Positions 1 through 64,000 of a DNA stretch of 64,000 nt are shown piece by piece; the stretch's first letter is position 1; each line of letters begins with the position of its first letter. The stretch is from NCBI GenBank assembly GCA_013815775.1, contig JACDFN010000003.1, forward strand, positions 14,354 to 78,353. Direction: 5' to 3'. The notes below the pieces were generated by a model. It saw nothing but the letters and a program-made list of their open reading frames with translations, did no database searches and was not told the DNA's origin. Made by a program: the position numbers and the translations under genes. Origin of the DNA: Candidatus Saccharimonadota bacterium (GTDB lineage: Bacteria; Patescibacteriota; Saccharimonadia; Saccharimonadales; UBA10212).

Positions 1-1
1 T

Positions 2-244
2 AAACCTAGCCAGCAGCTTCTAGCCTTGCACACAAAGACCCTAGACTGGCTAGCTACACTTCAGGCGCATTGGGCCGTAAATAGGCCTCATGTTGCCGAA
101 GAGTATAAACCTCATATTCGTCGGCGGCCCGGGTACAACCTATCATATGGAGCTAAACTGCGCATAGATTCACTTAGTCTTGTTAAAGCCTACAGACGGG
201 GGGACGATTTTCGTATCGTGGCAAGCAAGGTTAGTTTTTCATGA
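2..244 (+). CDS. 3' end of an unidentified gene entering from the left edge
   Basis: The frame is open from nt 2 to TGA at 242-244. The stop overlaps the next ATG (ATGA), implying co-transcription. No motif recognised. Confidence 0.35.
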   Translation, partial: KPSQQLLALHTKTLDWLATLQAHWAVNRPHVAEEYKPHIRRRPGYNLSYGAKLRIDSLSLVKAYRRGDDFRIVASKVSFS

Positions 245-966
245 AAAAGACTAGACTTGACATGGCTATGGTAACAAGAGGGATTGTAAAAACCCGAAGT
301 CAAGCGGAGAGCTACGTAAAGCTTGGAAAGGTAAAAATAGACGGTCAAATAGTCACTAAACCTGGTTATTTTGTGGGGTCTAACAGCGAGATATCGTTAA
401 GCCAGGAGGAGCTGTATGTATCCCGAGCGGCTTTGAAGCTGGCCAGTGTAGCACGACAACTGAATCTAAATTTTCAAGATAAAATAGTTCTGGATGTTGG
501 CAGTAGTACAGGGGGGTTTACCGATTATGCAATTAAGCACGGAGCGGCTAAAGTTATTGCCGTTGACGTTGGAACCGAGCAGATGCACCCTAACTTACGG
601 AATAATTCGAAGGTTGAGCTTCATGAAAAAACGGATATCCGAAATCTGTCAAAACCAACACAGGGGGTTGATATCGTTCTTATAGATGTAAGCTTTATTT
701 CACTGAAAGAAGTGCTACCAGCAGTTGCCGGGTTGGTAGGCAAAAATACTCAAATAGTTGCTATGTGTAAGCCACAGTTTGAAGCTGGAATGGCAGACAT
801 TAATAAAGGCATCATAAAAAATGATACTATTCGCAGAAAAATTTTAAGTGGTTTTGAAGATTGGGTTAAAAAATTGTTCATTATTGCGGACAAAGCCGAA
901 AGTAAAGTTAGCGGCGCCAAGGGAAATTTGGAAAAATTTTATCTATTAAAAAAGCGGCTAAAGTAG
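241..966 (+). CDS. tlyA: TlyA-family rRNA 2'-O-methyltransferase (S4 domain + FtsJ-like MTase)
   Basis: N-terminal S4-like segment RLDMAMVTRGIVKTRSQAESYVKLGKVKIDG. SAM-binding motif LDVGSSTGGFTDY. Length 241 aa. Confidence 0.8.
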   Translation: MKKTRLDMAMVTRGIVKTRSQAESYVKLGKVKIDGQIVTKPGYFVGSNSEISLSQEELYVSRAALKLASVARQLNLNFQDKIVLDVGSSTGGFTDYAIKHGAAKVIAVDVGTEQMHPNLRNNSKVELHEKTDIRNLSKPTQGVDIVLIDVSFISLKEVLPAVAGLVGKNTQIVAMCKPQFEAGMADINKGIIKNDTIRRKILSGFEDWVKKLFIIADKAESKVSGAKGNLEKFYLLKKRLK

Positions 967-969
967 TTT

Positions 970-1207
970 TAAGGGGTTGACTTTAAGCACTAGGGGTTGA
1001 TAAGGTAGTTCGTACGGCAACCGCCAGACCGATCCATGTTTCTAACAAAGGGGTAACTACCCCACCCAACGTAGGAAACGCGGACCTCGAGCCTAGTCGC
1101 TAAGGATTATTCTTGGCAGCAAGGATGGCTCGCAAACTGGCAAGTCGGGAAACAAGGCAACTAAGAAGTTAAAGTTGTAGTACCTACTCAAGGACGGTGA
1201 CTCTACG
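970..1207 (+). promoter_or_regulatory. Long GC-rich 5' leader of the Rpf-like gene; possible riboswitch, class unverified
   Basis: About 240 nt without an ORF lie ahead of 1208. The leader contains GGGGUUGAUAAGG, ACGGCAACC and GGGGUAACUACCCCACCCAACG blocks that loosely recall ydaO-type elements. Confidence 0.25.
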
Positions 1208-1870
1208 ATGCAAGGCACACGGTGCTTTTTCGTGACGAGTATTCTGGCCATTTCGAGCGTTTTAGCTGTCTTGGGGCTTGCACCCACGGCACAGGCCAAG
1301 AGCTCGGTTACTACTCGAATCGCAAAGGTCGAGAAACAAATCGAGAAACTCGAGAAACAACAGCACAAGCACCAAAGCGTGGTTAGGTTTTTCAGCAACA
1401 AAGAACGTCGCTGGATGCTTTACCCGAATCAACAGGCAAAACCTTGTTGGAAGGTGAACCCCCGCGGACCGCTCAAGTTATGCACGGTTGCCCGCGGAGC
1501 TGTACGTGCACACGTAAGGCAGTTAGCTTCGGTTCAGGCAAAAATCGAGCATCTCAAGTCGCTACTGCTGGATACCGGCAACGAGGCAAACTGGAGTTGT
1601 ATTCACCGCTACGAGAGGCATCCGAGACAAGGCTGGGCAACGCGCACTGGCAACGGGTACTACGGTGGCTTGCAGATGGATATCTCATTCCAGAGCACCT
1701 ATGGCCCGCATGTGCTCGGCTATCCCGATTCGGAAACGATGTTCCGGAAAAAGGGAACAGCTAACAAGTGGAGTAGTCGTGAGCAGATGGCGGTGGCGGA
1801 ATACGCCCGCCAATCCGGTCGCGGGTACTATCCTTGGCCGAATTCAGCCCGGACTTGCGGACTTATTTAG
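1208..1870 (+). CDS. Secreted Rpf-like (transglycosylase-like) muralytic protein
   Basis: Signal peptide ending AQA/KSS. C-terminal NWSCIHRYE...TGNGYYGGLQMD...WPNSARTCGL resembles the Rpf pattern W..CES..W..NTGNGYYGGLQF...WP.C..GL. G+C is about 60 % or more. Confidence 0.6.
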   Translation: MQGTRCFFVTSILAISSVLAVLGLAPTAQAKSSVTTRIAKVEKQIEKLEKQQHKHQSVVRFFSNKERRWMLYPNQQAKPCWKVNPRGPLKLCTVARGAVRAHVRQLASVQAKIEHLKSLLLDTGNEANWSCIHRYERHPRQGWATRTGNGYYGGLQMDISFQSTYGPHVLGYPDSETMFRKKGTANKWSSREQMAVAEYARQSGRGYYPWPNSARTCGLI

Positions 1871-1888
1871 CCACTTATTCCCGAAAAG

Positions 1889-1915
1889 GTAGGGAGCCCC
1901 ATGGGGCTCCCTACC
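1889..1915. terminator. Perfect GC-rich palindrome between convergent genes (bidirectional terminator candidate)
   Basis: ggtagggagcccc/atg/gggctccctacc forms 13-bp arms. It sits between the stop at 1870 (+) and the stop at 1952 (-). Confidence 0.7.
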
Positions 1916-1951
1916 AACCGTCAATTTAATATGGCGGTTGCCGAGACAAAT

Positions 1952-2599
1952 CTATAAATAAGACTTAAGGCCTTCAAGGTCTTTTAGGACAATAGTTGCT
2001 CGCTGATTACTTATTAAGCCTTTTCTTTCTAAAACTCCTAGCTCGCGGCTAGCAGTTTCCCGGCTGGCATTAATAGAGCTAGCAATGTCTTGATGCCTTA
2101 GGGGCACGTCGATACTGAGCCCCTCCTCTGTTTCATTACCGAAACGCTCAGACATGGTGAGTAAGAATGATATTAATCGCTCTCGCACTGTTCGGTACTC
2201 AAGGTTTAAGATTCTCTGGGAGTGGATTCTATACATTTCAGTGACCATATCAAGAAGAGGAGGTAGGGCAGTGGTATGACTGCGCAGATAGTCTAAATAC
2301 TTCTGCTGGTCTACCCTCCAAAGGCTTGTTGGTACAAGAGCTTGGTAAATAATATCTTTCTCTTCTCCAGTCAGAGTCAGTATAAGCGGGAATATTTCGT
2401 GGCTTTTACGAATAATAAGCAGATTTTCTTCGCCATATTTGCTGATATTGAAGGCTTTGACCAGTCCTTCCTCTATATAATAAACGTGGCTGGGGGTCTC
2501 GCCAGGACGAATTATGAACTCACCCTTTTTATAGGTTAGCTTCGAGCCTTCTTTAAAAAGCCCAACTAGTGCCGCAACCTGCCTCTCGTTCGCTAGCAT
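1952..2599 (-). CDS. Crp/Fnr-family transcriptional regulator (cNMP-binding + HTH)
   Basis: The beta-roll segment FIIRPGETPSHVYYIEEGLVKAF is present. The C-terminal HTH reads HQDIASSINASRETASRELGVLERKGLI. Confidence 0.8.
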   Translation of the reverse strand: MLANERQVAALVGLFKEGSKLTYKKGEFIIRPGETPSHVYYIEEGLVKAFNISKYGEENLLIIRKSHEIFPLILTLTGEEKDIIYQALVPTSLWRVDQQKYLDYLRSHTTALPPLLDMVTEMYRIHSQRILNLEYRTVRERLISFLLTMSERFGNETEEGLSIDVPLRHQDIASSINASRETASRELGVLERKGLISNQRATIVLKDLEGLKSYL

Positions 2600-2608
2600 A
2601 CCTATATC

Positions 2609-2640
2609 TTGTCACATTTTTCCTAAACGTAAAATGTGAT
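2609..2640. promoter_or_regulatory. Inverted repeat in the divergent promoter region (candidate operator)
   Basis: TGTCACATTTT-N10-AAAATGTGATA, with 10 of 11 arm positions complementary and TGTGA/TCACA-like half-sites. It lies 10 nt upstream of the Crp-like gene. Confidence 0.4.
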
Positions 2641-2729
2641 AAAAGTCTTGTCAAATAAGTGCTGAAAATTACTGACTTTTCAGAGGGGTAAGTTCATGAT
2701 GGGAGTATGAGGTAGGGAGAAAATCGCGC

Positions 2730-3341
2730 ATGGTACACCTAAGTATTATCGAGGCAAGGTTATCACATCTAGGCGTAAATATTAGCAGATGGTTTAGGGC
2801 CGAGATAAGGGAATTGCAGCATATACTTATGGATCATGAGCGAATTGTAGCCGTCGTTTGCGGTCGCTACTTTGGCGGCTACGCAATATTAGTAGCTACT
2901 GATCAGAGATTACTGCTCATAGATAAGAAAACCCTTTTTATGACGGTTGAAGACATTCGTTACGATATGATTTCTGAAATAGACTATAGTTCGCGCTTAT
3001 TTGATTCGACGCTAACCATTTTTACGATCAATAAACAGCACCGCTTTACCAGTATGAAATACAGGCAACAGCTTCGTACTCTTACTAATTATGTTCAGCA
3101 AAGGGTTATGGAACTTAGGCACTACGGTCAAGCACCAGAATTTCAGCAATCCAACCAGAACCCTAGGCTCGAGCCATCTACGTATCGCCCCCAAATCACT
3201 CAGGCTCCCTCCGCCCAACGCTCCGCTGACATCCATCAAATAATGGGGGCAGCTGCTCTGCACGATTCGCCGCGAACCAGCCTAAACCCTTATGGCAGAG
3301 TATCTCTTATGACACGAAGACAAATATCCCGAACGCCCTGA
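2730..3341 (+). CDS. Bacterial PH-domain (YokE/bPH-like) protein with a Pro/Gln-rich tail
   Basis: The core ERIVAVVCGRYFGGYAILVATDQRLLLIDKK...STLTIFT is typical of bPH domains. Confidence 0.5.
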   Translation: MVHLSIIEARLSHLGVNISRWFRAEIRELQHILMDHERIVAVVCGRYFGGYAILVATDQRLLLIDKKTLFMTVEDIRYDMISEIDYSSRLFDSTLTIFTINKQHRFTSMKYRQQLRTLTNYVQQRVMELRHYGQAPEFQQSNQNPRLEPSTYRPQITQAPSAQRSADIHQIMGAAALHDSPRTSLNPYGRVSLMTRRQISRTP

Positions 3342-3429
3342 TTACGAAATAAGACGCGCTTTTTGTAACTTTTCACTAAAAGAGGGAAAAGGTGTAATTA
3401 ATTTGCAGGCTGAATTTGGGCAGGGGAGG

Positions 3430-4503
3430 CTATACGTTGAAACGAAATTCAACCACATCGTTCGGCTTCATAATATAAGTTTTACCCTCGGTCCTAACTT
3501 TACCAGCTGCTCGGGCGGCAGCTTCTGAGCCAGCAGATAGTAGGTCATTATAGTCAATTACTTGGGCTGCAATAAAACCCCGTTGAAAATCGGTGTGAAT
3601 TACCCCCGCCGCCTCCGGAGCAGTAGCTCCTTCCCGCACAGTCCACGCTCTAACCTCTTGCTCACCAGCAGTTAAAAAGCTTTGTAATCCCAGTTGCTCA
3701 TAAGCAGCGTGTATCAGCTGTATGAGTCCGCTTTCATCCTGCCCGTAACTGGCTAAAAGTTCTTTTCGGTCACCTTCATCTAAACCGCGGAGTTCACTCT
3801 CTAGCTTCGCACAAACAAAAATAGCTTTGCTGGGCTCTACTAACTGCTGGAGCTGTTTTTTATAAGCCCCGTCACTCATATTTTTCTCATCTAGATTAAA
3901 CACGTAAAGGGTAGGTTTTGCGCTTAGTAGTTGAAGGTCCTCGATATGAGTAAGGTCTATATCATTGCCTCTGGAAAGGGGTAACCCTGCTTTAAGGTTG
4001 CTCTGTACATTAATTAATGTCTCTAACTGGGGTTTGAGTTTTGGATCGGCACGGACTTCTTTTTCCAAACGTGGCAGGCGCTTTTCTATCGTTTGTAAAT
4101 CTGCCAGCGCCAACTCGGTATTTATAATTTCAATGTCAGCTTTTGGTTCGGTAGATCCGGCCCGGGTAACATCCCCATCCTGAAACGCCCTTACTAAATG
4201 GCAAATAGCAATAGTGCTACGAATATGAGCTAAAAATTGATTGCCTAGTCCCTCGCCCTTCGATGCACCTTCAACAAGCCCGGCAATATCAACAAAAGTT
4301 ACGGTTGCTGGAACTATTTTTTTAGTGCCGTAAATATCTGCAAGCTTTTGAAGCCGCGGATCAGGTATAGGTACAATGCCGGTGTTTGGTTCAATGGTGG
4401 CAAAAGGGTAGTTGGCCGACAATGCTCTAGCGTCTGTAAGAGCGTTAAATAAAGTCGACTTACCGACATTGGGCAAGCCAACGATGCCTATAGATAAACT
4501 CAC
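3430..4503 (-). CDS. ychF: Ribosome-binding ATPase YchF (Obg-like GTPase family)
   Basis: G1 motif GIVGLPNVGKSTLFNALT. The C-terminal TGS-like end reads MKPNDVVEFRFNV. Length 357 aa. Confidence 0.9.
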   Translation of the reverse strand: MSLSIGIVGLPNVGKSTLFNALTDARALSANYPFATIEPNTGIVPIPDPRLQKLADIYGTKKIVPATVTFVDIAGLVEGASKGEGLGNQFLAHIRSTIAICHLVRAFQDGDVTRAGSTEPKADIEIINTELALADLQTIEKRLPRLEKEVRADPKLKPQLETLINVQSNLKAGLPLSRGNDIDLTHIEDLQLLSAKPTLYVFNLDEKNMSDGAYKKQLQQLVEPSKAIFVCAKLESELRGLDEGDRKELLASYGQDESGLIQLIHAAYEQLGLQSFLTAGEQEVRAWTVREGATAPEAAGVIHTDFQRGFIAAQVIDYNDLLSAGSEAAARAAGKVRTEGKTYIMKPNDVVEFRFNV

Positions 4504-4537
4504 TACATTAGTCTAACAGAGGTGCTACAATCGTCAT

Positions 4538-5071
4538 ATGACTAGTTACGTGGCTCTTTTGAGAGGTGTTAACGTTGGCGGCAGAATTATTAAGATGGAA
4601 GAGATAAAGAACTGCTTTGAAGACATGGGATATACCAACGTTTCAACAGTGCTGCAAACTGGTAACGTCTTATTTGACGCAAACCCCACTAGCTCAGAGG
4701 ATATGAGAAATGAGATTGAAATGATTGTTGGCAGCACCTTTAACTACCCAGCCAAAGTTCAGATATATAATCTGGATGAGGTCATTAGAATAACTAAAGC
4801 ATATCCATTTAATCGCTCTAAAAAAACCTTTCAGCACTACGTTGTCTTTTTGGACAATAGCAAAGCACGTCAGCTGGCCCGCGAACCGATGAGTCTTGAT
4901 GACAAGGTTGAAAAAATTCAAAAGGGAGACAAAGTTATTTATTGGATGGTTAAAAAAGGTATGACTACCAAAAGTCTTTTTTCAAAATTTCTACTTAAGC
5001 CGCAGTACAAGCAGAGCAATACGGTTCGAAACATTAACACACTCCAAAAGCTAGAAAATAAACATAAATAA
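4538..5071 (+). CDS. DUF1697-family protein
   Basis: The N-terminal signature YVALLRGVNVGGRIIKMEEIK is present. Length 177 aa. Confidence 0.65.
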   Translation: MTSYVALLRGVNVGGRIIKMEEIKNCFEDMGYTNVSTVLQTGNVLFDANPTSSEDMRNEIEMIVGSTFNYPAKVQIYNLDEVIRITKAYPFNRSKKTFQHYVVFLDNSKARQLAREPMSLDDKVEKIQKGDKVIYWMVKKGMTTKSLFSKFLLKPQYKQSNTVRNINTLQKLENKHK

Positions 5072-5131
5072 TAACTAAAGCATAAGCAATTGCTTTTTCA
5101 CCTCTGTTAGTGTATTACTAAGTTAGCTCTC

Positions 5132-5155
5132 AGGGCGCCCAGTCCTGGGTGCCCT
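5132..5155 (+). terminator. GC-rich hairpin after the DUF1697 gene; left border of GC islet 2
   Basis: AGGGCGCCCA-gtcc-TGGGTGCCCT forms a 10-bp stem with one G.U pair, followed by tttaactcttt. Confidence 0.5.
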
Positions 5156-5197
5156 TTAACTCTTTGACGTCTAGCCACTCATACAAGGGGAGGCAAC

Positions 5198-5689
5198 ATG
5201 CTCGCGAAGCAAAGGCTTTTGTGGGCAGGCCTTACGGCTTGCTTGCTGGCCCTCATTCCGGTCGGTTTTGGGTCTGCCCAGGTCCAGGCAGAGTACCCGG
5301 CCATTCCTCTGACAGGCTGGGCCGGCCCGGGCTCTGATGCCAGAATTGGCATGACCGTCCCGGTGCAATACCAGGTAAGACCAGAACCAAAAGTCACTGA
5401 CTTGATCATTAGTCTCAAGCTGCCTTCGCAGCTGCGACTGATGAAGGTGACCATCAACGGCAAGCCTGTCTCGTTCATCGCTGAAGCAGACCTGTTCACG
5501 TGGAGGCTCGTCGGCCCCAAGACCAAGAGGCCGCTCATCCGAAACGTTGTGATCATGAGCTTGCAGCTCAAGCGCAAGTGCCCCAACGGTGGGGCGTGTG
5601 TTACAAACATGGTGAACAGGTTCAAGACACGCGGCTCAAACATCTGGCAGGAACAGATGTCACCGTACCAGTTCATAGTTCGCAAGTAA
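5198..5689 (+). CDS. Secreted protein of unknown function (GC islet 2)
   Basis: Strong SD AAGGGGAGG lies 6 nt before the ATG. Signal peptide ...GFGSAQVQA/EYP. G+C is about 60-70 % against about 25-40 % in the flanks. Confidence 0.55.
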   Translation: MLAKQRLLWAGLTACLLALIPVGFGSAQVQAEYPAIPLTGWAGPGSDARIGMTVPVQYQVRPEPKVTDLIISLKLPSQLRLMKVTINGKPVSFIAEADLFTWRLVGPKTKRPLIRNVVIMSLQLKRKCPNGGACVTNMVNRFKTRGSNIWQEQMSPYQFIVRK

Positions 5690-5810
5690 CCATCCTCAAG
5701 ACGTCATCTCCGAGGCGCCCCGGCTGAAATTTCAGGCCGGGGCACCTCGAAAAAACTTATTAAATTAGAACCGTCTCCGTGATTCAATGATTTTTGGCAC
5801 ATTCAAACTG

Positions 5811-5839
5811 TTGCGATAAACTTCTAATGTACCTATAAT
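5811..5839 (+). promoter_or_regulatory. Sigma70-like promoter of the pilus locus
   Basis: TTGCGA (5811-5816), a 17-nt spacer, then TATAAT (5834-5839). The ATG at 5848 is only 8 nt after the -10 box. Confidence 0.5.
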
Positions 5840-5847
5840 GCTTACGT

Positions 5848-6456
5848 ATGAGGCTATCAAAGCCACAGTGGAATAATTATCTCTTTAGATTAAGAGAATT
5901 CTATAATCGTGGGACCACCAAAAGAAGATACCTGTTAAAAGTGCTTACCGCCCTTATTGTAATTTTATTAGTCTTTGGAGTTTGGGTGGTCTTTTTTAAA
6001 GATAAAAAAATACCTGTATATGTACAGCCCGACCAGGCGTCTGACTCTGCCATTGAATCGTACAAGAACTCTAACGATACCGAAGATTTACGTAGCCTTT
6101 CAAGTGTATACGTCGGGGCCAATAAATACCCCGAAGCTGTTGAAGTTGCCCGCAAAGTAGCTCTAAAAACAGGAGAAGTCATGGACTATATGACCCTGTT
6201 GAACATTTGCGCAATTTATAACGTTCCTACTAAGCAAGCTTGTCTGGAGGAGGTTGCCGCCAAACTAAAACCACAGCTCGGTAAATTATCTTTTTATAAC
6301 GCCTACACTGCCGGGAGGCTTTATGACAAATCCGGGGATACAAAAAATGCCGTAATATTCTATCAGCGGGCTTACGACGTTTATGATGTTAACCGGGCTG
6401 ACGAATACATTAAAACTAAAGAAGAACTAAAGAAGCGCATAGATGAGTTATCGTAG
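5848..6456 (+). CDS. Membrane-anchored TPR-like protein, first gene of the pilus locus
   Basis: One N-terminal TM helix (LLKVLTALIVILLVFGVWVVFF). TPR-like helices follow (AYTAGRLYDKSGDTKNAVIFYQRAYDVYD). The gene overlaps the next by 14 nt. Confidence 0.45.
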   Translation: MRLSKPQWNNYLFRLREFYNRGTTKRRYLLKVLTALIVILLVFGVWVVFFKDKKIPVYVQPDQASDSAIESYKNSNDTEDLRSLSSVYVGANKYPEAVEVARKVALKTGEVMDYMTLLNICAIYNVPTKQACLEEVAAKLKPQLGKLSFYNAYTAGRLYDKSGDTKNAVIFYQRAYDVYDVNRADEYIKTKEELKKRIDELS

Positions 6457-9400
6457 AAAGACTTTAACTGGTTGGGGGATAAAAGGGTTCGGAGCCACAG
6501 TTCTGGGGTTGTTATTATTTGTTTTACTACACAATCCTGCTAGCGCCCAGCAAACAACAGGTGTCCCCATACCTAATAACTTTCTACCTAGGTCACAAGA
6601 TTTTTCCCAAGGAAACGGTGTTTATTTAATAACGGCCATTTACGGTACTGATTATGTTCTGCGTGCCCCTACGTCTACGGTTCGCTTTTATTCTCCAAAT
6701 TCGAGCAACACTATAAATATTGTGGACGGCGGCCATTGCATAGGTTCCGGGCCAGACAGGGGGCCAAACAACGCCGAAGCAGAAACTATCTATAGAGTTT
6801 GGCCACTGTCGCCCGATAATACACCAGCCAATTATAATAACACCCCATTCAATCCCAGAACGGGTCCTGCGCCTTTTGAGGTTTCCAGCAAAACCATCGG
6901 CTGTCAGGCTAGTTATCAATTTAACTTTAATAGTGGTGGTTTTAGTGAGGTAAATCTTGGTCCAGCCGAGGGAAAGTACGCCTTTGAGATAGAAGCCACT
7001 ATGACCGGACCTCAGGGCTGGAACATGTTCAAATACAACGTTGTGTCGGGCGGCGGAAGGTTTAGTTATTACGCCGGGTCGGGGGACAAGTTTGGCCTAA
7101 AAGATGATAGTCCCGGGCTACCGCCAAGCGGTGAACGTGGGAATTTTGCGCTGGGTTTTGCGCCTGGCTGCGCAGTAGCTAATAACGACGCCAGAAGTAT
7201 AACTCTAAAGTGGTTTGATGCTGATGCCGGAGAACCTAACCAAAGAGTTAATGCGTCTGATAATAAGGTAAGGACTCGGCTTGTTGAATACGATACTGCC
7301 GGCAATCCAACCGGCAGGAATATTCCTATTTCTGTAGCTCCATCAGTGGGTGATGCTCCAGGAGGCGGAATTTTAGACATTAAGACGGGCGATGACGTAT
7401 CGGGTCAAGCTCAGATTTCAATACTAGGATACCGCAAGTATAAGTGGGTTTGGGAAAATGTCCACAGCACAAACGGAGTTCAGTTCCAGCTGCCATACGA
7501 CAGTTACAATACTCTTATAGATTTTACAAAGGATTGTGCTACAGAAACTACAAACGCTTCATGTAAAGGCATTCCAACCAACTCAAAACAGGTTGCTATA
7601 GGAGGTGGTACAACCATAAAGATTAGGGCCACCAACACAGGCACCACTAACTGGAATACCCAATTTGCTCTTAGACAGGTTGATCCCGGTGGAGCTAATC
7701 TATTTATGCCCAACGTGGTGGCACCTGGGCAATTTAGAGAGTTTACCTTTAATATAAACGCCAGAACTACAGCCCAAACCGTTGTATTTAAATATAGTAT
7801 GTTTAATGCCAGCGGCATCAGGTTCCCGAGTCAGCCTGACCCGCTGTGTACCGTTACCGTTCAATGGACCAACAGCCCCAACAGCCGGTGGGGAATAATT
7901 GAAGCTAATTGTTCAACCCTGACCTATACCGGCAACCACTTCACTAAAGATGCCAGCGGCAATGTAGCAAATGGTCCGCCACGCAGCTTCACTACTTTTG
8001 CAGGCAGCGATAACGCCACCGAGTTTGGACCCGGCGAATACGTGAAGGTTGCAGTTACCCGCGCCGTTAATACTTCTGGAATGAGTGCCGGTGATGCCAA
8101 TGCCGCCCAACTTACAACCAATGACCCCGGCTATGTCCTATGGGTTAAAGTGCAAAATTCTGGTGATACAGTCAGCTTAATACCACTCGCAGCGGACGGT
8201 TCTTTACCAGATTTGTTTGGCCCGACGCCCGAAGGCTTACGCCCCCAGTATGGTTATACGTTTATCTTAAGTCTTTATAACACTAACGACCCCGGCGAGA
8301 ACAACAGCTCTGAAATTGCCACTACCACCCTGGAGCCCTGTTGGCGGCCGATTGAATGCAGCAGCTTGTCGTATACCGACTATGAACCGGGGCAGACATT
8401 GAATTCTACCTATTCATTCCTGTTTGGTTTAGCAGACAACGGTGATCCGGTAAAGACCAGCCAGTCAGTTGAACGGGACTTAATAAATGTAAGCGGTGAC
8501 CCCAGAGGCAATACCAAAGGCAATTACGCTATAGAAACCATTTTCCAGCCGGGAATCTCCGGAACCTTTATTAGCCCTAACCCAGTCGACTCTATAAGCG
8601 GTAACGGTGATTCTACGGTACAGGTGAAGATGAGCTTGACTGTAGAGTATACCGGCAAAGTTATAGTGCGCTTTAAGTACGGTAATAACCAAACGAATGC
8701 TACTTTGAAACAATGTGAGCAAGAAGTAACCCCACGTACGCGGCCTTACTTAAGAGTCAACCAAGGTGATGTACACACCGGTGGGGCATTTAGAAAACCA
8801 GACGGTAACTGCCCGACTGTAACCGAAGCAGGTTTTGTATCTCCGGCAACCGGTAATAAAAATTCCGGCGGGATTCGAACATTTGGTAACCCGGCCAGCA
8901 GGTTGGGCTCAAGAGTCGATTTTGCGGCCCTGGCATTGGGCTTAATTGACGGATCTTCAGGAGGACCGCCCCTTGGCTTTAGCAGCGCAGTACTTAATCC
9001 GTCTGTTAACTATGAGTATCTTGATTTTGCCAACACCACCTCAGATGAGCTGGGCGGACTACTAGGGGGAGATAATGGCTCAACAACCTTTAATATTGCT
9101 CACTGCATACCCAACTACTTTTACTCAACCCCAAAAATATTAGAGGCCAATAGAGTTTATGAGCCGGAAGATAAATTAATTCTGAACCCTGGCAAAAACG
9201 GCCAATATTATTACCAAACTGCTCCAGGCGTTCCGTACTTAAATCTGGGATCCAATGGTCCCAATTTGGTGGGCAATGGTGACCGGGTTACCTTTTACGT
9301 TAAAGGTGACGTCTATATAACAAAAAATATTGACTACCAAAATAACTGGACTATAACCACTACCTCAAACACCATTCCTTATTTTGCGCTGATAGTTGAG

Positions 9401-9805
9401 GGCAATATTCACGTAGCACCAAATGTTACCAAGATAGAGGGCCTGTATGTAGCCCAGCCTACACCTGCAAACCCCAACGAGAATGGAATTTTCTCTACCT
9501 GTTCACCAGGGGGTTCCGTAGCCACCTCCGATAACATTAGACTGGGTCCACCAGCAGGCTGTTTTAGCCAGTTCACAGTTAACGGCGCTGTGGTAGCTCG
9601 CCATGTAATACCAGTACGAAGCAACGGTACTTTATGGAGGGACAACGGCGGTAATCCACCACCGCAGCTAGGCTTGCCAGCAGACATTTTTAACTATACC
9701 CCATCTGTCGCAATAGGGGATCCTGACTTTAGTCCAATAAACGGTGGCGGTGCAGCGATATTTAGTTCCTTAGAAGGCTTGTTTAGTTTACCGCCTATAT
9801 TTTAA
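6443..9805 (+). CDS. 1120-aa secreted/surface protein of unknown function, pilus-locus associated
   Basis: Uninterrupted 3.36-kb ORF with an N-terminal signal/anchor (GATVLGLLLFVLLHNPASAQQ). It is Gly/Asn/Thr/Pro-rich with no LPXTG motif. Its start overlaps the TPR gene, and pilM follows 60 nt downstream. Confidence 0.7.
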   Translation: MSYRRKTLTGWGIKGFGATVLGLLLFVLLHNPASAQQTTGVPIPNNFLPRSQDFSQGNGVYLITAIYGTDYVLRAPTSTVRFYSPNSSNTINIVDGGHCIGSGPDRGPNNAEAETIYRVWPLSPDNTPANYNNTPFNPRTGPAPFEVSSKTIGCQASYQFNFNSGGFSEVNLGPAEGKYAFEIEATMTGPQGWNMFKYNVVSGGGRFSYYAGSGDKFGLKDDSPGLPPSGERGNFALGFAPGCAVANNDARSITLKWFDADAGEPNQRVNASDNKVRTRLVEYDTAGNPTGRNIPISVAPSVGDAPGGGILDIKTGDDVSGQAQISILGYRKYKWVWENVHSTNGVQFQLPYDSYNTLIDFTKDCATETTNASCKGIPTNSKQVAIGGGTTIKIRATNTGTTNWNTQFALRQVDPGGANLFMPNVVAPGQFREFTFNINARTTAQTVVFKYSMFNASGIRFPSQPDPLCTVTVQWTNSPNSRWGIIEANCSTLTYTGNHFTKDASGNVANGPPRSFTTFAGSDNATEFGPGEYVKVAVTRAVNTSGMSAGDANAAQLTTNDPGYVLWVKVQNSGDTVSLIPLAADGSLPDLFGPTPEGLRPQYGYTFILSLYNTNDPGENNSSEIATTTLEPCWRPIECSSLSYTDYEPGQTLNSTYSFLFGLADNGDPVKTSQSVERDLINVSGDPRGNTKGNYAIETIFQPGISGTFISPNPVDSISGNGDSTVQVKMSLTVEYTGKVIVRFKYGNNQTNATLKQCEQEVTPRTRPYLRVNQGDVHTGGAFRKPDGNCPTVTEAGFVSPATGNKNSGGIRTFGNPASRLGSRVDFAALALGLIDGSSGGPPLGFSSAVLNPSVNYEYLDFANTTSDELGGLLGGDNGSTTFNIAHCIPNYFYSTPKILEANRVYEPEDKLILNPGKNGQYYYQTAPGVPYLNLGSNGPNLVGNGDRVTFYVKGDVYITKNIDYQNNWTITTTSNTIPYFALIVEGNIHVAPNVTKIEGLYVAQPTPANPNENGIFSTCSPGGSVATSDNIRLGPPAGCFSQFTVNGAVVARHVIPVRSNGTLWRDNGGNPPPQLGLPADIFNYTPSVAIGDPDFSPINGGGAAIFSSLEGLFSLPPIF

Positions 9806-9837
9806 GTAAAAAAGACCAGAAAAATTAAAAAGGCTTA

Positions 9838-9846
9838 TGCTATAAT
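9838..9846 (+). promoter_or_regulatory. Extended -10 box (TGcTATAAT) upstream of pilM
   Basis: gcttaTGcTATAAT lies 19 nt before the ATG at 9866. The same gcttatgctata word recurs at 18320-18331. Confidence 0.35.
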
Positions 9847-9865
9847 CTGAAATAATGGAATAAAC

Positions 9866-10906
9866 ATGAATATACTGAGTGGGGTATCAGACTTTTTTGG
9901 ACTTGACATCGGTAGCACTGCGCTGCGAGCCGTGTTACTGCGTGGCACAGGGCCTATAAAAGCACTGGAGCGGTATTACCAAATGCCTATCGACAGCACA
10001 ATTACGCTTAGTGATTCCAACATGGATCAGCAAAAGCTGGCCGGAGTTATCAAAGATTTTATACACAAGTCAGGTATTTCAAGTAAGAACGTGGCCGTTA
10101 ACCTACCTTCACACAGGGTCTTTACAACTGTAGTTGATATGGACAAAATGCCCATGGACGAGCTAGCTAAAGCAATTCATTATCAAGCCGAGTCGTTTAT
10201 CCCAACCAACCCAGACCAGTCAAAAGTAGATTGGGCGGTAATAGGTGACTCTCCGAAAGATCCTAAGAAATTAGAAATTCTTTTAACCAGTGTGCCAAAC
10301 GAATTCGTAGAGAGACGGCTAGATTTAATCGAGGCCATAGGCTTGAACGTTATTGCTTTTGAACCCGACAGTATTGCACTGGCCAGAGCTGTTGTCCCTG
10401 TAGACCTAGCTACCCCGCAGCTAATACTTGACGTGGGAAGTAAAGCTACTGATTTGGTCATAGCTATGAACGGGGCTCCTCATTTATCTAGGGCAATCCC
10501 TGTAGGATCAGAAGCTATTATTAGAACCGCCATGCAAAACCTGAGCATCGATCAAGCTCAGGCCGAGCAATTCATATTTAAGTTTGGACTCGGCAAAGAC
10601 AAAGTTGAGGGTCAAATCTACAGTGCCATCATCGGTACAATCGACAATCTTATGTCCGAAATTGAAAAATCAATAAAATTTTTCCAAAGCAGGTATCCGA
10701 ACACTAAATTAGAAAGAATTATAGTTACTGGTGGGGCATCTTCAATGCCGGAGTTACCGCTACATATCGCAAACCGCTTTGGAATCAGCGTAGAGATAGG
10801 CAATGCTTGGCGAAATGTTTCTTTTCCTTCCAGTAAACAAAACGAACTGCTAGCTGTTTCTAACCATTTTGCAGTTGCGGTAGGACTGGCGGAGAGGGCG
10901 GCATGA
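9866..10906 (+). CDS. pilM: Type IV pilus assembly protein PilM (actin-like ATPase fold)
   Basis: N-terminal FFGLDIGSTALRAV. Length 346 aa. ATGA overlap with the next gene. Position at the head of the pilMNO block. Confidence 0.75.
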   Translation: MNILSGVSDFFGLDIGSTALRAVLLRGTGPIKALERYYQMPIDSTITLSDSNMDQQKLAGVIKDFIHKSGISSKNVAVNLPSHRVFTTVVDMDKMPMDELAKAIHYQAESFIPTNPDQSKVDWAVIGDSPKDPKKLEILLTSVPNEFVERRLDLIEAIGLNVIAFEPDSIALARAVVPVDLATPQLILDVGSKATDLVIAMNGAPHLSRAIPVGSEAIIRTAMQNLSIDQAQAEQFIFKFGLGKDKVEGQIYSAIIGTIDNLMSEIEKSIKFFQSRYPNTKLERIIVTGGASSMPELPLHIANRFGISVEIGNAWRNVSFPSSKQNELLAVSNHFAVAVGLAERAA

Positions 10907-11604
10907 AGATTCAATTCAACCTGCTTCCCGACGTAAAGCAGCAGTATCTAAAGACTCAGCGTACTAAACGGAACGTAATGCTTATTGCAACATTAGTAAG
11001 CGGGATAGCAGTCTTTCTTTTGCTTATAATGCTCAGCACCGTCTACATAATTAATAAAAAACAAATTAGTGACGCCGAAAAGGATATAACAAAGTACACA
11101 AACGAAGTTAAAGCCATTCCGGATATCAATAAGATTTTAACTGTTCAGTCCCAACTGGAGTCTTTAATAGAGTTGCATAAGAATAAAAAAGCGGTATCGC
11201 GTCTATTCCAATATTTACCACAGCTTACCCCCAACAATATTTTCCTGGGCTCTTTGTCTATGGATTTTTCTACAAATACTATGGAAATTGACGGTACTAC
11301 AGACACCCAGAAAACTATCAATACTTTTATTGATACTCTAAAATTCACTACCTATAAACTGGATGGCAAGGACACCAAGACAAGGGCGTTTCCGTCGGTC
11401 CTTGAAAGCAGCTTTGGTATCACCGAGAAAGGTGCCACCTACACTCTCACGATCCAATTTGACCCTACCTTATTTATTAATTCTCAAAAAGTAGAATTAA
11501 TTGTACCGGCCGGGCTGTCGACTACACGCTCTATTTTGAAAGATCCTACAAGCCTTCTATTTAACGGAGTTGTAGCTGAAGAACCCAAGGAAGGGGTACA
11601 GTAA
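10903..11604 (+). CDS. pilN: PilN-like pilus assembly protein
   Basis: FNLLPD start (INLLP-like), a single TM helix, then a coiled coil. Translationally coupled to pilM. Confidence 0.6.
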   Translation: MKIQFNLLPDVKQQYLKTQRTKRNVMLIATLVSGIAVFLLLIMLSTVYIINKKQISDAEKDITKYTNEVKAIPDINKILTVQSQLESLIELHKNKKAVSRLFQYLPQLTPNNIFLGSLSMDFSTNTMEIDGTTDTQKTINTFIDTLKFTTYKLDGKDTKTRAFPSVLESSFGITEKGATYTLTIQFDPTLFINSQKVELIVPAGLSTTRSILKDPTSLLFNGVVAEEPKEGVQ

Positions 11605-12288
11605 ATGAAACTAGCTGTTTCTACTAAACATTTCCAGATCAACAAAGCCAATAACATGATCCTAGTCGTTATGGCGGTCTCGGCTATTATTACGGTTTTT
11701 TGCTTAGTTAGCGCCAAAGCACTTCTTAGCCAGGCCTCATACCAAAGAAAGGTAATTAGCGAAAAGGATAAAGCAGTTGACCAGCTGAAAGAAAACGTTA
11801 AAGCGGGCAAAGAGCTGGCCGCTCAGTACAACGTCTTTGAGAAAGCCGACCCCAACATAATTGGTGGTAAGGGAGGAGATTTACCCGGTGAAGGCCCGCT
11901 TGACGGAGATAATCCCAGAATAGTATTAGACGCGCTTCCTAGCCAATACGATTTTCCAGCTCTGGCTTCTAGCGTTGAGAAAATAGTCACCAGTGCCGCC
12001 CTTATACCATCAGAACTGGGAGGGACCGATGAAGGCCAAGATAGTTTGGCGGCTCCGGAACCAACTGCTAACCCAACCCCGTCCGAGATGGGCTTCACCC
12101 TAGAGGTTAGTAATACTTATTTAACCCTTCAGACATTAATTAAAGATCTAGAGCGTTCCATAAGGCCTATCGATGTTCAAACTGTAGAGTTTGCCGGTAA
12201 AGAAGATGCCATGACCTTAACTATAAAAGCCAGAACATACTTTCAGCTGGGCTCGGGATTTGTTGTTGGGCAGAAGGAGGTTAAGTAG
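11605..12288 (+). CDS. pilO: PilO-like pilus assembly protein
   Basis: Single TM helix (MILVVMAVSAIITVFCLV) plus a coiled coil. The gene abuts pilN (TAAATG). Confidence 0.5.
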   Translation: MKLAVSTKHFQINKANNMILVVMAVSAIITVFCLVSAKALLSQASYQRKVISEKDKAVDQLKENVKAGKELAAQYNVFEKADPNIIGGKGGDLPGEGPLDGDNPRIVLDALPSQYDFPALASSVEKIVTSAALIPSELGGTDEGQDSLAAPEPTANPTPSEMGFTLEVSNTYLTLQTLIKDLERSIRPIDVQTVEFAGKEDAMTLTIKARTYFQLGSGFVVGQKEVK

Positions 12289-12552
12289 ATGAAGCAAAAA
12301 GAATTTTTACTAATTGCTGTGATAGTTATCGTTTCGGCGGTTATATCAAGTATAGCCGCAAATGCTATATTCAACTCTTCTGACCAGCGTAAAGAGAAAG
12401 TGGCTGTCGTAGAGCCAATTAGCAGTAAGTTCCCACCTGTGCAAAATGATAGCGACTATCAAGCATTTTTCAATCCAAACGCAATTAACCCAACACAACT
12501 AATTAAGATTGGTACTAGCCAAAACACCACACCATTTAATGAAAAACCGTAG
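12289..12552 (+). CDS. Small single-pass membrane protein in the PilP position
   Basis: 87 aa with one TM helix (FLLIAVIVIVSAVISSIAA). The start abuts the pilO stop (TAGATG). Confidence 0.4.
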   Translation: MKQKEFLLIAVIVIVSAVISSIAANAIFNSSDQRKEKVAVVEPISSKFPPVQNDSDYQAFFNPNAINPTQLIKIGTSQNTTPFNEKP

Positions 12553-12567
12553 GGACGGGACCTACGA

Positions 12568-14361
12568 ATGAACGTCTTATCGCCTACCGTCCAGCAGCAC
12601 GTAGAAGAGATGCTGGTAAAAGACGGTGCAATAGACGATAGCAAGTTGGCCCAAATCAAAGAAAAGGCTAAGGCAAACAACGAGCCTTTCTTCAGTCTTC
12701 TTTTAAGCGAAGGTCATATAAATGATGAACAGCTTACCAAGACTTTGGCGGCTGTTTCCAAGGTTCCTTACGTAAACCTCAGCAAGGCCAGGATTGAACC
12801 AAAAATACTGGATTTACTCCCGCAAGATACAGCCGAACAGTTCATGGCAGTACCTCTTGGTAAAATGCAAAACCGGCTTGTGGTAGCAATGTTAGATGCC
12901 GATAATGTTCAAGCGGTTGATTTTTTGAGTAATAAAATAGGCAAAACCCTAAAAGTTTATGCGGCGAGCGAATCAGGCATTCGGCATATTCTAGAGCAAT
13001 ATCAACACTCAATCGAGCGCGGTGTTACATCCATGCTATCAAAGGTTCCTGAGGATCTAGGAGTTGAGGAGGGCGTGGTTGAATCTCTTCAGCCAAATTT
13101 AAGTAAGGTTAAAACCATAGTTCAGGACTCTCCTATCGCAAAAGCCTTGGCTGCAATTATGGATTACGCTGGCAAAAATCGGGCTAGTGATATTCATATA
13201 GAACCCCTTGAGAAAGAACTAAAGATACGTTGCCGTATTGACGGAGTATTACAGGAAGTCATGAAACTGCCCAAAAGCGCCGAAGCAGCTATGGTCAGCC
13301 GCATAAAGATTTTAAGCAATCTAAAAATTGATGAACACCGCATACCTCAGGATGGTAATTTTTCTATTACCGTTGATGGCCGGCCTGTAGACCTTAGGAT
13401 TGCAATCAGCCCAGTGGTATGGGGGGAGCAGGTAGTTATGAGGCTACTAGACAAAACTGGAACCAGTCTAAAGCTTGAAGATATGGGTTACCGCGGCAGG
13501 GCACTAAGGGCACTTAGAAGCGGGCTAAAACAGCCTTACGGAATGATTTTGACCTCCGGTCCTACTGGTTCGGGTAAATCAACCTCTATGTACGCTATGA
13601 TTCAAGAAATAAAAAATGATTCCATTAATATAGTTACCCTTGAAGATCCAGTAGAATATAAAATTGAGGGCGTAAACCAGATTCAGGTAAACCCAGATGT
13701 TGGTTTAACCTTTGCTACCGGGCTACGCTCAATTCTACGTCAAGACCCTGATGTCGTTATGGTAGGAGAGATTCGAGACAAGGAAACAGCCAGCTTGGCC
13801 GTACAAGCAGCACTTACGGGTCACTTAGTGTTTTCTACACTCCATACCAACAGTGCCGCGGGAATTTTACCACGCTTGCTCGATATGGGGGTGGAACCTT
13901 TTTTAATTGCCAGCACAGTCCACACTGTTATAGGCCAGCGTCTGGTTCGAAAAGTAGTACCAGGCGGTGAAAAATATCAGTCTACTAAAGCCGAAACCGC
14001 AGAAATTCATGAAACCTTAAAAGACTTATTACCAAAAACCAAAGATGAGATCACCAAGAAAGCGGATGACTTGGGCTTTGACGACTTGCCACTAGACGAC
14101 CAAAATGCTTATACTTTAGTCAAAGGTAAACCAACCCCTGAGAACCAAACAGGGTACCAGGGTCGGATGGGCCTTTACGAAGTGTTTGAGGTTACAGAGA
14201 AAATTCAGGACTTAATAATTAAACATTCCACAAGTTCTGAAATTCAAAGAATGGCTCAATCTCAAGGCATGGTAACCATGCGCCAAGACGGTTACTTAAA
14301 AGCACTAGCAGGGAAAACAACACTTCTAGAAGTTAATAGAGTAGCGTCAACCGAAGCATAA
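12568..14361 (+). CDS. pilB: Type IV pilus assembly (extension) ATPase PilB/GspE family
   Basis: Walker A SGPTGSGKSTS, Walker B/Asp box DPDVVMVGEIRD, His box TGHLVFSTLHTN, and an N-terminal GspE-N-like domain. Confidence 0.9.
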   Translation: MNVLSPTVQQHVEEMLVKDGAIDDSKLAQIKEKAKANNEPFFSLLLSEGHINDEQLTKTLAAVSKVPYVNLSKARIEPKILDLLPQDTAEQFMAVPLGKMQNRLVVAMLDADNVQAVDFLSNKIGKTLKVYAASESGIRHILEQYQHSIERGVTSMLSKVPEDLGVEEGVVESLQPNLSKVKTIVQDSPIAKALAAIMDYAGKNRASDIHIEPLEKELKIRCRIDGVLQEVMKLPKSAEAAMVSRIKILSNLKIDEHRIPQDGNFSITVDGRPVDLRIAISPVVWGEQVVMRLLDKTGTSLKLEDMGYRGRALRALRSGLKQPYGMILTSGPTGSGKSTSMYAMIQEIKNDSINIVTLEDPVEYKIEGVNQIQVNPDVGLTFATGLRSILRQDPDVVMVGEIRDKETASLAVQAALTGHLVFSTLHTNSAAGILPRLLDMGVEPFLIASTVHTVIGQRLVRKVVPGGEKYQSTKAETAEIHETLKDLLPKTKDEITKKADDLGFDDLPLDDQNAYTLVKGKPTPENQTGYQGRMGLYEVFEVTEKIQDLIIKHSTSSEIQRMAQSQGMVTMRQDGYLKALAGKTTLLEVNRVASTEA

Positions 14362-14399
14362 AACGAAGTTATTATGAAAAAAGAAAGGGTGGCAAAGAC

Positions 14400-15467
14400 A
14401 TGCAACAACAACCAAAAATAGAACTGCTGCTCGACGAAATCGTAAAACGTAAAGCATCTGACCTTCACTTACAGGTAGGTTTACCTCCCATGATGCGCGT
14501 AGATGGTGCTTTGTTGGCTATCCACGGATCAGCCCCGCTAAACGAAGAAGCAGTCGAGATCCTTATTTTTAGCTTGCTCGACGAAGATCAAAAACAAATT
14601 CTGCTTAGAGATAAGGAGTTCGATTTCAGCTTTGCCTTCGGTGATCTGGGCCGCTTTCGAGTAAATGCTTTTCATGAACGGGGTAACTTGGCTGCTGCCA
14701 TGCGGCTGATTCCTCACGAAATTCCAACTATCGAACAGTTGGGGCTACCTACTATTATTAACAAATTTACCGAATACCCCCGCGGTTTAGTCCTAGTGAC
14801 TGGCCCTACGGGATCTGGTAAGTCTACTACCTTAGCCGCCTTGGTTAACAGAATTAATAGCGAACGCGCAGTACACATTATTACTGTAGAGGATCCTATT
14901 GAATATACTCATGTGTCGAAAAGAGCAGTAATTGTCCAGCGCGAAGTACACTATGATACTTTTAGCTTTTCTACAGCTCTCCGCTCAGCACTACGTGAAG
15001 ATCCAGACGTAGTTCTTATAGGTGAAATGCGCGATTTAGAAACAATTGCAGCGGCAATTACAATCGCAGAAACCGGCCACTTAGTTTTTGCTACGCTACA
15101 TACCAACAGTGCTGCCCAAAGTATCGATCGTATGGTAGACGTTTTTCCACCCCACCAGCAACCGCAGATTAGAGCCCAGCTTAGCAATATTCTTATGGCA
15201 ATTTGCTCTCAGCGTCTGATACCAGCTATCGGAAGCGGACGAATTGCGGCGGCTGAGATACTAATAGCCACCCCAGCAGCCCGGAACATCATTCGCGAGG
15301 GTAAATCATACCAACTTGAGGCAGTTATTCAAACAGGAGCGGAGTTTGGTATGCAGAGCATGGACAAAACACTAGTGGGTCTTATCCATGGGGGCATCAT
15401 AAGTTATGATGAAGCTAGAAATTATGCGGTTGATCTTCAAGAACTTGATAGGTTTATGAGAGGCTAG
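14400..15467 (+). CDS. pilT: Twitching-motility retraction ATPase PilT
   Basis: 355 aa. Walker A GPTGSGKSTT, His box TGHLVFATLHTN, and the PilT-type ARNIIREGK motif. Confidence 0.9.
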   Translation: MQQQPKIELLLDEIVKRKASDLHLQVGLPPMMRVDGALLAIHGSAPLNEEAVEILIFSLLDEDQKQILLRDKEFDFSFAFGDLGRFRVNAFHERGNLAAAMRLIPHEIPTIEQLGLPTIINKFTEYPRGLVLVTGPTGSGKSTTLAALVNRINSERAVHIITVEDPIEYTHVSKRAVIVQREVHYDTFSFSTALRSALREDPDVVLIGEMRDLETIAAAITIAETGHLVFATLHTNSAAQSIDRMVDVFPPHQQPQIRAQLSNILMAICSQRLIPAIGSGRIAAAEILIATPAARNIIREGKSYQLEAVIQTGAEFGMQSMDKTLVGLIHGGIISYDEARNYAVDLQELDRFMRG

Positions 15468-15474
15468 TTGAGAC

Positions 15475-16704
15475 ATGCTAACTTATACTTATACGGCCAG
15501 GGAAAGCTCCACCGGGAAGAAAATAAAAGCTGAGCTTCAAGCCGAATCTGAAAAAGCAGCAGCAAAGTTGCTCAAGGAACGCGGCCTACAAGCCCTTGAA
15601 ATAACCCAAGAGGGAGGTAAGAAGAGTCCCTTAGACAAGATTTTAAAGCGAATCCCTACTAAAGAAAAAGTTATATTCTCGCGCCAGCTCTCAACCCTTA
15701 TAAACGCCGGTCTACCCATAGTTCAGAGCCTTCAAAACGTTAGCGAACAGACTAGCAATAAGACTTTCAGTTCAATTATAAATAGCATTATTCAAGATGT
15801 TGAAGCGGGCTCATCTTTTTCAGTAGCGCTCTCAAAATATCCAAAGGTTTTCAACAATGTATATATTAGCCTTGTAGCCGCCGGAGAAACTTCTGGTACT
15901 TTGGACGTGTCACTTGAGCGATTAGCGAATCAGCAGGAAAAAGATGCTGACATCATCTCAAAAGTCCGAGGGGCCATGATTTATCCAATCATAGTTATGG
16001 TTGTAATGATGGCTGTGGTAATTTTCATGTTGACGACAGTTTTGCCTCAGGTGCAAGTTCTCTACGATGGCTTGCCTGGGGCAGAGTTACCGCTACTTAC
16101 TAAAGTTTTGCTTTCCATGTCTAACGCATTAATCAACTACTGGTGGATTTTTATAGTCATCTTGGTTTTCTTTGCCTTCATGTTCAGCAGGTGGGCACGT
16201 ACCGGACCAGGGAAGCAAGTGATAGACCAGTTAAAGATGACAATGTGGCCGGTAGGACCGTTGTTTGTCAAACTTTACATGGCTCGTTTTTCTAGGACAG
16301 GAGCCACCTTAGTGGGTAGCGGGGTTCCCCTGCTTCAAATGCTAGGTATTACTGCCGAGGCCGTTAACAACGTTCATATAGCTTCTTCCATAAATAAGGC
16401 TGCTGAGAAAGTTAAAGGCGGTAAATCTTTATCGGAAGGTCTTATGGGCGAGCCGCACTTTCCCGATCTAGTGCCTAATATGATTCGGATAGGCGAGCAA
16501 TCGGGCGCGATGGAAGCTATGATGGGCAAAAGCGCCGACTATTACGAGAAAGAAGTAGATAACCAAATTAAAGCAATATCGACACTCGTAGAGCCGGTAT
16601 TGATGATCATAATGGGCATAGTTGCCTTTCTGATAGTAGCTGCTGTTCTACTGCCTATATACGGCCTTGTAGGACATGTGGGTGTCAGCGGAGTAGGGAG
16701 GTAA
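15475..16704 (+). CDS. pilC: Type IV pilus platform protein PilC (GspF family)
   Basis: 409 aa with two GspF-type repeats (FSRQLSTLINAGLPI and FSRTGATLVGSGVPL) and three TM segments. Confidence 0.9.
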   Translation: MLTYTYTARESSTGKKIKAELQAESEKAAAKLLKERGLQALEITQEGGKKSPLDKILKRIPTKEKVIFSRQLSTLINAGLPIVQSLQNVSEQTSNKTFSSIINSIIQDVEAGSSFSVALSKYPKVFNNVYISLVAAGETSGTLDVSLERLANQQEKDADIISKVRGAMIYPIIVMVVMMAVVIFMLTTVLPQVQVLYDGLPGAELPLLTKVLLSMSNALINYWWIFIVILVFFAFMFSRWARTGPGKQVIDQLKMTMWPVGPLFVKLYMARFSRTGATLVGSGVPLLQMLGITAEAVNNVHIASSINKAAEKVKGGKSLSEGLMGEPHFPDLVPNMIRIGEQSGAMEAMMGKSADYYEKEVDNQIKAISTLVEPVLMIIMGIVAFLIVAAVLLPIYGLVGHVGVSGVGR

Positions 16705-16791
16705 AAAGCCTATTGCTTTTTATGAAAACACCGCCTAATATTAAACTAGTTTAAACATAAGCGCTAAGACGCAAAGGGGGCATTTGCCGTA

Positions 16792-17319
16792 ATGAAAAAT
16801 CTACTAAGAAAAGAAAGAAGCTCAGGGTTCACCATCATCGAAGTGATGATAGTACTGGCCATAGCCGGGCTTATCATGGTTATTGTGTTTATTGCTGTGC
16901 CTCAGCTTCAGCGAAACCAGCGGGACAACGCTCGCCAGAACATAGCAAACCGTATTAAAGCTGAAATTGAGACATACGCGGGTAATAATCAAGGCCAGTA
17001 TCCCTTCCAAACCGGAACAGGCACTGGAACGTGGAACGATTTTTATACTCGTTACGTAGCCAGCGGTAAAGTTAAGGTAACAGATCCATCTACAGGCAAT
17101 GATGTTATATCTGCCTCGCTTGGACAGCCTGTAGGCTATTCGAGTCCTACCAACCCAGCGCCACCAGACAGTAAAGGGGAGTTTGTAATTGCTTACGGCG
17201 CCAAGTGTGACGGAGAGTTATGGGCCGCTTCAGGTCTTGCCAATCCAACTACAAGGACCTATGCTCTCATGATAGGACTTGACCGTGATGAGACTCGTTA
17301 CTGCGTAGACAACGGCTAA
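16792..17319 (+). CDS. pilA: Major type IV pilin
   Basis: Class III signal MKNLLRKERSSG/FTIIEVMIVLAIAGLI with Glu at +5. SD AAAGGGGG. A dedicated terminator follows directly. Confidence 0.85.
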   Translation: MKNLLRKERSSGFTIIEVMIVLAIAGLIMVIVFIAVPQLQRNQRDNARQNIANRIKAEIETYAGNNQGQYPFQTGTGTGTWNDFYTRYVASGKVKVTDPSTGNDVISASLGQPVGYSSPTNPAPPDSKGEFVIAYGAKCDGELWAASGLANPTTRTYALMIGLDRDETRYCVDNG

Positions 17320-17341
17320 ACAAAAACGCTAAAAAATAAAA

Positions 17342-17378
17342 AAACGAGCGGAGTTTCACACCCGCTCGTTTTTATTTG
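17342..17378 (+). terminator. Intrinsic terminator after the major pilin gene
   Basis: AAACGAGCGG-agtttcaca-CCCGCTCGTTT followed by TTTTATTTGTT. Confidence 0.7.
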
Positions 17379-17478
17379 TTATTAAACCTTAACTTATTAA
17401 CGACTCTACCAGGGAATATTGTAGCAACGCATAACTAGTTTGGGCTCTGATAGCGGAGTTATGTTAGCATAAGGGGTA

Positions 17479-18309
17479 ATGACTGTTACTGTTATCTTCT
17501 TGATTTGGCTGGGGTTGGCTTTCGGTAGTTTCGTGTCGGCACTGACCTGGCGGGTACACGAACAATCAAAAACTAAGAATAATAAGAGGAACCTATCAAT
17601 CGTAACTGGACGAAGCCAGTGCACCCGCTGCGGCAAAACTTTAACTCCTAAGGACTTGATACCGGTGGTCAGTTGGCTTATTAACCGGGGTAAGTGTCGT
17701 TTTTGCGGTAAAAAAGTATCATGGCAGTACCCGGCAACAGAATTAGGCTTGATGACGGTGTTCGTTACATCCTATCTGTTTTGGCCCGGAGGCTTAGAAA
17801 GTGCGGGGGACTGGTTGCTATTTATAACCTGGCTGCTGAGCTCTGTGGGGCTCACGGCGCTACTTGTATACGACGCCCGCTGGATGATATTGCCCAACCG
17901 AATAATTTATCCTACGGCTCTGGTTGCTACCAGTGGCAGACTGGCATACATCATCGGCTTCGAAGAAAATAAAATTAGAGCGGCAGTGCTGTTAATTCTC
18001 AGCATAACGGTAGCCAGCGGTATATTTTGGTTGCTTTTTATGGTTTCGAATGGGCGATGGATAGGATTCGGTGACGTACGACTTGGTCTTATAACAGGAG
18101 CCATTCTAGCTTCACCGTCTAAAAGCTTCTTAATGATACTGCTGGCATCAGTACTGGGTACTCTTTTTGCTTTACCTGGTCTCTTAACGGGGGCCAAGAC
18201 GGCTGCCAGTAAGCTTCCATACGGTCCCTTTCTTATTGTGGCGACTTTTTTAGTACTCCTGTTTGGTGGCCCAATCCTGGACTGGTACAACAACATTTTT
18301 ATACCTTAA
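17479..18309 (+). CDS. pilD: Prepilin peptidase PilD (A24 family)
   Basis: Cys pairs CTRCG...CRFCG. Polytopic membrane protein with the GFGDVRLG Asp motif. Confidence 0.85.
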   Translation: MTVTVIFLIWLGLAFGSFVSALTWRVHEQSKTKNNKRNLSIVTGRSQCTRCGKTLTPKDLIPVVSWLINRGKCRFCGKKVSWQYPATELGLMTVFVTSYLFWPGGLESAGDWLLFITWLLSSVGLTALLVYDARWMILPNRIIYPTALVATSGRLAYIIGFEENKIRAAVLLILSITVASGIFWLLFMVSNGRWIGFGDVRLGLITGAILASPSKSFLMILLASVLGTLFALPGLLTGAKTAASKLPYGPFLIVATFLVLLFGGPILDWYNNIFIP

Positions 18310-18333
18310 GATAGATGATGCTTATGCTATACT

Positions 18334-19176
18334 ATGACTATGCGAAATACCTTTGGTGGGTATACCCTTATAGAGGTAATGATTTTTTTAGGCGTCAGCG
18401 TGGTAATGCTATTTGCTGCTTATGTAGCAGTAGGGGGCCAGCAAGCCCATACAGAATTTACTACCAGTATGAACGATGTGAATACTAAACTACAGAAGTG
18501 GGCGGACGATGTTGCTAATGGATTTACCAGTGGTGGTGGCCAATATAGCTGCAACGTAGATCCCTTAAGTGATTATCCAGTACTGAGTGCCTCGTCCCCA
18601 GTTGAAAGGGGTGCTAACCCCAAGTGTATATTTTTGGGTAAAGCTATTCAATTTAATACTCAGACAGATTATAGTAACCAAATTTTTGCGTATCCTATGC
18701 TTGGAAAGCGGACATATACGCCTACTACAGGTGCACTGGTTAACGAGGAGACAGTTGTAGATAGCTTAGAGAATGCTAAGCCGATACCGGCTATTTTTGG
18801 CTCAATTGACCTTACAGAGGCTTATAAAATTCCTAGCGGTACCAGGATAATATCTGTTCAAAACAATACTGCCCCCACCAACAGTGCCGTAGCGGGCTTC
18901 TTCAGCAGTTTTAATACAGAAGACAGCTCTAGAACCAACGGCGCGACAACCTTACAGGCAGTTCAATTCCAGATAGACGCCACCGTTGCACCTAAATCAC
19001 CGGCGCTGATAGATTGCCTAAAACTAATAAGCCCTTGCACTACCACACCAGCAGCTATGTCAGAGTGGAAGGTTTGTTTTGGCAGCACTCGAAATGGCGA
19101 TACAGCAATAGTAAGAATAACTAGCACTGAGGGTAGGGGAGTTGCTACTCGCCTAACTTTTGAGCCCTGTGTCTAG
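18334..19176 (+). CDS. Minor (pseudo)pilin
   Basis: Prepilin motif FGG/YTLIEVMIFLGVSVVML with Glu at +5. Confidence 0.7.
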   Translation: MTMRNTFGGYTLIEVMIFLGVSVVMLFAAYVAVGGQQAHTEFTTSMNDVNTKLQKWADDVANGFTSGGGQYSCNVDPLSDYPVLSASSPVERGANPKCIFLGKAIQFNTQTDYSNQIFAYPMLGKRTYTPTTGALVNEETVVDSLENAKPIPAIFGSIDLTEAYKIPSGTRIISVQNNTAPTNSAVAGFFSSFNTEDSSRTNGATTLQAVQFQIDATVAPKSPALIDCLKLISPCTTTPAAMSEWKVCFGSTRNGDTAIVRITSTEGRGVATRLTFEPCV

Positions 19177-19723
19177 TAGGGTAAATATGAGAATGCGAAG
19201 AATAAAGACATCAAACCGGAACCGAAACAGAGGTGACACACTCGTAGAAGTCTTGCTTTCCATAGCTATCGTTGGACTGGCTATTGCCAGTAGCTACGCA
19301 CTTGCCACCAGAGCACTGCGTCAAGCAATTACAGCCAGCGAGCGAACAGAAGCTCTTAAAATCGCCGAAGGACAGGTAGAATCTCTGAAATTTAGGCAAT
19401 TGAATTCATCGCCCACTAACTGGGCTGCTAATTTTGTTGAAGCTACAAACTTCTGCTTAGACACCTCGGCTATAACTCAGAACCAGTCAACTTGGGCGCC
19501 TGTCCAGAATCCTGGCTCCGACCCAACAACTTTAACGGCCGCCAACTACGACCTCGATACGTGTGCTATCAACCGAACAGGCTATGAGAAGTATTTTATT
19601 AATATCAGTATTGCCCCTGGCCTGAATGCTCAGGCGAAGAAATATCCAACATACCTAGTTAAAGTAACTTGGGACGGTATCAACGGTTCACAGAATCAAT
19701 CACAACTTTACTTTAGGTTTTAA
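19160..19723 (+). CDS. Minor (pseudo)pilin; the real start is probably the ATG at 19187
   Basis: Prepilin motif NRG/DTLVEVLLSIAIVGLAI with Glu at +5. Confidence 0.7.
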   Translation: MSPVSSRVNMRMRRIKTSNRNRNRGDTLVEVLLSIAIVGLAIASSYALATRALRQAITASERTEALKIAEGQVESLKFRQLNSSPTNWAANFVEATNFCLDTSAITQNQSTWAPVQNPGSDPTTLTAANYDLDTCAINRTGYEKYFINISIAPGLNAQAKKYPTYLVKVTWDGINGSQNQSQLYFRF

Positions 19724-19726
19724 GCT

Positions 19727-20422
19727 ATGAAGACACTAGACAAACAATCGGGTGGTGTAAACTTGAATAACTCTGAAAAGTCAGCTGGATTTACCATAAT
19801 CGAACTGCTTCTAGCCACGATTATTTTTTCTGTCGTACTGGTAGTAATTTTGGCTGCTTTTCTACAAATTGGCCGGCTTTTATACAAGGGTATTAGTTAT
19901 GCCAGCACCAGCCAAGCAGCCCGCTCAATAACAGAAAATATTGCCGACGACATACGCTTCGCTCAGCAGGTTTCTTGTATAGATCAAAATGGAGTACTGC
20001 CAGCCTGTCAAGTCAGTAGCAATACTTATTATTTCTGCATTGGACTGCACCGTTACAGCTTTACTCTAAGGGAAAAAGTTACCGATTTTGGTAACCCAAG
20101 CTCCTTAAAGGGAGTGAAAAGGACTACTATTATCGGCGGCTGTCCTTCACCAGCCGTAGCGGCTGGCAGTGACCCACAGCAACTTTTGGGGCCGGATATG
20201 CAACTGAACAAATTCGATATAGAATGTGCTTACGAGCGCTGTAACATAGAGCTACACATTATTTATTACGGTTTTGATACGGAAGTATTTGCCTCAACCG
20301 CAAACCCCGATAACCCAGCGGCGGCCATAAATGACCCCGAACCTTACTGTACAGGCGGGTTAATAAGTTCTCAGTTCTGTGCCACAGCTACCATAAAGAC
20401 AACCGTAAACTTTAGGGAATAG
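19727..20422 (+). CDS. Minor (pseudo)pilin
   Basis: Prepilin motif KSAG/FTIIELLLATIIFSVVL with Glu at +5. Confidence 0.7.
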   Translation: MKTLDKQSGGVNLNNSEKSAGFTIIELLLATIIFSVVLVVILAAFLQIGRLLYKGISYASTSQAARSITENIADDIRFAQQVSCIDQNGVLPACQVSSNTYYFCIGLHRYSFTLREKVTDFGNPSSLKGVKRTTIIGGCPSPAVAAGSDPQQLLGPDMQLNKFDIECAYERCNIELHIIYYGFDTEVFASTANPDNPAAAINDPEPYCTGGLISSQFCATATIKTTVNFRE

Positions 20423-20431
20423 GTAAAGCAT

Positions 20432-21631
20432 ATGAACATAAGACTAACAAATCGGGGAGAAGACGGATTGGCTTCCATAATTATCGTTATGACGATAATT
20501 ATCGTACTTGCCCTTATGACTTTGGGTTTCACTAAGTTGACAGACCGAGAGCTTAGGCAAGCCTTGGACAGAGAACTAGCTTCCCAGGCCTATTATGCAG
20601 CTGAATCTGGCTTAAATGACGCAAGGCTGTTCATTGATGACGCAGTAAAGAACGGGAGTCCTATTCCTTCGAGTTCTGACTGTATAGATACTTCAATATC
20701 GCCGTTCTTCGTACCGAGTATATCGGGTAGTTATAACCAGCCAAATGACCCCAATCCTAGTGACAACACGGTCAAGTACACTTGTATAATTTTGAAGACT
20801 AACCCCTACGATCTTATCTATGACTTAAAAGCAGGTGAGTCTAAAGTGTTTAAGATGTATGTAAACCCCGATGAATCGATGAATCGTATTCACTTTAGTT
20901 GGGAAAATAAGAACTATCCCGCTGATGCTTCTGGGAATATAAATCCTGGACCTTTGGTAGTGGGCAATCCACCGGTTGGCCCATTACCTCAGGAAGGTGT
21001 AGCGGGTCAAATGGACGAAAACTCAACCGGGGTTCTCCGTGCCACAATCTACCCTATACCTGAACCTTTTCCTAGCGGTCCCAACACGAATTCCACACTG
21101 GCCAATCTTTCTCGTACGTTCTTTATGTATCCTAAGTTCGAGAATACTCAAGATCAAATTGGGTCGGCTTTATATAGCACTAACGGCCAGTTGGTTGACG
21201 GACGCTGTAATATTAATAGCCGAGTAGGCACACTGCCTTTTACTCAGGGTATTGGAAGATACTGCAATAGTATGATAGATAACGTAGCCGGAAACTCAGC
21301 AGCGGCTACCAAGCTTTATTATATTCGCTTGACGGCACTCTATAAAGACTTGGGCGTAACTATACAAGCCAAGCATGGAACCATTCCTGTGCAACTTCAA
21401 GGCGCTGAAGCCGTCGTTGATGTAACCGGTGAGGGTAACGATGTTTTAAAGCGTATTCACTCCAGGGTTCCACTGCAACCCTACTATAACTTGACAAACG
21501 AAGGTCTACGATCACTGGAGACACTATGTAAGCGCTTCCGTTTACCTAAAATTGGTCCGGGAACTTTCGATTACGGGCCTGCAGAACGTGATGAAAGTGT
21601 TCTATCGGACCCTGCTTGCTTACCTAACTAG
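20432..21631 (+). CDS. PilX-like large minor pilin / pilus tip component
   Basis: Hydrophobic N-terminal helix EDG/LASIIIVMTIIIVLALMTLGF without Glu5. Last gene of the pilin block. Length 399 aa. Confidence 0.55.
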   Translation: MNIRLTNRGEDGLASIIIVMTIIIVLALMTLGFTKLTDRELRQALDRELASQAYYAAESGLNDARLFIDDAVKNGSPIPSSSDCIDTSISPFFVPSISGSYNQPNDPNPSDNTVKYTCIILKTNPYDLIYDLKAGESKVFKMYVNPDESMNRIHFSWENKNYPADASGNINPGPLVVGNPPVGPLPQEGVAGQMDENSTGVLRATIYPIPEPFPSGPNTNSTLANLSRTFFMYPKFENTQDQIGSALYSTNGQLVDGRCNINSRVGTLPFTQGIGRYCNSMIDNVAGNSAAATKLYYIRLTALYKDLGVTIQAKHGTIPVQLQGAEAVVDVTGEGNDVLKRIHSRVPLQPYYNLTNEGLRSLETLCKRFRLPKIGPGTFDYGPAERDESVLSDPACLPN

Positions 21632-21663
21632 ACGCGCTTAACCTAAAAAACAACTTGGGTTTA

Positions 21664-22587
21664 TTAATTTTTTGACTCTTTAGATCTGTGAAATTTCTCA
21701 TGCACCGCTTTAAGATGAGGGTCGGTGACGTGAGTGTAAATCTGGGTAGTTGCGATGTTGCTGTGCCCTAACATAGCCTGAACGCTACGAAGGTCTGCCC
21801 CGTTCATAAGAAGGTCGGTCGCAAAAGAGTGCCTAAGGGTATGGGGGCTAACGTGTTTGGTTATACCCGCAAGATTTGCATACCTTGCTACCATTCGTTG
21901 AACACTCCGAGCAGTAAGTCGGCTATAATTGCCAGATAAGTCTACTTTTTTACTTCCGCTGTACCTGATAAACAGTGGTTTGGAATTATCCTGCCTTTTG
22001 TCTAAATATTGTTTAATCCAGTCGGCAGCTTCTGGGCTAATAAAAATGGGGCGATCTTTTTGGCCTTTACCTCTTACCATGAACTCTCGTCTTGATAGAT
22101 TTATGTGCTCACGGTCTAAGCCTACTAATTCACTGACCCTAAGACCGCTCGAAAACAACAGTTCCACTATAGCTCGGTCACGTGCTCCTACCATGCTTGA
22201 GAGGTTTGGTTGAGCTGCTAGCCTAGCAAGCTCTTCTGGGTTTAAAAAAGTTACTTGTGGGCGTGAAGTTCGAGCCAACTCTATTTTATCTGCCGAAAGG
22301 GCAGGCAATCCTCTCTTGGCACAAAATCTCAAAAAACTACGCAAGGCTATTAAATGGTAGTTCTGGGTCATTTTGGAAAGTTCATCACTGGTATTTGTCC
22401 CCAGACGATTCAACCACAGTCTCCATTTTCGAATCATTTCAACGTCAATATCGGCTAATTTAATTTCCCCAGCAAAGTCACTTAGCCGCGTCAGGTAGTG
22501 CTTATAATTTTGGATAGTTTTAAGTGATCTGTTCTGTTCTAATTCTAGGTACTCCAAGAAATTTCCTATGGCTTGCTCGTAAGTCAT
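21664..22587 (-). CDS. XerC/XerD-type tyrosine recombinase
   Basis: N-terminal SAM-like domain. Catalytic region ARDRAIVELLFSSGLRVSEL...HTLRHSFATDLL...LGHSNIATTQIYTHV. Confidence 0.85.
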   Translation of the reverse strand: MTYEQAIGNFLEYLELEQNRSLKTIQNYKHYLTRLSDFAGEIKLADIDVEMIRKWRLWLNRLGTNTSDELSKMTQNYHLIALRSFLRFCAKRGLPALSADKIELARTSRPQVTFLNPEELARLAAQPNLSSMVGARDRAIVELLFSSGLRVSELVGLDREHINLSRREFMVRGKGQKDRPIFISPEAADWIKQYLDKRQDNSKPLFIRYSGSKKVDLSGNYSRLTARSVQRMVARYANLAGITKHVSPHTLRHSFATDLLMNGADLRSVQAMLGHSNIATTQIYTHVTDPHLKAVHEKFHRSKESKN

Positions 22588-22749
22588 AAGCCCATTCTAA
22601 CAGGGTAGTAGCCGTAGTGTACAGGTTGGTGCTTGACTACATTAATTCTTTATCCCTCCTAGTGTAATTTCAATCACCGGGTTCTGTTTGAGTAAAAAAG
22701 ATGTTCAGTTTGTTTTGGGGCTCTTATCTGTTACAATATTTATTAACTG

Positions 22750-23256
22750 ATGGAACGAACTCTAGTTTTAGTAAAACCTGATGCTATAAAAAGAGGCATT
22801 ATTGGAGAGGTTATAACTCGATTTGAAAGAGCAGGGCTTAAAATCATAAGCGCTAAAATGCTTATGCCAGACGAAGACCACTACCATCATCACTATGAAA
22901 CAATTGGGAAGGTAGCCACGCGGCGCGGTGACGAAGTTTATCGTAAAAATACCGAATTTATGATGAGTGGACCTGTTTTGGCTTTAGTCCTTGAAGGGAT
23001 AGAGGCAGTTAGTCTAGTCAGAAAAATGGTAGGTTCTACCGAACCTAAAGCCGCCCTACCGGGTACTATAAGAGGTGACTTTGCGCATATGACTATTGCG
23101 CACGCGAATTCAACCGGTAAAGGTTTGCCTAATATTGTCCACGCCTCTGCCGATGAAAAGGAAGCAAAATTAGAAATTAAACATTGGTTTAAGCCTGAAG
23201 AGCTTTACGGATATAAAAGCGCCCACGAGCATTTGACTATTGCTACTGATAAATAG
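22750..23256 (+). CDS. ndk: Nucleoside diphosphate kinase
   Basis: ERTLVLVKPDAIKRGIIGEVITRFERAGLKI, TIRGDF, and NIVHASAD (active-site His). Confidence 0.85.
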   Translation: MERTLVLVKPDAIKRGIIGEVITRFERAGLKIISAKMLMPDEDHYHHHYETIGKVATRRGDEVYRKNTEFMMSGPVLALVLEGIEAVSLVRKMVGSTEPKAALPGTIRGDFAHMTIAHANSTGKGLPNIVHASADEKEAKLEIKHWFKPEELYGYKSAHEHLTIATDK

Positions 23257-23320
23257 TTGTCTAAAACTCTTATTTCTTACCGAGCTGTTAATTAGAGTTC
23301 AATACTTTAGCATAGCTGGC

Positions 23321-23396
23321 TGGTGACCCGGGCAGGATTCGAACCTGCGACGCCCGCCTTAGGACGGCGGCGCTCTATCCACTGAGCTACCGGGCC
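23321..23396 (-). tRNA. tRNA-Arg (anticodon CCT)
   Basis: The reverse complement GGCCCGGTAGCTCAGTGGATAGAGCGCCGCCGTCCTAAGGCGGGCGTCGCAGGTTCGAATCCTGCCCGGGTCACCA folds as a cloverleaf. CCA is encoded. Confidence 0.9.
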
Positions 23397-23533
23397 AATG
23401 CTGAGCAAGCCAATAGCTTGCGTATTCAGATTGTAGTAGTTCCAATCTGAATACTCCAGCTTTCATCAGGTTTTTTTCTAAAAGCAGGTAGTAGTAAGCT
23501 TGGTTTGATGATTTTTTCAGATAAAATAAAGCC

Positions 23534-24145
23534 ATGAGCAAAAAACAGCGGGACGACAGAGCAGATGAAAATAAAACCGCAGGACCCCGCAATCCTAAAT
23601 ATTTTAAAGAACAATTCGACGACGAGGAGGTGCTACTTGTTTTCAGGAAGCATCCTGTTGTTATGAGAAAAGGCTTAATCATATCTATGATTGCCTGGCT
23701 GATTGGCCCAGTTTACACTCTTATTCTTACCTACGTGAACCCCAATAATCCCCCTACCATTGCTTTCTTTTTTTGGAGCTTTTTAGTTAGTATTGCGATT
23801 GGAATAGTCCTGTTGTTTCCGTCCTGGGTTAGGTGGTATTTCAGTACTTACGTTATGACTGATAAGCGTTTTATCCAGCAAACTCGCAGTCTTATGCAGG
23901 TAAATGTAGTAGATATTGGTCTTGAACAAATTCAGATGATTAACTATCAGATTACAGGTATCCAGGAAACCCTACTTAACTTTGGTACAATAGTTGTACA
24001 GACCTATGTAGGAGATTTAATTATTCGTGATGTGCACCACCCAGCAAGAGTGCAGAAAAAGATGGTGCATATTTTGCGAGATTTAGGGATTCATCCAACG
24101 GTCCGGCCACTTGGAGGAGACGACCAAAGAGTTATTGAGGCATGA
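23534..24145 (+). CDS. Membrane bPH-domain protein (YdbS/YdbT-like)
   Basis: EEVLLVFRKHPVVMRKG, two TM helices, then YVMTDKRFIQQ...FGTIVVQT. Confidence 0.5.
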   Translation: MSKKQRDDRADENKTAGPRNPKYFKEQFDDEEVLLVFRKHPVVMRKGLIISMIAWLIGPVYTLILTYVNPNNPPTIAFFFWSFLVSIAIGIVLLFPSWVRWYFSTYVMTDKRFIQQTRSLMQVNVVDIGLEQIQMINYQITGIQETLLNFGTIVVQTYVGDLIIRDVHHPARVQKKMVHILRDLGIHPTVRPLGGDDQRVIEA

Positions 24146-25260
24146 TAAGAAAATTACCAAAAAAACTACGGAAAAGAAAAAAAGTTCGGGATCTTGTGCC
24201 CCAGGCAACCGCTGTTGCCCAACGGGCCGCTAATATGAATCCGCTCTCCGATAGGAACGACGATTCTCCAATTGTCGAGGATGTGCCTCGGATAACTAAC
24301 GAAACTATCTCAATACATCGCGAAGAGGTTTTAAAGGGTGCTCGGAAGTATATATACCCCCTTCAACACTCCAAGCATCGTATAGTCCTTATAACGAGCG
24401 TTATTGCAGTAACTGCAGTAGTTGCCTTCATGGTTTATTGTAGCGTCGCACTCTACAGACTTTATCAGCACAATACCTTCCTTTACCGAGTTACCCAAGT
24501 GGTGCCATTTCCTATAGCAAGGGTAGGGGACAGTTTTATTGAGTACGAAAATTATTTATTCGAGCTGCGTCGAAACATCCACTACTATCAGAATCAGCAG
24601 CCCAATAACTCCGAGGACGAGGACATGCAGCGGCTTGACCAATCTAGGAAACAAGCCCTGCAGGATGTTATAAACCAAGCCTATATCAAGAAGCTGGCAA
24701 AAGAAAACAAAATAGGTGTAGGTAATAAGGAGGTTGAGGCCCGGATTAGTGTTGTACGGGACCAAAATCGCTTGGGGAATAACAACAAAGTCTTATCAGA
24801 TGTACTTCGCAATTACTGGGGCTGGTCAATATCGGATTTTAAGCGTAGCCTTAAGACTCAGATTCTGGCTGAAAAAGTTGTAGCTAAACTAGATACCGCT
24901 ACTAAACTAAGAGCTGATGCCATACTCGCTCAAGCCAAAAGTGGGGCTGATTTTTCAACTTTAGCTAGGCAGTTTTCGGATGATGAGGCTGCTAAGGCTA
25001 GTGGCGGTGATTTTGGCGCACCTATTACTAGATCTAATCCAAACATTCCTCCACAAGTAACCGAGGCTCTCTTTAAACTTAAACCTGGTGAGGTGTCGGG
25101 TATTATCAGTACCGGCCGTACTTTAGAAGTCCTCAAGGTACAACAAAACGATGGAGCTAGTGTTACCGCCCAGCATATCTCCATCAACTTAAAGGACATA
25201 TCGGAATTTATAGACCCCTTGAAGAAAAAGCAACAACCTAAAAACTATGTAAAATTTTAA
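24142..25260 (+). CDS. Membrane-anchored parvulin-type peptidyl-prolyl isomerase (PrsA/SurA-like)
   Basis: One TM helix. C-terminal PpiC motif FSTLARQFSDDEAAKASGGDFG...GEVSGII. Confidence 0.65.
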   Translation: MIRKLPKKLRKRKKVRDLVPQATAVAQRAANMNPLSDRNDDSPIVEDVPRITNETISIHREEVLKGARKYIYPLQHSKHRIVLITSVIAVTAVVAFMVYCSVALYRLYQHNTFLYRVTQVVPFPIARVGDSFIEYENYLFELRRNIHYYQNQQPNNSEDEDMQRLDQSRKQALQDVINQAYIKKLAKENKIGVGNKEVEARISVVRDQNRLGNNNKVLSDVLRNYWGWSISDFKRSLKTQILAEKVVAKLDTATKLRADAILAQAKSGADFSTLARQFSDDEAAKASGGDFGAPITRSNPNIPPQVTEALFKLKPGEVSGIISTGRTLEVLKVQQNDGASVTAQHISINLKDISEFIDPLKKKQQPKNYVKF

Positions 25261-25271
25261 GCACCTTTACG

Positions 25272-25313
25272 TTGCCTTTTAGGTGTTAAATTGCTAAAAT
25301 AACCTCTGTTCTT
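25272..25313 (+). promoter_or_regulatory. Promoter for tRNA-Asp with a conserved downstream 12-mer
   Basis: TTGCCT, a 17-nt spacer, then TGcTAAAAT, followed by ACCTCTGTTCTT. The same 12-mer follows the tRNA-Ile promoter at 56148-56159. Confidence 0.4.
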
Positions 25314-25398
25314 ATGGTCTTTTCCAAAAACGTGAGACAAGTAATTATCTTGCTTGCGTTCTTGAGAGGAGTAGCAAGCATGCAGCTTGCACCGACGA

Positions 25399-25474
25399 GG
25401 GCTCGTAGTGTAGCGGTTAACACGCCTCCCTGTCACGGAGGAGATCGCCGGTTCAAATCCGGTCGGGCCCGCCA
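25399..25474 (+). tRNA. tRNA-Asp (anticodon GTC)
   Basis: GGGCTCGTAGTGTAGCGGTTAACACGCCTCCCTGTCACGGAGGAGATCGCCGGTTCAAATCCGGTCGGGCCCGCCA. Confidence 0.9.
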
Positions 25475-25554
25475 GAACTAGTATTTCTGAAGTTTTTTTA
25501 CTTAAGTTCTTTATCTTAATCTGTAAGATAAGCCGCAGACCTATAGATGCTGAG

Positions 25555-25959
25555 GTGCTAGTGTTTTATTTAATGAATATGCCAATCGAGGAGCGCCGTC
25601 AGATAGAAAACGAAATGATATTTAGGCGTGCAAACGAAAAGGTAGGCGACGACCTTGGCGCAATAGACGCGATGCACGTTGAGGATAACAACCTTCACCT
25701 GATTAGAGATGATGATTTGGTGTTACATTTTAAATGTGAGTGTTCTGACGAAAACTGTAGCTCTAGAATCCCCATCAAACTAAGTGAATATCAAACGATA
25801 CACAGCAATAGAGACACTTTTATTGTCTTGCCGAATCACCAATTTGACTCGATCGAGAAAGTTTTACAAACAAAACGCGAGTTTAGCGTAGTCAAAAAGA
25901 ACAAAAGTACATCCGAGCCAGGGAATAAATTAAATACTACCACCGTTACTAATATTTAG
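25555..25959 (+). CDS. Hypothetical protein
   Basis: ORF only. It contains a Cys cluster CECSDENCS. No family recognised. Confidence 0.35.
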   Translation: MLVFYLMNMPIEERRQIENEMIFRRANEKVGDDLGAIDAMHVEDNNLHLIRDDDLVLHFKCECSDENCSSRIPIKLSEYQTIHSNRDTFIVLPNHQFDSIEKVLQTKREFSVVKKNKSTSEPGNKLNTTTVTNI

Positions 25960-26118
25960 TTTTGCCCATTGGGCTTACAATTCGGAAATGTATCTAGCAA
26001 ACTCTTGAGATTAATTTGAACTGCTATAAAGCTACCTTGGTTGGGGTTGGCTAAAGCATGGCGCCAAATTACGTAAAATCTGGATGATTCTACGATGACC
26101 CCGTAATATAAAAGGATT

Positions 26119-26195
26119 GCCGATATAGCTCAGTTGGCTAGAGCAGCACTTTCGTAAAGTGAAGGTCGGCGGTTCGAATCCGCCTATCGGCTCCA
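26119..26195 (+). tRNA. tRNA-Thr (anticodon CGT)
   Basis: GCCGATATAGCTCAGTTGGCTAGAGCAGCACTTTCGTAAAGTGAAGGTCGGCGGTTCGAATCCGCCTATCGGCTCCA. Confidence 0.9.
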
Positions 26196-26349
26196 CGTCG
26201 GAGCAAGCTGTTAGCTGCTCCTTCTCTCAATTTTGTAAGCATATTCATTGGCTCACAAAATTGTACGAAGGGAAAGAGTAGTAATTTTGCTCGTTTGGTT
26301 CAGCGTTGCCAAGGAGTGATGAGGAAACCCGATAGGTTTGTCTCATTCT

Positions 26350-26423
26350 GCGAGATTAGTATAATGATAGTACGCTTGCTTCCCAAGCAAGAGGCACGAG
26401 TTTGATTCTCGTATCTCGCACCA
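26350..26423 (+). tRNA. tRNA-Gly (anticodon CCC)
   Basis: GCGAGATTAGTATAATGATAGTACGCTTGCTTCCCAAGCAAGAGGCACGAGTTTGATTCTCGTATCTCGCACCA. Confidence 0.9.
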
Positions 26424-26429
26424 ATAAAT

Positions 26430-26786
26430 ATGGAATTTCCAAAAAAATTTTTACACGACCGCGTAGTACTGGTACTAATCACCCTAGTATCGGCATTAGT
26501 TGTTGTGGGGGTGAGTTTAGTATTACTGACCTTCGATGTCTCTAAAAACCCGACAACTATTGTTGCCTATCGACAAAATGTAACCGGATCTAGCTACCAG
26601 AGCGGTAAGCCGATAGATATTTATAGCATGGCCGTTTTTATGCTCCTAACAGCTGCGGGGACGTTACTTTTAAGCGCTCGTTTGTATGTAGTGCGTCGCT
26701 CTACAGCGGTGTTTATTTTAGGCGCGGGGGTATTCCTGTTGGCGCTTTCTATCATTGTGGCCCGAGCCTTAATCTCACTGCAGTAG
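26430..26786 (+). CDS. Small polytopic membrane protein
   Basis: 118 aa with three predicted TM helices. It sits immediately upstream of the GT2 gene with an 8-nt gap. Confidence 0.45.
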   Translation: MEFPKKFLHDRVVLVLITLVSALVVVGVSLVLLTFDVSKNPTTIVAYRQNVTGSSYQSGKPIDIYSMAVFMLLTAAGTLLLSARLYVVRRSTAVFILGAGVFLLALSIIVARALISLQ

Positions 26787-26793
26787 ATTTTAT

Positions 26794-28482
26794 ATGCGCT
26801 CGATAGAAATTCCGCAACCTTCAGATAGAGACTGGCGATACAGAGCTTTCGAGGTATTACCTGGCGCCTTAACTTGGCTAATACTGACCTTACCGGCAAT
26901 TCTTGGCTATCTAAGCCCTAGGGTTGCTGCTTTCTTTATTATCGCCTATCTACTCCTCTGGTTTACCAGAGCCATCGCCTTAAATATACGATCTTTGCAG
27001 GGCTGGCGAGTCATGCGACAGCACAAGAATACAGAGTGGGGAAAACTGAACAAAGATTTGGAGATTCTGTGGCCTAAGACACCAGACGCTCCCAAATGGC
27101 ATGCCATCAACTTGGAAAGAGTTAAACGTAACATGCTCCATAGCCGGATAAAGCCCAGTGAAGTGATCCATGTGGTGATAGTAGCCGCTTATAACGAGTC
27201 ACGAGATGTCATTGAGCCTACCCTAAAGGCTATAGGGGCTAGCAATTACGACTTTAAAAAACTCATACTACTTCTGGCTTACGAGCAGCGGGGTGGCCCG
27301 GAAGTAGAGCAAACCGCCCAGGCCCTAGTAGCCCAGTACGGACCAAAGTTTTTTTACGCTGAAGCAGTTATGCACCCAGACAACCTGCCCGGAGAAGTAA
27401 GAGGTAAGGGGGGTAATATCACCTACGCAGCCCGAGGTGCCCAAAAATTCTTGGAAGACAAGGCAATAGATCCGTTAAAGGTGTTGGTAACAACCTTAGA
27501 TGCGGATAACCGTCCCGATAAGCAATATTTCGCAGCTTTGACCTACACTTACTGTTCTACGGAAGAGCCTAGGTATGCTTCATACCAACCGATACCGATG
27601 TTTTTAAACAATATTTGGGATGCTCCGGCACCAATGCGAGTTATAGCGACAGGTAACTCCTTCTGGATGCTGGTTCAAAGCATGCGGCCACATAGCCTCC
27701 GAAATTTTTCAGCCCACGCCCAACCAATGGCCGCCCTTATAGATACTGATTTCTGGAGCGTCAGAACAATAGTGGAAGACGGTCACCAATACTGGCGGAC
27801 GTACTTTCGATACGATGGTCGCCATGAGGTATACCCAATTTTTGTACCTGTCTATCAAGACGCGGTATTGGCCAGTAGTTATCGCAAAACTCTAAAGGCT
27901 CAATTTATCCAATTACGTCGTTGGGCTTGGGGGGCATCTGATATTTCATATGTAGCCTATATGGGATTTATGAGAAAGAATAATATACCCAGACATAAGT
28001 TAATGGCCAAATTTTTAAGGTTGCTAGAAGGACATGTCAGCTGGTCTACAGCTCCGCTTATATTGGCTCTAGCGGCTTTAGTACCTTTTTTTCTAAACCC
28101 AGAGAGTTATCTGGCTAACCAACTACCGCAGGTAGCTAGCCGTTTACAGACGGTGGCTATGGCTGGAATCTTGGTGACTTTATACCTGAGCATGCGCAAT
28201 CTACCACCTAAACCGGAGCGGTACAGAAAACATCGAACGGTTTGGATGATGCTGCAGTGGATTTATTTACCAGTTACTTCAATTGTATTTAGCGCTTCGG
28301 CGGCAATATATTCTCAAACAAGATTAATGCTGGGCCTTTACCTCGGTACTTTTGATGTAACGGAGAAGGCTGTTAAGAAAGATAAAGTGATTCTTAGAGA
28401 TGCAGTGAAGGGTGCTCCGCCACATAGCGTAACCAGGCTCGCTGGTCTAGCCGCTTTAGTACGCCGCCGGCGACGAAACTGA
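26794..28482 (+). CDS. Processive family-2 glycosyltransferase (cellulose/chitin-synthase-like membrane GT2)
   Basis: VVIVAAYNES, TLDADN and the QLRRWAWG (QxxRW) motif, with N- and C-terminal TM bundles. Confidence 0.75.
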   Translation: MRSIEIPQPSDRDWRYRAFEVLPGALTWLILTLPAILGYLSPRVAAFFIIAYLLLWFTRAIALNIRSLQGWRVMRQHKNTEWGKLNKDLEILWPKTPDAPKWHAINLERVKRNMLHSRIKPSEVIHVVIVAAYNESRDVIEPTLKAIGASNYDFKKLILLLAYEQRGGPEVEQTAQALVAQYGPKFFYAEAVMHPDNLPGEVRGKGGNITYAARGAQKFLEDKAIDPLKVLVTTLDADNRPDKQYFAALTYTYCSTEEPRYASYQPIPMFLNNIWDAPAPMRVIATGNSFWMLVQSMRPHSLRNFSAHAQPMAALIDTDFWSVRTIVEDGHQYWRTYFRYDGRHEVYPIFVPVYQDAVLASSYRKTLKAQFIQLRRWAWGASDISYVAYMGFMRKNNIPRHKLMAKFLRLLEGHVSWSTAPLILALAALVPFFLNPESYLANQLPQVASRLQTVAMAGILVTLYLSMRNLPPKPERYRKHRTVWMMLQWIYLPVTSIVFSASAAIYSQTRLMLGLYLGTFDVTEKAVKKDKVILRDAVKGAPPHSVTRLAGLAALVRRRRRN

Positions 28483-28804
28483 CTTTGCTGGGTGTAAAGA
28501 CAGGACTTTCCGGTAATTTTAAAAGCTGTTTAACAATGGTAGCTGTGAGCTCTCTTGCGGCGCTGTAACTGTCTTTACGGTCTGCAAGGGCAAGTAGGAG
28601 CTCGGTAAACAATATATCTTCTGAAAAGGGCTCAGAAGAGCTTGCTCTTGATATTACTAATAATCCGCTCAAATCTGCAATCTCATGGGTAGTGAATACA
28701 GAATTGCATTTTGTGCACATTCTGCGGCGCCACACATGGTTATTACGCTTTTGAAGTCGGCTATTAACTACTTGGGTATCTGACTTACAATATACACAAA
28801 CCAT
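28394..28804 (-). CDS. nrdR: Transcriptional repressor NrdR (zinc ribbon + ATP-cone)
   Basis: MVCVYCKSDTQVVNSR...CTKCNSVFTTHE zinc ribbon. The ATP-cone ends in AWLRYVAEH. Confidence 0.85.
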   Translation of the reverse strand: MVCVYCKSDTQVVNSRLQKRNNHVWRRRMCTKCNSVFTTHEIADLSGLLVISRASSSEPFSEDILFTELLLALADRKDSYSAARELTATIVKQLLKLPESPVFTPSKVSFVAGGVLKRLDQRAWLRYVAEHPSLHL

Positions 28805-29114
28805 GTCAATATATTGACATTACCCTAATGAAAAGTCCAGTGGAAAAGCCCGTAATAATGGTGGATAGATAGTTAAAAGGCATACAAAAACCGGCTACTT
28901 TTCGCAGCCGGTTAAGATTAAGTCTTGGGTATTTGCCCCTTATCGTCCTCTTCGTAGCCTTACTACAGGTCTCATGTTGGCTATTTCTTCGTAAAAAAGC
29001 CTGAAATTATCAAGCGGTTTTTCGCTGTTTTTGGTACTCACATACACCTCAAAATTAACTTGCTTACGGTATCACGAGACCTTGATTGTGTCAATAACTG
29101 CTACAATAGCCAAG

Positions 29115-30197
29115 ATGCTAGAAAAGCACTACCAACAGGTTAGACACATTAACAAATTTGCACGCAGTGGTTTTCTCAACACCCGCCGCGGCGCGGTAAA
29201 AACCCCATTCTTTATGCCGGTGGCTACTAGAGGCGCCGTTAAAGGAGTTACACCAACCGAAGTTTTGGCTACCGGTGCTCAAGTACTTCTCTCTAACACC
29301 TATCATCTGCATATACAACCGGGTGAAGAAATAGTCAAAAAACTAGGTGGTTTGCATGAATTTAACAGGTGGGAGGGTCCTATTCTGACCGATTCGGGCG
29401 GGTTCCAAGTCTATTCGTTGGCTAACGTACGTAAAATTACAGAGGGTGGGGTTGAATTTATAGATCCAAATTCTGGTAAGAAAGTACTAATTTCTCCTGA
29501 AAGCTCGATGAAAATCCAGATAGAGTTAGGGTCAGACATAATCATGGCCTTTGACGATGTACCGGGGTTATCCCGTAATGATAAAAAACGAACAAGTGAG
29601 GCGGTTGAAAGAACCCATAGGTGGCTAGAGCGCTGCGTTATTGAATTTAAAAAATTAACTAAAAATCTTAAAGAGGATGAACGACCCCTGTTGTTCGGTA
29701 TTGTCCAGGGGGGGCTTGATGAGAAACTTCGTAAAAAAAGTCTTGAATTTGTACAATCTCAATCCATAGACGGGGTAGCCATAGGCGGCTTGTCGGTGGG
29801 GGAATCACGAGAGAAAATGTATTTAATGCTCAATTTTCTCTCAACATTGTACGACCCAACTAAAGTTCACTACTTAATGGGCGTAGGAGAACCAAAAGAC
29901 ATAAGATATGCGATTGAAAAAGGCATAGATATGTTCGACTGCGTTCTTCCTACTCGAAATGGTAGGCACGGCTCAGTTTGGATAGATAAAGATCAGCGTC
30001 TCAATCTGAAAAACTCAAGATTTAAGGGGGATAAAGGTGTAATAGACGGTGGTTGTGATTGTTATAGCTGTCAGTCGAATTTTAGCCGAGCATTTTTAAA
30101 TCACTTATTTAAGGCAAAAGACCCCTTAGCTGGAAGATTGACCTCCATTCATAACCTACGGTATTTACAAAAAATCTGCGAAGAGTATAGAGAATAA
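29115..30197 (+). CDS. tgt: Queuine tRNA-ribosyltransferase (tRNA-guanine transglycosylase)
   Basis: ARSGFLNTRRGAVKTPFFMPVAT, LTDSGGFQV, AFDD, GIVQGG, GLSVGE, and the zinc site CDCYSC...H. The track ORF begins at 29031 (TTG); the ATG at 29115 fits the family N-terminus. Confidence 0.9.
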   Translation: MLEKHYQQVRHINKFARSGFLNTRRGAVKTPFFMPVATRGAVKGVTPTEVLATGAQVLLSNTYHLHIQPGEEIVKKLGGLHEFNRWEGPILTDSGGFQVYSLANVRKITEGGVEFIDPNSGKKVLISPESSMKIQIELGSDIIMAFDDVPGLSRNDKKRTSEAVERTHRWLERCVIEFKKLTKNLKEDERPLLFGIVQGGLDEKLRKKSLEFVQSQSIDGVAIGGLSVGESREKMYLMLNFLSTLYDPTKVHYLMGVGEPKDIRYAIEKGIDMFDCVLPTRNGRHGSVWIDKDQRLNLKNSRFKGDKGVIDGGCDCYSCQSNFSRAFLNHLFKAKDPLAGRLTSIHNLRYLQKICEEYRE

Positions 30198-30214
30198 AAT
30201 AATCACCGCTAATC

Positions 30215-30291
30215 TGGTGGGCACGGAGGGATTCGAACCCCCGACTTCCACAACGTCAATGTGGCGCTCTAGCCAACTGAGCTACGTGCCC
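30215..30291 (-). tRNA. tRNA-Val (anticodon GAC)
   Basis: Reverse complement GGGCACGTAGCTCAGTTGGCTAGAGCGCCACATTGACGTTGTGGAAGTCGGGGGTTCGAATCCCTCCGTGCCCACCA. Confidence 0.9.
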
Positions 30292-30568
30292 AATAACATG
30301 CTCATACTAACTCATATAAAGTAAAATATAAATAACCATATATGGTATAAAAATCTGTGAATAAGCTTTGTTAAAAAAACAATAAAAAAGTACTAGCATT
30401 TTAAGGCTAGCTTATATATACTCGTATGTAGGTTGAGTTTTGCGATGTGTTAAGCACACGTTTCACAGTCTTCAGAGCAATTGCGAGAGCCCTGAAGGCT
30501 GTTTTTCATTTTGCGACCCCCTTTAACCTAAAAAGGGTCAATAAAACGATCTTTGTGCAATGATTTCG

Positions 30569-30608
30569 CGGTACTAGAGGCGAAAACCTAGGTTTTGTTC
30601 TGGTACCG
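30569..30608 (+). promoter_or_regulatory. Long hairpin in the thrS leader, 22 nt before the start codon
   Basis: CGGTACTAG...CTGGTACCG forms a 9-bp outer stem with one G.U pair. It encloses the palindrome AAAACCTAGGTTTT. Confidence 0.4.
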
Positions 30609-30629
30609 ATGTTATGATGTAAAGCAACG

Positions 30630-31874
30630 ATGGATGCTGAGAATGGTTCAGAACTAAAGAATAAACCCGACCACCGTAGGTTAGGCCAGGAACTTGATTT
30701 ATTTGTCTTTTCAGACCTTGTTGGTTCCGGTTTGCCGCTTTTTACCCCTAGGGGAACGGTTTTACGAGATCAACTTCTGGGCTTCTCGGAGGAGTTACAG
30801 AAAAAAAACGGCTACCAGAAAGTTTTTATTCCCCACATAACTAAAGAAGATTTGTATAAAACATCGGGACACTGGGATAAATTTGGCGAAGAGCTCTTTT
30901 TAGTAAAAAGCCAAGAAACTAAGGACCAGATGGTCTTAAAACCGATGAATTGCCCTCATCATATTCAGATTTATGCTTCGCGCCCCAGGAGTTATAGAGA
31001 ACTCCCTATCCGTTATATGGAGTCCACCGTACAATACAGAGACGAAAAAAAGGGCGAGCTGAACGGGCTTTCGAGGGTGAGAGCTATTTCTATTGATGAT
31101 GCCCACGTTTTTTGCACTTTGGACCAGATAGAAGAGGAATTTACTAAAATCATGAGGATGATCGAGGAAATGTACTCGGTGTTCGATATGAAGTTCAAAG
31201 CCCGCCTGTCTTTCCGGGATGACTCCGAGGGTTATCTGGGAGATCAAAAAAATTGGGATCTTGCTCAGAGGACAATTGAGGATGTAGCTAAGAAGTTGGG
31301 GCTAGAATACGAGATCGCCAAGGGTGACGCCGCCTTTTATGGCCCTAAAATAGACATTCTGTTAAAAGATTCGATGGGCAGGGAGCACCAGTGTGCTACC
31401 GAGCAGCTAGATTTTGTGATGCCCGAACGTTTTGGCTTAACTTATATTGATAAAGACAATACCCAAAAGCCAGTGGTAATGATTCACAAGGCTTTACTGG
31501 GGTCATTTGAACGGTTCATATCTGTCTATCTAGAGCACACCAACGGTCATTTTCCATTATGGCTGGCACCAGAACAGTTACGAATAGCAACCCTAAATGA
31601 CGATGAACCAATAGTTGAATTGGCCAAGGAGATTGTATCCAAAGCCGCCGAGCAGGGACTGCGTGCAAGCTATGATGATTCTAACGAATCTGTCGGCAAA
31701 AAAATTCGCGACTCCGAGGTTATGAAGGTGCCCTATACTTTAGTAGTCGGTGGAAAAGAAGTCGAATCCGGCCGAATGAGTCCACGTAGCCGTAAAGACT
31801 TGCCGGAACTGCCCGAATCGTCTCTAGACGAGCTGCTTGCAAAGCTTGCCCAAGATACCAAAACCCGTAAATAG
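30630..31874 (+). CDS. thrS: Threonyl-tRNA synthetase, short form (catalytic + anticodon-binding domains only)
   Basis: Starts at the ...DHRRLGQELDLF motif, which lies about 240 aa into E. coli ThrS. Class II motifs and a C-terminal anticodon-binding domain are present. Length 414 aa. Confidence 0.85.
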   Translation: MDAENGSELKNKPDHRRLGQELDLFVFSDLVGSGLPLFTPRGTVLRDQLLGFSEELQKKNGYQKVFIPHITKEDLYKTSGHWDKFGEELFLVKSQETKDQMVLKPMNCPHHIQIYASRPRSYRELPIRYMESTVQYRDEKKGELNGLSRVRAISIDDAHVFCTLDQIEEEFTKIMRMIEEMYSVFDMKFKARLSFRDDSEGYLGDQKNWDLAQRTIEDVAKKLGLEYEIAKGDAAFYGPKIDILLKDSMGREHQCATEQLDFVMPERFGLTYIDKDNTQKPVVMIHKALLGSFERFISVYLEHTNGHFPLWLAPEQLRIATLNDDEPIVELAKEIVSKAAEQGLRASYDDSNESVGKKIRDSEVMKVPYTLVVGGKEVESGRMSPRSRKDLPELPESSLDELLAKLAQDTKTRK

Positions 31875-31878
31875 TTAG

Positions 31879-32220
31879 ATGAGCAGGGTAGATAGCGAAT
31901 TCAAAAACCGGGTTTATGACTATGTGGCTCAGATTCCACAGGGGAGAGTGATGACCTACGGGCAGTTAGCGGCATTATCTGGGGCGGCATGGGCTGCGTG
32001 GGAGGTGGGCCAGATTGCTCACACTGGACCGGCCGACCTACCTTGGCAGAGAGTGGTCAATAAGTCCGGAGGCCTTGCCAGAGGATATCCTGGTGGGTTT
32101 GAGGGCCACAAGAAGGCTCTACTAGTCGAAGGAGTGGAAGTGGACACAGAATATAAAGTACAAGTAGGTGATCTTCTATGGTGGCCGATAGACAAAGACC
32201 AGAACTCCTTGCCATTGTAG
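31879..32220 (+). CDS. Alkyltransferase-like (ATL) protein / MGMT-family DNA-binding domain lacking the Cys acceptor
   Basis: RVMTYGQLAALSG...LPWQRVVNKSG. The canonical PCHRV motif is replaced by PWQRV. Confidence 0.65.
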   Translation: MSRVDSEFKNRVYDYVAQIPQGRVMTYGQLAALSGAAWAAWEVGQIAHTGPADLPWQRVVNKSGGLARGYPGGFEGHKKALLVEGVEVDTEYKVQVGDLLWWPIDKDQNSLPL

Positions 32221-33059
32221 GCCCTACAGCCAGCGGTAAGTCAGACTTAGCGCTTAAGCTTGCCAAAGAGTTTACCGGAGAGGTTATTACGGCGGATTCT
32301 AGGACTATCTATAAAGGTATGAACATAGGGACGGCCAAGCCCTCCGCCAGTGACCAAGGCGCAATAAAGCATTGGGGGTTGGATTTGGTTGAGCCCGGAG
32401 AGAGGTTCAGTGCCTACCAGTTTCAAAAATATGCTCGGGAAGCCATTGCTGACATCCAAAAACGAGGTAAGTTGCCCATCTTAGTCGGTGGTACAGGGCT
32501 ATATGTAGACTCTACTCTTTATAGATATAAATTCGGACCTGACGTTGACTCCGAAGAGCGCAAAAAACTGGAAAACCTAGAAGTACACGAGCTACAAGAC
32601 ATTATTAGTGAATATGGCTATAAAATGCCCACTAACCTCAGGAACCGCCGGCATCTTATAAGAACAATTGAAACTAGGGGGCACAACGAAAATACGAAAA
32701 AAATAAAACACCTTGCCAACACTCTAATAGTGGGTTTGCTTCCTCCTGACGAGGTGATGATAAAGAATATTAGCGGTCGAGTTGAGAAAATGTTTCAAGA
32801 TGGGTTGGTTGAGGAAACCAAGCAGTTAATTATAAAGTACGGACAGCACATCCTTCCTTCAGCAGGGATAGGGTATGTTGCAGTTAGCGATTACATAAAC
32901 GGTCTAGCCCCTCTAGAAATAACAAAAAATAATCTAATACATGACAACTGGCAATATGCAAGGCGCCAGAGGACTTGGTTTCGACGTAATAAATTTATTC
33001 AATGGTTTCCAGATGGTAAGCAAGCGTATGAATACATTAAAACTATTTTGAACAAATGA
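32178..33059 (+). CDS. miaA: tRNA dimethylallyltransferase
   Basis: P-loop IVGPTASGKSDLALKLA, then ITADSRTIYKGMNIGTAKP. It overlaps the previous gene by 43 nt. Confidence 0.85.
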   Translation: MVADRQRPELLAIVGPTASGKSDLALKLAKEFTGEVITADSRTIYKGMNIGTAKPSASDQGAIKHWGLDLVEPGERFSAYQFQKYAREAIADIQKRGKLPILVGGTGLYVDSTLYRYKFGPDVDSEERKKLENLEVHELQDIISEYGYKMPTNLRNRRHLIRTIETRGHNENTKKIKHLANTLIVGLLPPDEVMIKNISGRVEKMFQDGLVEETKQLIIKYGQHILPSAGIGYVAVSDYINGLAPLEITKNNLIHDNWQYARRQRTWFRRNKFIQWFPDGKQAYEYIKTILNK

Positions 33060-33109
33060 ATTGCGTCTTCTAGCTTAGGGTTTGGTACAATACCAGCAGA
33101 GGAGAGGCA

Positions 33110-33736
33110 ATGATCGAGCAACTTTTTGGGTCTAAAACTCGGGTTAAGCTACTACAGCTTTTTTATAGCAACCCGAACCGTTCATTTTATGTACGCGAAA
33201 TTACTCGCAAAATAGATGAACAGATAAATTCCGTCCGCCGGGAACTGGCAAACCTTTTAAGCATAGGAATCATTACTTCTGACGCCAACAATAATCGCCT
33301 CTATTACGAGATAAATCAGACTTATGAGCACTATCCAGCACTTTCGCAGATATTTGGCAGCGTAGCCTCGTCCGAACCGTCTAAGAAGGCAACTAAAAGT
33401 ACTGGAAAGAGCCCTAAGGTAGACGTAGAGAGAGAACATCCCCTCGCCAAGGCCGTAAGAGCCACAGGAAGGGTAGACCTAGCTATTTTAACCGGCCAAT
33501 TCACAAGAGATGAACAGAGCGGTGTAGACGTATTGATAGTTGGCGATATAAATCAAACAAAGCTAGGTCGTTTTATAGCTGAACTTGAGAAGTCAGAGAA
33601 TAAGGAAGTCAGATATACCTCCATGCCACTATCTACTTACCAGTATCGAATACAGATTAACGACCGCTTTATCAATAATGTTATAAGCGCCAAGAAACAG
33701 GTTATAATTAGTAATCAAGAAGTGTTATCAGTTTAA
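33110..33736 (+). CDS. Winged-helix (ArsR-like) transcriptional regulator-like protein
   Basis: N-terminal LFGSKTRVKLLQLFYSNPNRSFYVREITRKIDEQINSVRRELANL. Confidence 0.45.
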   Translation: MIEQLFGSKTRVKLLQLFYSNPNRSFYVREITRKIDEQINSVRRELANLLSIGIITSDANNNRLYYEINQTYEHYPALSQIFGSVASSEPSKKATKSTGKSPKVDVEREHPLAKAVRATGRVDLAILTGQFTRDEQSGVDVLIVGDINQTKLGRFIAELEKSENKEVRYTSMPLSTYQYRIQINDRFINNVISAKKQVIISNQEVLSV

Positions 33737-33754
33737 GTAAAAGGGAGTGTTAGC

Positions 33755-34378
33755 GTGGAGCTTCAATTTTTTGGTGCTAATTGCATTCGGTTGTCTACTA
33801 AAAAGGCGCGTATTGTTATTGACGATAATCTAGGAGAATTAGGTCTAAAATCAATCACTAAGCCAGATGATATTGTATTAAAAACTAATAAGCGCTTACC
33901 AAGCCATCCATCAAGATTTGATGCTGATATGCCAGGAGAATACGAGATAGCTGGAGCGATAATTAAAGGGGTTGGGGCACGGGCGCATATGGACGGCGAA
34001 AAAGAGACAACGTCAGTCATTTATACGGTTGCTGCCGATGATATTAAAGTTGCTATTGTAGGACATATTTATCCTGAGTTAACGGAGGAACAACTAGAGC
34101 AGATTGGGCTGGTAGACGTAGCTATTGTTCCGGTTGGCGGAAACGGCTACACTTTGGACGCCGTAGGCGCCTTGAAAATTATAAAGCAGATTGAGCCTAA
34201 AATAATAATCCCCACTCACTACGCTGATAAAGAGGTTAATTATCAGGTTCCTCAGCAGGAATTGTCTGAGGCTCTAAAAATTCTTGGGATGGAGCCTGCG
34301 GAAACGGTGGCAAAATACAAGCCAAATCCTGGTGCATTGACAGACGCTACCCATCTAGTTGTTCTAGAACGCCAATAA
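33755..34378 (+). CDS. MBL-fold metallo-hydrolase (UlaG/UPF0173-like)
   Basis: Family-like start ELQFFGANCIRLSTKKARIVIDD, later VPVGGNGYTLD...IIPTHY. GTG start. Confidence 0.5.
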   Translation: MELQFFGANCIRLSTKKARIVIDDNLGELGLKSITKPDDIVLKTNKRLPSHPSRFDADMPGEYEIAGAIIKGVGARAHMDGEKETTSVIYTVAADDIKVAIVGHIYPELTEEQLEQIGLVDVAIVPVGGNGYTLDAVGALKIIKQIEPKIIIPTHYADKEVNYQVPQQELSEALKILGMEPAETVAKYKPNPGALTDATHLVVLERQ

Positions 34379-34456
34379 AACCTTCCATTGCTTTGACGAT
34401 CTAAAGCGGCAACTTGGCAACCGAAGGTTGCAAGATGTCTAAATTCTAGGGAATAA

Positions 34457-34684
34457 CTATTTAGTTTCGGTGGGTTGTTCTAGGTTGAGCAAGCCCTTTT
34501 TTTTGAGAGTTCGGATGGCGGATGTGCTAATTTTCATTTTGACTTTTCTACCATCTACCACAAGTGTTTTGGTCTGCAAATTAGGCTTCCACACCTTTTT
34601 AGTGTGTCGCTGAGAGAAGCTGACGTTGTGTCCGTACTGCTTGCCTTTACCGGTAATCTCACATTTTTGCATATCAAATGGCAA
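34457..34684 (-). CDS. rpmB: Ribosomal protein L28
   Basis: KCEITGKGKQYGHNVSFSQRHTKKVWKPNLQ. The true start is probably the internal Met at 34672. Confidence 0.85.
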   Translation of the reverse strand: MPFDMQKCEITGKGKQYGHNVSFSQRHTKKVWKPNLQTKTLVVDGRKVKMKISTSAIRTLKKKGLLNLEQPTETK

Positions 34685-34736
34685 TTGTAAGGAGTAAAAC
34701 GGATAAAGTCAAGCTATTGAATGGGTTATACTTGTA

Positions 34737-35360
34737 TTGATGGATGTCAACGCTACCACCTTAATTATTGTTATATTAATACTTTTGGTATCCATGGCCG
34801 TTCACGAAGTGATGCATGCCGTAGCCAGTTTGAAACTAGGGGACGATACTGCCCATTCACAAGGCCGAATTTCCTTTAACCCCTTTGTTCATATTGACCC
34901 GGTATTTACTCTAGCTCTACCTGTACTATTATTTATAGCTGGTGCTCCGATATTTGCTGCCGCTAAACCAGTTGAAGTTAATTTTAGCCGGTTAAAATGG
35001 GGAGAATTCGGTGGGGCGATTGTGGGGGCAGTGGGTCCCCTCTCCAATCTCGTACTAGCCCTTCTGGCCGCGGGGCTCTTGCAAGTCCTAGGGCCGGGGG
35101 TATCTGGACTAACAGGGGATATTTTCATACAGTTCATAGCTATTAATATTGGCTTAGCAGTCTTTAACAGTATTCCTTGGCCACCCTTGGATGGCTCTAG
35201 GGTTTTATATGCTTTTGCGCCGCGCCCACTTCAGGAGTTCATGGAATCTATTGAAAGATTTGGCTTGATGGGGTTAGTACTATTCATCTTTCTTTTCTAT
35301 CAGTTTCTTGCACCGTACGTTGGTAACATTATAGTTACACTTACCAACGGGCTACTTTAG
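34737..35360 (+). CDS. Site-2 protease-family (M50) membrane metalloprotease
   Basis: HEVMHAVA zinc motif in the first TM helix, with a later PLDGSRV motif. Confidence 0.75.
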   Translation: MMDVNATTLIIVILILLVSMAVHEVMHAVASLKLGDDTAHSQGRISFNPFVHIDPVFTLALPVLLFIAGAPIFAAAKPVEVNFSRLKWGEFGGAIVGAVGPLSNLVLALLAAGLLQVLGPGVSGLTGDIFIQFIAINIGLAVFNSIPWPPLDGSRVLYAFAPRPLQEFMESIERFGLMGLVLFIFLFYQFLAPYVGNIIVTLTNGLL

Positions 35361-35388
35361 CTAAAATAGGCGGGTGTATAATAATAGG

Positions 35389-35530
35389 TGGTCGGTTCCC
35401 GGCATAAAATTTTCTGAACAATTTCAATTTAGAAGGGAGTCCTATATGCGTCGCTGTCCGTGGATGGCACGTGCGGACACCCACTTTGCAAACGCAGAGT
35501 AAATTGAGTGCCGAACCGACCCCTTTGTTT
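35389..35530 (+). ncRNA. Candidate structured small RNA of unknown class with an embedded 18-codon mini-ORF
   Basis: A perfect TATAAT (35377-35382, preceded by TG) lies 7 nt upstream. A 13-bp closing stem pairs GGTCGGTT(CC)CGGCA with TGCCGAACCGACC and is followed by CCTTTGTTT. Inner helices pair TCAATTTA/TAAATTGA, TGCGT/ACGCA and GTCCG/CGGAC. The mini-ORF is at 35446-35502 with SD AAGGGAG. Confidence 0.35.
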
Positions 35531-35548
35531 GGCTAATAATCTAAAAAA

Positions 35549-35624
35549 TGGTCGGGGTGACAGGACTTGAACCTGCGACCTCACGGCCCCCAGCCGTACG
35601 CGCTACCAGCTGCGCTACACCCCG
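35549..35624 (-). tRNA. tRNA-Pro (anticodon GGG)
   Basis: Reverse complement CGGGGTGTAGCGCAGCTGGTAGCGCGTACGGCTGGGGGCCGTGAGGTCGCAGGTTCAAGTCCTGTCACCCCGACCA. Confidence 0.9.
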
Positions 35625-35873
35625 TCGTCGCAGTTCGACGACGGCTTACGCTATAACAAAAATAACTAACGTTACTTTAGTTATAGCTTCAGCCTTGGTC
35701 GACTACTCCTCTCAGTTTTCCAGACAAGTGTATGCTTGATTTGGAAAACTGGTTTAGAGCTACGACAAAAACGATGGTTTTTCTTCGCCAGAGGCAAGCA
35801 CGGCAGTAAATTCTGACGCTCAGGCTGCTCTTTTTTAAAAGGTCGAACAATAAGTATTATAAGATAGTAGAGA

Positions 35874-36668
35874 ATGAAAACACTAAAATTCGATCACAAC
35901 TTAGCTCAACTAATACTGGCCGGCAAGAAGAATTCAACTTGGCGTCTATTTGATGATAAAGATTTATCAGTTAATGATGACATTAAAATTATTGATAAAT
36001 TTGATCCGAAGTCACCAAAGACATGGACGGTTGTAGGCCAGGGAAAAGTAAACGAAATTAGAGAAAAGAAACTAGGATTAGTAACTGCCCAGGACATGCA
36101 AGGTCACGAATCCTTCAATTCAATGGATAGTATGCTAAAAACCTATCAACAATATTATGGAGAACGAGTTACCTTTGAAACACCGGTCAAAATAATTTTC
36201 TTCGACTTTAAACCTCTATCTGGGGATGTTCCTAGTCCCGCAATGCTTCTGGAAGAGGCTAAGCTGTATACCGACGGTGGTTCTAGAGGAAACCCAGGCC
36301 AGTCAGCATGTGCTTACGTAATTTGCGATACACACGATGCCGTGGTTGAAAAAGGTGGCTTTTACCTTGGAATAGCAACCAATAACCAGGCCGAATACTA
36401 TGGTCTTCAGAAGGGTTTAGAGCGCGCCCGAGAACTTGGAATTAATAAAATTACACTACTTTCCGATAGCCAACTAGTCGTCAATCAGATGAATGGCTTT
36501 TATAAAGTTAAGAATCAAGAGCTGGCTCCTATTAACCAAGAAGTTACGGCTTTAGCTGGCTCGTTCGAGAAAGTCAGCTTTGTGCACGTGCCAAGAGAAC
36601 TCAACAAGGAAGCCGATCGCGAGGTTAACCGGATCTTAGACCATCAGCAGAAGCGTGCAAAACGATAG
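35874..36668 (+). CDS. rnhA: ASCH-domain / RNase HI fusion protein
   Basis: The N-terminal ~110 aa are ASCH-like (LILAGKKNSTWRLFD). The C-terminal RNase H reads LYTDGGSRGNPG...NNQAEYYGL...LLSDSQLVVNQM...NKEADREVN (DEDD residues). Confidence 0.7.
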   Translation: MKTLKFDHNLAQLILAGKKNSTWRLFDDKDLSVNDDIKIIDKFDPKSPKTWTVVGQGKVNEIREKKLGLVTAQDMQGHESFNSMDSMLKTYQQYYGERVTFETPVKIIFFDFKPLSGDVPSPAMLLEEAKLYTDGGSRGNPGQSACAYVICDTHDAVVEKGGFYLGIATNNQAEYYGLQKGLERARELGINKITLLSDSQLVVNQMNGFYKVKNQELAPINQEVTALAGSFEKVSFVHVPRELNKEADREVNRILDHQQKRAKR

Positions 36669-36690
36669 TACTTAAGGTATAATATACTTC

Positions 36691-37094
36691 GGGTTGGACT
36701 AACGATTGGTCGCCTGTAGTTTTTACTATAGGAGGAAAGTCCGGGCAGCACAGAGCATAGCAGTTGCTAACGGCAACCGGGAGAAATCCTAGGGAAAGTG
36801 CCACAGAAACGACACAACCAGCTCCCTTACAGGGAACTGGAACTGGTGAAACGAGTGGGCCCAGCTTGTCTGGGATAACGAGTTCTAGCGCCTAAATGGC
36901 GCGTTTACTCAAAGGTAAAAGCCCACAGTCCGCCGTGGTGACACGGCGGAGAGGTAAACCCTGCTTGCTGCAAGGAAACAGTCTACAAGAGCTGCTCGCT
37001 ACGACTGTTGTTTAACCGCTCGATCCGTAGGGCAACTTGCGGGCTAGATAGATGGCCAAATAAAACAGAACCCGGCTTACGGTTAGTCCACTCA
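36691..37094 (+). ncRNA. rnpB: RNase P RNA (bacterial type A)
   Basis: Conserved GGAGGAAAGTCCGGGC and ACAGAACCCGGCTTA. P1 pairs TGGACTAAC (36695-36703) with GTTAGTCCA (37082-37090). Confidence 0.95.
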
Positions 37095-37096
37095 TT

Positions 37097-37126
37097 AAAA
37101 AACTGCTCACTTTCGAGCAGTTTTTT
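37097..37126. terminator. Bidirectional intrinsic terminator (rnpB on + / rplT operon on -)
   Basis: AAAAAA-CTGCTC-actttc-GAGCAG-TTTTTT. Confidence 0.8.
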
Positions 37127-37198
37127 AGTATCTTAAGTGCAAGCTGCAGTTGATAAACGTTACGTTTTTGTATTACTTTGGCCACCCAAAGTAATGAA

Positions 37199-37543
37199 CT
37201 ATTTGGCAGAAGCTTTTATGATAGCCTCAAAGGTTTTTGGCTCGCTAATAGCCAGTTCACTTAAAATTTTACGATCCAATGTTATTTGATTCTTCTTAAG
37301 CCCTGCAATTAATTTACTGTATGTTGTTCCGTGGTTTCTAGCGGCCGCGTTAATGCGGGCGTTCCACAGCGCCCTAAATGTTCGTTTACGGTTTCGGCGA
37401 TCACGGTAGGAAAATTGCAGTGACCGGGTGACAGCTTGTTTGCCTCGTCGAACACTGGACCGGTGGGCGAGAGTCATGCCTTTAGTGGCTTGTCGAATTT
37501 TCTTGTGTCGCTTGTGGGCGGTAACGCCTCGCTTAACTCTCAT
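37199..37543 (-). CDS. rplT: Ribosomal protein L20
   Basis: MRVKRGVTAHKRHKKI...SYRDRRNRKR... Confidence 0.95.
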   Translation of the reverse strand: MRVKRGVTAHKRHKKIRQATKGMTLAHRSSVRRGKQAVTRSLQFSYRDRRNRKRTFRALWNARINAAARNHGTTYSKLIAGLKKNQITLDRKILSELAISEPKTFEAIIKASAK

Positions 37544-37549
37544 ATCTGT

Positions 37550-37744
37550 TTAGGCTCCTAGATTCCTACGAATACTCTTAGCCTGTTTACCGGTGATTGT
37601 CTCCATACCGGCAAATCTTCGCTTCCTGGAGCCACTCTTTTTTTCTAAAAAATGGTTACCAGTAGCATGACGGCGCGTTATTTTACCCGTTTTGGTGATA
37701 GTAACTCGTTTTTTAGTACCGCTATGGGTTTTTAACTTTGGCAT
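37550..37744 (-). CDS. rpmI: Ribosomal protein L35
   Basis: MPKLKTHSGTKKRV...; 64 aa. Confidence 0.95.
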   Translation of the reverse strand: MPKLKTHSGTKKRVTITKTGKITRRHATGNHFLEKKSGSRKRRFAGMETITGKQAKSIRRNLGA

Positions 37745-38249
37745 TCGTACTCCTTATAACAAAAGTTAGCTGTCGGCCAGCGAATTGTGGTGGTTGATCC
37801 ACAGCAATTGCTTCTCCAAGATCATCTTGGATCCTGTCTGCCAACTTATAGCCTAACTCTTTATGGGCTAACTCACGTCCCCGATAGACTACAGCAATTT
37901 TAACTTTGTGTCCAGCCTCTAAGAAGCCCGTAACCTTACGTAGTTTTACCTCTAAGTCGTGGGCGCCAATCTTAAGTCCAACACGCATTTGCTTCATTTC
38001 CAAGGGCTTGGAATGTTTTCGGGTTTTCTGAAGTTGCTTAGTGCGTTGGTAATTGTATTTCCCCCAGTCTACTATCTTAGCCACAGGAGGGTTAGCGTCA
38101 GGTGAAACCTCGACTAGGTCCATTTCGGCTAACGCAGCTGCTTCTAGGGCCTCAGCACGGCTTAAGATACCCATTTGTCGACCGTCATCACCAACTACAC
38201 GCAGCTGCGGCGCCCTAATTGCGTTGTTGATACGGGGGATCTTACTGAT
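37722..38249 (-). CDS. infC: Translation initiation factor IF-3, with a probable non-canonical ATC (AUC) start
   Basis: The track ORF starts at an internal Met (38174). The frame stays open upstream to TGA at 38265-38267 and encodes ISKIPRINNAIRAPQLRVVGDDGRQ, a typical IF-3 N-terminus. AGGAG lies 8 nt before the ATC at 38249. Confidence 0.8.
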   Translation of the reverse strand: MSKIPRINNAIRAPQLRVVGDDGRQMGILSRAEALEAAALAEMDLVEVSPDANPPVAKIVDWGKYNYQRTKQLQKTRKHSKPLEMKQMRVGLKIGAHDLEVKLRKVTGFLEAGHKVKIAVVYRGRELAHKELGYKLADRIQDDLGEAIAVDQPPQFAGRQLTFVIRSTNAKVKNP

Positions 38250-38318
38250 CGTTGCTTCTCCTAGTCATCTGTACTTAAGTTGATAATAACAGAGGGGCCT
38301 CTTAGCTTCAAGGTGTTT

Positions 38319-39788
38319 TTAGGTTGTTGATTTATGTCTATACTGCAATGCTTCACCTATGTGCTCTGGTTTTATATTTAACTCGGAACCCAAGTCGGCT
38401 ATTGTTCTTGCTACTTTTACAGTCCTTACATAGGCTCGTGCAGAGATAGCCAATTTCATCGAGGCATTATCTAAAAATTCCTTTGCAGAGGGGGATAGGT
38501 TAGCATAAGTGCGTATTTCTTTATTACTCATCGAACCGTTATACCTTGCTGGGCCAAGCCTCTGATACTGCAACTTATAAGCTGTTTCGACGCGGTGCTT
38601 CACTAACTCTGACTCCGCTTTGACGACGGAGTGCTTTAGTAAATTTCTGTGGTCTATATTATGCACCGGAAGATGGAGATCTATACGGTCTAAGATCGGA
38701 CCAGAAACCCTCTTTTGGTATTTGTATATTGCCGCCGCAGAGCAAATGCATGTCTTCAATGTTCCATAGAAGCCGCATGGGCAGGGGTTTTTAGTTGCCA
38801 CTAGTATAAAATCAGCTGGATAAGAAGCAGAATCTTTGACTCGGACAATATTCACCCTACCATCTTCGAGGGGTTGTCTAAGGGCTTCTAAGCAGGCCTG
38901 ATTAAACTCCGGAAGCTCATCTAAAAACAGAACGCCTCTATGAGCTAAGCTTGCTTCTCCTGGTTTTGGCGTAGATCCACCGCCAATGAGGGCAATAGCA
39001 CTGGCGCTATGATGAGGCGACCTAAACGGTCTAATGCTAACAATCTTACCGAAATTACCACTTCCCAAACTGTGGAGGTGTGTCACCTCCAATAGTTCAC
39101 TGGGCGACAGGTCTGGTAAAATCCCGCACATGGCTTTTGCGAGCATAGTTTTTCCGGTTCCTGGAGGGCCATCCAGTAAGATGTTGTGGTGGCCGGCAGC
39201 AGCAATCTCTAAAGCACGCTTAGCTATAGGCTGCCCGATTATTTCAGAGAAGTCGATAAAATCAGATTTTGAAGATTGAACTATCGATCGTCCTTTGCCC
39301 GTAGATATAGACCTTAATGGCAATGTACCGGTAAGATCGAGGTAAGCGTCCCTTAGGCTTGCCGCCGCTTTGATCTCAATATCAGGAATGATTAATGCCT
39401 GCTCAAGGTTGGACAGGGGAATATAGAACTTATTAAAGTTCATTTTTTTGGCCGAAAGAATCTTTCCCACCAAACCTCGAACAGGGTTTAGTAAACCCTC
39501 CAGACTAAGTTCGCCTAAGAAAATGTAGTCTTTAGAAGCTTGGTAATTAATTTGATTTGATCTAGATAAAACAGCAACGGCCATGGGCAAATCTAGGCTA
39601 GTGGACCCTTTTGGCACATCGGCAGGTGAGAGGTTAATAGTTACTCTCTTGCGCGGAAATTCAATAGTTGAATTAGCAAACCCGGCACGCAGGCGTTCTC
39701 TGGCTTCCTCAACCGCCTTAGATGCATCACCAATGATAACTATTGACGGTAGACCATTGCTAATGTGGCATTCTACGTCTACTAGCAT
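38319..39788 (-). CDS. comM: ComM/YifB-family Mg-chelatase-like AAA+ protein
   Basis: Walker A LDGPPGTGKTM, VLFLDELPEF and a C-terminal ChlI-like domain. The frame stays open 17 codons upstream (to the TAG stop at 39840-39842; ..ILSIKSIIDYSGFQS), so a non-ATG start near 39833 is possible. Confidence 0.85.
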   Translation of the reverse strand: MLVDVECHISNGLPSIVIIGDASKAVEEARERLRAGFANSTIEFPRKRVTINLSPADVPKGSTSLDLPMAVAVLSRSNQINYQASKDYIFLGELSLEGLLNPVRGLVGKILSAKKMNFNKFYIPLSNLEQALIIPDIEIKAAASLRDAYLDLTGTLPLRSISTGKGRSIVQSSKSDFIDFSEIIGQPIAKRALEIAAAGHHNILLDGPPGTGKTMLAKAMCGILPDLSPSELLEVTHLHSLGSGNFGKIVSIRPFRSPHHSASAIALIGGGSTPKPGEASLAHRGVLFLDELPEFNQACLEALRQPLEDGRVNIVRVKDSASYPADFILVATKNPCPCGFYGTLKTCICSAAAIYKYQKRVSGPILDRIDLHLPVHNIDHRNLLKHSVVKAESELVKHRVETAYKLQYQRLGPARYNGSMSNKEIRTYANLSPSAKEFLDNASMKLAISARAYVRTVKVARTIADLGSELNIKPEHIGEALQYRHKSTT

Positions 39789-39963
39789 TGACTGAAAACC
39801 TGAATAATCTATGATACTTTTTATGCTTAAAATGCATTTTTTCTAGTCCCCCCGTCTTACTTAATAGAAGAAAAAAGTAGTAACCGAGACCCTTTCATAA
39901 AAGGCTATCGGTCTTATTTCTAGAGCGGTAATAAAGTAAGTTCGTAGATGGTGCTCCAATATT

Positions 39964-39998
39964 TAAAAACACCCGGCTGTTTTTGCCGGGTGTTTTTA
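39964..39998. terminator. Bidirectional intrinsic-terminator-like hairpin at the left end of the AT-rich tract
   Basis: AAAAA-ACACCCGGC-tgttttt-GCCGGGTGT-TTTTT. Confidence 0.6.
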
Positions 39999-41150
39999 TA
40001 AGTTTTGCTATTGGTTTGGGGGTTTGGAGTTTTTTATGTTTGGAAGGTTTTGGATGGAACAACGGCTTGCGAGAAGCCGTTGTTACAGATCAGTTTTTGT
40101 TTTGAGCACTTTTTTTATTCAAGCGCCACCCTCATCTTATAAAGTACCAATTAGGGTGTCAATACGATTATGAAAAAAAGCTGTGTATAACTCAAACATG
40201 AGTTGAGCAGCTTAGTCTATAAGCCAAGCTTAAATGCTCATATAACGTCATATAAACTGACCTTTATTGTTGTATTCAAGAACAAACAACTTTAATTTCG
40301 CAACTCAACTAGCATTTTTTATACCAACCTATGTTTGGATTTAAAATAAAATTCGAGCGAGCAGAATAAAGGCTTAATAGATTATTTAAGTTACTTGGTC
40401 TAACATTAACTAAAATGGCACTCAGAACTTAGCTAGCGTCATTTTTTAATGCCTCCATTGCTATTAAGATGATGTCTTGTCCGGTCTACAGGGCGTATGG
40501 ATTTTCATAATAACATCAGACTAGGCCTTATAAGGAGTTAAAGGTCTTAATAGATTTCAAATTAACTTCTTAATATAGGTGTTCAACAAAACTTAAAACA
40601 CCGAACAGGTACATTAACTTAGTCCTAATGGAAATTACGGCTTCGCTTATTAATTCATAAGCTCTAACCATCCTGGTAATTCGCGCATGCGGTTCTAGAC
40701 AGTAAATCCAAAAACATGTTATTTACTATTTTGAATAAAATTTTGTGCTTCATGTAAAGAAGGCGATATTAACTTAATATTTTTTTTGGTTTAACAAAAA
40801 TTTATTAATAACACGATCGCTATTGGCAACTAAGCCTAATGGTTTCTCAGTATCCTGTGTGGCTAAATAATGTGAAAGTTAGTTCGAAATTTAGAACTAA
40901 CGCAAACAATACATAGCGCATTATTTTTACTTTTAAAATGAAATTAAGACCTATTAAACTTTCCATAAAGCTGCAGCAGTAAGCTTCGAGCCGACCGAAA
41001 AAACACGGGTATTCCATAGAATAAAAGCGATCAAATAACGAACATAATATTTACAACTATGTGATATTTACTATGTTTTCAAAACAACATAAAATTTACA
41101 TTTGAGCTTTATTAAAACTGTAATGATGTAAAAATACTATCAATATATAC
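39999..41150. other. AT-rich tract (about 25-35 % G+C) with no ORFs
   Basis: No ORF of 60 aa or more in any frame between 39796 and 41345. Stops are dense in the one plus-strand frame I read through (40381-40620). Contains isolated hairpins at 40058-40084 and 40879-40902. Confidence 0.6.
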
Positions 41151-41179
41151 TTGACCTTTTAGCTATTGTTTGCTAGGAT
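41151..41179 (+). promoter_or_regulatory. Sigma70-like promoter for the 41.3-45.0 kb operon
   Basis: TTGACC (41151-41156), a 17-nt spacer, then TGcTAGGAT (-10 box at 41174-41179). Confidence 0.5.
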
Positions 41180-41185
41180 AATTTC

Positions 41186-41345
41186 AGTAAGTTAAAAAAT
41201 AAAAAGTTACTTACTAATAAGCGACCGGGAGGCGCTAGAATATCACTCTTCGGAAGAAGAGTGGTCAGTCAAGCCGTGGGACGGTAAGCGCTAAATAGTA
41301 ATATACAAAGGGCGCATTTACCGTCCAGGCTCCAAGCTCTACAAT
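41186..41345 (+). promoter_or_regulatory. Structured 5' leader (unknown cis-regulatory RNA candidate)
   Basis: Hairpin CACTCTTC-GGAA-GAAGAGTG (41244-41263; 8 bp with a GNRA loop). Hairpin GGACGGTAAGCGC...GCGCatTTACCGTCC (41279-41326; 13 bp). TGTGTG/CACACA arms bracket the ATG at 41352. Confidence 0.4.
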
Positions 41346-41696
41346 GTGTGCATGGACACACAAAGTAAAAACATTAAATTACCAATCGCTTCAGCAGTTG
41401 GTAGTTTTTTTTGTATGTTACTTTTGGCATTGTTTACAAATCCTTTACATAACATAATTTATGCATTGCTATTTTTTGCCGCTTTAACCATAACTCTTGT
41501 ATCGGTAGGTTATTTATCAGTTCTAACCTACCGGAACAGTTTAAGTGCAAAGAGTAGGTCGGTAGTTTTCATTATTAGTATTTCTATAACTCTACTACTA
41601 ATGCTCCGGAGTGCTGGTGCTCTAGGTTTGTTGGATACAGTAGCCTTATGTCTTTTAACGGTAGGTATGCTTTTCTATGTTACGAAAAGGACTTAA
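41346..41696 (+). CDS. Small polytopic membrane protein (probable start at ATG 41352)
   Basis: Three predicted TM helices. G+C is about 35 %. First gene after the structured leader. Confidence 0.5.
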   Translation: MCMDTQSKNIKLPIASAVGSFFCMLLLALFTNPLHNIIYALLFFAALTITLVSVGYLSVLTYRNSLSAKSRSVVFIISISITLLLMLRSAGALGLLDTVALCLLTVGMLFYVTKRT

Positions 41697-41735
41697 ATTT
41701 AATGAGCGATTCAGCGTAATCCATGAAGTATAATA

Positions 41736-42164
41736 ATGGATATGAATAAAAAGAGCGGAGAGATTCAGCCTCAATTCGAGCTACCTCAAGATCCCCAAGG
41801 TAGCGAGACTCTTAAAGAGCGAGCAATGGAGGCACCCCGAGATGGAGAGGGTGTTAGTGGTAAGCAGCAGGGGGGCACATCAAATCCATATGCCGTAGCA
41901 CCAGCAGTACCGCCAGCTATTTCTATTCCTGTTAAATTGGGCGGTAAAGATAGCAGCACTACAGCTGGAATAGCTACTAGTGATTTATCAGCTCAAGATA
42001 CAGACCTAATAGAAAAACAGTGGGTAGAGAGGGCCAAAGCTATAGTGGCTAGAACGCAGAATGATCCTTTCATTCAAAAGAATGAAATTAATAAGGCGGG
42101 GGCCGATTATATAAAGAAGCGATTTAATAAGACTATTCCGACGGATGATACGGTAAGAAAATGA
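41736..42164 (+). CDS. Hypothetical soluble protein with a disordered N-terminal half
   Basis: 142 aa. The stop overlaps the next start (ATGA). No family recognised. Confidence 0.45.
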   Translation: MDMNKKSGEIQPQFELPQDPQGSETLKERAMEAPRDGEGVSGKQQGGTSNPYAVAPAVPPAISIPVKLGGKDSSTTAGIATSDLSAQDTDLIEKQWVERAKAIVARTQNDPFIQKNEINKAGADYIKKRFNKTIPTDDTVRK

Positions 42165-45043
42165 ACGTCCTATTAGTACTGGGCGGTTTTTTAGTTTTGG
42201 CGCTGGCCGGATGCTCCTTTGGTTACTTCTATGTGCGTCAGCTGTATCGACAGCAGAAAAACTATGAGCGGGGTTTAAAAATGGTTCCACTGCTCATTCA
42301 CTTGCCACCGCCAAGCGATGATACGGACGGGGGTGGTAGAGACGCTAGGGACGTCACCGACGAGAATATTTCCAGAGCGCAGACTCTCTACAGCATACTA
42401 TCTAGTACTTTTCAGAAAGGATTTAAGTCTAAGTTTTACGGCCAGAGACATATTGGGCTTGAAATTATAGCCGCCCACGGCTCGGTGCACTTTTATGCTG
42501 CCGTACCCGTACCATTGGTAAGTGTAGTAGAGCAAGCGATTGTTAGCGCCTACCCATCAGCCCGGCTAGAGGAAGTAGCCGATCACAATATTTTTAGCCC
42601 GGTGGGCCGTATAACAGGTACTCTAGGAGGCGAACTAGTGTTAAAGGAGCACTTCGCTTACCCGATTGCTACATATCTTGACCTGAAGAGAGACACTATG
42701 CAGTCGCTTTTAAACTCTCTATCTACACTTACTAAGGAAGATGGGGCAGGGGTGCAGATACTACTACGGCCAGCAGACGGTTCATGGCGCCGAGCAGCTA
42801 CATCCGAAGCAGATAAAAAACGAGGAGGAAAATCAAAGCCCAAAGGCCTTGACAGTATTTTTTGGACAGTCGGCCAAATTTTTACAGCTTTAACCAAGCC
42901 GCCTGACAGTAAAGACGGAGATAAAGGGCACGAGCCCAATAAAGAGATATCAAGTCTTGACCAATCTGTTATTCAAGCCATAGAGGAAAAAACAAAGCAG
43001 CCTGGCTATGAAGTGCTCGTCAGGCTGGTTGCCTCTTCTAATATTTCTCATAGAGCTCAGTCTGTTTTGAATAACATTATTGCTACGTTTTCGCTATACG
43101 ATGCTCCTGGAAAAAATGGTTTTAAGTTTGTACCCGCAAAAGACATTGATAGTTTTATAACTGCTTATATACTTCGTTTTTTCCCTCAGCAAAACACTAG
43201 GAACATCCTAAATGCAACTGAAATCGCCACTCTGTTCCACTTCCCAGACCAGAAGAACATCCCTACTTCACAACTTGAGCGTCAATCTTCTAAGCAAGTT
43301 GATGGCCCCAGAAACGTACCGGAAAAGGGTACTCTGCTTGGATACAATATGTTCAGAGGTGCCAAGAAGGCAATAAAGCTAGCCGAGGCGGATCGGGCAC
43401 GACACATGTACGTTGTCGGACAAACTGGTACGGGCAAATCAACATTCTTAGAAAATTTGGCCCTCCAGGACATGCTAGAAGGCCGGGGATTCGCATTTGT
43501 GGATCCACATGGTGATACCGCCGAAAAATTGCTCTCAATGGTTCCTAAAGAGCGTACAGAGGATGTTATATACTTCTGTCCCGCCGATATGGACTATCCT
43601 TTGGGGCTCAACATGTTTGAGTACCACTCGCCTGACCAAAAAGACTTCTTAATTCAAGAAGCTATAAATATGCTCTATAAACTATATGACCCCGGTAGGA
43701 CGGGCATTATAGGTCCCCGCTATGAACATCTTTTCCGTAACGCAGCCCTAACGGTTATGGCTGACCCGGCAGGGGGTAGTTTTGTTGATATACCCAAGCT
43801 CTTCCGGGATCCGAGGTTTGTAGAGCAAAAACTAAAACACGTAACGGATCAGAATGTATTAGAGTTTTGGCGCAAAGAAATGCCACAGTCACAGAGGTCA
43901 AATGATTTTGGAGAAGTGGTAAGTTGGTTCGTGAGTAAGTTTGGTGCGTTTCTTTCTAACGAGATGATGAGAAACATAATCGGCCAAGCAAAAAGCTCAT
44001 TTAATTTACGGGAGGTAATGGACAGCGGTAAAATTCTACTGGTAAACCTAAGCCGCGGTCGTACCGGGGATCTTAATTCAAAACTGCTTGGTATGATTTT
44101 TATCATGAAGTTCGAGGCGGCAGCAATGTCTAGGGCGGATATACCTGAAGAATATAGACGAGATTTTTGTCTCTATGTAGATGAGTTCCAGAATTTTGCT
44201 ACCGATTCATTCGCTGACATATTAAGCCAAGCTCGGAAATATCACCTTAATTTAATAGTTGCGAACCAATTCACTACTCAACTCAAGGAAGAAGTTCGAG
44301 ATGCCGTGTTCGGTAATGTAGGCTCGGTTGTTTGCTTTAGGGTAGGTACAAACGACGCTGAATTCTTAGCTAAACAGTATGCCCCCATATTCGACATAGA
44401 TGATTTACAGTTCTTACCCAATGCCAATACAGCCGTACGGATGATGATTGGCGGGGTTCCGGTGCAACCGTTTAGTATGGCAACCTTACCACCCTTAGGC
44501 CAGCCAAATAAGCAGTTGGGTGAAGCCTTGAAACAGCTTTCTGCGGCTAAGTACGGAAGGCCTAAAGCCATAGTTGAGTCGGAAATATTCAAGCGAATGG
44601 CAACTACGCAACCAGAGCGACCGCAACTTCTAGGCAGGGATGCATTCACTGAAGGCTCTGGGTATTCTTTGGCGAGTCCCTCAACAGTGACCAATAGATC
44701 AATAGGGCCACCGACTGTACAATCCTCTACCGCTAAACCGTCTTTCCTTGACGAATGGCTGAGCAAGCGTAAAAAAATGGAAGCCAGCGGTGTAATCAAT
44801 AAAATAAATACTCACTCACTAAAACCAGGAACTACTTGGGATGCACGGGGTAAATCTGGACAAAACCCTTTAGCCCCAAGCCTATCTACACTCCATGAGG
44901 CAACATCAGCACCCCATAAGAAGAAAGAATCCGACACGGGGGAGCTGAAAATCCAAAGAGACAATCAAGAAAGCGTTCCGGCTGACCAAGTTAAAAGCGT
45001 TCGCATAGATAGAGAAGGAAACATAAGCTATGACAGGTCGTAG
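42161..45043 (+). CDS. Membrane-anchored VirD4/TraD/HerA-superfamily P-loop ATPase (type IV coupling-protein-like), 960 aa
   Basis: One N-terminal TM helix and a domain of about 370 aa of unknown function. Walker A VVGQTGTGKST, FAFVDPHGD, Walker B CLYVDEFQNF, and IVANQFTTQL. The C-terminal ~200 aa are low-complexity. Confidence 0.65.
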   Translation: MNVLLVLGGFLVLALAGCSFGYFYVRQLYRQQKNYERGLKMVPLLIHLPPPSDDTDGGGRDARDVTDENISRAQTLYSILSSTFQKGFKSKFYGQRHIGLEIIAAHGSVHFYAAVPVPLVSVVEQAIVSAYPSARLEEVADHNIFSPVGRITGTLGGELVLKEHFAYPIATYLDLKRDTMQSLLNSLSTLTKEDGAGVQILLRPADGSWRRAATSEADKKRGGKSKPKGLDSIFWTVGQIFTALTKPPDSKDGDKGHEPNKEISSLDQSVIQAIEEKTKQPGYEVLVRLVASSNISHRAQSVLNNIIATFSLYDAPGKNGFKFVPAKDIDSFITAYILRFFPQQNTRNILNATEIATLFHFPDQKNIPTSQLERQSSKQVDGPRNVPEKGTLLGYNMFRGAKKAIKLAEADRARHMYVVGQTGTGKSTFLENLALQDMLEGRGFAFVDPHGDTAEKLLSMVPKERTEDVIYFCPADMDYPLGLNMFEYHSPDQKDFLIQEAINMLYKLYDPGRTGIIGPRYEHLFRNAALTVMADPAGGSFVDIPKLFRDPRFVEQKLKHVTDQNVLEFWRKEMPQSQRSNDFGEVVSWFVSKFGAFLSNEMMRNIIGQAKSSFNLREVMDSGKILLVNLSRGRTGDLNSKLLGMIFIMKFEAAAMSRADIPEEYRRDFCLYVDEFQNFATDSFADILSQARKYHLNLIVANQFTTQLKEEVRDAVFGNVGSVVCFRVGTNDAEFLAKQYAPIFDIDDLQFLPNANTAVRMMIGGVPVQPFSMATLPPLGQPNKQLGEALKQLSAAKYGRPKAIVESEIFKRMATTQPERPQLLGRDAFTEGSGYSLASPSTVTNRSIGPPTVQSSTAKPSFLDEWLSKRKKMEASGVINKINTHSLKPGTTWDARGKSGQNPLAPSLSTLHEATSAPHKKKESDTGELKIQRDNQESVPADQVKSVRIDREGNISYDRS

Positions 45044-45053
45044 GACCTAGACT

Positions 45054-45614
45054 TTATTTCTTATGTAGTCTTTTTAACAATAGCTCTATAATCCATCCCG
45101 TACCGAATCCCGCTGCAAGCAAGAGGATAAACACACTGAAATTGTAATTATAACCATAGTGCTTAGTCAGATAGTAGTAGACTGTGCTACCTACTAACGC
45201 CATGATGCCACCGCCCAAAATACCAGATGGTCTTCCTATAGTTGTGGCAGTTATTTCGCTGGCTTTTTCTACTACTGGCTGATGCATAAACTTGCTTATG
45301 GGTTTCTGAAACGGGTTCAGATTTTTCTGCGCTCTGCCTAAAAGGCGATTATAGGCCATGGTTTTTAGTTCCTTGCTCACATAAGCCTGATCTGATAGCT
45401 GGGGTTGCTTTTCATCATCATCGATTATTATGTGTTCACTTTTCTCGGCTTCTTTATTGGCGGCCTCTCTTATAGATTCAATCTTGTGCTTATTTTCATG
45501 CACAGTACCTTGAATCTCGGGGGAGGTGTCTATTTTCTCCGAGCTATGATCGGGACCATGTTCTTCCGGGTGATAAATCTCTGCATTGCCAGGTAAGTTT
45601 AATTTTTCACTCAT
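45054..45614 (-). CDS. Membrane protein with an acidic N-terminal half and two C-terminal TM helices
   Basis: 186 aa. The start lies 1 nt after the stop of the upstream LPXTG gene, and a G6 tract serves as the SD. Confidence 0.5.
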   Translation of the reverse strand: MSEKLNLPGNAEIYHPEEHGPDHSSEKIDTSPEIQGTVHENKHKIESIREAANKEAEKSEHIIIDDDEKQPQLSDQAYVSKELKTMAYNRLLGRAQKNLNPFQKPISKFMHQPVVEKASEITATTIGRPSGILGGGIMALVGSTVYYYLTKHYGYNYNFSVFILLLAAGFGTGWIIELLLKRLHKK

Positions 45615-45615
45615 C

Positions 45616-47592
45616 CTACATCCCCCCGCCTAAAGTGTATTCGGCTTTTATAACTTCCAATTCACGGATCATGATTCTACTCCGAGCGAATAAATAGCCT
45701 GCAACTACTGCTACGGATCCTGCGATCGCTAAAGTGGTGCCGGGTCCAGTGTTGGGTAGGCTAGTAGAGGCGCTCTGCGCTACAGTCTTAACAATTGGAC
45801 AATCAACGCTCATTGTCACTTCGTTACCATAGTCATTAGATATGGCGCAGTTATAGTCAGGAGAAAGACTTGAGGGACTGTTGGTGGATGGAATTATCTC
45901 CTTAATCTTAACCCGAATGGTCTTTACTTCTGAACTGTTAGCTTTCAAATTCAGGGTAGTCCACTTGAGATGGTTCTGAGAATCAAGCACTAAGCCTTGA
46001 TTAGACAACTCTGAATGATCTATTAGCTCGGCATATTGCAAGACATCACCAAAGTAATCATCACCTTGGTAGTTTCGATAGTCACTGGATGTGACATTCT
46101 TTGTAGTTAATTTAAATTCTATAATGTCGCCGCTTTTCACTGAAGTCCCATCGGCATTACTAACCTTTTGTGTGACGTTTGTAACTGCTTTAGATAAATT
46201 TACTCTGGGTTCTTCAGCTATGATGACTTGAGTAGGGCAAGGACCAGTTTGTTGTGTTGGTCCTCCGTCGCTAGTAATTTCAGCGTATACCAATATTTTG
46301 TGGTTGCCAGCAGTTAGGTTGCTAATTTGTTTGTCGTAAGGAGTGGCAGAAGTATTATCGCGGTAGTCAAAGGTCCCGTTGCCATCAATATCGTAGAGAT
46401 AGCCAACGACCCTAGCTCCATTTTGGACGTATGCTTCAGTTCGAATAATTACTTCTCTGTTTGAACCGCTAGCCAAGGAGGTAGAAGCTACACAATACCC
46501 GCTTGGAGTAGCAGTTGTGGGGGGTGGCGGGTTTGGTGCAACAGTGGGGTTAGGGCTGGGTGTTGGGGTAGGTACCGGTGCAGGTGCAGGCGTGGGTTTA
46601 GGGGAGGTTTTGGGTAATGGCTCTCTTATAACAGTAATACAAGGAGCAGCCGATGATTTATTACCAGTTTGGGTTGAGCTAATGACAGCACTATTGCAAA
46701 TAATAGTATTATTGCGCGTATTTGCCCGAACCTTTACAGAAAGGTTACTTACGTACGGAGATGATCTATAGCCTAGCTCTCCGCTCCGCTTTATAGTCAA
46801 GGTATTTCCACTACGGCTCGATAAATCGTCTAAAGATACGAATTCAAAGTTAGGGTTTAGGTTATCAGTCAGCTTAAACCCGGTAGCCAGTGAATCCTCT
46901 CTCTCATTTTGGTACTCAATTCGGAATCTAACAACCTCACCAGGCTTAACTCTGGAAGCTGTTAGAAGCGTTTTATTAACAGTTAGTTTTGGCTTAGGAG
47001 GGGTGGGCAAATAAGGGCGATCAAATGTAGGATTACCGCAAGTCTGCAGTATCCAAAAACTTACTCCAAACTGGTTCTTACCTTGAAAGGCCGCATAACT
47101 ACTAGAGGGCCCAGTATCCCATGCCCTAAGTGGCCGCTGATAAACAATGTTGCCACTAGCGTTTACGGTTCGTTCTCCCCATTTTGTACTGCTGATTCCG
47201 AAAGATGTTAGCGGTAATCTACCGGTGCTCCACCAATTGCGGCTAGTCGATTTGATAGTAGCGTTAGGTTTCTCGCCGGGAATAGCCGCAATGTTAGCTC
47301 TCTTAATACCGAATTTTTCATAGATAGCTCGAATATTACCGGTGTTATTGTCCCAAGCTTGCAGCAAGCTAGATTTAGTAGTTATCCCGTTTATGATGTC
47401 ATTTGGGGAGGCAGCTAACGAATTCTGAGCAGGGTATTGTGCAGCAACAATCTGGACTAACAGGGATAGTATAACCATTATAAAGCCCAATCTTCGAAGT
47501 GCAGCTTCGCCTCGTAAACGATGCGAATAGAAGTTTATCTGTTCAACTAAACTGGGGTTAAATGGTAAATTTGCGAGTATTTTTTTGAACAT
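45616..47592 (-). CDS. LPXTG-anchored surface protein with DUF11-like repeat domains and a Pro/Thr-rich stalk
   Basis: N-terminal signal/anchor. VKPGEVVRFRIEYQN-type DUF11 motif. Linker PKPTPAPAPVPTPTPSPNPTVAPNPPPP. C-terminal LPNTG plus a hydrophobic stretch plus ARSR. Confidence 0.75.
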   Translation of the reverse strand: MFKKILANLPFNPSLVEQINFYSHRLRGEAALRRLGFIMVILSLLVQIVAAQYPAQNSLAASPNDIINGITTKSSLLQAWDNNTGNIRAIYEKFGIKRANIAAIPGEKPNATIKSTSRNWWSTGRLPLTSFGISSTKWGERTVNASGNIVYQRPLRAWDTGPSSSYAAFQGKNQFGVSFWILQTCGNPTFDRPYLPTPPKPKLTVNKTLLTASRVKPGEVVRFRIEYQNEREDSLATGFKLTDNLNPNFEFVSLDDLSSRSGNTLTIKRSGELGYRSSPYVSNLSVKVRANTRNNTIICNSAVISSTQTGNKSSAAPCITVIREPLPKTSPKPTPAPAPVPTPTPSPNPTVAPNPPPPTTATPSGYCVASTSLASGSNREVIIRTEAYVQNGARVVGYLYDIDGNGTFDYRDNTSATPYDKQISNLTAGNHKILVYAEITSDGGPTQQTGPCPTQVIIAEEPRVNLSKAVTNVTQKVSNADGTSVKSGDIIEFKLTTKNVTSSDYRNYQGDDYFGDVLQYAELIDHSELSNQGLVLDSQNHLKWTTLNLKANSSEVKTIRVKIKEIIPSTNSPSSLSPDYNCAISNDYGNEVTMSVDCPIVKTVAQSASTSLPNTGPGTTLAIAGSVAVVAGYLFARSRIMIRELEVIKAEYTLGGGM

Positions 47593-47744
47593 TAAGATAT
47601 GCTCGACTTTATTAATGGTTTGTAGGCTTATTTAAACATGAATACATGTGTTCAGACAAGGTCTAAACAGGTTGTTATTTGAAGTGTAACCTTCTATAAT
47701 AAGAGGTGATAGAGAACAAATTATAAAAGTGAGGGACAGCCGCG

Positions 47745-49706
47745 GTGAGCAAAACAAAACCACAGGCCTATGATGCCAGTCAAATTCAAGTCTTAGAGGG
47801 TTTAGAGCCAGTCCGTAAACGACCGGGCATGTATATCGGCAGTACTGGTATTGAAGGCCTGCATCACATGATAAAAGAGCTGGCTGATAATGGTATTGAC
47901 GAGGTTATTGCCGGTGAAGCTACTTTGCTTGAAGTTATTCTACATGCCGACGGTGGAGCTACTGTTATCGACAACGGTCGAGGTATCCCAGTTGAAACCC
48001 ACCCTAAAACTGGAAAAAGCACCCTTGAAACAGTTTTAACTGTTCTTCATGCCGGTGGTAAGTTCGGCTCTGGTGGCTACAAGGTCTCTAGTGGCCTACA
48101 CGGCGTAGGTTCAAGCGTAGTCAATGCTCTCTCAACTAAGCTGGTAGCTACTGTTGCTCGGGATGGATATTATTGGACTCAAGAATATGAGCGCGGTGCA
48201 CCAAAAAGCGATATACAAAGGGGCGAGAAAGCCAATGGAACGGGTACTACAATTAAGTTTTACCCCGATGATACTATTTTTGAGACGGTTGTTTTTAATT
48301 ATGATTGGGTAATAAATTACCTTAGGCATCAGGCTTACTTGACAAAGGGGGTAAAGGCTACAGTATTTGATGAGCGGACTAGTGCCGGTTATGCCTTTTA
48401 TTTCGAGGGTGGGATTGAATCATACGTTCGGCATTTAAATAGCGGCAAAGAAGCCATAGATGATGAAATATTCTACGTCGATAAAGAGATAGGGGATGGT
48501 GTTGTTGAGATTGCAATGCAATATAGCGATGCTTATTCCGAAACCGTAATGCCGTTTGCGAACAACGTCCACAACCCAGACGGGGGCTCCCATCTTACGG
48601 GCTTCAGGACCGCTCTCACCAGAGTCGTGAACGACTATGCTAGAAAAAACGGGTTAATAAAAGAGAAAGAAGAAAATCTAACTGGCGAAGATTGCAGAGA
48701 AGGCCTTACAGCGGTAATCCTGGTTAAAATTCCTGATCCTCAATTTGAAGGTCAAACCAAAAACAAGCTCGGTAACCCCGAAGTTAGAGGTTACGTAGAG
48801 CAGGTAATGAACGAGTGGTTCAACTATTACCTAGAGGAACATCCCGCTGTAGCTCGTAGGATAGTTAACAAGGCTCTGCTTGCCGCTCGCGCTCGCAAAG
48901 CTGCAAGGGCAGCGCGTGATAATATAATCCGAAAGGGTGCCCTTGAGGGTTCGACATTGCCGGGTAAGCTGTCTGACTGCGCTACTAAAGATCGTAGCGA
49001 AGCAGAATTATTTATAGTTGAGGGAAAAAGTGCCGGTGGATCGGCCAAAGATGGCCGTAACAGCCATTTTCAGGCCATTCTGCCGCTTAGGGGAAAGGTA
49101 CTTAATGTTGAACGCGCTCGGCTGGATAAAATGCTAGGGAACGAGGAAATCGTCAACCTTATCAAGGCAATGGGAGTGGGTATTGATGAGCAGTTCAACA
49201 TAGAGGGTCTTCGTTACGATAAAGTTGTTATCATGACGGATGCTGATGTTGACGGAGCACACATTAGTACTCTCTTACTTACTTTATTCTTCCGACACAT
49301 GGTATCGGTTATAGAGGGAGGACACTTATACATCGCACAACCACCCCTATATGCAATCGGCTCCGGTAAAAAGAAGGACTACGCTTACTCGGATTTAGAG
49401 CGCGACGGAATGATAGATAAGTTGATTGCGGACCGTCGAGAAAAAGGCCACAAAATAAACTCCGATGACGACCGTATTAAACAAGCAGGAGTATCCATGC
49501 AACGCTATAAAGGTTTAGGAGAGATGGACGCCGACCAACTATGGGAGACTACAATGGATCCTGATAAAAGGGTTCTTCTTCAGATCAAGGTAGAGGATGC
49601 CGAAAAGGCCGATACTATATTTAGTAAGCTAATGGGAACAGAGGTAGAGCTGCGTAAAAACTTTATTCAGACCCACGCAAAATTCGTAAAGGACTTGGAT
49701 ATTTAA
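47745..49706 (+). CDS. gyrB: DNA gyrase subunit B
   Basis: [29 protein letters not shown], the Toprim EGKSAGGSA motif and [13 protein letters not shown] start. Confidence 0.97.
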
Positions 49707-49710
49707 TCCC

Positions 49711-52260
49711 ATGAACGACGAGCCAAAAATCCAACCAGGTGAGCTAGAACAGCCAAATAACCCTCCCACTACTAATAACTTCGTCCGTAGTGTAGAAAGT
49801 GAGATGGAGCAACGCTATCTACAATACTCCATGAGCGTCATTGTAGCCCGCGCTCTTCCAGATGTAAGGGACGGTTTAAAGCCAGTTCATCGCCGGATCT
49901 TATTCGTTATGGATAAGAATAACCTCCGCTCCACTAGCAAGCACATCAAGAGCGCCCAGATAGTAGGTGAAGTGATGGGTAAATACCACCCTCACGGTGA
50001 CACTGCAATCTATGATGCCATGGTGAGGCTAGCCCAACCTTTCTCAACACGCTATCAACTAGTGGATGGCCAGGGTAACTTTGGCTCTATGGACGGAGAC
50101 CCGGCAGCAGCATACCGATACACAGAGGCTCGTATGACTAAAGCTAGTGAAGCGCTTCTCGAAGATCTTGATAAAGAAACTGTTCCATTCCGCGATAACT
50201 TCGATGGATCTTATCAAGAACCAGAAGTCCTCCCTGCAAAGCTTCCCAACCTGCTATTAAACGGTCAAATGGGCATCGCTGTTGGAATGGCTACCAATAT
50301 TCCGCCCCATAATCTAAATGAGATTATCGACGCTACAGTTCACCTGATTGATAATCCCACAGCAACGGTGGAAGACCTACTGGAGTTCGTAAAAGGACCA
50401 GACTTTCCAACTGGTGGAATAGTTTATGGGCGTGAATCAATCCGATCGGCATTTACAACAGGCAGAGGGGGAGTAGTAGTCAGAGGAGTGGCCAATATTG
50501 AAGAGGGCGCCAAGGGTAGACAGCGGATTGTAGTGACCGAAATTCCTTACGCTGTTAATAAAGCTTCTCTCGTTGAGCGAATTGCAGATTTGTATAGGGA
50601 TAAAAAAATAACCGGTCTCTCTGATCTTCGAGATGAAAGCTCTAAGGGGCTGGTTCGTATAGTTATTGAGCTCAAAAAAGACGCATACCCCAAGAAATTA
50701 CTGAACCAGCTATATAAAATGACTCCTCTACAGACGAGCTTCCACTACAACATGTTGGCATTAGTTGACGGTATTCAACCCCGGGTACTTGGCCTGGCAG
50801 ATATTCTTACCGAATACATAAAACATCGACAGTCGGTGGTGCGTCGGCGCACCGAGTTTGAGCTAAGAAAAGCCAAGGAGAGAGCTCATATCTTAGAAGG
50901 CCTTAAAATTGCTCTAGATAATATAGATGAAGTTATTAAGACTATTCGGGCCAGTCAAACTAGCGAGGAAGCTCAGAATAATCTTATAAAGACGTTCAAG
51001 CTAACTCCTATTCAAGCACAAGCCATACTTTCCATGCAGCTCCGCAAGCTTACCGGTCTAGAGCGCAAAGAGATTGAGACTGAACTCCAAAACTTACTAG
51101 TACTTATTTCAAAGTTAGAGGATATATTGGCTAGTGAGCAAAAGATTTTGAAGATAATTAAGGCCGAATTACTGGCTATGAAAGAGCAATTCGGCGATGA
51201 GCGTAGGACCAAAGTGGTACCGCACGAGCTAGGTAAAATGAGTGACGAGGACCTTGTTCCTGACGAGCAGGTTGTTGTTACGCTTACATCGGCAAACTAT
51301 ATAAAGCGTACTTCAATCGCTGACTACAAGAGACAAGGGCGGGGCGGTAAAGGACGAAGGGGAATGGTCACACGCGAAGAAGACGTGATTGAACATGTTG
51401 TAAATGCCTCTACGCATGATTTTCTATTATTCTTCACGAACAAAGGAAGAGTGTTCAGAATGAAAACATATGAAGTTCCAGCTGTTGGTCTTAGCGCCAA
51501 AGGTATTGCCATTGTTAATTTACTTCAACTTCAGCCTGAGGAAAATGTTAGTTCGGTGATTAATGTCAGTAAAAAAGGCTCGGAAAGCGGGAACCTTTTG
51601 ATGTGTACCGTTCGCGGCGTGGTCAAGAAAACCCCCTTTGAGCAGTATCAGAATGTACGGGCTACCGGACTGATTGCCATCAAGTTGGACGAAGGCGATG
51701 AGTTAAAGTGGATACGCATGACTACCGGCCAGGACGAGGTTATTATTTCAACCTCACACGGCCAAGCTATTCGTTTTCATGAGAAAGATGCCAGGCCTAT
51801 GGGCCGAGCATCCAGAGGTGTTAGGGGCATAAGACTACGAGCAGGAGATAGTGTGATAGGGATGGATATAGTCGAAAAAGACTCGTCACTATTCGTTATT
51901 AGTGAGTTTGGTTACGGTAAGCGTACTAAAGTTAGTCAGTTCACGGCTCACGCGAGAGGGGGAGTTGGCATACGCTCCGCGGTAGTTAATAAGAAGACCG
52001 GCCCACTGATTGGAGTTAAAACTCTAGCTGGCCTTGACCAAGAAGTTATTATTATTTCGGCTCAAGGTCAGACAATTCGACTAGGCCTTAAAAACATTCC
52101 AAGTCTAGGGAGGGCTACCCAGGGGGTACGTATAATGCGCTTAAATGATAAAGACAGGGTAGTATCCCTAGCTCTAGTTGAAAAAATTATTGAAGTCGAA
52201 GAAGAAACCGAGACGGGTGAACCGGCCGTAGAAACTAAAGGCAAAAAAGCCACCAAATAA
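49711..52260 (+). CDS. gyrA: DNA gyrase subunit A
   Basis: [26 protein letters not shown], the QRDR segment [17 protein letters not shown], and the active-site [11 protein letters not shown]. Confidence 0.97.
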
Positions 52261-52281
52261 ATCAATAGTTTGTTGCTTATG

Positions 52282-52327
52282 CTACATCAATATTGAGTTG
52301 ACTACCCCTGAATTTATGCGCTATACT
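52282..52327 (+). promoter_or_regulatory. 16S rRNA promoter
   Basis: CTACATCA-N8-TTGACTACCCCTG with the -35 box at 52298-52303, an 18-nt spacer, then TATACT (52322-52327). The 29-nt upstream/-35 block is repeated at 57866-57894. Confidence 0.6.
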
Positions 52328-52503
52328 TGGTCTAGCTTTAAGGGTGCCTGTTTTTGAGTGTTATAAAACTACTTAAAAAGACACAAAGAAAGAGAACAGG
52401 GCCAGTTCGCTAAAAACGTAGCGAGCCTATCCCTTTAAGCGTTCATTGAAAATTAAGTAGTGCAAATCAACGTCAGTTCAAATCTGAAGTTAAAATCAGA
52501 TTC

Positions 52504-53974
<1,471 letters not shown>

Positions 53975-54134
53975 TAGGGAGAACACTAGCATCAATCGTG
54001 GCAACACATTGAGAGCTAGGTCGATATCGATAAACTTTTACCAGTACTGAAGAGTTTATTCTCCACTTCGGTGGACGATACACAGTACTAAAATATGACT
54101 GACGTTGAGATGCACTACTCAGAGTTTAATACTC

Positions 54135-54162
54135 AAAACCGCCTGTAAGGGCGGTTTTGTAG
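54135..54162 (+). terminator. Intrinsic terminator closing the 16S transcription unit
   Basis: AAAACCGCC-tgtaag-GGCGGTTTT followed by GT. Confidence 0.65.
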
Positions 54163-54227
54163 TTAACGACGCATCGTTTATAGATATAGCTATTGTCTTT
54201 TATCTCTACTTATGTCATAGTCTATAA

Positions 54228-55544
54228 ATGGAAAAAAGACAAAAAAATGAACAATCACTGCTAACGGGCAATCGGCGCGTTGGTTTTACTGATCTAGCTG
54301 AAGCTTTCCAACAATATCCTGAAAAAATCCGGGAAATACTTCAGCTTAGCCACACTCTGGACTTCTACCCCTATCGCAGTGGACTTTTCCCGGCTTCAGC
54401 TTTGCCTGGTGAACTGGGTGAAATAACCAGCATGGGTATGGCCTGGCTGCGCGATAGTGCTCATATAGCTGACGGTTTATGGCAAAGTGGCGATACAGAA
54501 AGTGCTACGGCTGCCGGCCGCGCTATTCTGGATATATTCAAAGACCAAAACACCATACACAAGATGGAAGGCATTATCAATGGTAGTCTCGACCCGAAAG
54601 ACCCGAATTCTCGCCCTCCAGTACGGGTTGACGGCGATACGCTTATTTATACTGGCTATAATGATGCTAATATTCAAAATGACTCGGTTGGATATTCGAT
54701 TTGGCTAGCTAGCCGATTAATTAAGAACGGGGAAATAAATACATCTGCCGATGATATCAATACACTAGCTTTGATAACTCGTTACCTAGGAGCAATCCGC
54801 TACTGGGAAGATGCCGATAGCGGCCATTGGGAGGAAACCCGTAAAGTTAACGCTTCCAGTATAGGCGTGGTTGTAGCCGGCCTTAAATCGACGAAAGAAT
54901 TGTTTGTTAGCCTGGGCTATAACCATAATTCTTTGGAGCTAACAGACCTTATTAATAAGGGAGCAGAGACTTTAAATCAGATCCTACCTTATGAATCGCC
55001 TGGACCGGGAGAACTTGAGCGTCGTTATGATTCAGCCTTACTGTTTTTGGTTGAGCCAATGAATGTTGTTAGTCCCGAACAGGCAAGAATGATCGTTGAC
55101 GACATAACGCGGCATATGGTGAGAGACATCGGTATTGCCCGTTATCCCAAAGATTCTTATTGGCACCCCGACTTTCGAGATGAAGTAAAGCTTGGTGAAC
55201 GAGCGACTTTCATCCCAGGTGCATTTGAAAAACGGGAAACCTTAGCTCAGGAAAACAATGAAGCCCAGTGGACTCTTTTCGACCCGCTACTTTCTGTCTA
55301 TTGGGGAAAGCAGTTTAAAGAGACAGGCAATACGAGTGCTCGGGAAAGGCAAATGTGGCACCTTAATCGCTCATTAGGTCAGTTAGTCTGCGGCGGTCCG
55401 GACGGACAATCGTTGCTATTGCCAGAAGCATACTTTTTGGAGAGAGGCCAATGGGTAGCTAATGACCACGTGCCATTGCTGTGGAGTCAGGCTAATTTGA
55501 TGCTAGCGCTTGATATGTTTGAGAAGACCTCGAGACAAGCCTAG
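54228..55544 (+). CDS. Glycoside hydrolase family 15-like (glucoamylase-type alpha/alpha-barrel) protein
   Basis: AWLRDSAHIA, GHWEETRKVNASSIG, YDSALLFL, and LPEAYF...HVPLLWSQANLMLAL. Confidence 0.55.
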   Translation: MEKRQKNEQSLLTGNRRVGFTDLAEAFQQYPEKIREILQLSHTLDFYPYRSGLFPASALPGELGEITSMGMAWLRDSAHIADGLWQSGDTESATAAGRAILDIFKDQNTIHKMEGIINGSLDPKDPNSRPPVRVDGDTLIYTGYNDANIQNDSVGYSIWLASRLIKNGEINTSADDINTLALITRYLGAIRYWEDADSGHWEETRKVNASSIGVVVAGLKSTKELFVSLGYNHNSLELTDLINKGAETLNQILPYESPGPGELERRYDSALLFLVEPMNVVSPEQARMIVDDITRHMVRDIGIARYPKDSYWHPDFRDEVKLGERATFIPGAFEKRETLAQENNEAQWTLFDPLLSVYWGKQFKETGNTSARERQMWHLNRSLGQLVCGGPDGQSLLLPEAYFLERGQWVANDHVPLLWSQANLMLALDMFEKTSRQA

Positions 55545-55592
55545 CGGTTATTGCTGTTGCTTTTTTAAACCTTTTATGCTAATATAGATACA

Positions 55593-55886
55593 ATGACAAA
55601 AATAAAAAAAACACCAGAAGAAGCAGAAGAAAAGTTAGCAATGCAACCCCCTGAAACGGAGTATGTTTCAGAGAGCTACGTAATTAACTTGCCTGCTACC
55701 AACGAGCATCTAGGAGACCCTTGGAGCCTGCGTAAATATGCATCTGAGGTGATGAACAGGGAAATTGGCGACGAGGTACAGCTAACATCTCTTAGAATTA
55801 AAAGACCTGGTTTAACCTCTCGTGGCACCGCTAAGCTTTTTAGTCGAACACCTAGGGTTAGGCTTTATGTTACGACAAAGTTCTAA
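55593..55886 (+). CDS. Hypothetical protein
   Basis: 97-aa ORF. No family recognised. Confidence 0.35.
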   Translation: MTKIKKTPEEAEEKLAMQPPETEYVSESYVINLPATNEHLGDPWSLRKYASEVMNREIGDEVQLTSLRIKRPGLTSRGTAKLFSRTPRVRLYVTTKF

Positions 55887-56086
55887 AACATAGGCACCAA
55901 AAGAAACGCCATATTGGCCGCTATGACTACGAACCCGACAATCTTAATTACATAGGGGTTGTCTAGATCTCTGATAATGCCGGTGCCTGCGTATTGTCCC
56001 AGCCAGCGGACGACTTCATGACTCCACTTAATCAGGGCAAACCCAACCGCGATACCTAGTAATGATTCCATTAATGACATAACCAT
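55883..56086 (-). CDS. Small two-TM membrane protein
   Basis: 67-aa ORF with two hydrophobic helices. Its 3' end overlaps the convergent 55593 ORF by 4 nt. Confidence 0.35.
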   Translation of the reverse strand: MVMSLMESLLGIAVGFALIKWSHEVVRWLGQYAGTGIIRDLDNPYVIKIVGFVVIAANMAFLLVPMF

Positions 56087-56118
56087 TTATTCTCACTGGT
56101 AGTATAAACCATCAAAGC

Positions 56119-56159
56119 TTGAGTTTTAAGGAGTTTTTACGTACAATACCTCTGTTCTT
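56119..56159 (+). promoter_or_regulatory. Promoter for the tRNA-Ile/tRNA-Ala unit
   Basis: TTGAGT (56119-56124), a 17-nt spacer, then TACAAT (56142-56147), followed by ACCTCTGTTCTT. Confidence 0.5.
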
Positions 56160-56196
56160 TTACCCAATAATAAATTAAAAATATAGGTTGTTTTGA

Positions 56197-56273
56197 GGGC
56201 TTGTAGCTCAGTTGGTTAGAGCGCGTCACTGATAATGACGAGGTCCCAGGTTCAAGTCCTGGCAAGCCCACCA
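56197..56273 (+). tRNA. tRNA-Ile (anticodon GAT)
   Basis: GGGCTTGTAGCTCAGTTGGTTAGAGCGCGTCACTGATAATGACGAGGTCCCAGGTTCAAGTCCTGGCAAGCCCACCA. Confidence 0.92.
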
Positions 56274-56279
56274 ATCACA

Positions 56280-56474
56280 ATGACAGATTACGGGAAGGAT
56301 AAGACGCTAAAATTAGCCGCAGCGACTGTTACGGCAATCTTTGCAGTTGGTCTAGGCGGAGCCCTGATAGTGGAGTCAGCTCTGGGTCTTATTATCCTAG
56401 TCAGTCTAGAAGCCGTGCTCTTAATAGGAGCCGGAATAGTACTGAACCGTATGTCAAAAGATAAGGGGCATTAG
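56280..56474 (+). CDS. Possible 64-aa two-TM peptide encoded in the tRNA-Ile/tRNA-Ala spacer
   Basis: The ATG lies 7 nt after tRNA-Ile. Strongly hydrophobic sequence (AAATVTAIFAVGLGGALIVESALGLIILVSLEAVLLIGAGIVL). The stop falls inside the first 10 nt of tRNA-Ala. No SD is visible. Confidence 0.25.
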   Translation: MTDYGKDKTLKLAAATVTAIFAVGLGGALIVESALGLIILVSLEAVLLIGAGIVLNRMSKDKGH

Positions 56475-56541
56475 CTCAGTTGGCTAGAGCACCACATTTG
56501 CAATGTGGGGGTCATCGGTTCGAGTCCGATATGCTCCACCA
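56465..56541 (+). tRNA. tRNA-Ala (anticodon TGC)
   Basis: GGGGCATTAGCTCAGTTGGCTAGAGCACCACATTTGCAATGTGGGGGTCATCGGTTCGAGTCCGATATGCTCCACCA. The G3:U70 pair is present. Confidence 0.92.
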
Positions 56542-56569
56542 AGATACCTTATCGATCTGATATTAAATT

Positions 56570-56610
56570 CCCCCGGGTCGCTCGCTTGCGAGCAACCCGG
56601 GGGTTTTGTT
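56570..56610. terminator. GC-rich terminator hairpin after tRNA-Ala, overlapping the stop of the antisense hydrolase gene
   Basis: CCCCCGGGT-cgctcgcttgcgagca-ACCCGGGGG-TTTTGTT. Confidence 0.7.
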
Positions 56611-57727
56611 ATCCGCAGTTTGCAATGGCGCCCGATTGGGCATCCACTACTGCCTGGCGGAAGGCGGGCAGTGACGACTTCGGAGTGGCGTCAGCATAGA
56701 AGGATCCGGACTGCCAAGCGGACAAGTCGCTCTCGTCACTGGTGTGAAAGAACGAGGTACCGATGACAGTCGGCTGGCAGGCGGCCAGCTCCAGAGCCTG
56801 GCGGTAGAACAACGCCTGAGTAGCTTCGCTAACCGCTTTAGTCGAGGGAGGCTCTGCGGAGTGGTACAAAGACCGCTTGTGAGGCGGAATAATGCTGTCC
56901 ACTCCGTATTCCATGTAGGCGATGGGTAACCTCGAGCCGGCTTGGGCTGTGCGGTTGAAAGCCTCCTCGAGAGCCGCTACCAGCTTCTTGTAGTCGGCGA
57001 AGCCGACATAGGCGCCCTCATGCAAAGCTTCCGGTGACTCGCTGGAGTTTACCCCGTAAGGATGGTACGAAAGAACGTCCATGAGGGGCTTTGTGCGTCC
57101 ACTTTCACGGAAGGCTTTGCCCATTTCCTTGATGTACTCAACCGAGCCACGTGAGGCAAGCCCGCCCCCGTAGACCCGGATGTCGGCCGAAATAGCCTTT
57201 AGCTCGTCATAAGCTTGGGCTAGCACCGTCACGTAGTTCTTGGCGGCGTCTTTTTGGGGCCGCCAGAACGACGGGGAATTGACTTCGTTTCCGATGACGA
57301 AGTCCTTAACTCCGTGAACTAACGTGAGTCCTGTTTTGTCTGTAGTACCTCCTTGCAGAGAGTGGGCCAGGGTGGACAGGAATGTCCGGTACTGGCGCCG
57401 CTGACCGGGTCCGATAGGCGCGCGACCGTACGGTGATACCGACAGAATCATGCGGATGCCGGATAGTTCTGCGGCTGCTACTGAGTTTCTGATGCTTTGA
57501 ACGTCCTGAGGGGACGGCCAAGGCTGGCCTGGTGACCAGGGAATGATCTGCCTGACGACTGTAAAGCCGGCCAGGGAAGTGAGCCTCATCTTCGCGTAAG
57601 CAACTTGAAGATCAGGTTGGAACGCTGAATTCGAAGCCACACCCACCCACTTGGGCGGTGCTGCCTCCGATGACTTTGTTCCCCCCGCTAGCAGCATAAG
57701 GAACGCTACGAGCAGGAATTTCGTCAT
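56609..57727 (-). CDS. Secreted TIM-barrel glycoside-hydrolase-like protein (clan GH-A-type motifs)
   Basis: Signal peptide MTKFLLVAFLMLLAGGTKSSEA/AP. GNEVN (acid/base NE) and AYMEYG (nucleophile Glu) motifs. SD GGAGAGAGG. G+C is about 60 %. Confidence 0.45.
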   Translation of the reverse strand: MTKFLLVAFLMLLAGGTKSSEAAPPKWVGVASNSAFQPDLQVAYAKMRLTSLAGFTVVRQIIPWSPGQPWPSPQDVQSIRNSVAAAELSGIRMILSVSPYGRAPIGPGQRRQYRTFLSTLAHSLQGGTTDKTGLTLVHGVKDFVIGNEVNSPSFWRPQKDAAKNYVTVLAQAYDELKAISADIRVYGGGLASRGSVEYIKEMGKAFRESGRTKPLMDVLSYHPYGVNSSESPEALHEGAYVGFADYKKLVAALEEAFNRTAQAGSRLPIAYMEYGVDSIIPPHKRSLYHSAEPPSTKAVSEATQALFYRQALELAACQPTVIGTSFFHTSDESDLSAWQSGSFYADATPKSSLPAFRQAVVDAQSGAIANCG

Positions 57728-57865
57728 TATCTACACCTCTCTCCGTAGGCAGGAATATCTACGCTACTGCAACTGTGTGTGAAGCAGTTAGGCTAGAGTA
57801 TACATGCAAAAGCTTTAAAAGTTAGAGATTTAACACAAAAAACAGGTGCCAAAGCGTATACTTTT

Positions 57866-57910
57866 CTACATCAGTTTACGATTGACTACCCCTGTTATAA
57901 TTGTTAAGAT
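57866..57910 (+). promoter_or_regulatory. 23S-5S rRNA promoter
   Basis: CTACATCA-N8-TTGACTACCCCTG with the -35 box at 57882-57887, a 17-nt spacer, then TAAGAT (57905-57910). Confidence 0.55.
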
Positions 57911-58430
57911 ATTAAGGTTGTTTGAGTACGGCCAGTCGATGAACGCCGACATAGCGCGCGTTTTCTGGGCTTACTCAAACTCTTTAAGTACAATCTGTCG
58001 CGTTTAGTGGTGGATAAAGTAGGCCTGTATCTTAAAAACTAGGGTAGACGTGCATTAGTGAAGTGCACGTTTTAATTTAGCAAATGACAAACGGCAATTG
58101 GTGATTAACCAATAGCTAGTCAATTGCACTTGACACACCCTTCATCTTCGGATGAAAGGTGTAATCGTAAAAAGTTACTCAAGCGCGCATAAAGGATGCC
58201 TTGACGTAAGACACCGAGGAAGGACGTAGTCGGCTGCGATAAGCCGCGGGGAGCTGCCAAACAAGCTTTGAACCGTGGATGTCCGAATGGGGAAACCTCA
58301 CTAGAGTCATATCTAGTGGCTACCGTCTGAATATATAGGACGGATAAGCGGTAAGCTGGGGAACTGAAACATCTTAGTACCCAGAGGAAAGGAAAGTAAA
58401 CAACGAATCCCGTAGTAGTGGCGAGCGAAC

Positions 58431-58625
58431 CGGGACTAGCTCAAACCTTAACCATTTCCATCTATTTATTTAGGTGGATAAGTTGGTAGACGAAAATGTT
58501 TAAGGGGTTGTGACAAGTAATTAACCAGTACGGAGCCCTGAGAATTTCTCAGATTTCCGTACTGATAGCAGGCTCTACCAATGGTCTGCATAAGGTAAAA
58601 AATTTGCGATGCGAGCAGAAGCTTC
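58431..58625 (+). other. 23S domain I expansion segment (about 145 nt extra)
   Basis: About 194 nt lie between the conserved GCGAGCGAAC and CTGGAAAGG, against about 47 nt in E. coli as I recall it. Contains helix CAGTACGGA...TCCGTACTG enclosing CTGAGA/TCTCAG. Confidence 0.7.
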
Positions 58626-58792
58626 TGGAAAGGGGCGCCATAGACCGTGAAAGCCGGGTATGCCAAGTGTTGCAAACCTTATTATTATTAGGCTATAAGA
58701 CTTGTCTTATAGTGTGTCGAGTAGGACGGGGCACGTGAAATCCTGTCTGAAACTGGGGGGTCCACCCTCCAAAGCTAAATATGTCTTACGAT

Positions 58793-58823
<31 letters not shown>

Positions 58824-60036
58824 TAAAAGAACCCCGGATAGGGGAGTGAAATAGAGCCTGAAATTATGCGCGTACAAGGAGTCGGAGCTAGATTTAGTCT
58901 AGTGACGGCGTGCTTTTTGTAGAACGATCCAGCGAGTTATTTTGCAGCGCAAGCTTAAGCCATTTGGCGGAGGCGTAGTGAAAGCGAGCCTTAATAGGGC
59001 GACAAGTGTTGCAAAGTAGACCCGAAACCAGGTGACCTAACCATGGGCAGGCTGAAGCGTGGGTAAAACTACGTGGAGGGCCGAACCGTAGCGAGTTGCA
59101 AAACGCCCGGATGACTTGTGGTTAGAGGTGAAATGCCAATCGAACCTGGAGATAGCTGGTTCTCCTCGAAATAGCTTTAGGGCTAGCGTCGTGTGGTAGC
59201 TGTGTGGGGTAGAGCTCTGTTTTGGAATGGGGCCCGTAAGGGTATCCACCCTTGACAAACTACGAATACGCACAGTGGTATCACGGCAGTTAGAACGTGG
59301 GGGCTAAGCTCCACGCTCGAAAGGGAAACAGCCCAGATCGCCAGCTAAGGTCCCTAAATATACACTCAGTGGAAAACGAAGTGGGATTTCTTCGACAATG
59401 AGGATGTTGGCTTAGAAGCAGCCATTCATTTAAAGAGTGCGTAACAGCTCACTCATCAAGAGATCCTGCGCGGAAAATGTAACGGGGCTAAAGTGTATTA
59501 CCGAAGCTGCGAATGCTGCTATAAATTTATTTGTAGCAGCGTGGTAGAGGAGCGTTGATATTGCATTGAAGTCAGACCGGGAGGTCTGGTGGAGCGTTAT
59601 CAAGTGAGAATGCTGGAATGAGTAACCACAAGAAGGGTGAGAATCCCTTCCACCGAAAGAGCAAGGTTTCCTGGGCCATGATAATCATCCCAGGGTTAGT
59701 CGGTCCTAAGCCGAGGCGAGTAGCGTAGGCGATGGACAACGGGTTAATAATCCCGTACCGGTAATATATTGTTTCAAGATGCGCGGCATGGTAGCAGAAG
59801 CGGATTCATGGTTATATCCGTCTAACTGGTCTAACGGGCCAGGAATGAGACACCTGAATAAGGTGAATTTCTGTGAGAGTACTGACTAGAAAAGTCTTGA
59901 TACTTATGTATGTTGCCGACCGTACCGCAAACCGACACAGGTGCTCAGGTCGAGAAGACCAAGGTGTACGAGTGAATCTTCGTTAAGGAACTCGGCAATA
60001 CAGCGACCGTAACTTAGGGATAAGGTCTGCCTGGGT

Positions 60037-60174
60037 ATGCCACAATGTTCCAAAAACATGAGAAAAACCTAGGTTTTTCTCATCGCGCCGGCAAAATGGA
60101 ATACATTTTGTCGGGTTGCTCTCTTTCTGAGAAGAAGAGGAGCAAAAACCCAATTTTTGGGATGTTGTGGCATA
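60037..60174 (+). other. 23S expansion segment at the helix-63-equivalent position (about 100 nt extra)
   Basis: Closed by ATGCCACAA/TTGTGGCAT. Contains a perfect 26-nt palindrome at 60058-60083 and at least two more hairpins. No ORF. Confidence 0.7.
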
Positions 60175-60468
60175 TCTAGGCCGCAGCTAAAGAACCCATG
60201 CAACTGTTTACCAAAAACACAGGTCTCTGCTAACACGAAAGTGGATGTATAGGGGCTGACTCCTGCCCGGTGCTGGAAGGTTAAGGGGAAGGCTTTACGG
60301 CTTGAACTTAAGCCCCAGTGAACGGCGGCGGTAACTATAACCGTCCTAAGGTAGCGAAATTCCTTGTCAGGTAAGTTCTGACCCGCACGAATGGAGTAAT
60401 GATATGGGTACTGTCTCAACGAAGAGCTCGGTGAAAGTGCATTGACGGTAAAGATGCCGTCTGTCCGC

Positions 60469-60500
<32 letters not shown>

Positions 60501-60861
60501 ACAGTTTGGCATTGAATCGGGTTGTAACATGTGTAGGATAGGTGGGAGGCTTTGAAGCCAGAGCGCTAGCTCTGGTGGAGCCAACGGTGAAATACCACCC
60601 TTGTTACAATCTTATTCTTACATTAACCGTTATCCGGTTAGTGGACAGTGTCTGATGGGTAGTTTAACTGGGGCGGTTGCCTCCTAAAGAGTAGCGGAGG
60701 CGTTCAAAGGTTGGCTAGATACGGATGGAAATCGTATCGGTAGTGTATACGCATAAGCCAGCTTGACTGTGAGGCCTACAAGCCAAGCAGGCACGAAAGT
60801 GGGAGTAAGTGATCCGCTGTCCAAACCATTTTTGGTTTACGAATGTGGTATCGGCAGCGCA

Positions 60862-60894
<33 letters not shown>

Positions 60895-60926
60895 TATAGC
60901 GCCCAATAGTTCACATAGACGGCGCT

Positions 60927-60961
<35 letters not shown>

Positions 60962-60975
60962 AGGAGGAGCATCTT

Positions 60976-61046
<71 letters not shown>

Positions 61047-61622
61047 TTATATCCGCTGTGGACGTCAGGAAATTTGAGAGGATTTGTCGCTAGTACGAGA
61101 GGACCGCGATGAACGCACCGCTGGTGTACCGGTTGTTCTACCAAGAGCATCGCCGGGTAGCTATAGTGCGGACCAGATAAGCGCTGAAAGCATATTAAGC
61201 GCGAAACTGACCTCAAGATTAGATTTCCCCAGAGACCCCTGAAAGACTATCAGGTTGATAGGCGCAAGGTGTAAGTGCGGTAACGCATTCAGCCGAAGCG
61301 TACTAATAGGTCCATTGACTTTTTACGAGTCCTCACAGACGAGCCATGAGGCTTTACTTGCGAGAGTCTGTGAGGGCTGGTGCATTGACTAGCTATTGGT
61401 AGTCAGCAAATAGCTGATTACCGGTCATTTGTTAAATATCTAACTGTTATTTGGCATCAAAGGATGTTACATTTACATCGTACTCGTGCATTAATAATTC
61501 ATTGGCGTCGACTTCCGCTACTTTTCTTAACAAGGGAAAGGTAGTAGCCGCAGTCTGCTTTAGCAAATTCGGATTTATTCCGAAAGCGGCGTTGAAGGAA
61601 AACCGTAGGTTGTCCTTCAAGG

Positions 61623-61740
61623 TAGTCGGTGCCCATGGCGCTAGGGAAACACCTGTTCCCATCCCGAACACAGCAGTTAAGCCTAGCAGCGGTTACAATA
61701 CTTGGGTTTAACCCTGGGAAAATAGCACGGTGCCGAACTA
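61623..61740 (+). rRNA. rrf: 5S ribosomal RNA
   Basis: GTCGGTGCCCATGGCGCTAGGGAAACACCTGTTCCCATCCCGAACACAGCAGTTAAGC...GGTGCCGAACTA. Confidence 0.93.
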
Positions 61741-61747
61741 TAAGAGA

Positions 61748-61776
61748 GCCCCCGGAAACGGGGGTTTTCTTCTTTT
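61748..61776 (+). terminator. Intrinsic terminator of the 23S-5S unit
   Basis: GCCCCCG-gaaa-CGGGGG-TTTTCTTCTTTT. Confidence 0.8.
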
Positions 61777-61797
61777 CAAGAAGCAATACTAGCTATC

Positions 61798-61920
61798 CTG
61801 GGCGGCAGGGTAGCGCCCAGCGCCGGGCTGCGTTCAAACGGTATAGTCTTCGCTTGCCGGAAAGTTGGCCAAACCGAACTCCCTTCGGTCAAACATGCGT
61901 TTGGCCTTCATCTTTCCGGC
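61798..61920. other. GC-rich nested-hairpin element of unknown nature
   Basis: CTGGGCG/CGCCCAG (61798-61820). Nested pairs GCCGGAAAG/CTTTCCGGC, GGCCAAAC/GTTTGGCC and CCGAA/TTCGG (61856-61920). Confidence 0.3.
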
Positions 61921-61977
61921 CATGCTCATCCTTCTGTTTAAGCCGATCCCCGAAACCATAAACGGAATAATCTGACA

Positions 61978-62006
61978 TTGACGTAAGAGAATTAGTGTAG
62001 TATAAT
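61978..62006 (+). promoter_or_regulatory. Near-consensus sigma70 promoter of the acidic mini-gene array
   Basis: TTGACG, a 17-nt spacer, then TATAAT. SD AAGGA lies 6 nt before the ATG at 62038. Confidence 0.6.
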
Positions 62007-62037
62007 ATTAAATAATTAGGTTTATTAAGGAATTAAT

Positions 62038-62457
62038 ATGAGCGACAGATATCCAAATTTTGAGTCCCATCATTTGTCTGATCTGTATTTGGAAACTCAA
62101 ACCGATCGAGTTAAAAATCTGGTCAGCAATGCTGATACTATTATAATTCACACAACGCATGAAGCATACATAAAGGAGTTGGCACAGTCGTTCAACCTTC
62201 CTGAGGATGCAGCCGAGAGCTTGCGCAACGATTTCTTTAGACAGCGCGCCGAAATATTACGTAGATTAGATGCATCTGAAGAGCGTGTTGATTTTAGCGA
62301 ACCTTTACCTGTTGATCAACTTTCTGCCTTTAGCACTATGCTTCCAGAATATACTATCTCTGATGTAGCATTCCTGTCTGATGCTGATGCGGTTGCAGAG
62401 GTAAGGGAATGGATGGCGGCTGAACAGAGTGATATAGAAGGCGAGCAGGGAGTTTAA
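62038..62457 (+). CDS. Acidic hypothetical protein (139 aa), array gene 1
   Basis: ORF with SD. Net charge is strongly negative. Ends in ...EGEQGV. Confidence 0.5.
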   Translation: MSDRYPNFESHHLSDLYLETQTDRVKNLVSNADTIIIHTTHEAYIKELAQSFNLPEDAAESLRNDFFRQRAEILRRLDASEERVDFSEPLPVDQLSAFSTMLPEYTISDVAFLSDADAVAEVREWMAAEQSDIEGEQGV

Positions 62458-62460
62458 ATT

Positions 62461-62619
62461 ATGAGCGAGCATTTAGTAAATCCGCCTGCCGAAGGCACTA
62501 CAGATGAGGATTGGGGTTTTGAGCCAGCGGGTTGGGAAGACAGATTCATAGTCCGCTCAATGGAGAAGCTGCTAGACTTGCTAGGTAGATTAAAAGGCGA
62601 AGAAGCCGAAGGAGTTTAA
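62461..62619 (+). CDS. Acidic mini-protein (52 aa), array gene 2; below the track cutoff
   Basis: Hand translation gives MSEHLVNPPAEGTTDEDWGFEPAGWEDRFIVRSMEKLLDLLGRLKGEEAEGV. The SD GGAG is supplied by the GV codons of gene 1. Confidence 0.4.
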   Translation: MSEHLVNPPAEGTTDEDWGFEPAGWEDRFIVRSMEKLLDLLGRLKGEEAEGV

Positions 62620-62620
62620 T

Positions 62621-62926
62621 ATGAGCGAATTTTTTCCATCAGAGCCCGGTTCTGGTCTTATGCCGGAAAAGGATCAATTACCTAACGATTTAGTCACTGG
62701 TGTTCACAGTGAACATGATATAGCGGTGGAGCAAGCATTAAAGACTTCTTTTGAACGCATTACTACAGCCTATGAATCACCTCCCCCACATCTGCAGATA
62801 GGTATAAGGGATTTAGAGATGGAAGAAATCGAAAGATTTATACATGATCCACTCTATGAACTAATTCGCGAACGTATGCGTCAACAAGACACAGATTCAA
62901 AAGAAGTAGAAGACCAAGGAGTTTAA
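62621..62926 (+). CDS. Acidic hypothetical protein (101 aa), array gene 3
   Basis: Starts 1 nt after the gene 2 stop. Ends in ...VEDQGV. Confidence 0.5.
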   Translation: MSEFFPSEPGSGLMPEKDQLPNDLVTGVHSEHDIAVEQALKTSFERITTAYESPPPHLQIGIRDLEMEEIERFIHDPLYELIRERMRQQDTDSKEVEDQGV

Positions 62927-62927
62927 T

Positions 62928-63041
62928 ATGGCTGAACGTGAATACGCACACGAAAACCTCGTTGATTCAGCGATGATTGTAGTTAGCAGACGGTCAGCTT
63001 CAGCTGACACTTTCAATGAAGTACCACTTCGAGCTTCTTAA
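62928..63041 (+). CDS. Mini-ORF (37 aa), array gene 4
   Basis: MAEREYAHENLVDSAMIVVSRRSASADTFNEVPLRAS. It has the same GGAGTTTAATATG junction. Confidence 0.3.
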   Translation: MAEREYAHENLVDSAMIVVSRRSASADTFNEVPLRAS

Positions 63042-63048
63042 CCCTAGC

Positions 63049-63103
63049 TTCTGTTTTTCCGATGCCCGGGCCCATTTAAATCTGCTTCCTCGAGCCCGAG
63101 AAG
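63049..63103. repeat. Repeat copy R1 (paralogue of 63507-63561)
   Basis: ttctgtttttccgatgcccgggcccatttaaatctgcttcctcgagcccgagaag is about 80 % identical by eye to R2. Confidence 0.6.
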
Positions 63104-63145
63104 ATAGTTCCTGGCTTATAGCCTGAAGGATGTTCTTGATTCTGA

Positions 63146-63535
63146 CTAAGACGGTATTTGCATATCCGCATCAAGCGCTGATCTAAAAGCGTAAAACTGC
63201 TCTAGGAGAGGGTCCGCGCCCGTCTCACCAAAAAAGGCTTCTCGACGGTCTTGTAATTCCGCAAACAGCGCCACTCGGCGTTCGGACAACAGCATCCCCC
63301 TATCTATTTTTACTAGGAATTTAGCATTGCCAAGCTCTAGCTCTAAAGGGTCGGCTAATTTTTCTAGCTCAGATTTGACATCGTTTAACCACTGGTCAGC
63401 TTTTTCTTTCATGCCCGCTTCACGGGAAGGATCCATTTCAAACATCGCCAAATAATACAATAAATCTAGCAAAAATGCCAACGTTGTTTGTTCTAGGAGC
63501 CCGAATTTCTGTTTTTCAGATGCTCCCGGACCCAC
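63146..63535 (-). CDS. Hypothetical protein (129 aa), GTG start inside repeat R2
   Basis: ORF only. The N-terminus MGPGASEKQ is mirrored by a truncated MGPGIGKTE ORF in R1. Confidence 0.4.
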   Translation of the reverse strand: MGPGASEKQKFGLLEQTTLAFLLDLLYYLAMFEMDPSREAGMKEKADQWLNDVKSELEKLADPLELELGNAKFLVKIDRGMLLSERRVALFAELQDRREAFFGETGADPLLEQFYAFRSALDADMQIPS

Positions 63536-63561
63536 TTAAACCTGCTTTCTAGAGTTAGAAG
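63507..63561. repeat. Repeat copy R2
   Basis: ttctgtttttcagatgctcccggacccacttaaacctgctttctagagttagaag. Confidence 0.6.
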
Positions 63562-63618
63562 GGCCCTTTTATCTTTTTGAGCCGGAAGAGTATAATTTGC
63601 CAAAGAAGTAAACAACGT

Positions 63619-63816
63619 ATGTCAGAAATTATAAATCAGCCACCACAAGAAGTCTTAAGCGACTACAGTATGCCCTCTGCCGAGGAAATAACAGCGGTTG
63701 AGGCAATGTTGGAAGCCACTGAGTCAATAATTGTGAGCCCGGAACAACGTGCCAAAATGTGGAACGTAGTTATAGACCAAATTAGGGCTGAAAGAGCGAA
63801 GGGGGAAAGGGGATAG
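63619..63816 (+). CDS. Acidic hypothetical protein (65 aa from ATG 63619)
   Basis: The track ORF starts at TTG 63577, but a TATAAT at 63591-63596 lies inside that extension. The ATG at 63619 gives MSEIINQ..., the same MSE start as the array genes. Confidence 0.4.
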   Translation: MSEIINQPPQEVLSDYSMPSAEEITAVEAMLEATESIIVSPEQRAKMWNVVIDQIRAERAKGERG

Positions 63817-63841
63817 AGCCGACAGTTTGCTATAGTTTAGG

Positions 63842-64000
63842 CATGGACGAAGGATGGAAAGTTGAGCATATAGATAACGTCCCACCAATGAAAGACACCT
63901 TTCAAAAGGGCTGGAAATCTGTCCGTTGGCATATGGGCATTGAAGCTTTTGGTGTCAATGCTGCTACGAAAGACAAAGGCGAATGGTTAACTCCGGTTCA
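63842..64000 (+). CDS. 5' part of a cupin-like protein gene running off the right edge
   Basis: MDEGWKVEHIDNVPP...WKSVRWHMGIEAFGVNAATKDKGEWLTP resembles small cupin N-termini. Open to the window end. Confidence 0.35.

Follow-up and report, generated by a model that had tools for sequence, protein, structure and literature searches.

In many ribosomal-protein, ATP-synthase and phage operons translation is coupled, with the Shine-Dalgarno (SD) sequence of a gene lying inside the cistron upstream of it. Small, acidic, strongly expressed and fast-evolving proteins without enzymatic motifs are familiar from Ocr (T7 gp0.3), ArdA and anti-CRISPR operons. In SAR11/Pelagibacter, HVR2 is an rRNA-bounded hypervariable region (Grote et al. 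2012, PMC3448164; Wilhelm et al. 2007, PMC2217521). Here we analysed a window of 64,000 nucleotides (the whole stretch of DNA under study) from a Candidatus Saccharimonadota genome, in which four consecutive open reading frames (ORFs; A139, B52, C101 and D37, together the array) lie downstream of a 5S rRNA gene. The array is the first transcription unit of a ~7.9-kb insertion, at a site that is empty or otherwise filled in related species, and it is probably an orphan operon with good expression and translational coupling, carried by a flexible islet adjacent to the rRNA genes. With moderate confidence, we favour the reading that these orphan genes form a genuine, lineage-specific operon of a soil-type Saccharimonadales genome, which is tightly coupled and encodes accessory products that probably bind other macromolecules. 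The source genome is a metagenome-assembled genome, and the two contigs carrying the array may share the same reads. Saccharibacteria and other ultra-small episymbionts have many unexplained small proteins, which are suspected of a part in the parasitic lifestyle, and the locus is an experimentally tractable example with four orphan genes and unusually good expression signals.

The array resembles known coupled operons in its stop-to-start distances of 1–3 nt, in having GGAG 6–8 nt before the AUG within the preceding coding sequence and in its one upstream promoter. Its features, all on the forward strand, are the following.

61978–62006, + strand: sigma-70-type promoter, TTGACG-17-TATAAT, 11/12 consensus matches, first ATG 32 nt downstream
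62027–62037, + strand: ribosome-binding region of the first cistron, AAGGAATTAAT ahead of the ATG, located by sequence and resembling the internal junctions AAGGAGTTTAAT
62038–62457, + strand: A139, 139 aa, NCBI H0X09_03600, net charge -18, pI 4.3
62449–62463, + strand: junction A/B, GGA-GTT-TAA-ATT-ATG, SD GGAG 8 nt before the ATG, A139 and B52 in one frame
62461–62619, + strand: B52, 52 aa, H0X09_03605, MBA3757914.1, net charge -8, pI 4.3, singleton cluster
62592–62623, + strand: junction module B/C, AAAAGGCGAAGAAGCCGAAGGAGTTTAATATG, SD 6 nt before the ATG, +1 frame shift
62621–62926, + strand: C101, 101 aa, H0X09_03610, net charge -14, pI 4.4
62899–62930, + strand: junction module C/D, AAAAGAAGTAGAAGACCAAGGAGTTTAATATG, +1 frame shift
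62928–63041, + strand: D37, 37 codons, net charge -2, pI 5.0, codon log-odds 0.20

The original prediction had described four ORFs of 139, 52, 101 and 37 codons spaced 1–3 nt apart, and both coordinates and sequence are as claimed. Stop-to-start gaps are 3, 1 and 1 nt (A/B, B/C and C/D), each junction takes the form GGAGTTTAA-N1/3-ATG, and GGAGTTTAA closes A139, B52 and C101, which hold three of its four copies in the window (0.94 expected). The codons GGA-GTT of the upstream cistron provide the GGAG that precedes the next ATG by 8, 6 and 6 nt, and the C-termini read EQGV, AEGV and DQGV, so the proposed (E/Q)GV ending, with GGA-GTT giving the next SD, was seen at all three junctions. At the other end, the proteins begin MSD, MSE, MSE and MAE, and an ORF at 63619 also begins MSE, just as three MS(D/E) starts of four plus that ORF had been noted. 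The simplest account of the MS(D/E) starts and GV ends treats them as by-products of a repeated initiation module, AAGGAGTTTAAT-ATG-AGC-GA, and not as protein motifs.

The junction modules B/C and C/D form a 32-nt repeat with copies 84% identical. Where the array differs from known coupled operons is in using nearly the same module of 13–32 nt at three junctions whose flanking genes are unrelated. The pattern AGGAG-N5-9-ATG has just 11 occurrences across the window, of which the array accounts for two, and the array is the only tight same-strand four-member chain in the 1.09 Mb scanned. The same style of junction is found elsewhere in the genome at gyrB-gyrA (4 nt) and at 10903-11605-12289 (0 nt). 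We also considered the junction as a recurrent mobile module and rejected it. The RRGGAGTTTAATATGAGCGA pattern matched 23 loci in JGI metagenomes and the 18-mer matched four in IMG/VR, but these are scattered single occurrences, one per contig, in unrelated contigs of varied GC, and mostly ordinary ribosome-binding sites without an upstream cistron.

Upstream of the array, the -35 element TTGACG (61978–61983) and the -10 element TATAAT (62001–62006) are separated by a 17-nt spacer, which bears out the proposed near-consensus promoter (11/12 matches). Among sites with at least 11/12 matches on both strands of the 64-kb window, the promoter of the array is alone; since ~1.5 such sites are expected by chance, it is credible because of its position and not because of the site count. 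Neither the leader RNA (z = +0.69) nor the junction RNAs were more stably folded than shuffles, and no occluding structure was seen at the junctions. No convincing alignment was obtained between the array promoter and those of the first islet genes of relatives, and no rho-independent terminator was found downstream of D37.

By their anatomy, a polycistron behind a promoter in which each upstream cistron holds an SD in its final two sense codons, as had been proposed, the four cistrons are probably translationally coupled. The single strong sigma-70-type promoter would give a transcript with a leader of ~25 nt, on which the final sense codons GGA-GUU of each upstream cistron would supply the SD GGAG for the next. 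Because the next AUG follows the UAA stop after 1 or 3 nt and the SD lies in the upstream codons, a terminating ribosome can restart, and the four cistrons would be translated in tight coupling. Given the lack of occluding structure, independent initiation on the downstream cistrons is also possible, and free ribosomes could load at these unstructured initiation sites. While the anatomy of coupled initiation is directly visible, expression of the array is what we infer from it.

The same junctions could be read as recoding sites of a polyprotein, with read-through of the A/B stop and +1 frameshifting at GUU-UAA-U (B/C and C/D) under a GGAG stimulator as in prfB. A139 and B52 do lie in one frame, at B/C and C/D a +1 shift following GUU leads into the AAU-AUG of the next cistron, and an SD-like element directly before the stop is known from the prfB frameshift site. 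However, the downstream ORFs all begin at an AUG of their own, ideally spaced from the SD, and coupling explains the arrangement fully. A first-position mismatch would arise if tRNA-Val re-paired from GUU to UUU, the SD spacing is unlike that of prfB, and no homologous fused protein was found; recoding is barely credible.

Another reading takes the acidic C-terminal tail (K-G/E-E-x-x-E/Q-G-V) as an export or recognition signal of secreted or transferred effectors, for example through the type IV machinery that Saccharibacteria employ against their actinobacterial hosts. The tails of A139, B52 and C101 are alike, and some type IV substrates have Glu-rich C-termini. In DNA, the 19 nt preceding GGAG at B/C and C/D are 14/19 identical, a value not reached in any of 20,979 in-frame null comparisons. 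This stretch, however, also carries the SD, stop and start, so that selection on translation explains its conservation. No secretion genes adjoin the array, A139, B52 and C101 are without signal peptide or hydrophobic segment, and D37 is without the tail. We regard an effector role as very improbable.

The four ORFs look coding, as real genes do, and their arrangement goes beyond chance. They tile 99.5% of 1,004 nt, whereas 5,000 shuffles averaged 25% and never exceeded 74%. Their in-frame codon log-odds of 0.20–0.25 per codon compare with 0.19 in long housekeeping genes and -0.01 +/- 0.09 in spurious wrong-frame ORFs, just 1 of 126 of which scored as high. GC peaks at codon position 1 in all of A139, B52, C101 and D37. 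What could suggest chance ORFs, or pieces of one decayed larger gene, is the lack of homologues and the very short D37, which has no NCBI accession or name (locus tags 03600, 03605 and 03610 belong to A139, B52 and C101, and 03615 to the next gene, E129). On the basis of codon statistics and tiling we reject spurious ORFs and pseudogene fragments; each ORF also has its own ATG and SD, and family searches matched none of the fragments, whereas the remains of a broken gene would be expected to give matches. This leaves the non-coding explanation extremely unlikely.

In a genome whose remaining proteins are mainly basic, A139, B52 and C101 rank as the three most acidic among the 79 proteins predicted across 72 kb, with Asp plus Glu contents of 21–25%. 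All ten of the most acidic proteins among the 79 fall within the islet, and the median pI of the 79 is 8.0. The description of the array as highly acidic therefore holds for A139, B52 and C101 (-18, -8 and -14) and not for D37, which is mildly acidic (-2); the rough count of about net -20 for the first protein came close to the computed -18. A139, B52 and C101 are predicted to be helical or disordered. AlphaFold2 models built on single sequences, which give moderate confidence only, predicted for A139 a helical model (pLDDT 64, pTM 0.54) with a disordered N-terminus and a helical domain at residues 40–136 (pLDDT 70–85), and for C101 helices at 31–52 and 67–99 with no compact fold (pTM 0.26). 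Membership of the array proteins in WXG100/Esx was not indicated by any Pfam match; C101 has no Trp, and B52 has WG and GW and no W-x-G.

Homology searches place the array among orphan genes. A139 matched only itself in 5.8 billion clusters (word-indexed search) and in 1.84 billion representatives (HMMER), and C101 and E129 likewise gave only self-matches in the word-indexed search of the 5.8 billion clusters. Searches of Pfam, NCBIfam, PHROGs and PADLOC returned nothing below E = 0.001, a PDB sequence search gave no match, Foldseek against PDB and BFVD reached a best E of only about 0.9–1.1, and tblastn against 50,697 phage genomes and a scan of IMG/VR viral contigs gave no match. The original prediction had recognised no family, and family libraries, structures, phage genomes and fold searches were all blank; modelling of the products, which it had proposed, produced no fold match and the moderate-confidence helical model of A139. 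There is no paralogy inside the array by BLASTP, with Smith-Waterman z below 3.2 among the four proteins, E129, F65 and other islet orphans. C101 gave a pairwise E of 0.003 and a shuffle z of 7.8 with L039_756, the first gene after 5S in the relative L039; phmmer against 16,660 ORFs of relatives found nothing, leaving this link unconfirmed.

The surroundings of the array comprise the following features.

61625–61738, + strand: 5S rRNA gene, conserved left anchor of the variable site (Rfam RF00001, 89.6 bits)
61749–61776, + strand: rRNA-operon terminator, a CCCCCG-GAAA-CGGGGG hairpin followed by TTTTCTTCTTTT, from the sequence, with the stem found by scan
61780–64000, strand not applicable: in-window part of the ~7.9-kb species-specific insertion, from alignment of 5S-to-g65 spacers, synteny and ORF maps of relatives
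63049–63095, strand not applicable: direct repeat copy 1, ~48 nt, directly after the array
63146–63535, - strand: E129, 129-aa acidic orphan, convergent, H0X09_03615, bracketed by the two repeat copies
63507–63555, strand not applicable: direct repeat copy 2, overlapping the start codon and first 9–10 codons of E129 (minus strand)
63619–63816, + strand: F65, 65-aa acidic orphan with an MSE start, H0X09_03620, next gene of the islet and preceded by an upstream region of its own

To compare the locus between genomes, 75 related loci were fetched and synteny was determined by tblastn and blastn. The block of g65 (a conserved small basic-protein gene with a conserved promoter), an M78-like gene, a ROK kinase gene and S1 is conserved in 36–47 of the 75 loci, and in none of them did synteny extend to any islet gene from A139 through g104. 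In 13 related Saccharimonadales loci a 5S gene lies upstream of S1 at a spacing of 1.9–6.1 kb, versus 9.9 kb here; 12 of these 5S copies are 80–95% identical, and the thirteenth consists of the last 22 nt at a contig end. Relatives have an equivalent terminator hairpin at the same place after 5S. The 5S-to-g65 gap is only 190–220 nt in five relatives and 456 nt in a sixth, while six relatives hold 1.7–4.3 kb of unrelated cargo between 5S and g65, compared with ~7.9 kb in the source genome. Alignment to the empty site fixes both borders of the islet, whose far end lies near window-equivalent 69,685 (L001 ~8030), just ahead of the g65 promoter. Direct comparison, with conserved flanks and differing contents, thus confirms the suggested variable accessory region after the rRNA locus, and the cassette gain or loss looked for between genomes appears as an empty site or unrelated cargo.

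This comparison of the 5S-g65 hotspot across 13 related Saccharimonadales genomes is new in our analysis, and it identifies a conserved insertion hotspot between 5S and a small-protein gene in which the cargo of relatives differs and includes a defence nuclease. Our literature search found nothing on rRNA-adjacent islets in Saccharibacteria or on the sample accession. The likeness to SAR11 HVR2 lies in a flexible island at a conserved rRNA-adjacent site of a streamlined small genome, with conserved flanks and differing cargo. HVR2, however, lies between 23S and 5S and holds about 50 genes, whereas the islet here lies after 5S, spans 0–8 kb, belongs to another phylum and has cargo rich in small acidic orphans.

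The ~48-nt direct repeat occurs just twice in the window and is absent from relatives, and no RNA structure was detected in it. Because the stop of D37 abuts repeat copy 1, D37 is possibly a truncated last cistron. That D37 ends exactly at one copy while the repeat brackets E129 suggests past recombination, and small, tightly packed genes behind a strong promoter and ribosome-binding site resemble phage host-takeover modules; the array could accordingly be the "early gene" block left by a mobile element or prophage whose remainder was lost. This origin is decidedly improbable, as searches of 50,697 phage genomes, IMG/VR contigs, PHROGs and BFVD gave no match, genes for an integrase, for structural proteins or for replication are absent within 10 kb, and composition is host-like. 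Within the islet there are no integrase or transposase domains, and no att-like repeats were found at its borders, just the internal 48-nt repeat around E129. The GC content of 0.42 (host ~0.44) and the codon usage match the host, and the array is therefore not a recent foreign import.

Small size, strong promoter and ribosome-binding sites, acidity (pI about 4.3 for A139, B52 and C101) and the lack of homologues typical of fast-evolving counter-defence genes could also point to an anti-defence or anti-restriction module, whose acidic proteins, made at high level and in fixed ratios, mimic DNA or block restriction, CRISPR or other defence of host or competitor. An OLD-family defence nuclease sits in the same hotspot of L039, from which it follows that the hotspot trades conflict-related genes; most other cargo is not defence-related and includes surface proteins and a YdeI/OmdA-domain protein. 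While the array shares the small acidic profile of Ocr and ArdA, it has no sequence or fold similarity to them (none at E <= 1 in Pfam or PHROGs), matches no anti-CRISPR or phage family, has lower charge density than classic DNA mimics, and lies in a chromosomal islet with host-like codon usage and no mobile-element backbone, integrase or HTH regulator nearby. The HTH Aca regulator of acr-aca operons is absent, with no HTH or other domain in D37, E129 or F65. A toxin-antitoxin or polymorphic-toxin immunity array is a poor likeness as well, there being no toxin gene, 5S upstream and no toxin domains in the genes downstream. The analogies to DNA mimics, anti-defence proteins, immunity proteins and phage early genes that had been drawn are thus unsupported by any family, structure, fold or phage match or by any adjacent mobile-element, toxin or regulator gene, and we consider an anti-defence role unlikely.

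There is a small but real chance that the ORFs are young genes or proto-genes, recently arisen or diverged in a fast-turnover islet and expressed through good signals while having hardly any selected function or none. Among ~15 billion proteins they are complete singletons, large parts are predicted to be disordered, codon usage is host-like, and in L033, L039 and L051 the first gene after 5S likewise has a TTGACA-type promoter and encodes a unique acidic protein beginning "MSE...". Against this, four successive ORFs with near-identical, optimised initiation modules and no frame decay indicate maintenance, codon log-odds are at housekeeping level, and A139 has a predicted packed helical domain.

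The above analyses lead us back to the coupled orphan operon as the preferred explanation. Judged only from charge, size, coupling and islet context, its products would have accessory and not housekeeping roles, would be made in a roughly fixed ratio and would probably bind other macromolecules, with a small complex, or inhibitors in a conflict or host-interaction setting, as candidate roles. A more far-reaching proposal, which we hold to be quite unlikely, is that the 5S-adjacent hotspot of this Saccharimonadales clade serves as an "expression dock", where genes for species-specific, fast-evolving or newborn acidic proteins come under strong promoters. In the source genome, a portable ~30-nt junction module made up of an acidic tail-GV, a stop, an SD and an MSE start would then chain unrelated ORFs into a stoichiometric, highly expressed operon, whose products would take part in conflicts with phages or with the actinobacterial host, for instance by inhibiting defence or host proteins. 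If the products are functional, they would represent new protein families, and the hotspot would be a place to seek lineage-specific interaction or conflict genes in the phylum; if not, they would be ordinary orphan genes in a flexible islet.

In the 1.09 Mb of related sequence, a tight chain of small, acidic, helical proteins was found just once more, in the tandem DUF5663 proteins (L007 8136–8773). A139, B52, C101 and D37 match neither DUF5663 nor one another, whereas the DUF5663 copies are paralogues of a recognised Pfam family and lie elsewhere in the genome.

We found that the array, an operon of four small abutting ORFs (A139 to D37, named by letter and codon count), is a real feature that was accurately described in the original prediction, whose ORFs, junctions, (E/Q)GV protein ends and MS(D/E) starts were all confirmed in the sequence. 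We class it as a new orphan operon that is specific to its lineage, lies in a flexible islet and has unusually clean expression signals. The four ORFs lie on the same strand:

62038-62457, A139, 139 aa
62461-62619, B52, 52 aa
62621-62926, C101, 101 aa
62928-63041, D37, 37 aa

The promoter (TTGACG-17-TATAAT, 61978-62006) is the sole sigma-70 consensus match of at least 11/12 on both strands of the 64 kb, where chance alone would supply ~1.5 sites this good; it is credible because it is placed 32 nt 5' of the ATG together with an AAGGA ribosome-binding site. A139, B52 and C101 each end in GGA-GTT-TAA, and the stop-to-ATG gaps of 3, 1 and 1 nt put GGAG 8, 6 and 6 nt 5' of the respective ATG. Three of the four copies of GGAGTTTAA in the window (0.94 expected) fall within the array. 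Anatomically, the array is a polycistron behind a promoter, its coupled junctions optimised. A139 and B52 share a reading frame, and C101 and D37 are shifted by +1 each. A recoded polyprotein produced by read-through and +1 slippage at GUU-UAA-U is exceedingly improbable; judged from the sequence, the expression architecture is ordinary translational coupling.

Coding statistics were calculated as codon log-odds trained on the 15 long housekeeping ORFs of the window. In frame, the array ORFs score 0.20-0.25 per codon (training genes, 0.19), the remaining five frames are clearly negative, and just 1 of 126 spurious ORFs (at least 37 codons, from wrong frames of long genes or rRNA) matches these values. 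The four ORFs cover 99.5% of 1,004 nt, compared with a maximum of 74% among 5,000 shuffles, of which 0.12% contain an ORF of at least 139 codons. It is highly improbable on these figures that the ORFs are not genes. NCBI annotates A139, B52 and C101 as H0X09_03600, 03605 and 03610 ("Candidatus Saccharibacteria bacterium" MAG), and the gene call for D37 comes solely from the protein collection's own caller. AlphaFold2 predicts, from the single sequence of A139, a helical domain at residues 40-136 (pLDDT 70-85, pTM 0.54), and for C101 two or three helices with no compact fold (pTM 0.26). We conclude that A139, B52 and C101 are protein-coding; D37, the weakest of the four, probably is.

The junctions themselves resemble each other. 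B/C and C/D have in common a 32-nt stretch with 84% identity, and the 19 nt 5' of GGAG are identical at 14 of 19 positions, a level reached by none of 20,979 in-frame ORF-body comparisons; the ORF bodies of the array show no similarity to one another. The leader of A139 (AAGGAATTAAT-ATGAGCGA) repeats the junction initiation module almost unchanged, and this genome has few strong AGGAG sites (11 occurrences of AGGAG-N5-9-ATG in the window). Most simply, a good initiation module would have been spread, or retained by selection, in which case the "GV" ends and "MSE" starts would be by-products; that the products are effectors with a C-terminal signal, for which the shared ends might be taken, is very unlikely. 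Junction and leader RNAs are not structured above shuffles, leaving the sites open, so that re-initiation and independent loading are both plausible. Exact-pattern scans of the junction returned 23 matches in JGI metagenomes and 4 in IMG/VR; these were single, in unrelated contigs and mostly ordinary ribosome-binding sites, and the junction was rejected as a mobile or recurrent element.

The claim that the products are highly acidic holds for A139, B52 and C101 (net charges -18, -8 and -14), while D37, at -2, is merely mildly acidic. When the 79 predicted proteins in 72 kb (median pI 8.0) are ranked by charge per residue, the ten most acidic are all in the islet, with B52 first, C101 second and A139 third. 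Few chains of at least three abutting small ORFs occur in the 1.09 Mb of related loci scanned, and A-D is the sole four-member chain, with all members acidic. The only other acidic chain is an unrelated pair in another Saccharimonadales MAG:

L007 8136-8773, plus strand, two overlapping tandem 106-aa acidic DUF5663 paralogues (net charges -15 and -10)

Searches for relatives of the array proteins place them in no known family. A139 matched only itself, both against 5.8 billion clusters and when 1.84 billion representatives were scanned in full with HMMER. C101 and E129 (a convergent acidic orphan, 63146-63535, minus strand) are singletons too, and the 90%-identity clusters of B52, D37, F65 (the next acidic orphan, 63619-63816, plus strand) and five more small islet proteins contain this genome's sequences alone. 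Pfam, NCBIfam, PHROGs and PADLOC yielded no meaningful hit for the array proteins, PDB sequences, phage genomes and viral contigs gave no match, and the Foldseek search proposed with the original prediction found none in PDB or BFVD. Such orphans are frequent in the genomes of candidate phyla. That the ORFs are proto-genes is a possible but doubtful reading of this orphan status. The suggested role as DNA mimics or anti-defence proteins fits the charge, size and islet context, but neither homology nor fold nor mobile-element context lends it positive support, and we consider it unlikely.

We compared the locus among 75 related loci, nearly all from Saccharimonadales MAGs, fetched via the S1 gene 8 kb downstream of the array (closest S1 proteins, 81-86% identity). 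A block of g65 (a small basic protein), M78-like, ROK kinase and S1 genes is conserved in 36-47 of these, and the genes from A139 to g104 show no synteny among them; glyoxalase, g68, DUF1801 and DUF1295 genes have scattered relatives at the equivalent site in single genomes. 5S lies upstream on the same strand in 13 loci. The 5S-to-g65 gap is 190-220 nt in L034, L035, L036, L040 and L042 and 456 nt in L043, and 1.7-4.3 kb of mutually unrelated genes occupy it in L029, L033, L039, L031, L020 and L051. Aligned empty sites consist of a conserved 5S terminator, a ~40-nt spacer and a conserved g65 promoter and leader, and the same promoter and leader occur in this genome at L001 ~8030-8183 (window-equivalent ~69,685-69,837). 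These borders define ~61,780 to ~69,685 as a species-specific ~7.9-kb insertion in a hotspot, of which the A-D operon is the first transcription unit. The predicted variable accessory region after the rRNA locus was thereby borne out, relatives' sites being empty or filled with unrelated cargo, and the proposed locus comparison, made here among related genomes, found cargo that differs between them.

Cargo in relatives is heterogeneous, as with flexible islets generally, and includes LysM and WxL-interacting surface proteins, a YdeI/OmdA-domain protein, a YbaK-type editing domain and an OLD-family nuclease:

L039 1550-3253 (MAG contig JAJDCK010000015.1), minus strand, OLD-family ATPase-nuclease (PADLOC Old E = 4.9e-69; Pfam AAA_15)

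Directly upstream of this gene, on the same strand, is a gene for a 176-aa protein that belongs to no family. In L033, L039 and L051 the first gene after 5S encodes a unique acidic protein with an MSE start, each preceded by a perfect TTGACA hexamer and an A-rich leader; neither these proteins nor their promoters align convincingly with the array. C101 and the L039 protein among these (L039_756) show a borderline, unconfirmed similarity (pairwise E = 0.003, shuffle z-score 7.8; none by phmmer). The array has the GC content and codon usage of the host, which rules out recent import from a donor of different composition; that it is a mobile-element remnant is decidedly unlikely. A published analogue is SAR11 HVR2, a flexible region lying between the 16S-23S cassette and the 5S gene (PMC3448164); the literature searched contained no paper on such an rRNA-adjacent islet in Saccharibacteria.

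The array proteins are carried by one genome, and their function is read here solely from composition. The architecture would give high, roughly proportional expression of A139, B52, C101 and perhaps D37. The products would be cytoplasmic, given that they have no signal peptide or hydrophobic segment, and probably act by binding other macromolecules. Relatives lack the entire unit, so the role is likely accessory. The significance of the array would increase sharply if expression, complex formation, anti-defence or host-interaction activity were shown.

E129 is flanked by a direct repeat of ~48 nt (~83% identity, 2-nt indel):

63049-63095, repeat copy 1
63507-63555, repeat copy 2

The repeat has no further copy in the window or relatives and shows no RNA structure. 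Read on the minus strand, copy 2 supplies the E129 start codon and first 9-10 codons (MGPGAS...), and copy 1, which the D37 stop abuts, an equivalent start (MGPGIG...) followed by just 20 codons, antisense into D37. We infer from this layout that past duplication or recombination may have truncated an E129 copy and the array's last cistron.

The rest of the islet (window-equivalent 64,248-69,623; L001 2594-7969) brings five more small acidic proteins: g98, g101 (minus strand), g113/121 and g104, plus E129. They have no family match and no relatives in the 75 loci, and cupin, glyoxalase-like, acyl-ACP desaturase, DUF1801 and DUF1295 genes are interspersed among the islet's small acidic genes. 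The g65 gene (MAGTKAGG...) has a conserved promoter, TTGAC(A/T)-17-TAT(C/T)AT, in L001, L034, L035, L036, L040 and L042, and a conserved leader with a terminator-like hairpin (GAGGGTTCCG...CGGGACTCTTTTT) that may be an attenuator or regulatory RNA; 63551-63584, 5' of F65, has a weak 71% likeness to this leader. Elsewhere in the window, 39790-41345 (1.55 kb, flanked by a minus-strand gene of 489 aa and by an ORF for a small membrane protein) has a GC of 0.33 against ~0.44 in the remainder, with no convincing ORF and no Rfam match.

The window also holds a complete rRNA operon (16S, tRNA-Ile, tRNA-Ala, 23S, 5S), which extends to 9.2 kb because protein-sized ORFs lie inside its spacers (53974-58167):

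52504-53973, 16S
54228-55544, plus strand, 438-aa ORF with a weak Glyco_hydro_15 match, between 16S and tRNA-Ile
55593-55886, plus strand, 97-aa ORF, between 16S and tRNA-Ile
56609-57727, minus strand, 372-aa ORF with no Pfam match, between tRNA-Ala and 23S
58168-61327, 23S
61625-61738, 5S
61749-61776, rRNA-operon terminator (hairpin and T-run), after 5S
61834-61959, minus strand, 41-codon ORF overlapping a GC-rich stretch

This stretch (61790-61935), which separates the 5S terminator from the array promoter, has an unusually stable fold of -54.6 kcal/mol (z = -2.57; 1 of 200 shuffles as good); it matches nothing in Rfam and lacks conservation in relatives. The 23S match of 3,160 nt to a 2,925-nt model implies an insertion of ~235 nt, and in several relatives (L029, L034, L035, L042, L043) the 3' 500 nt of 23S fall into 2-3 pieces with gaps of 0.3-0.9 kb, which look like intervening sequences or introns.
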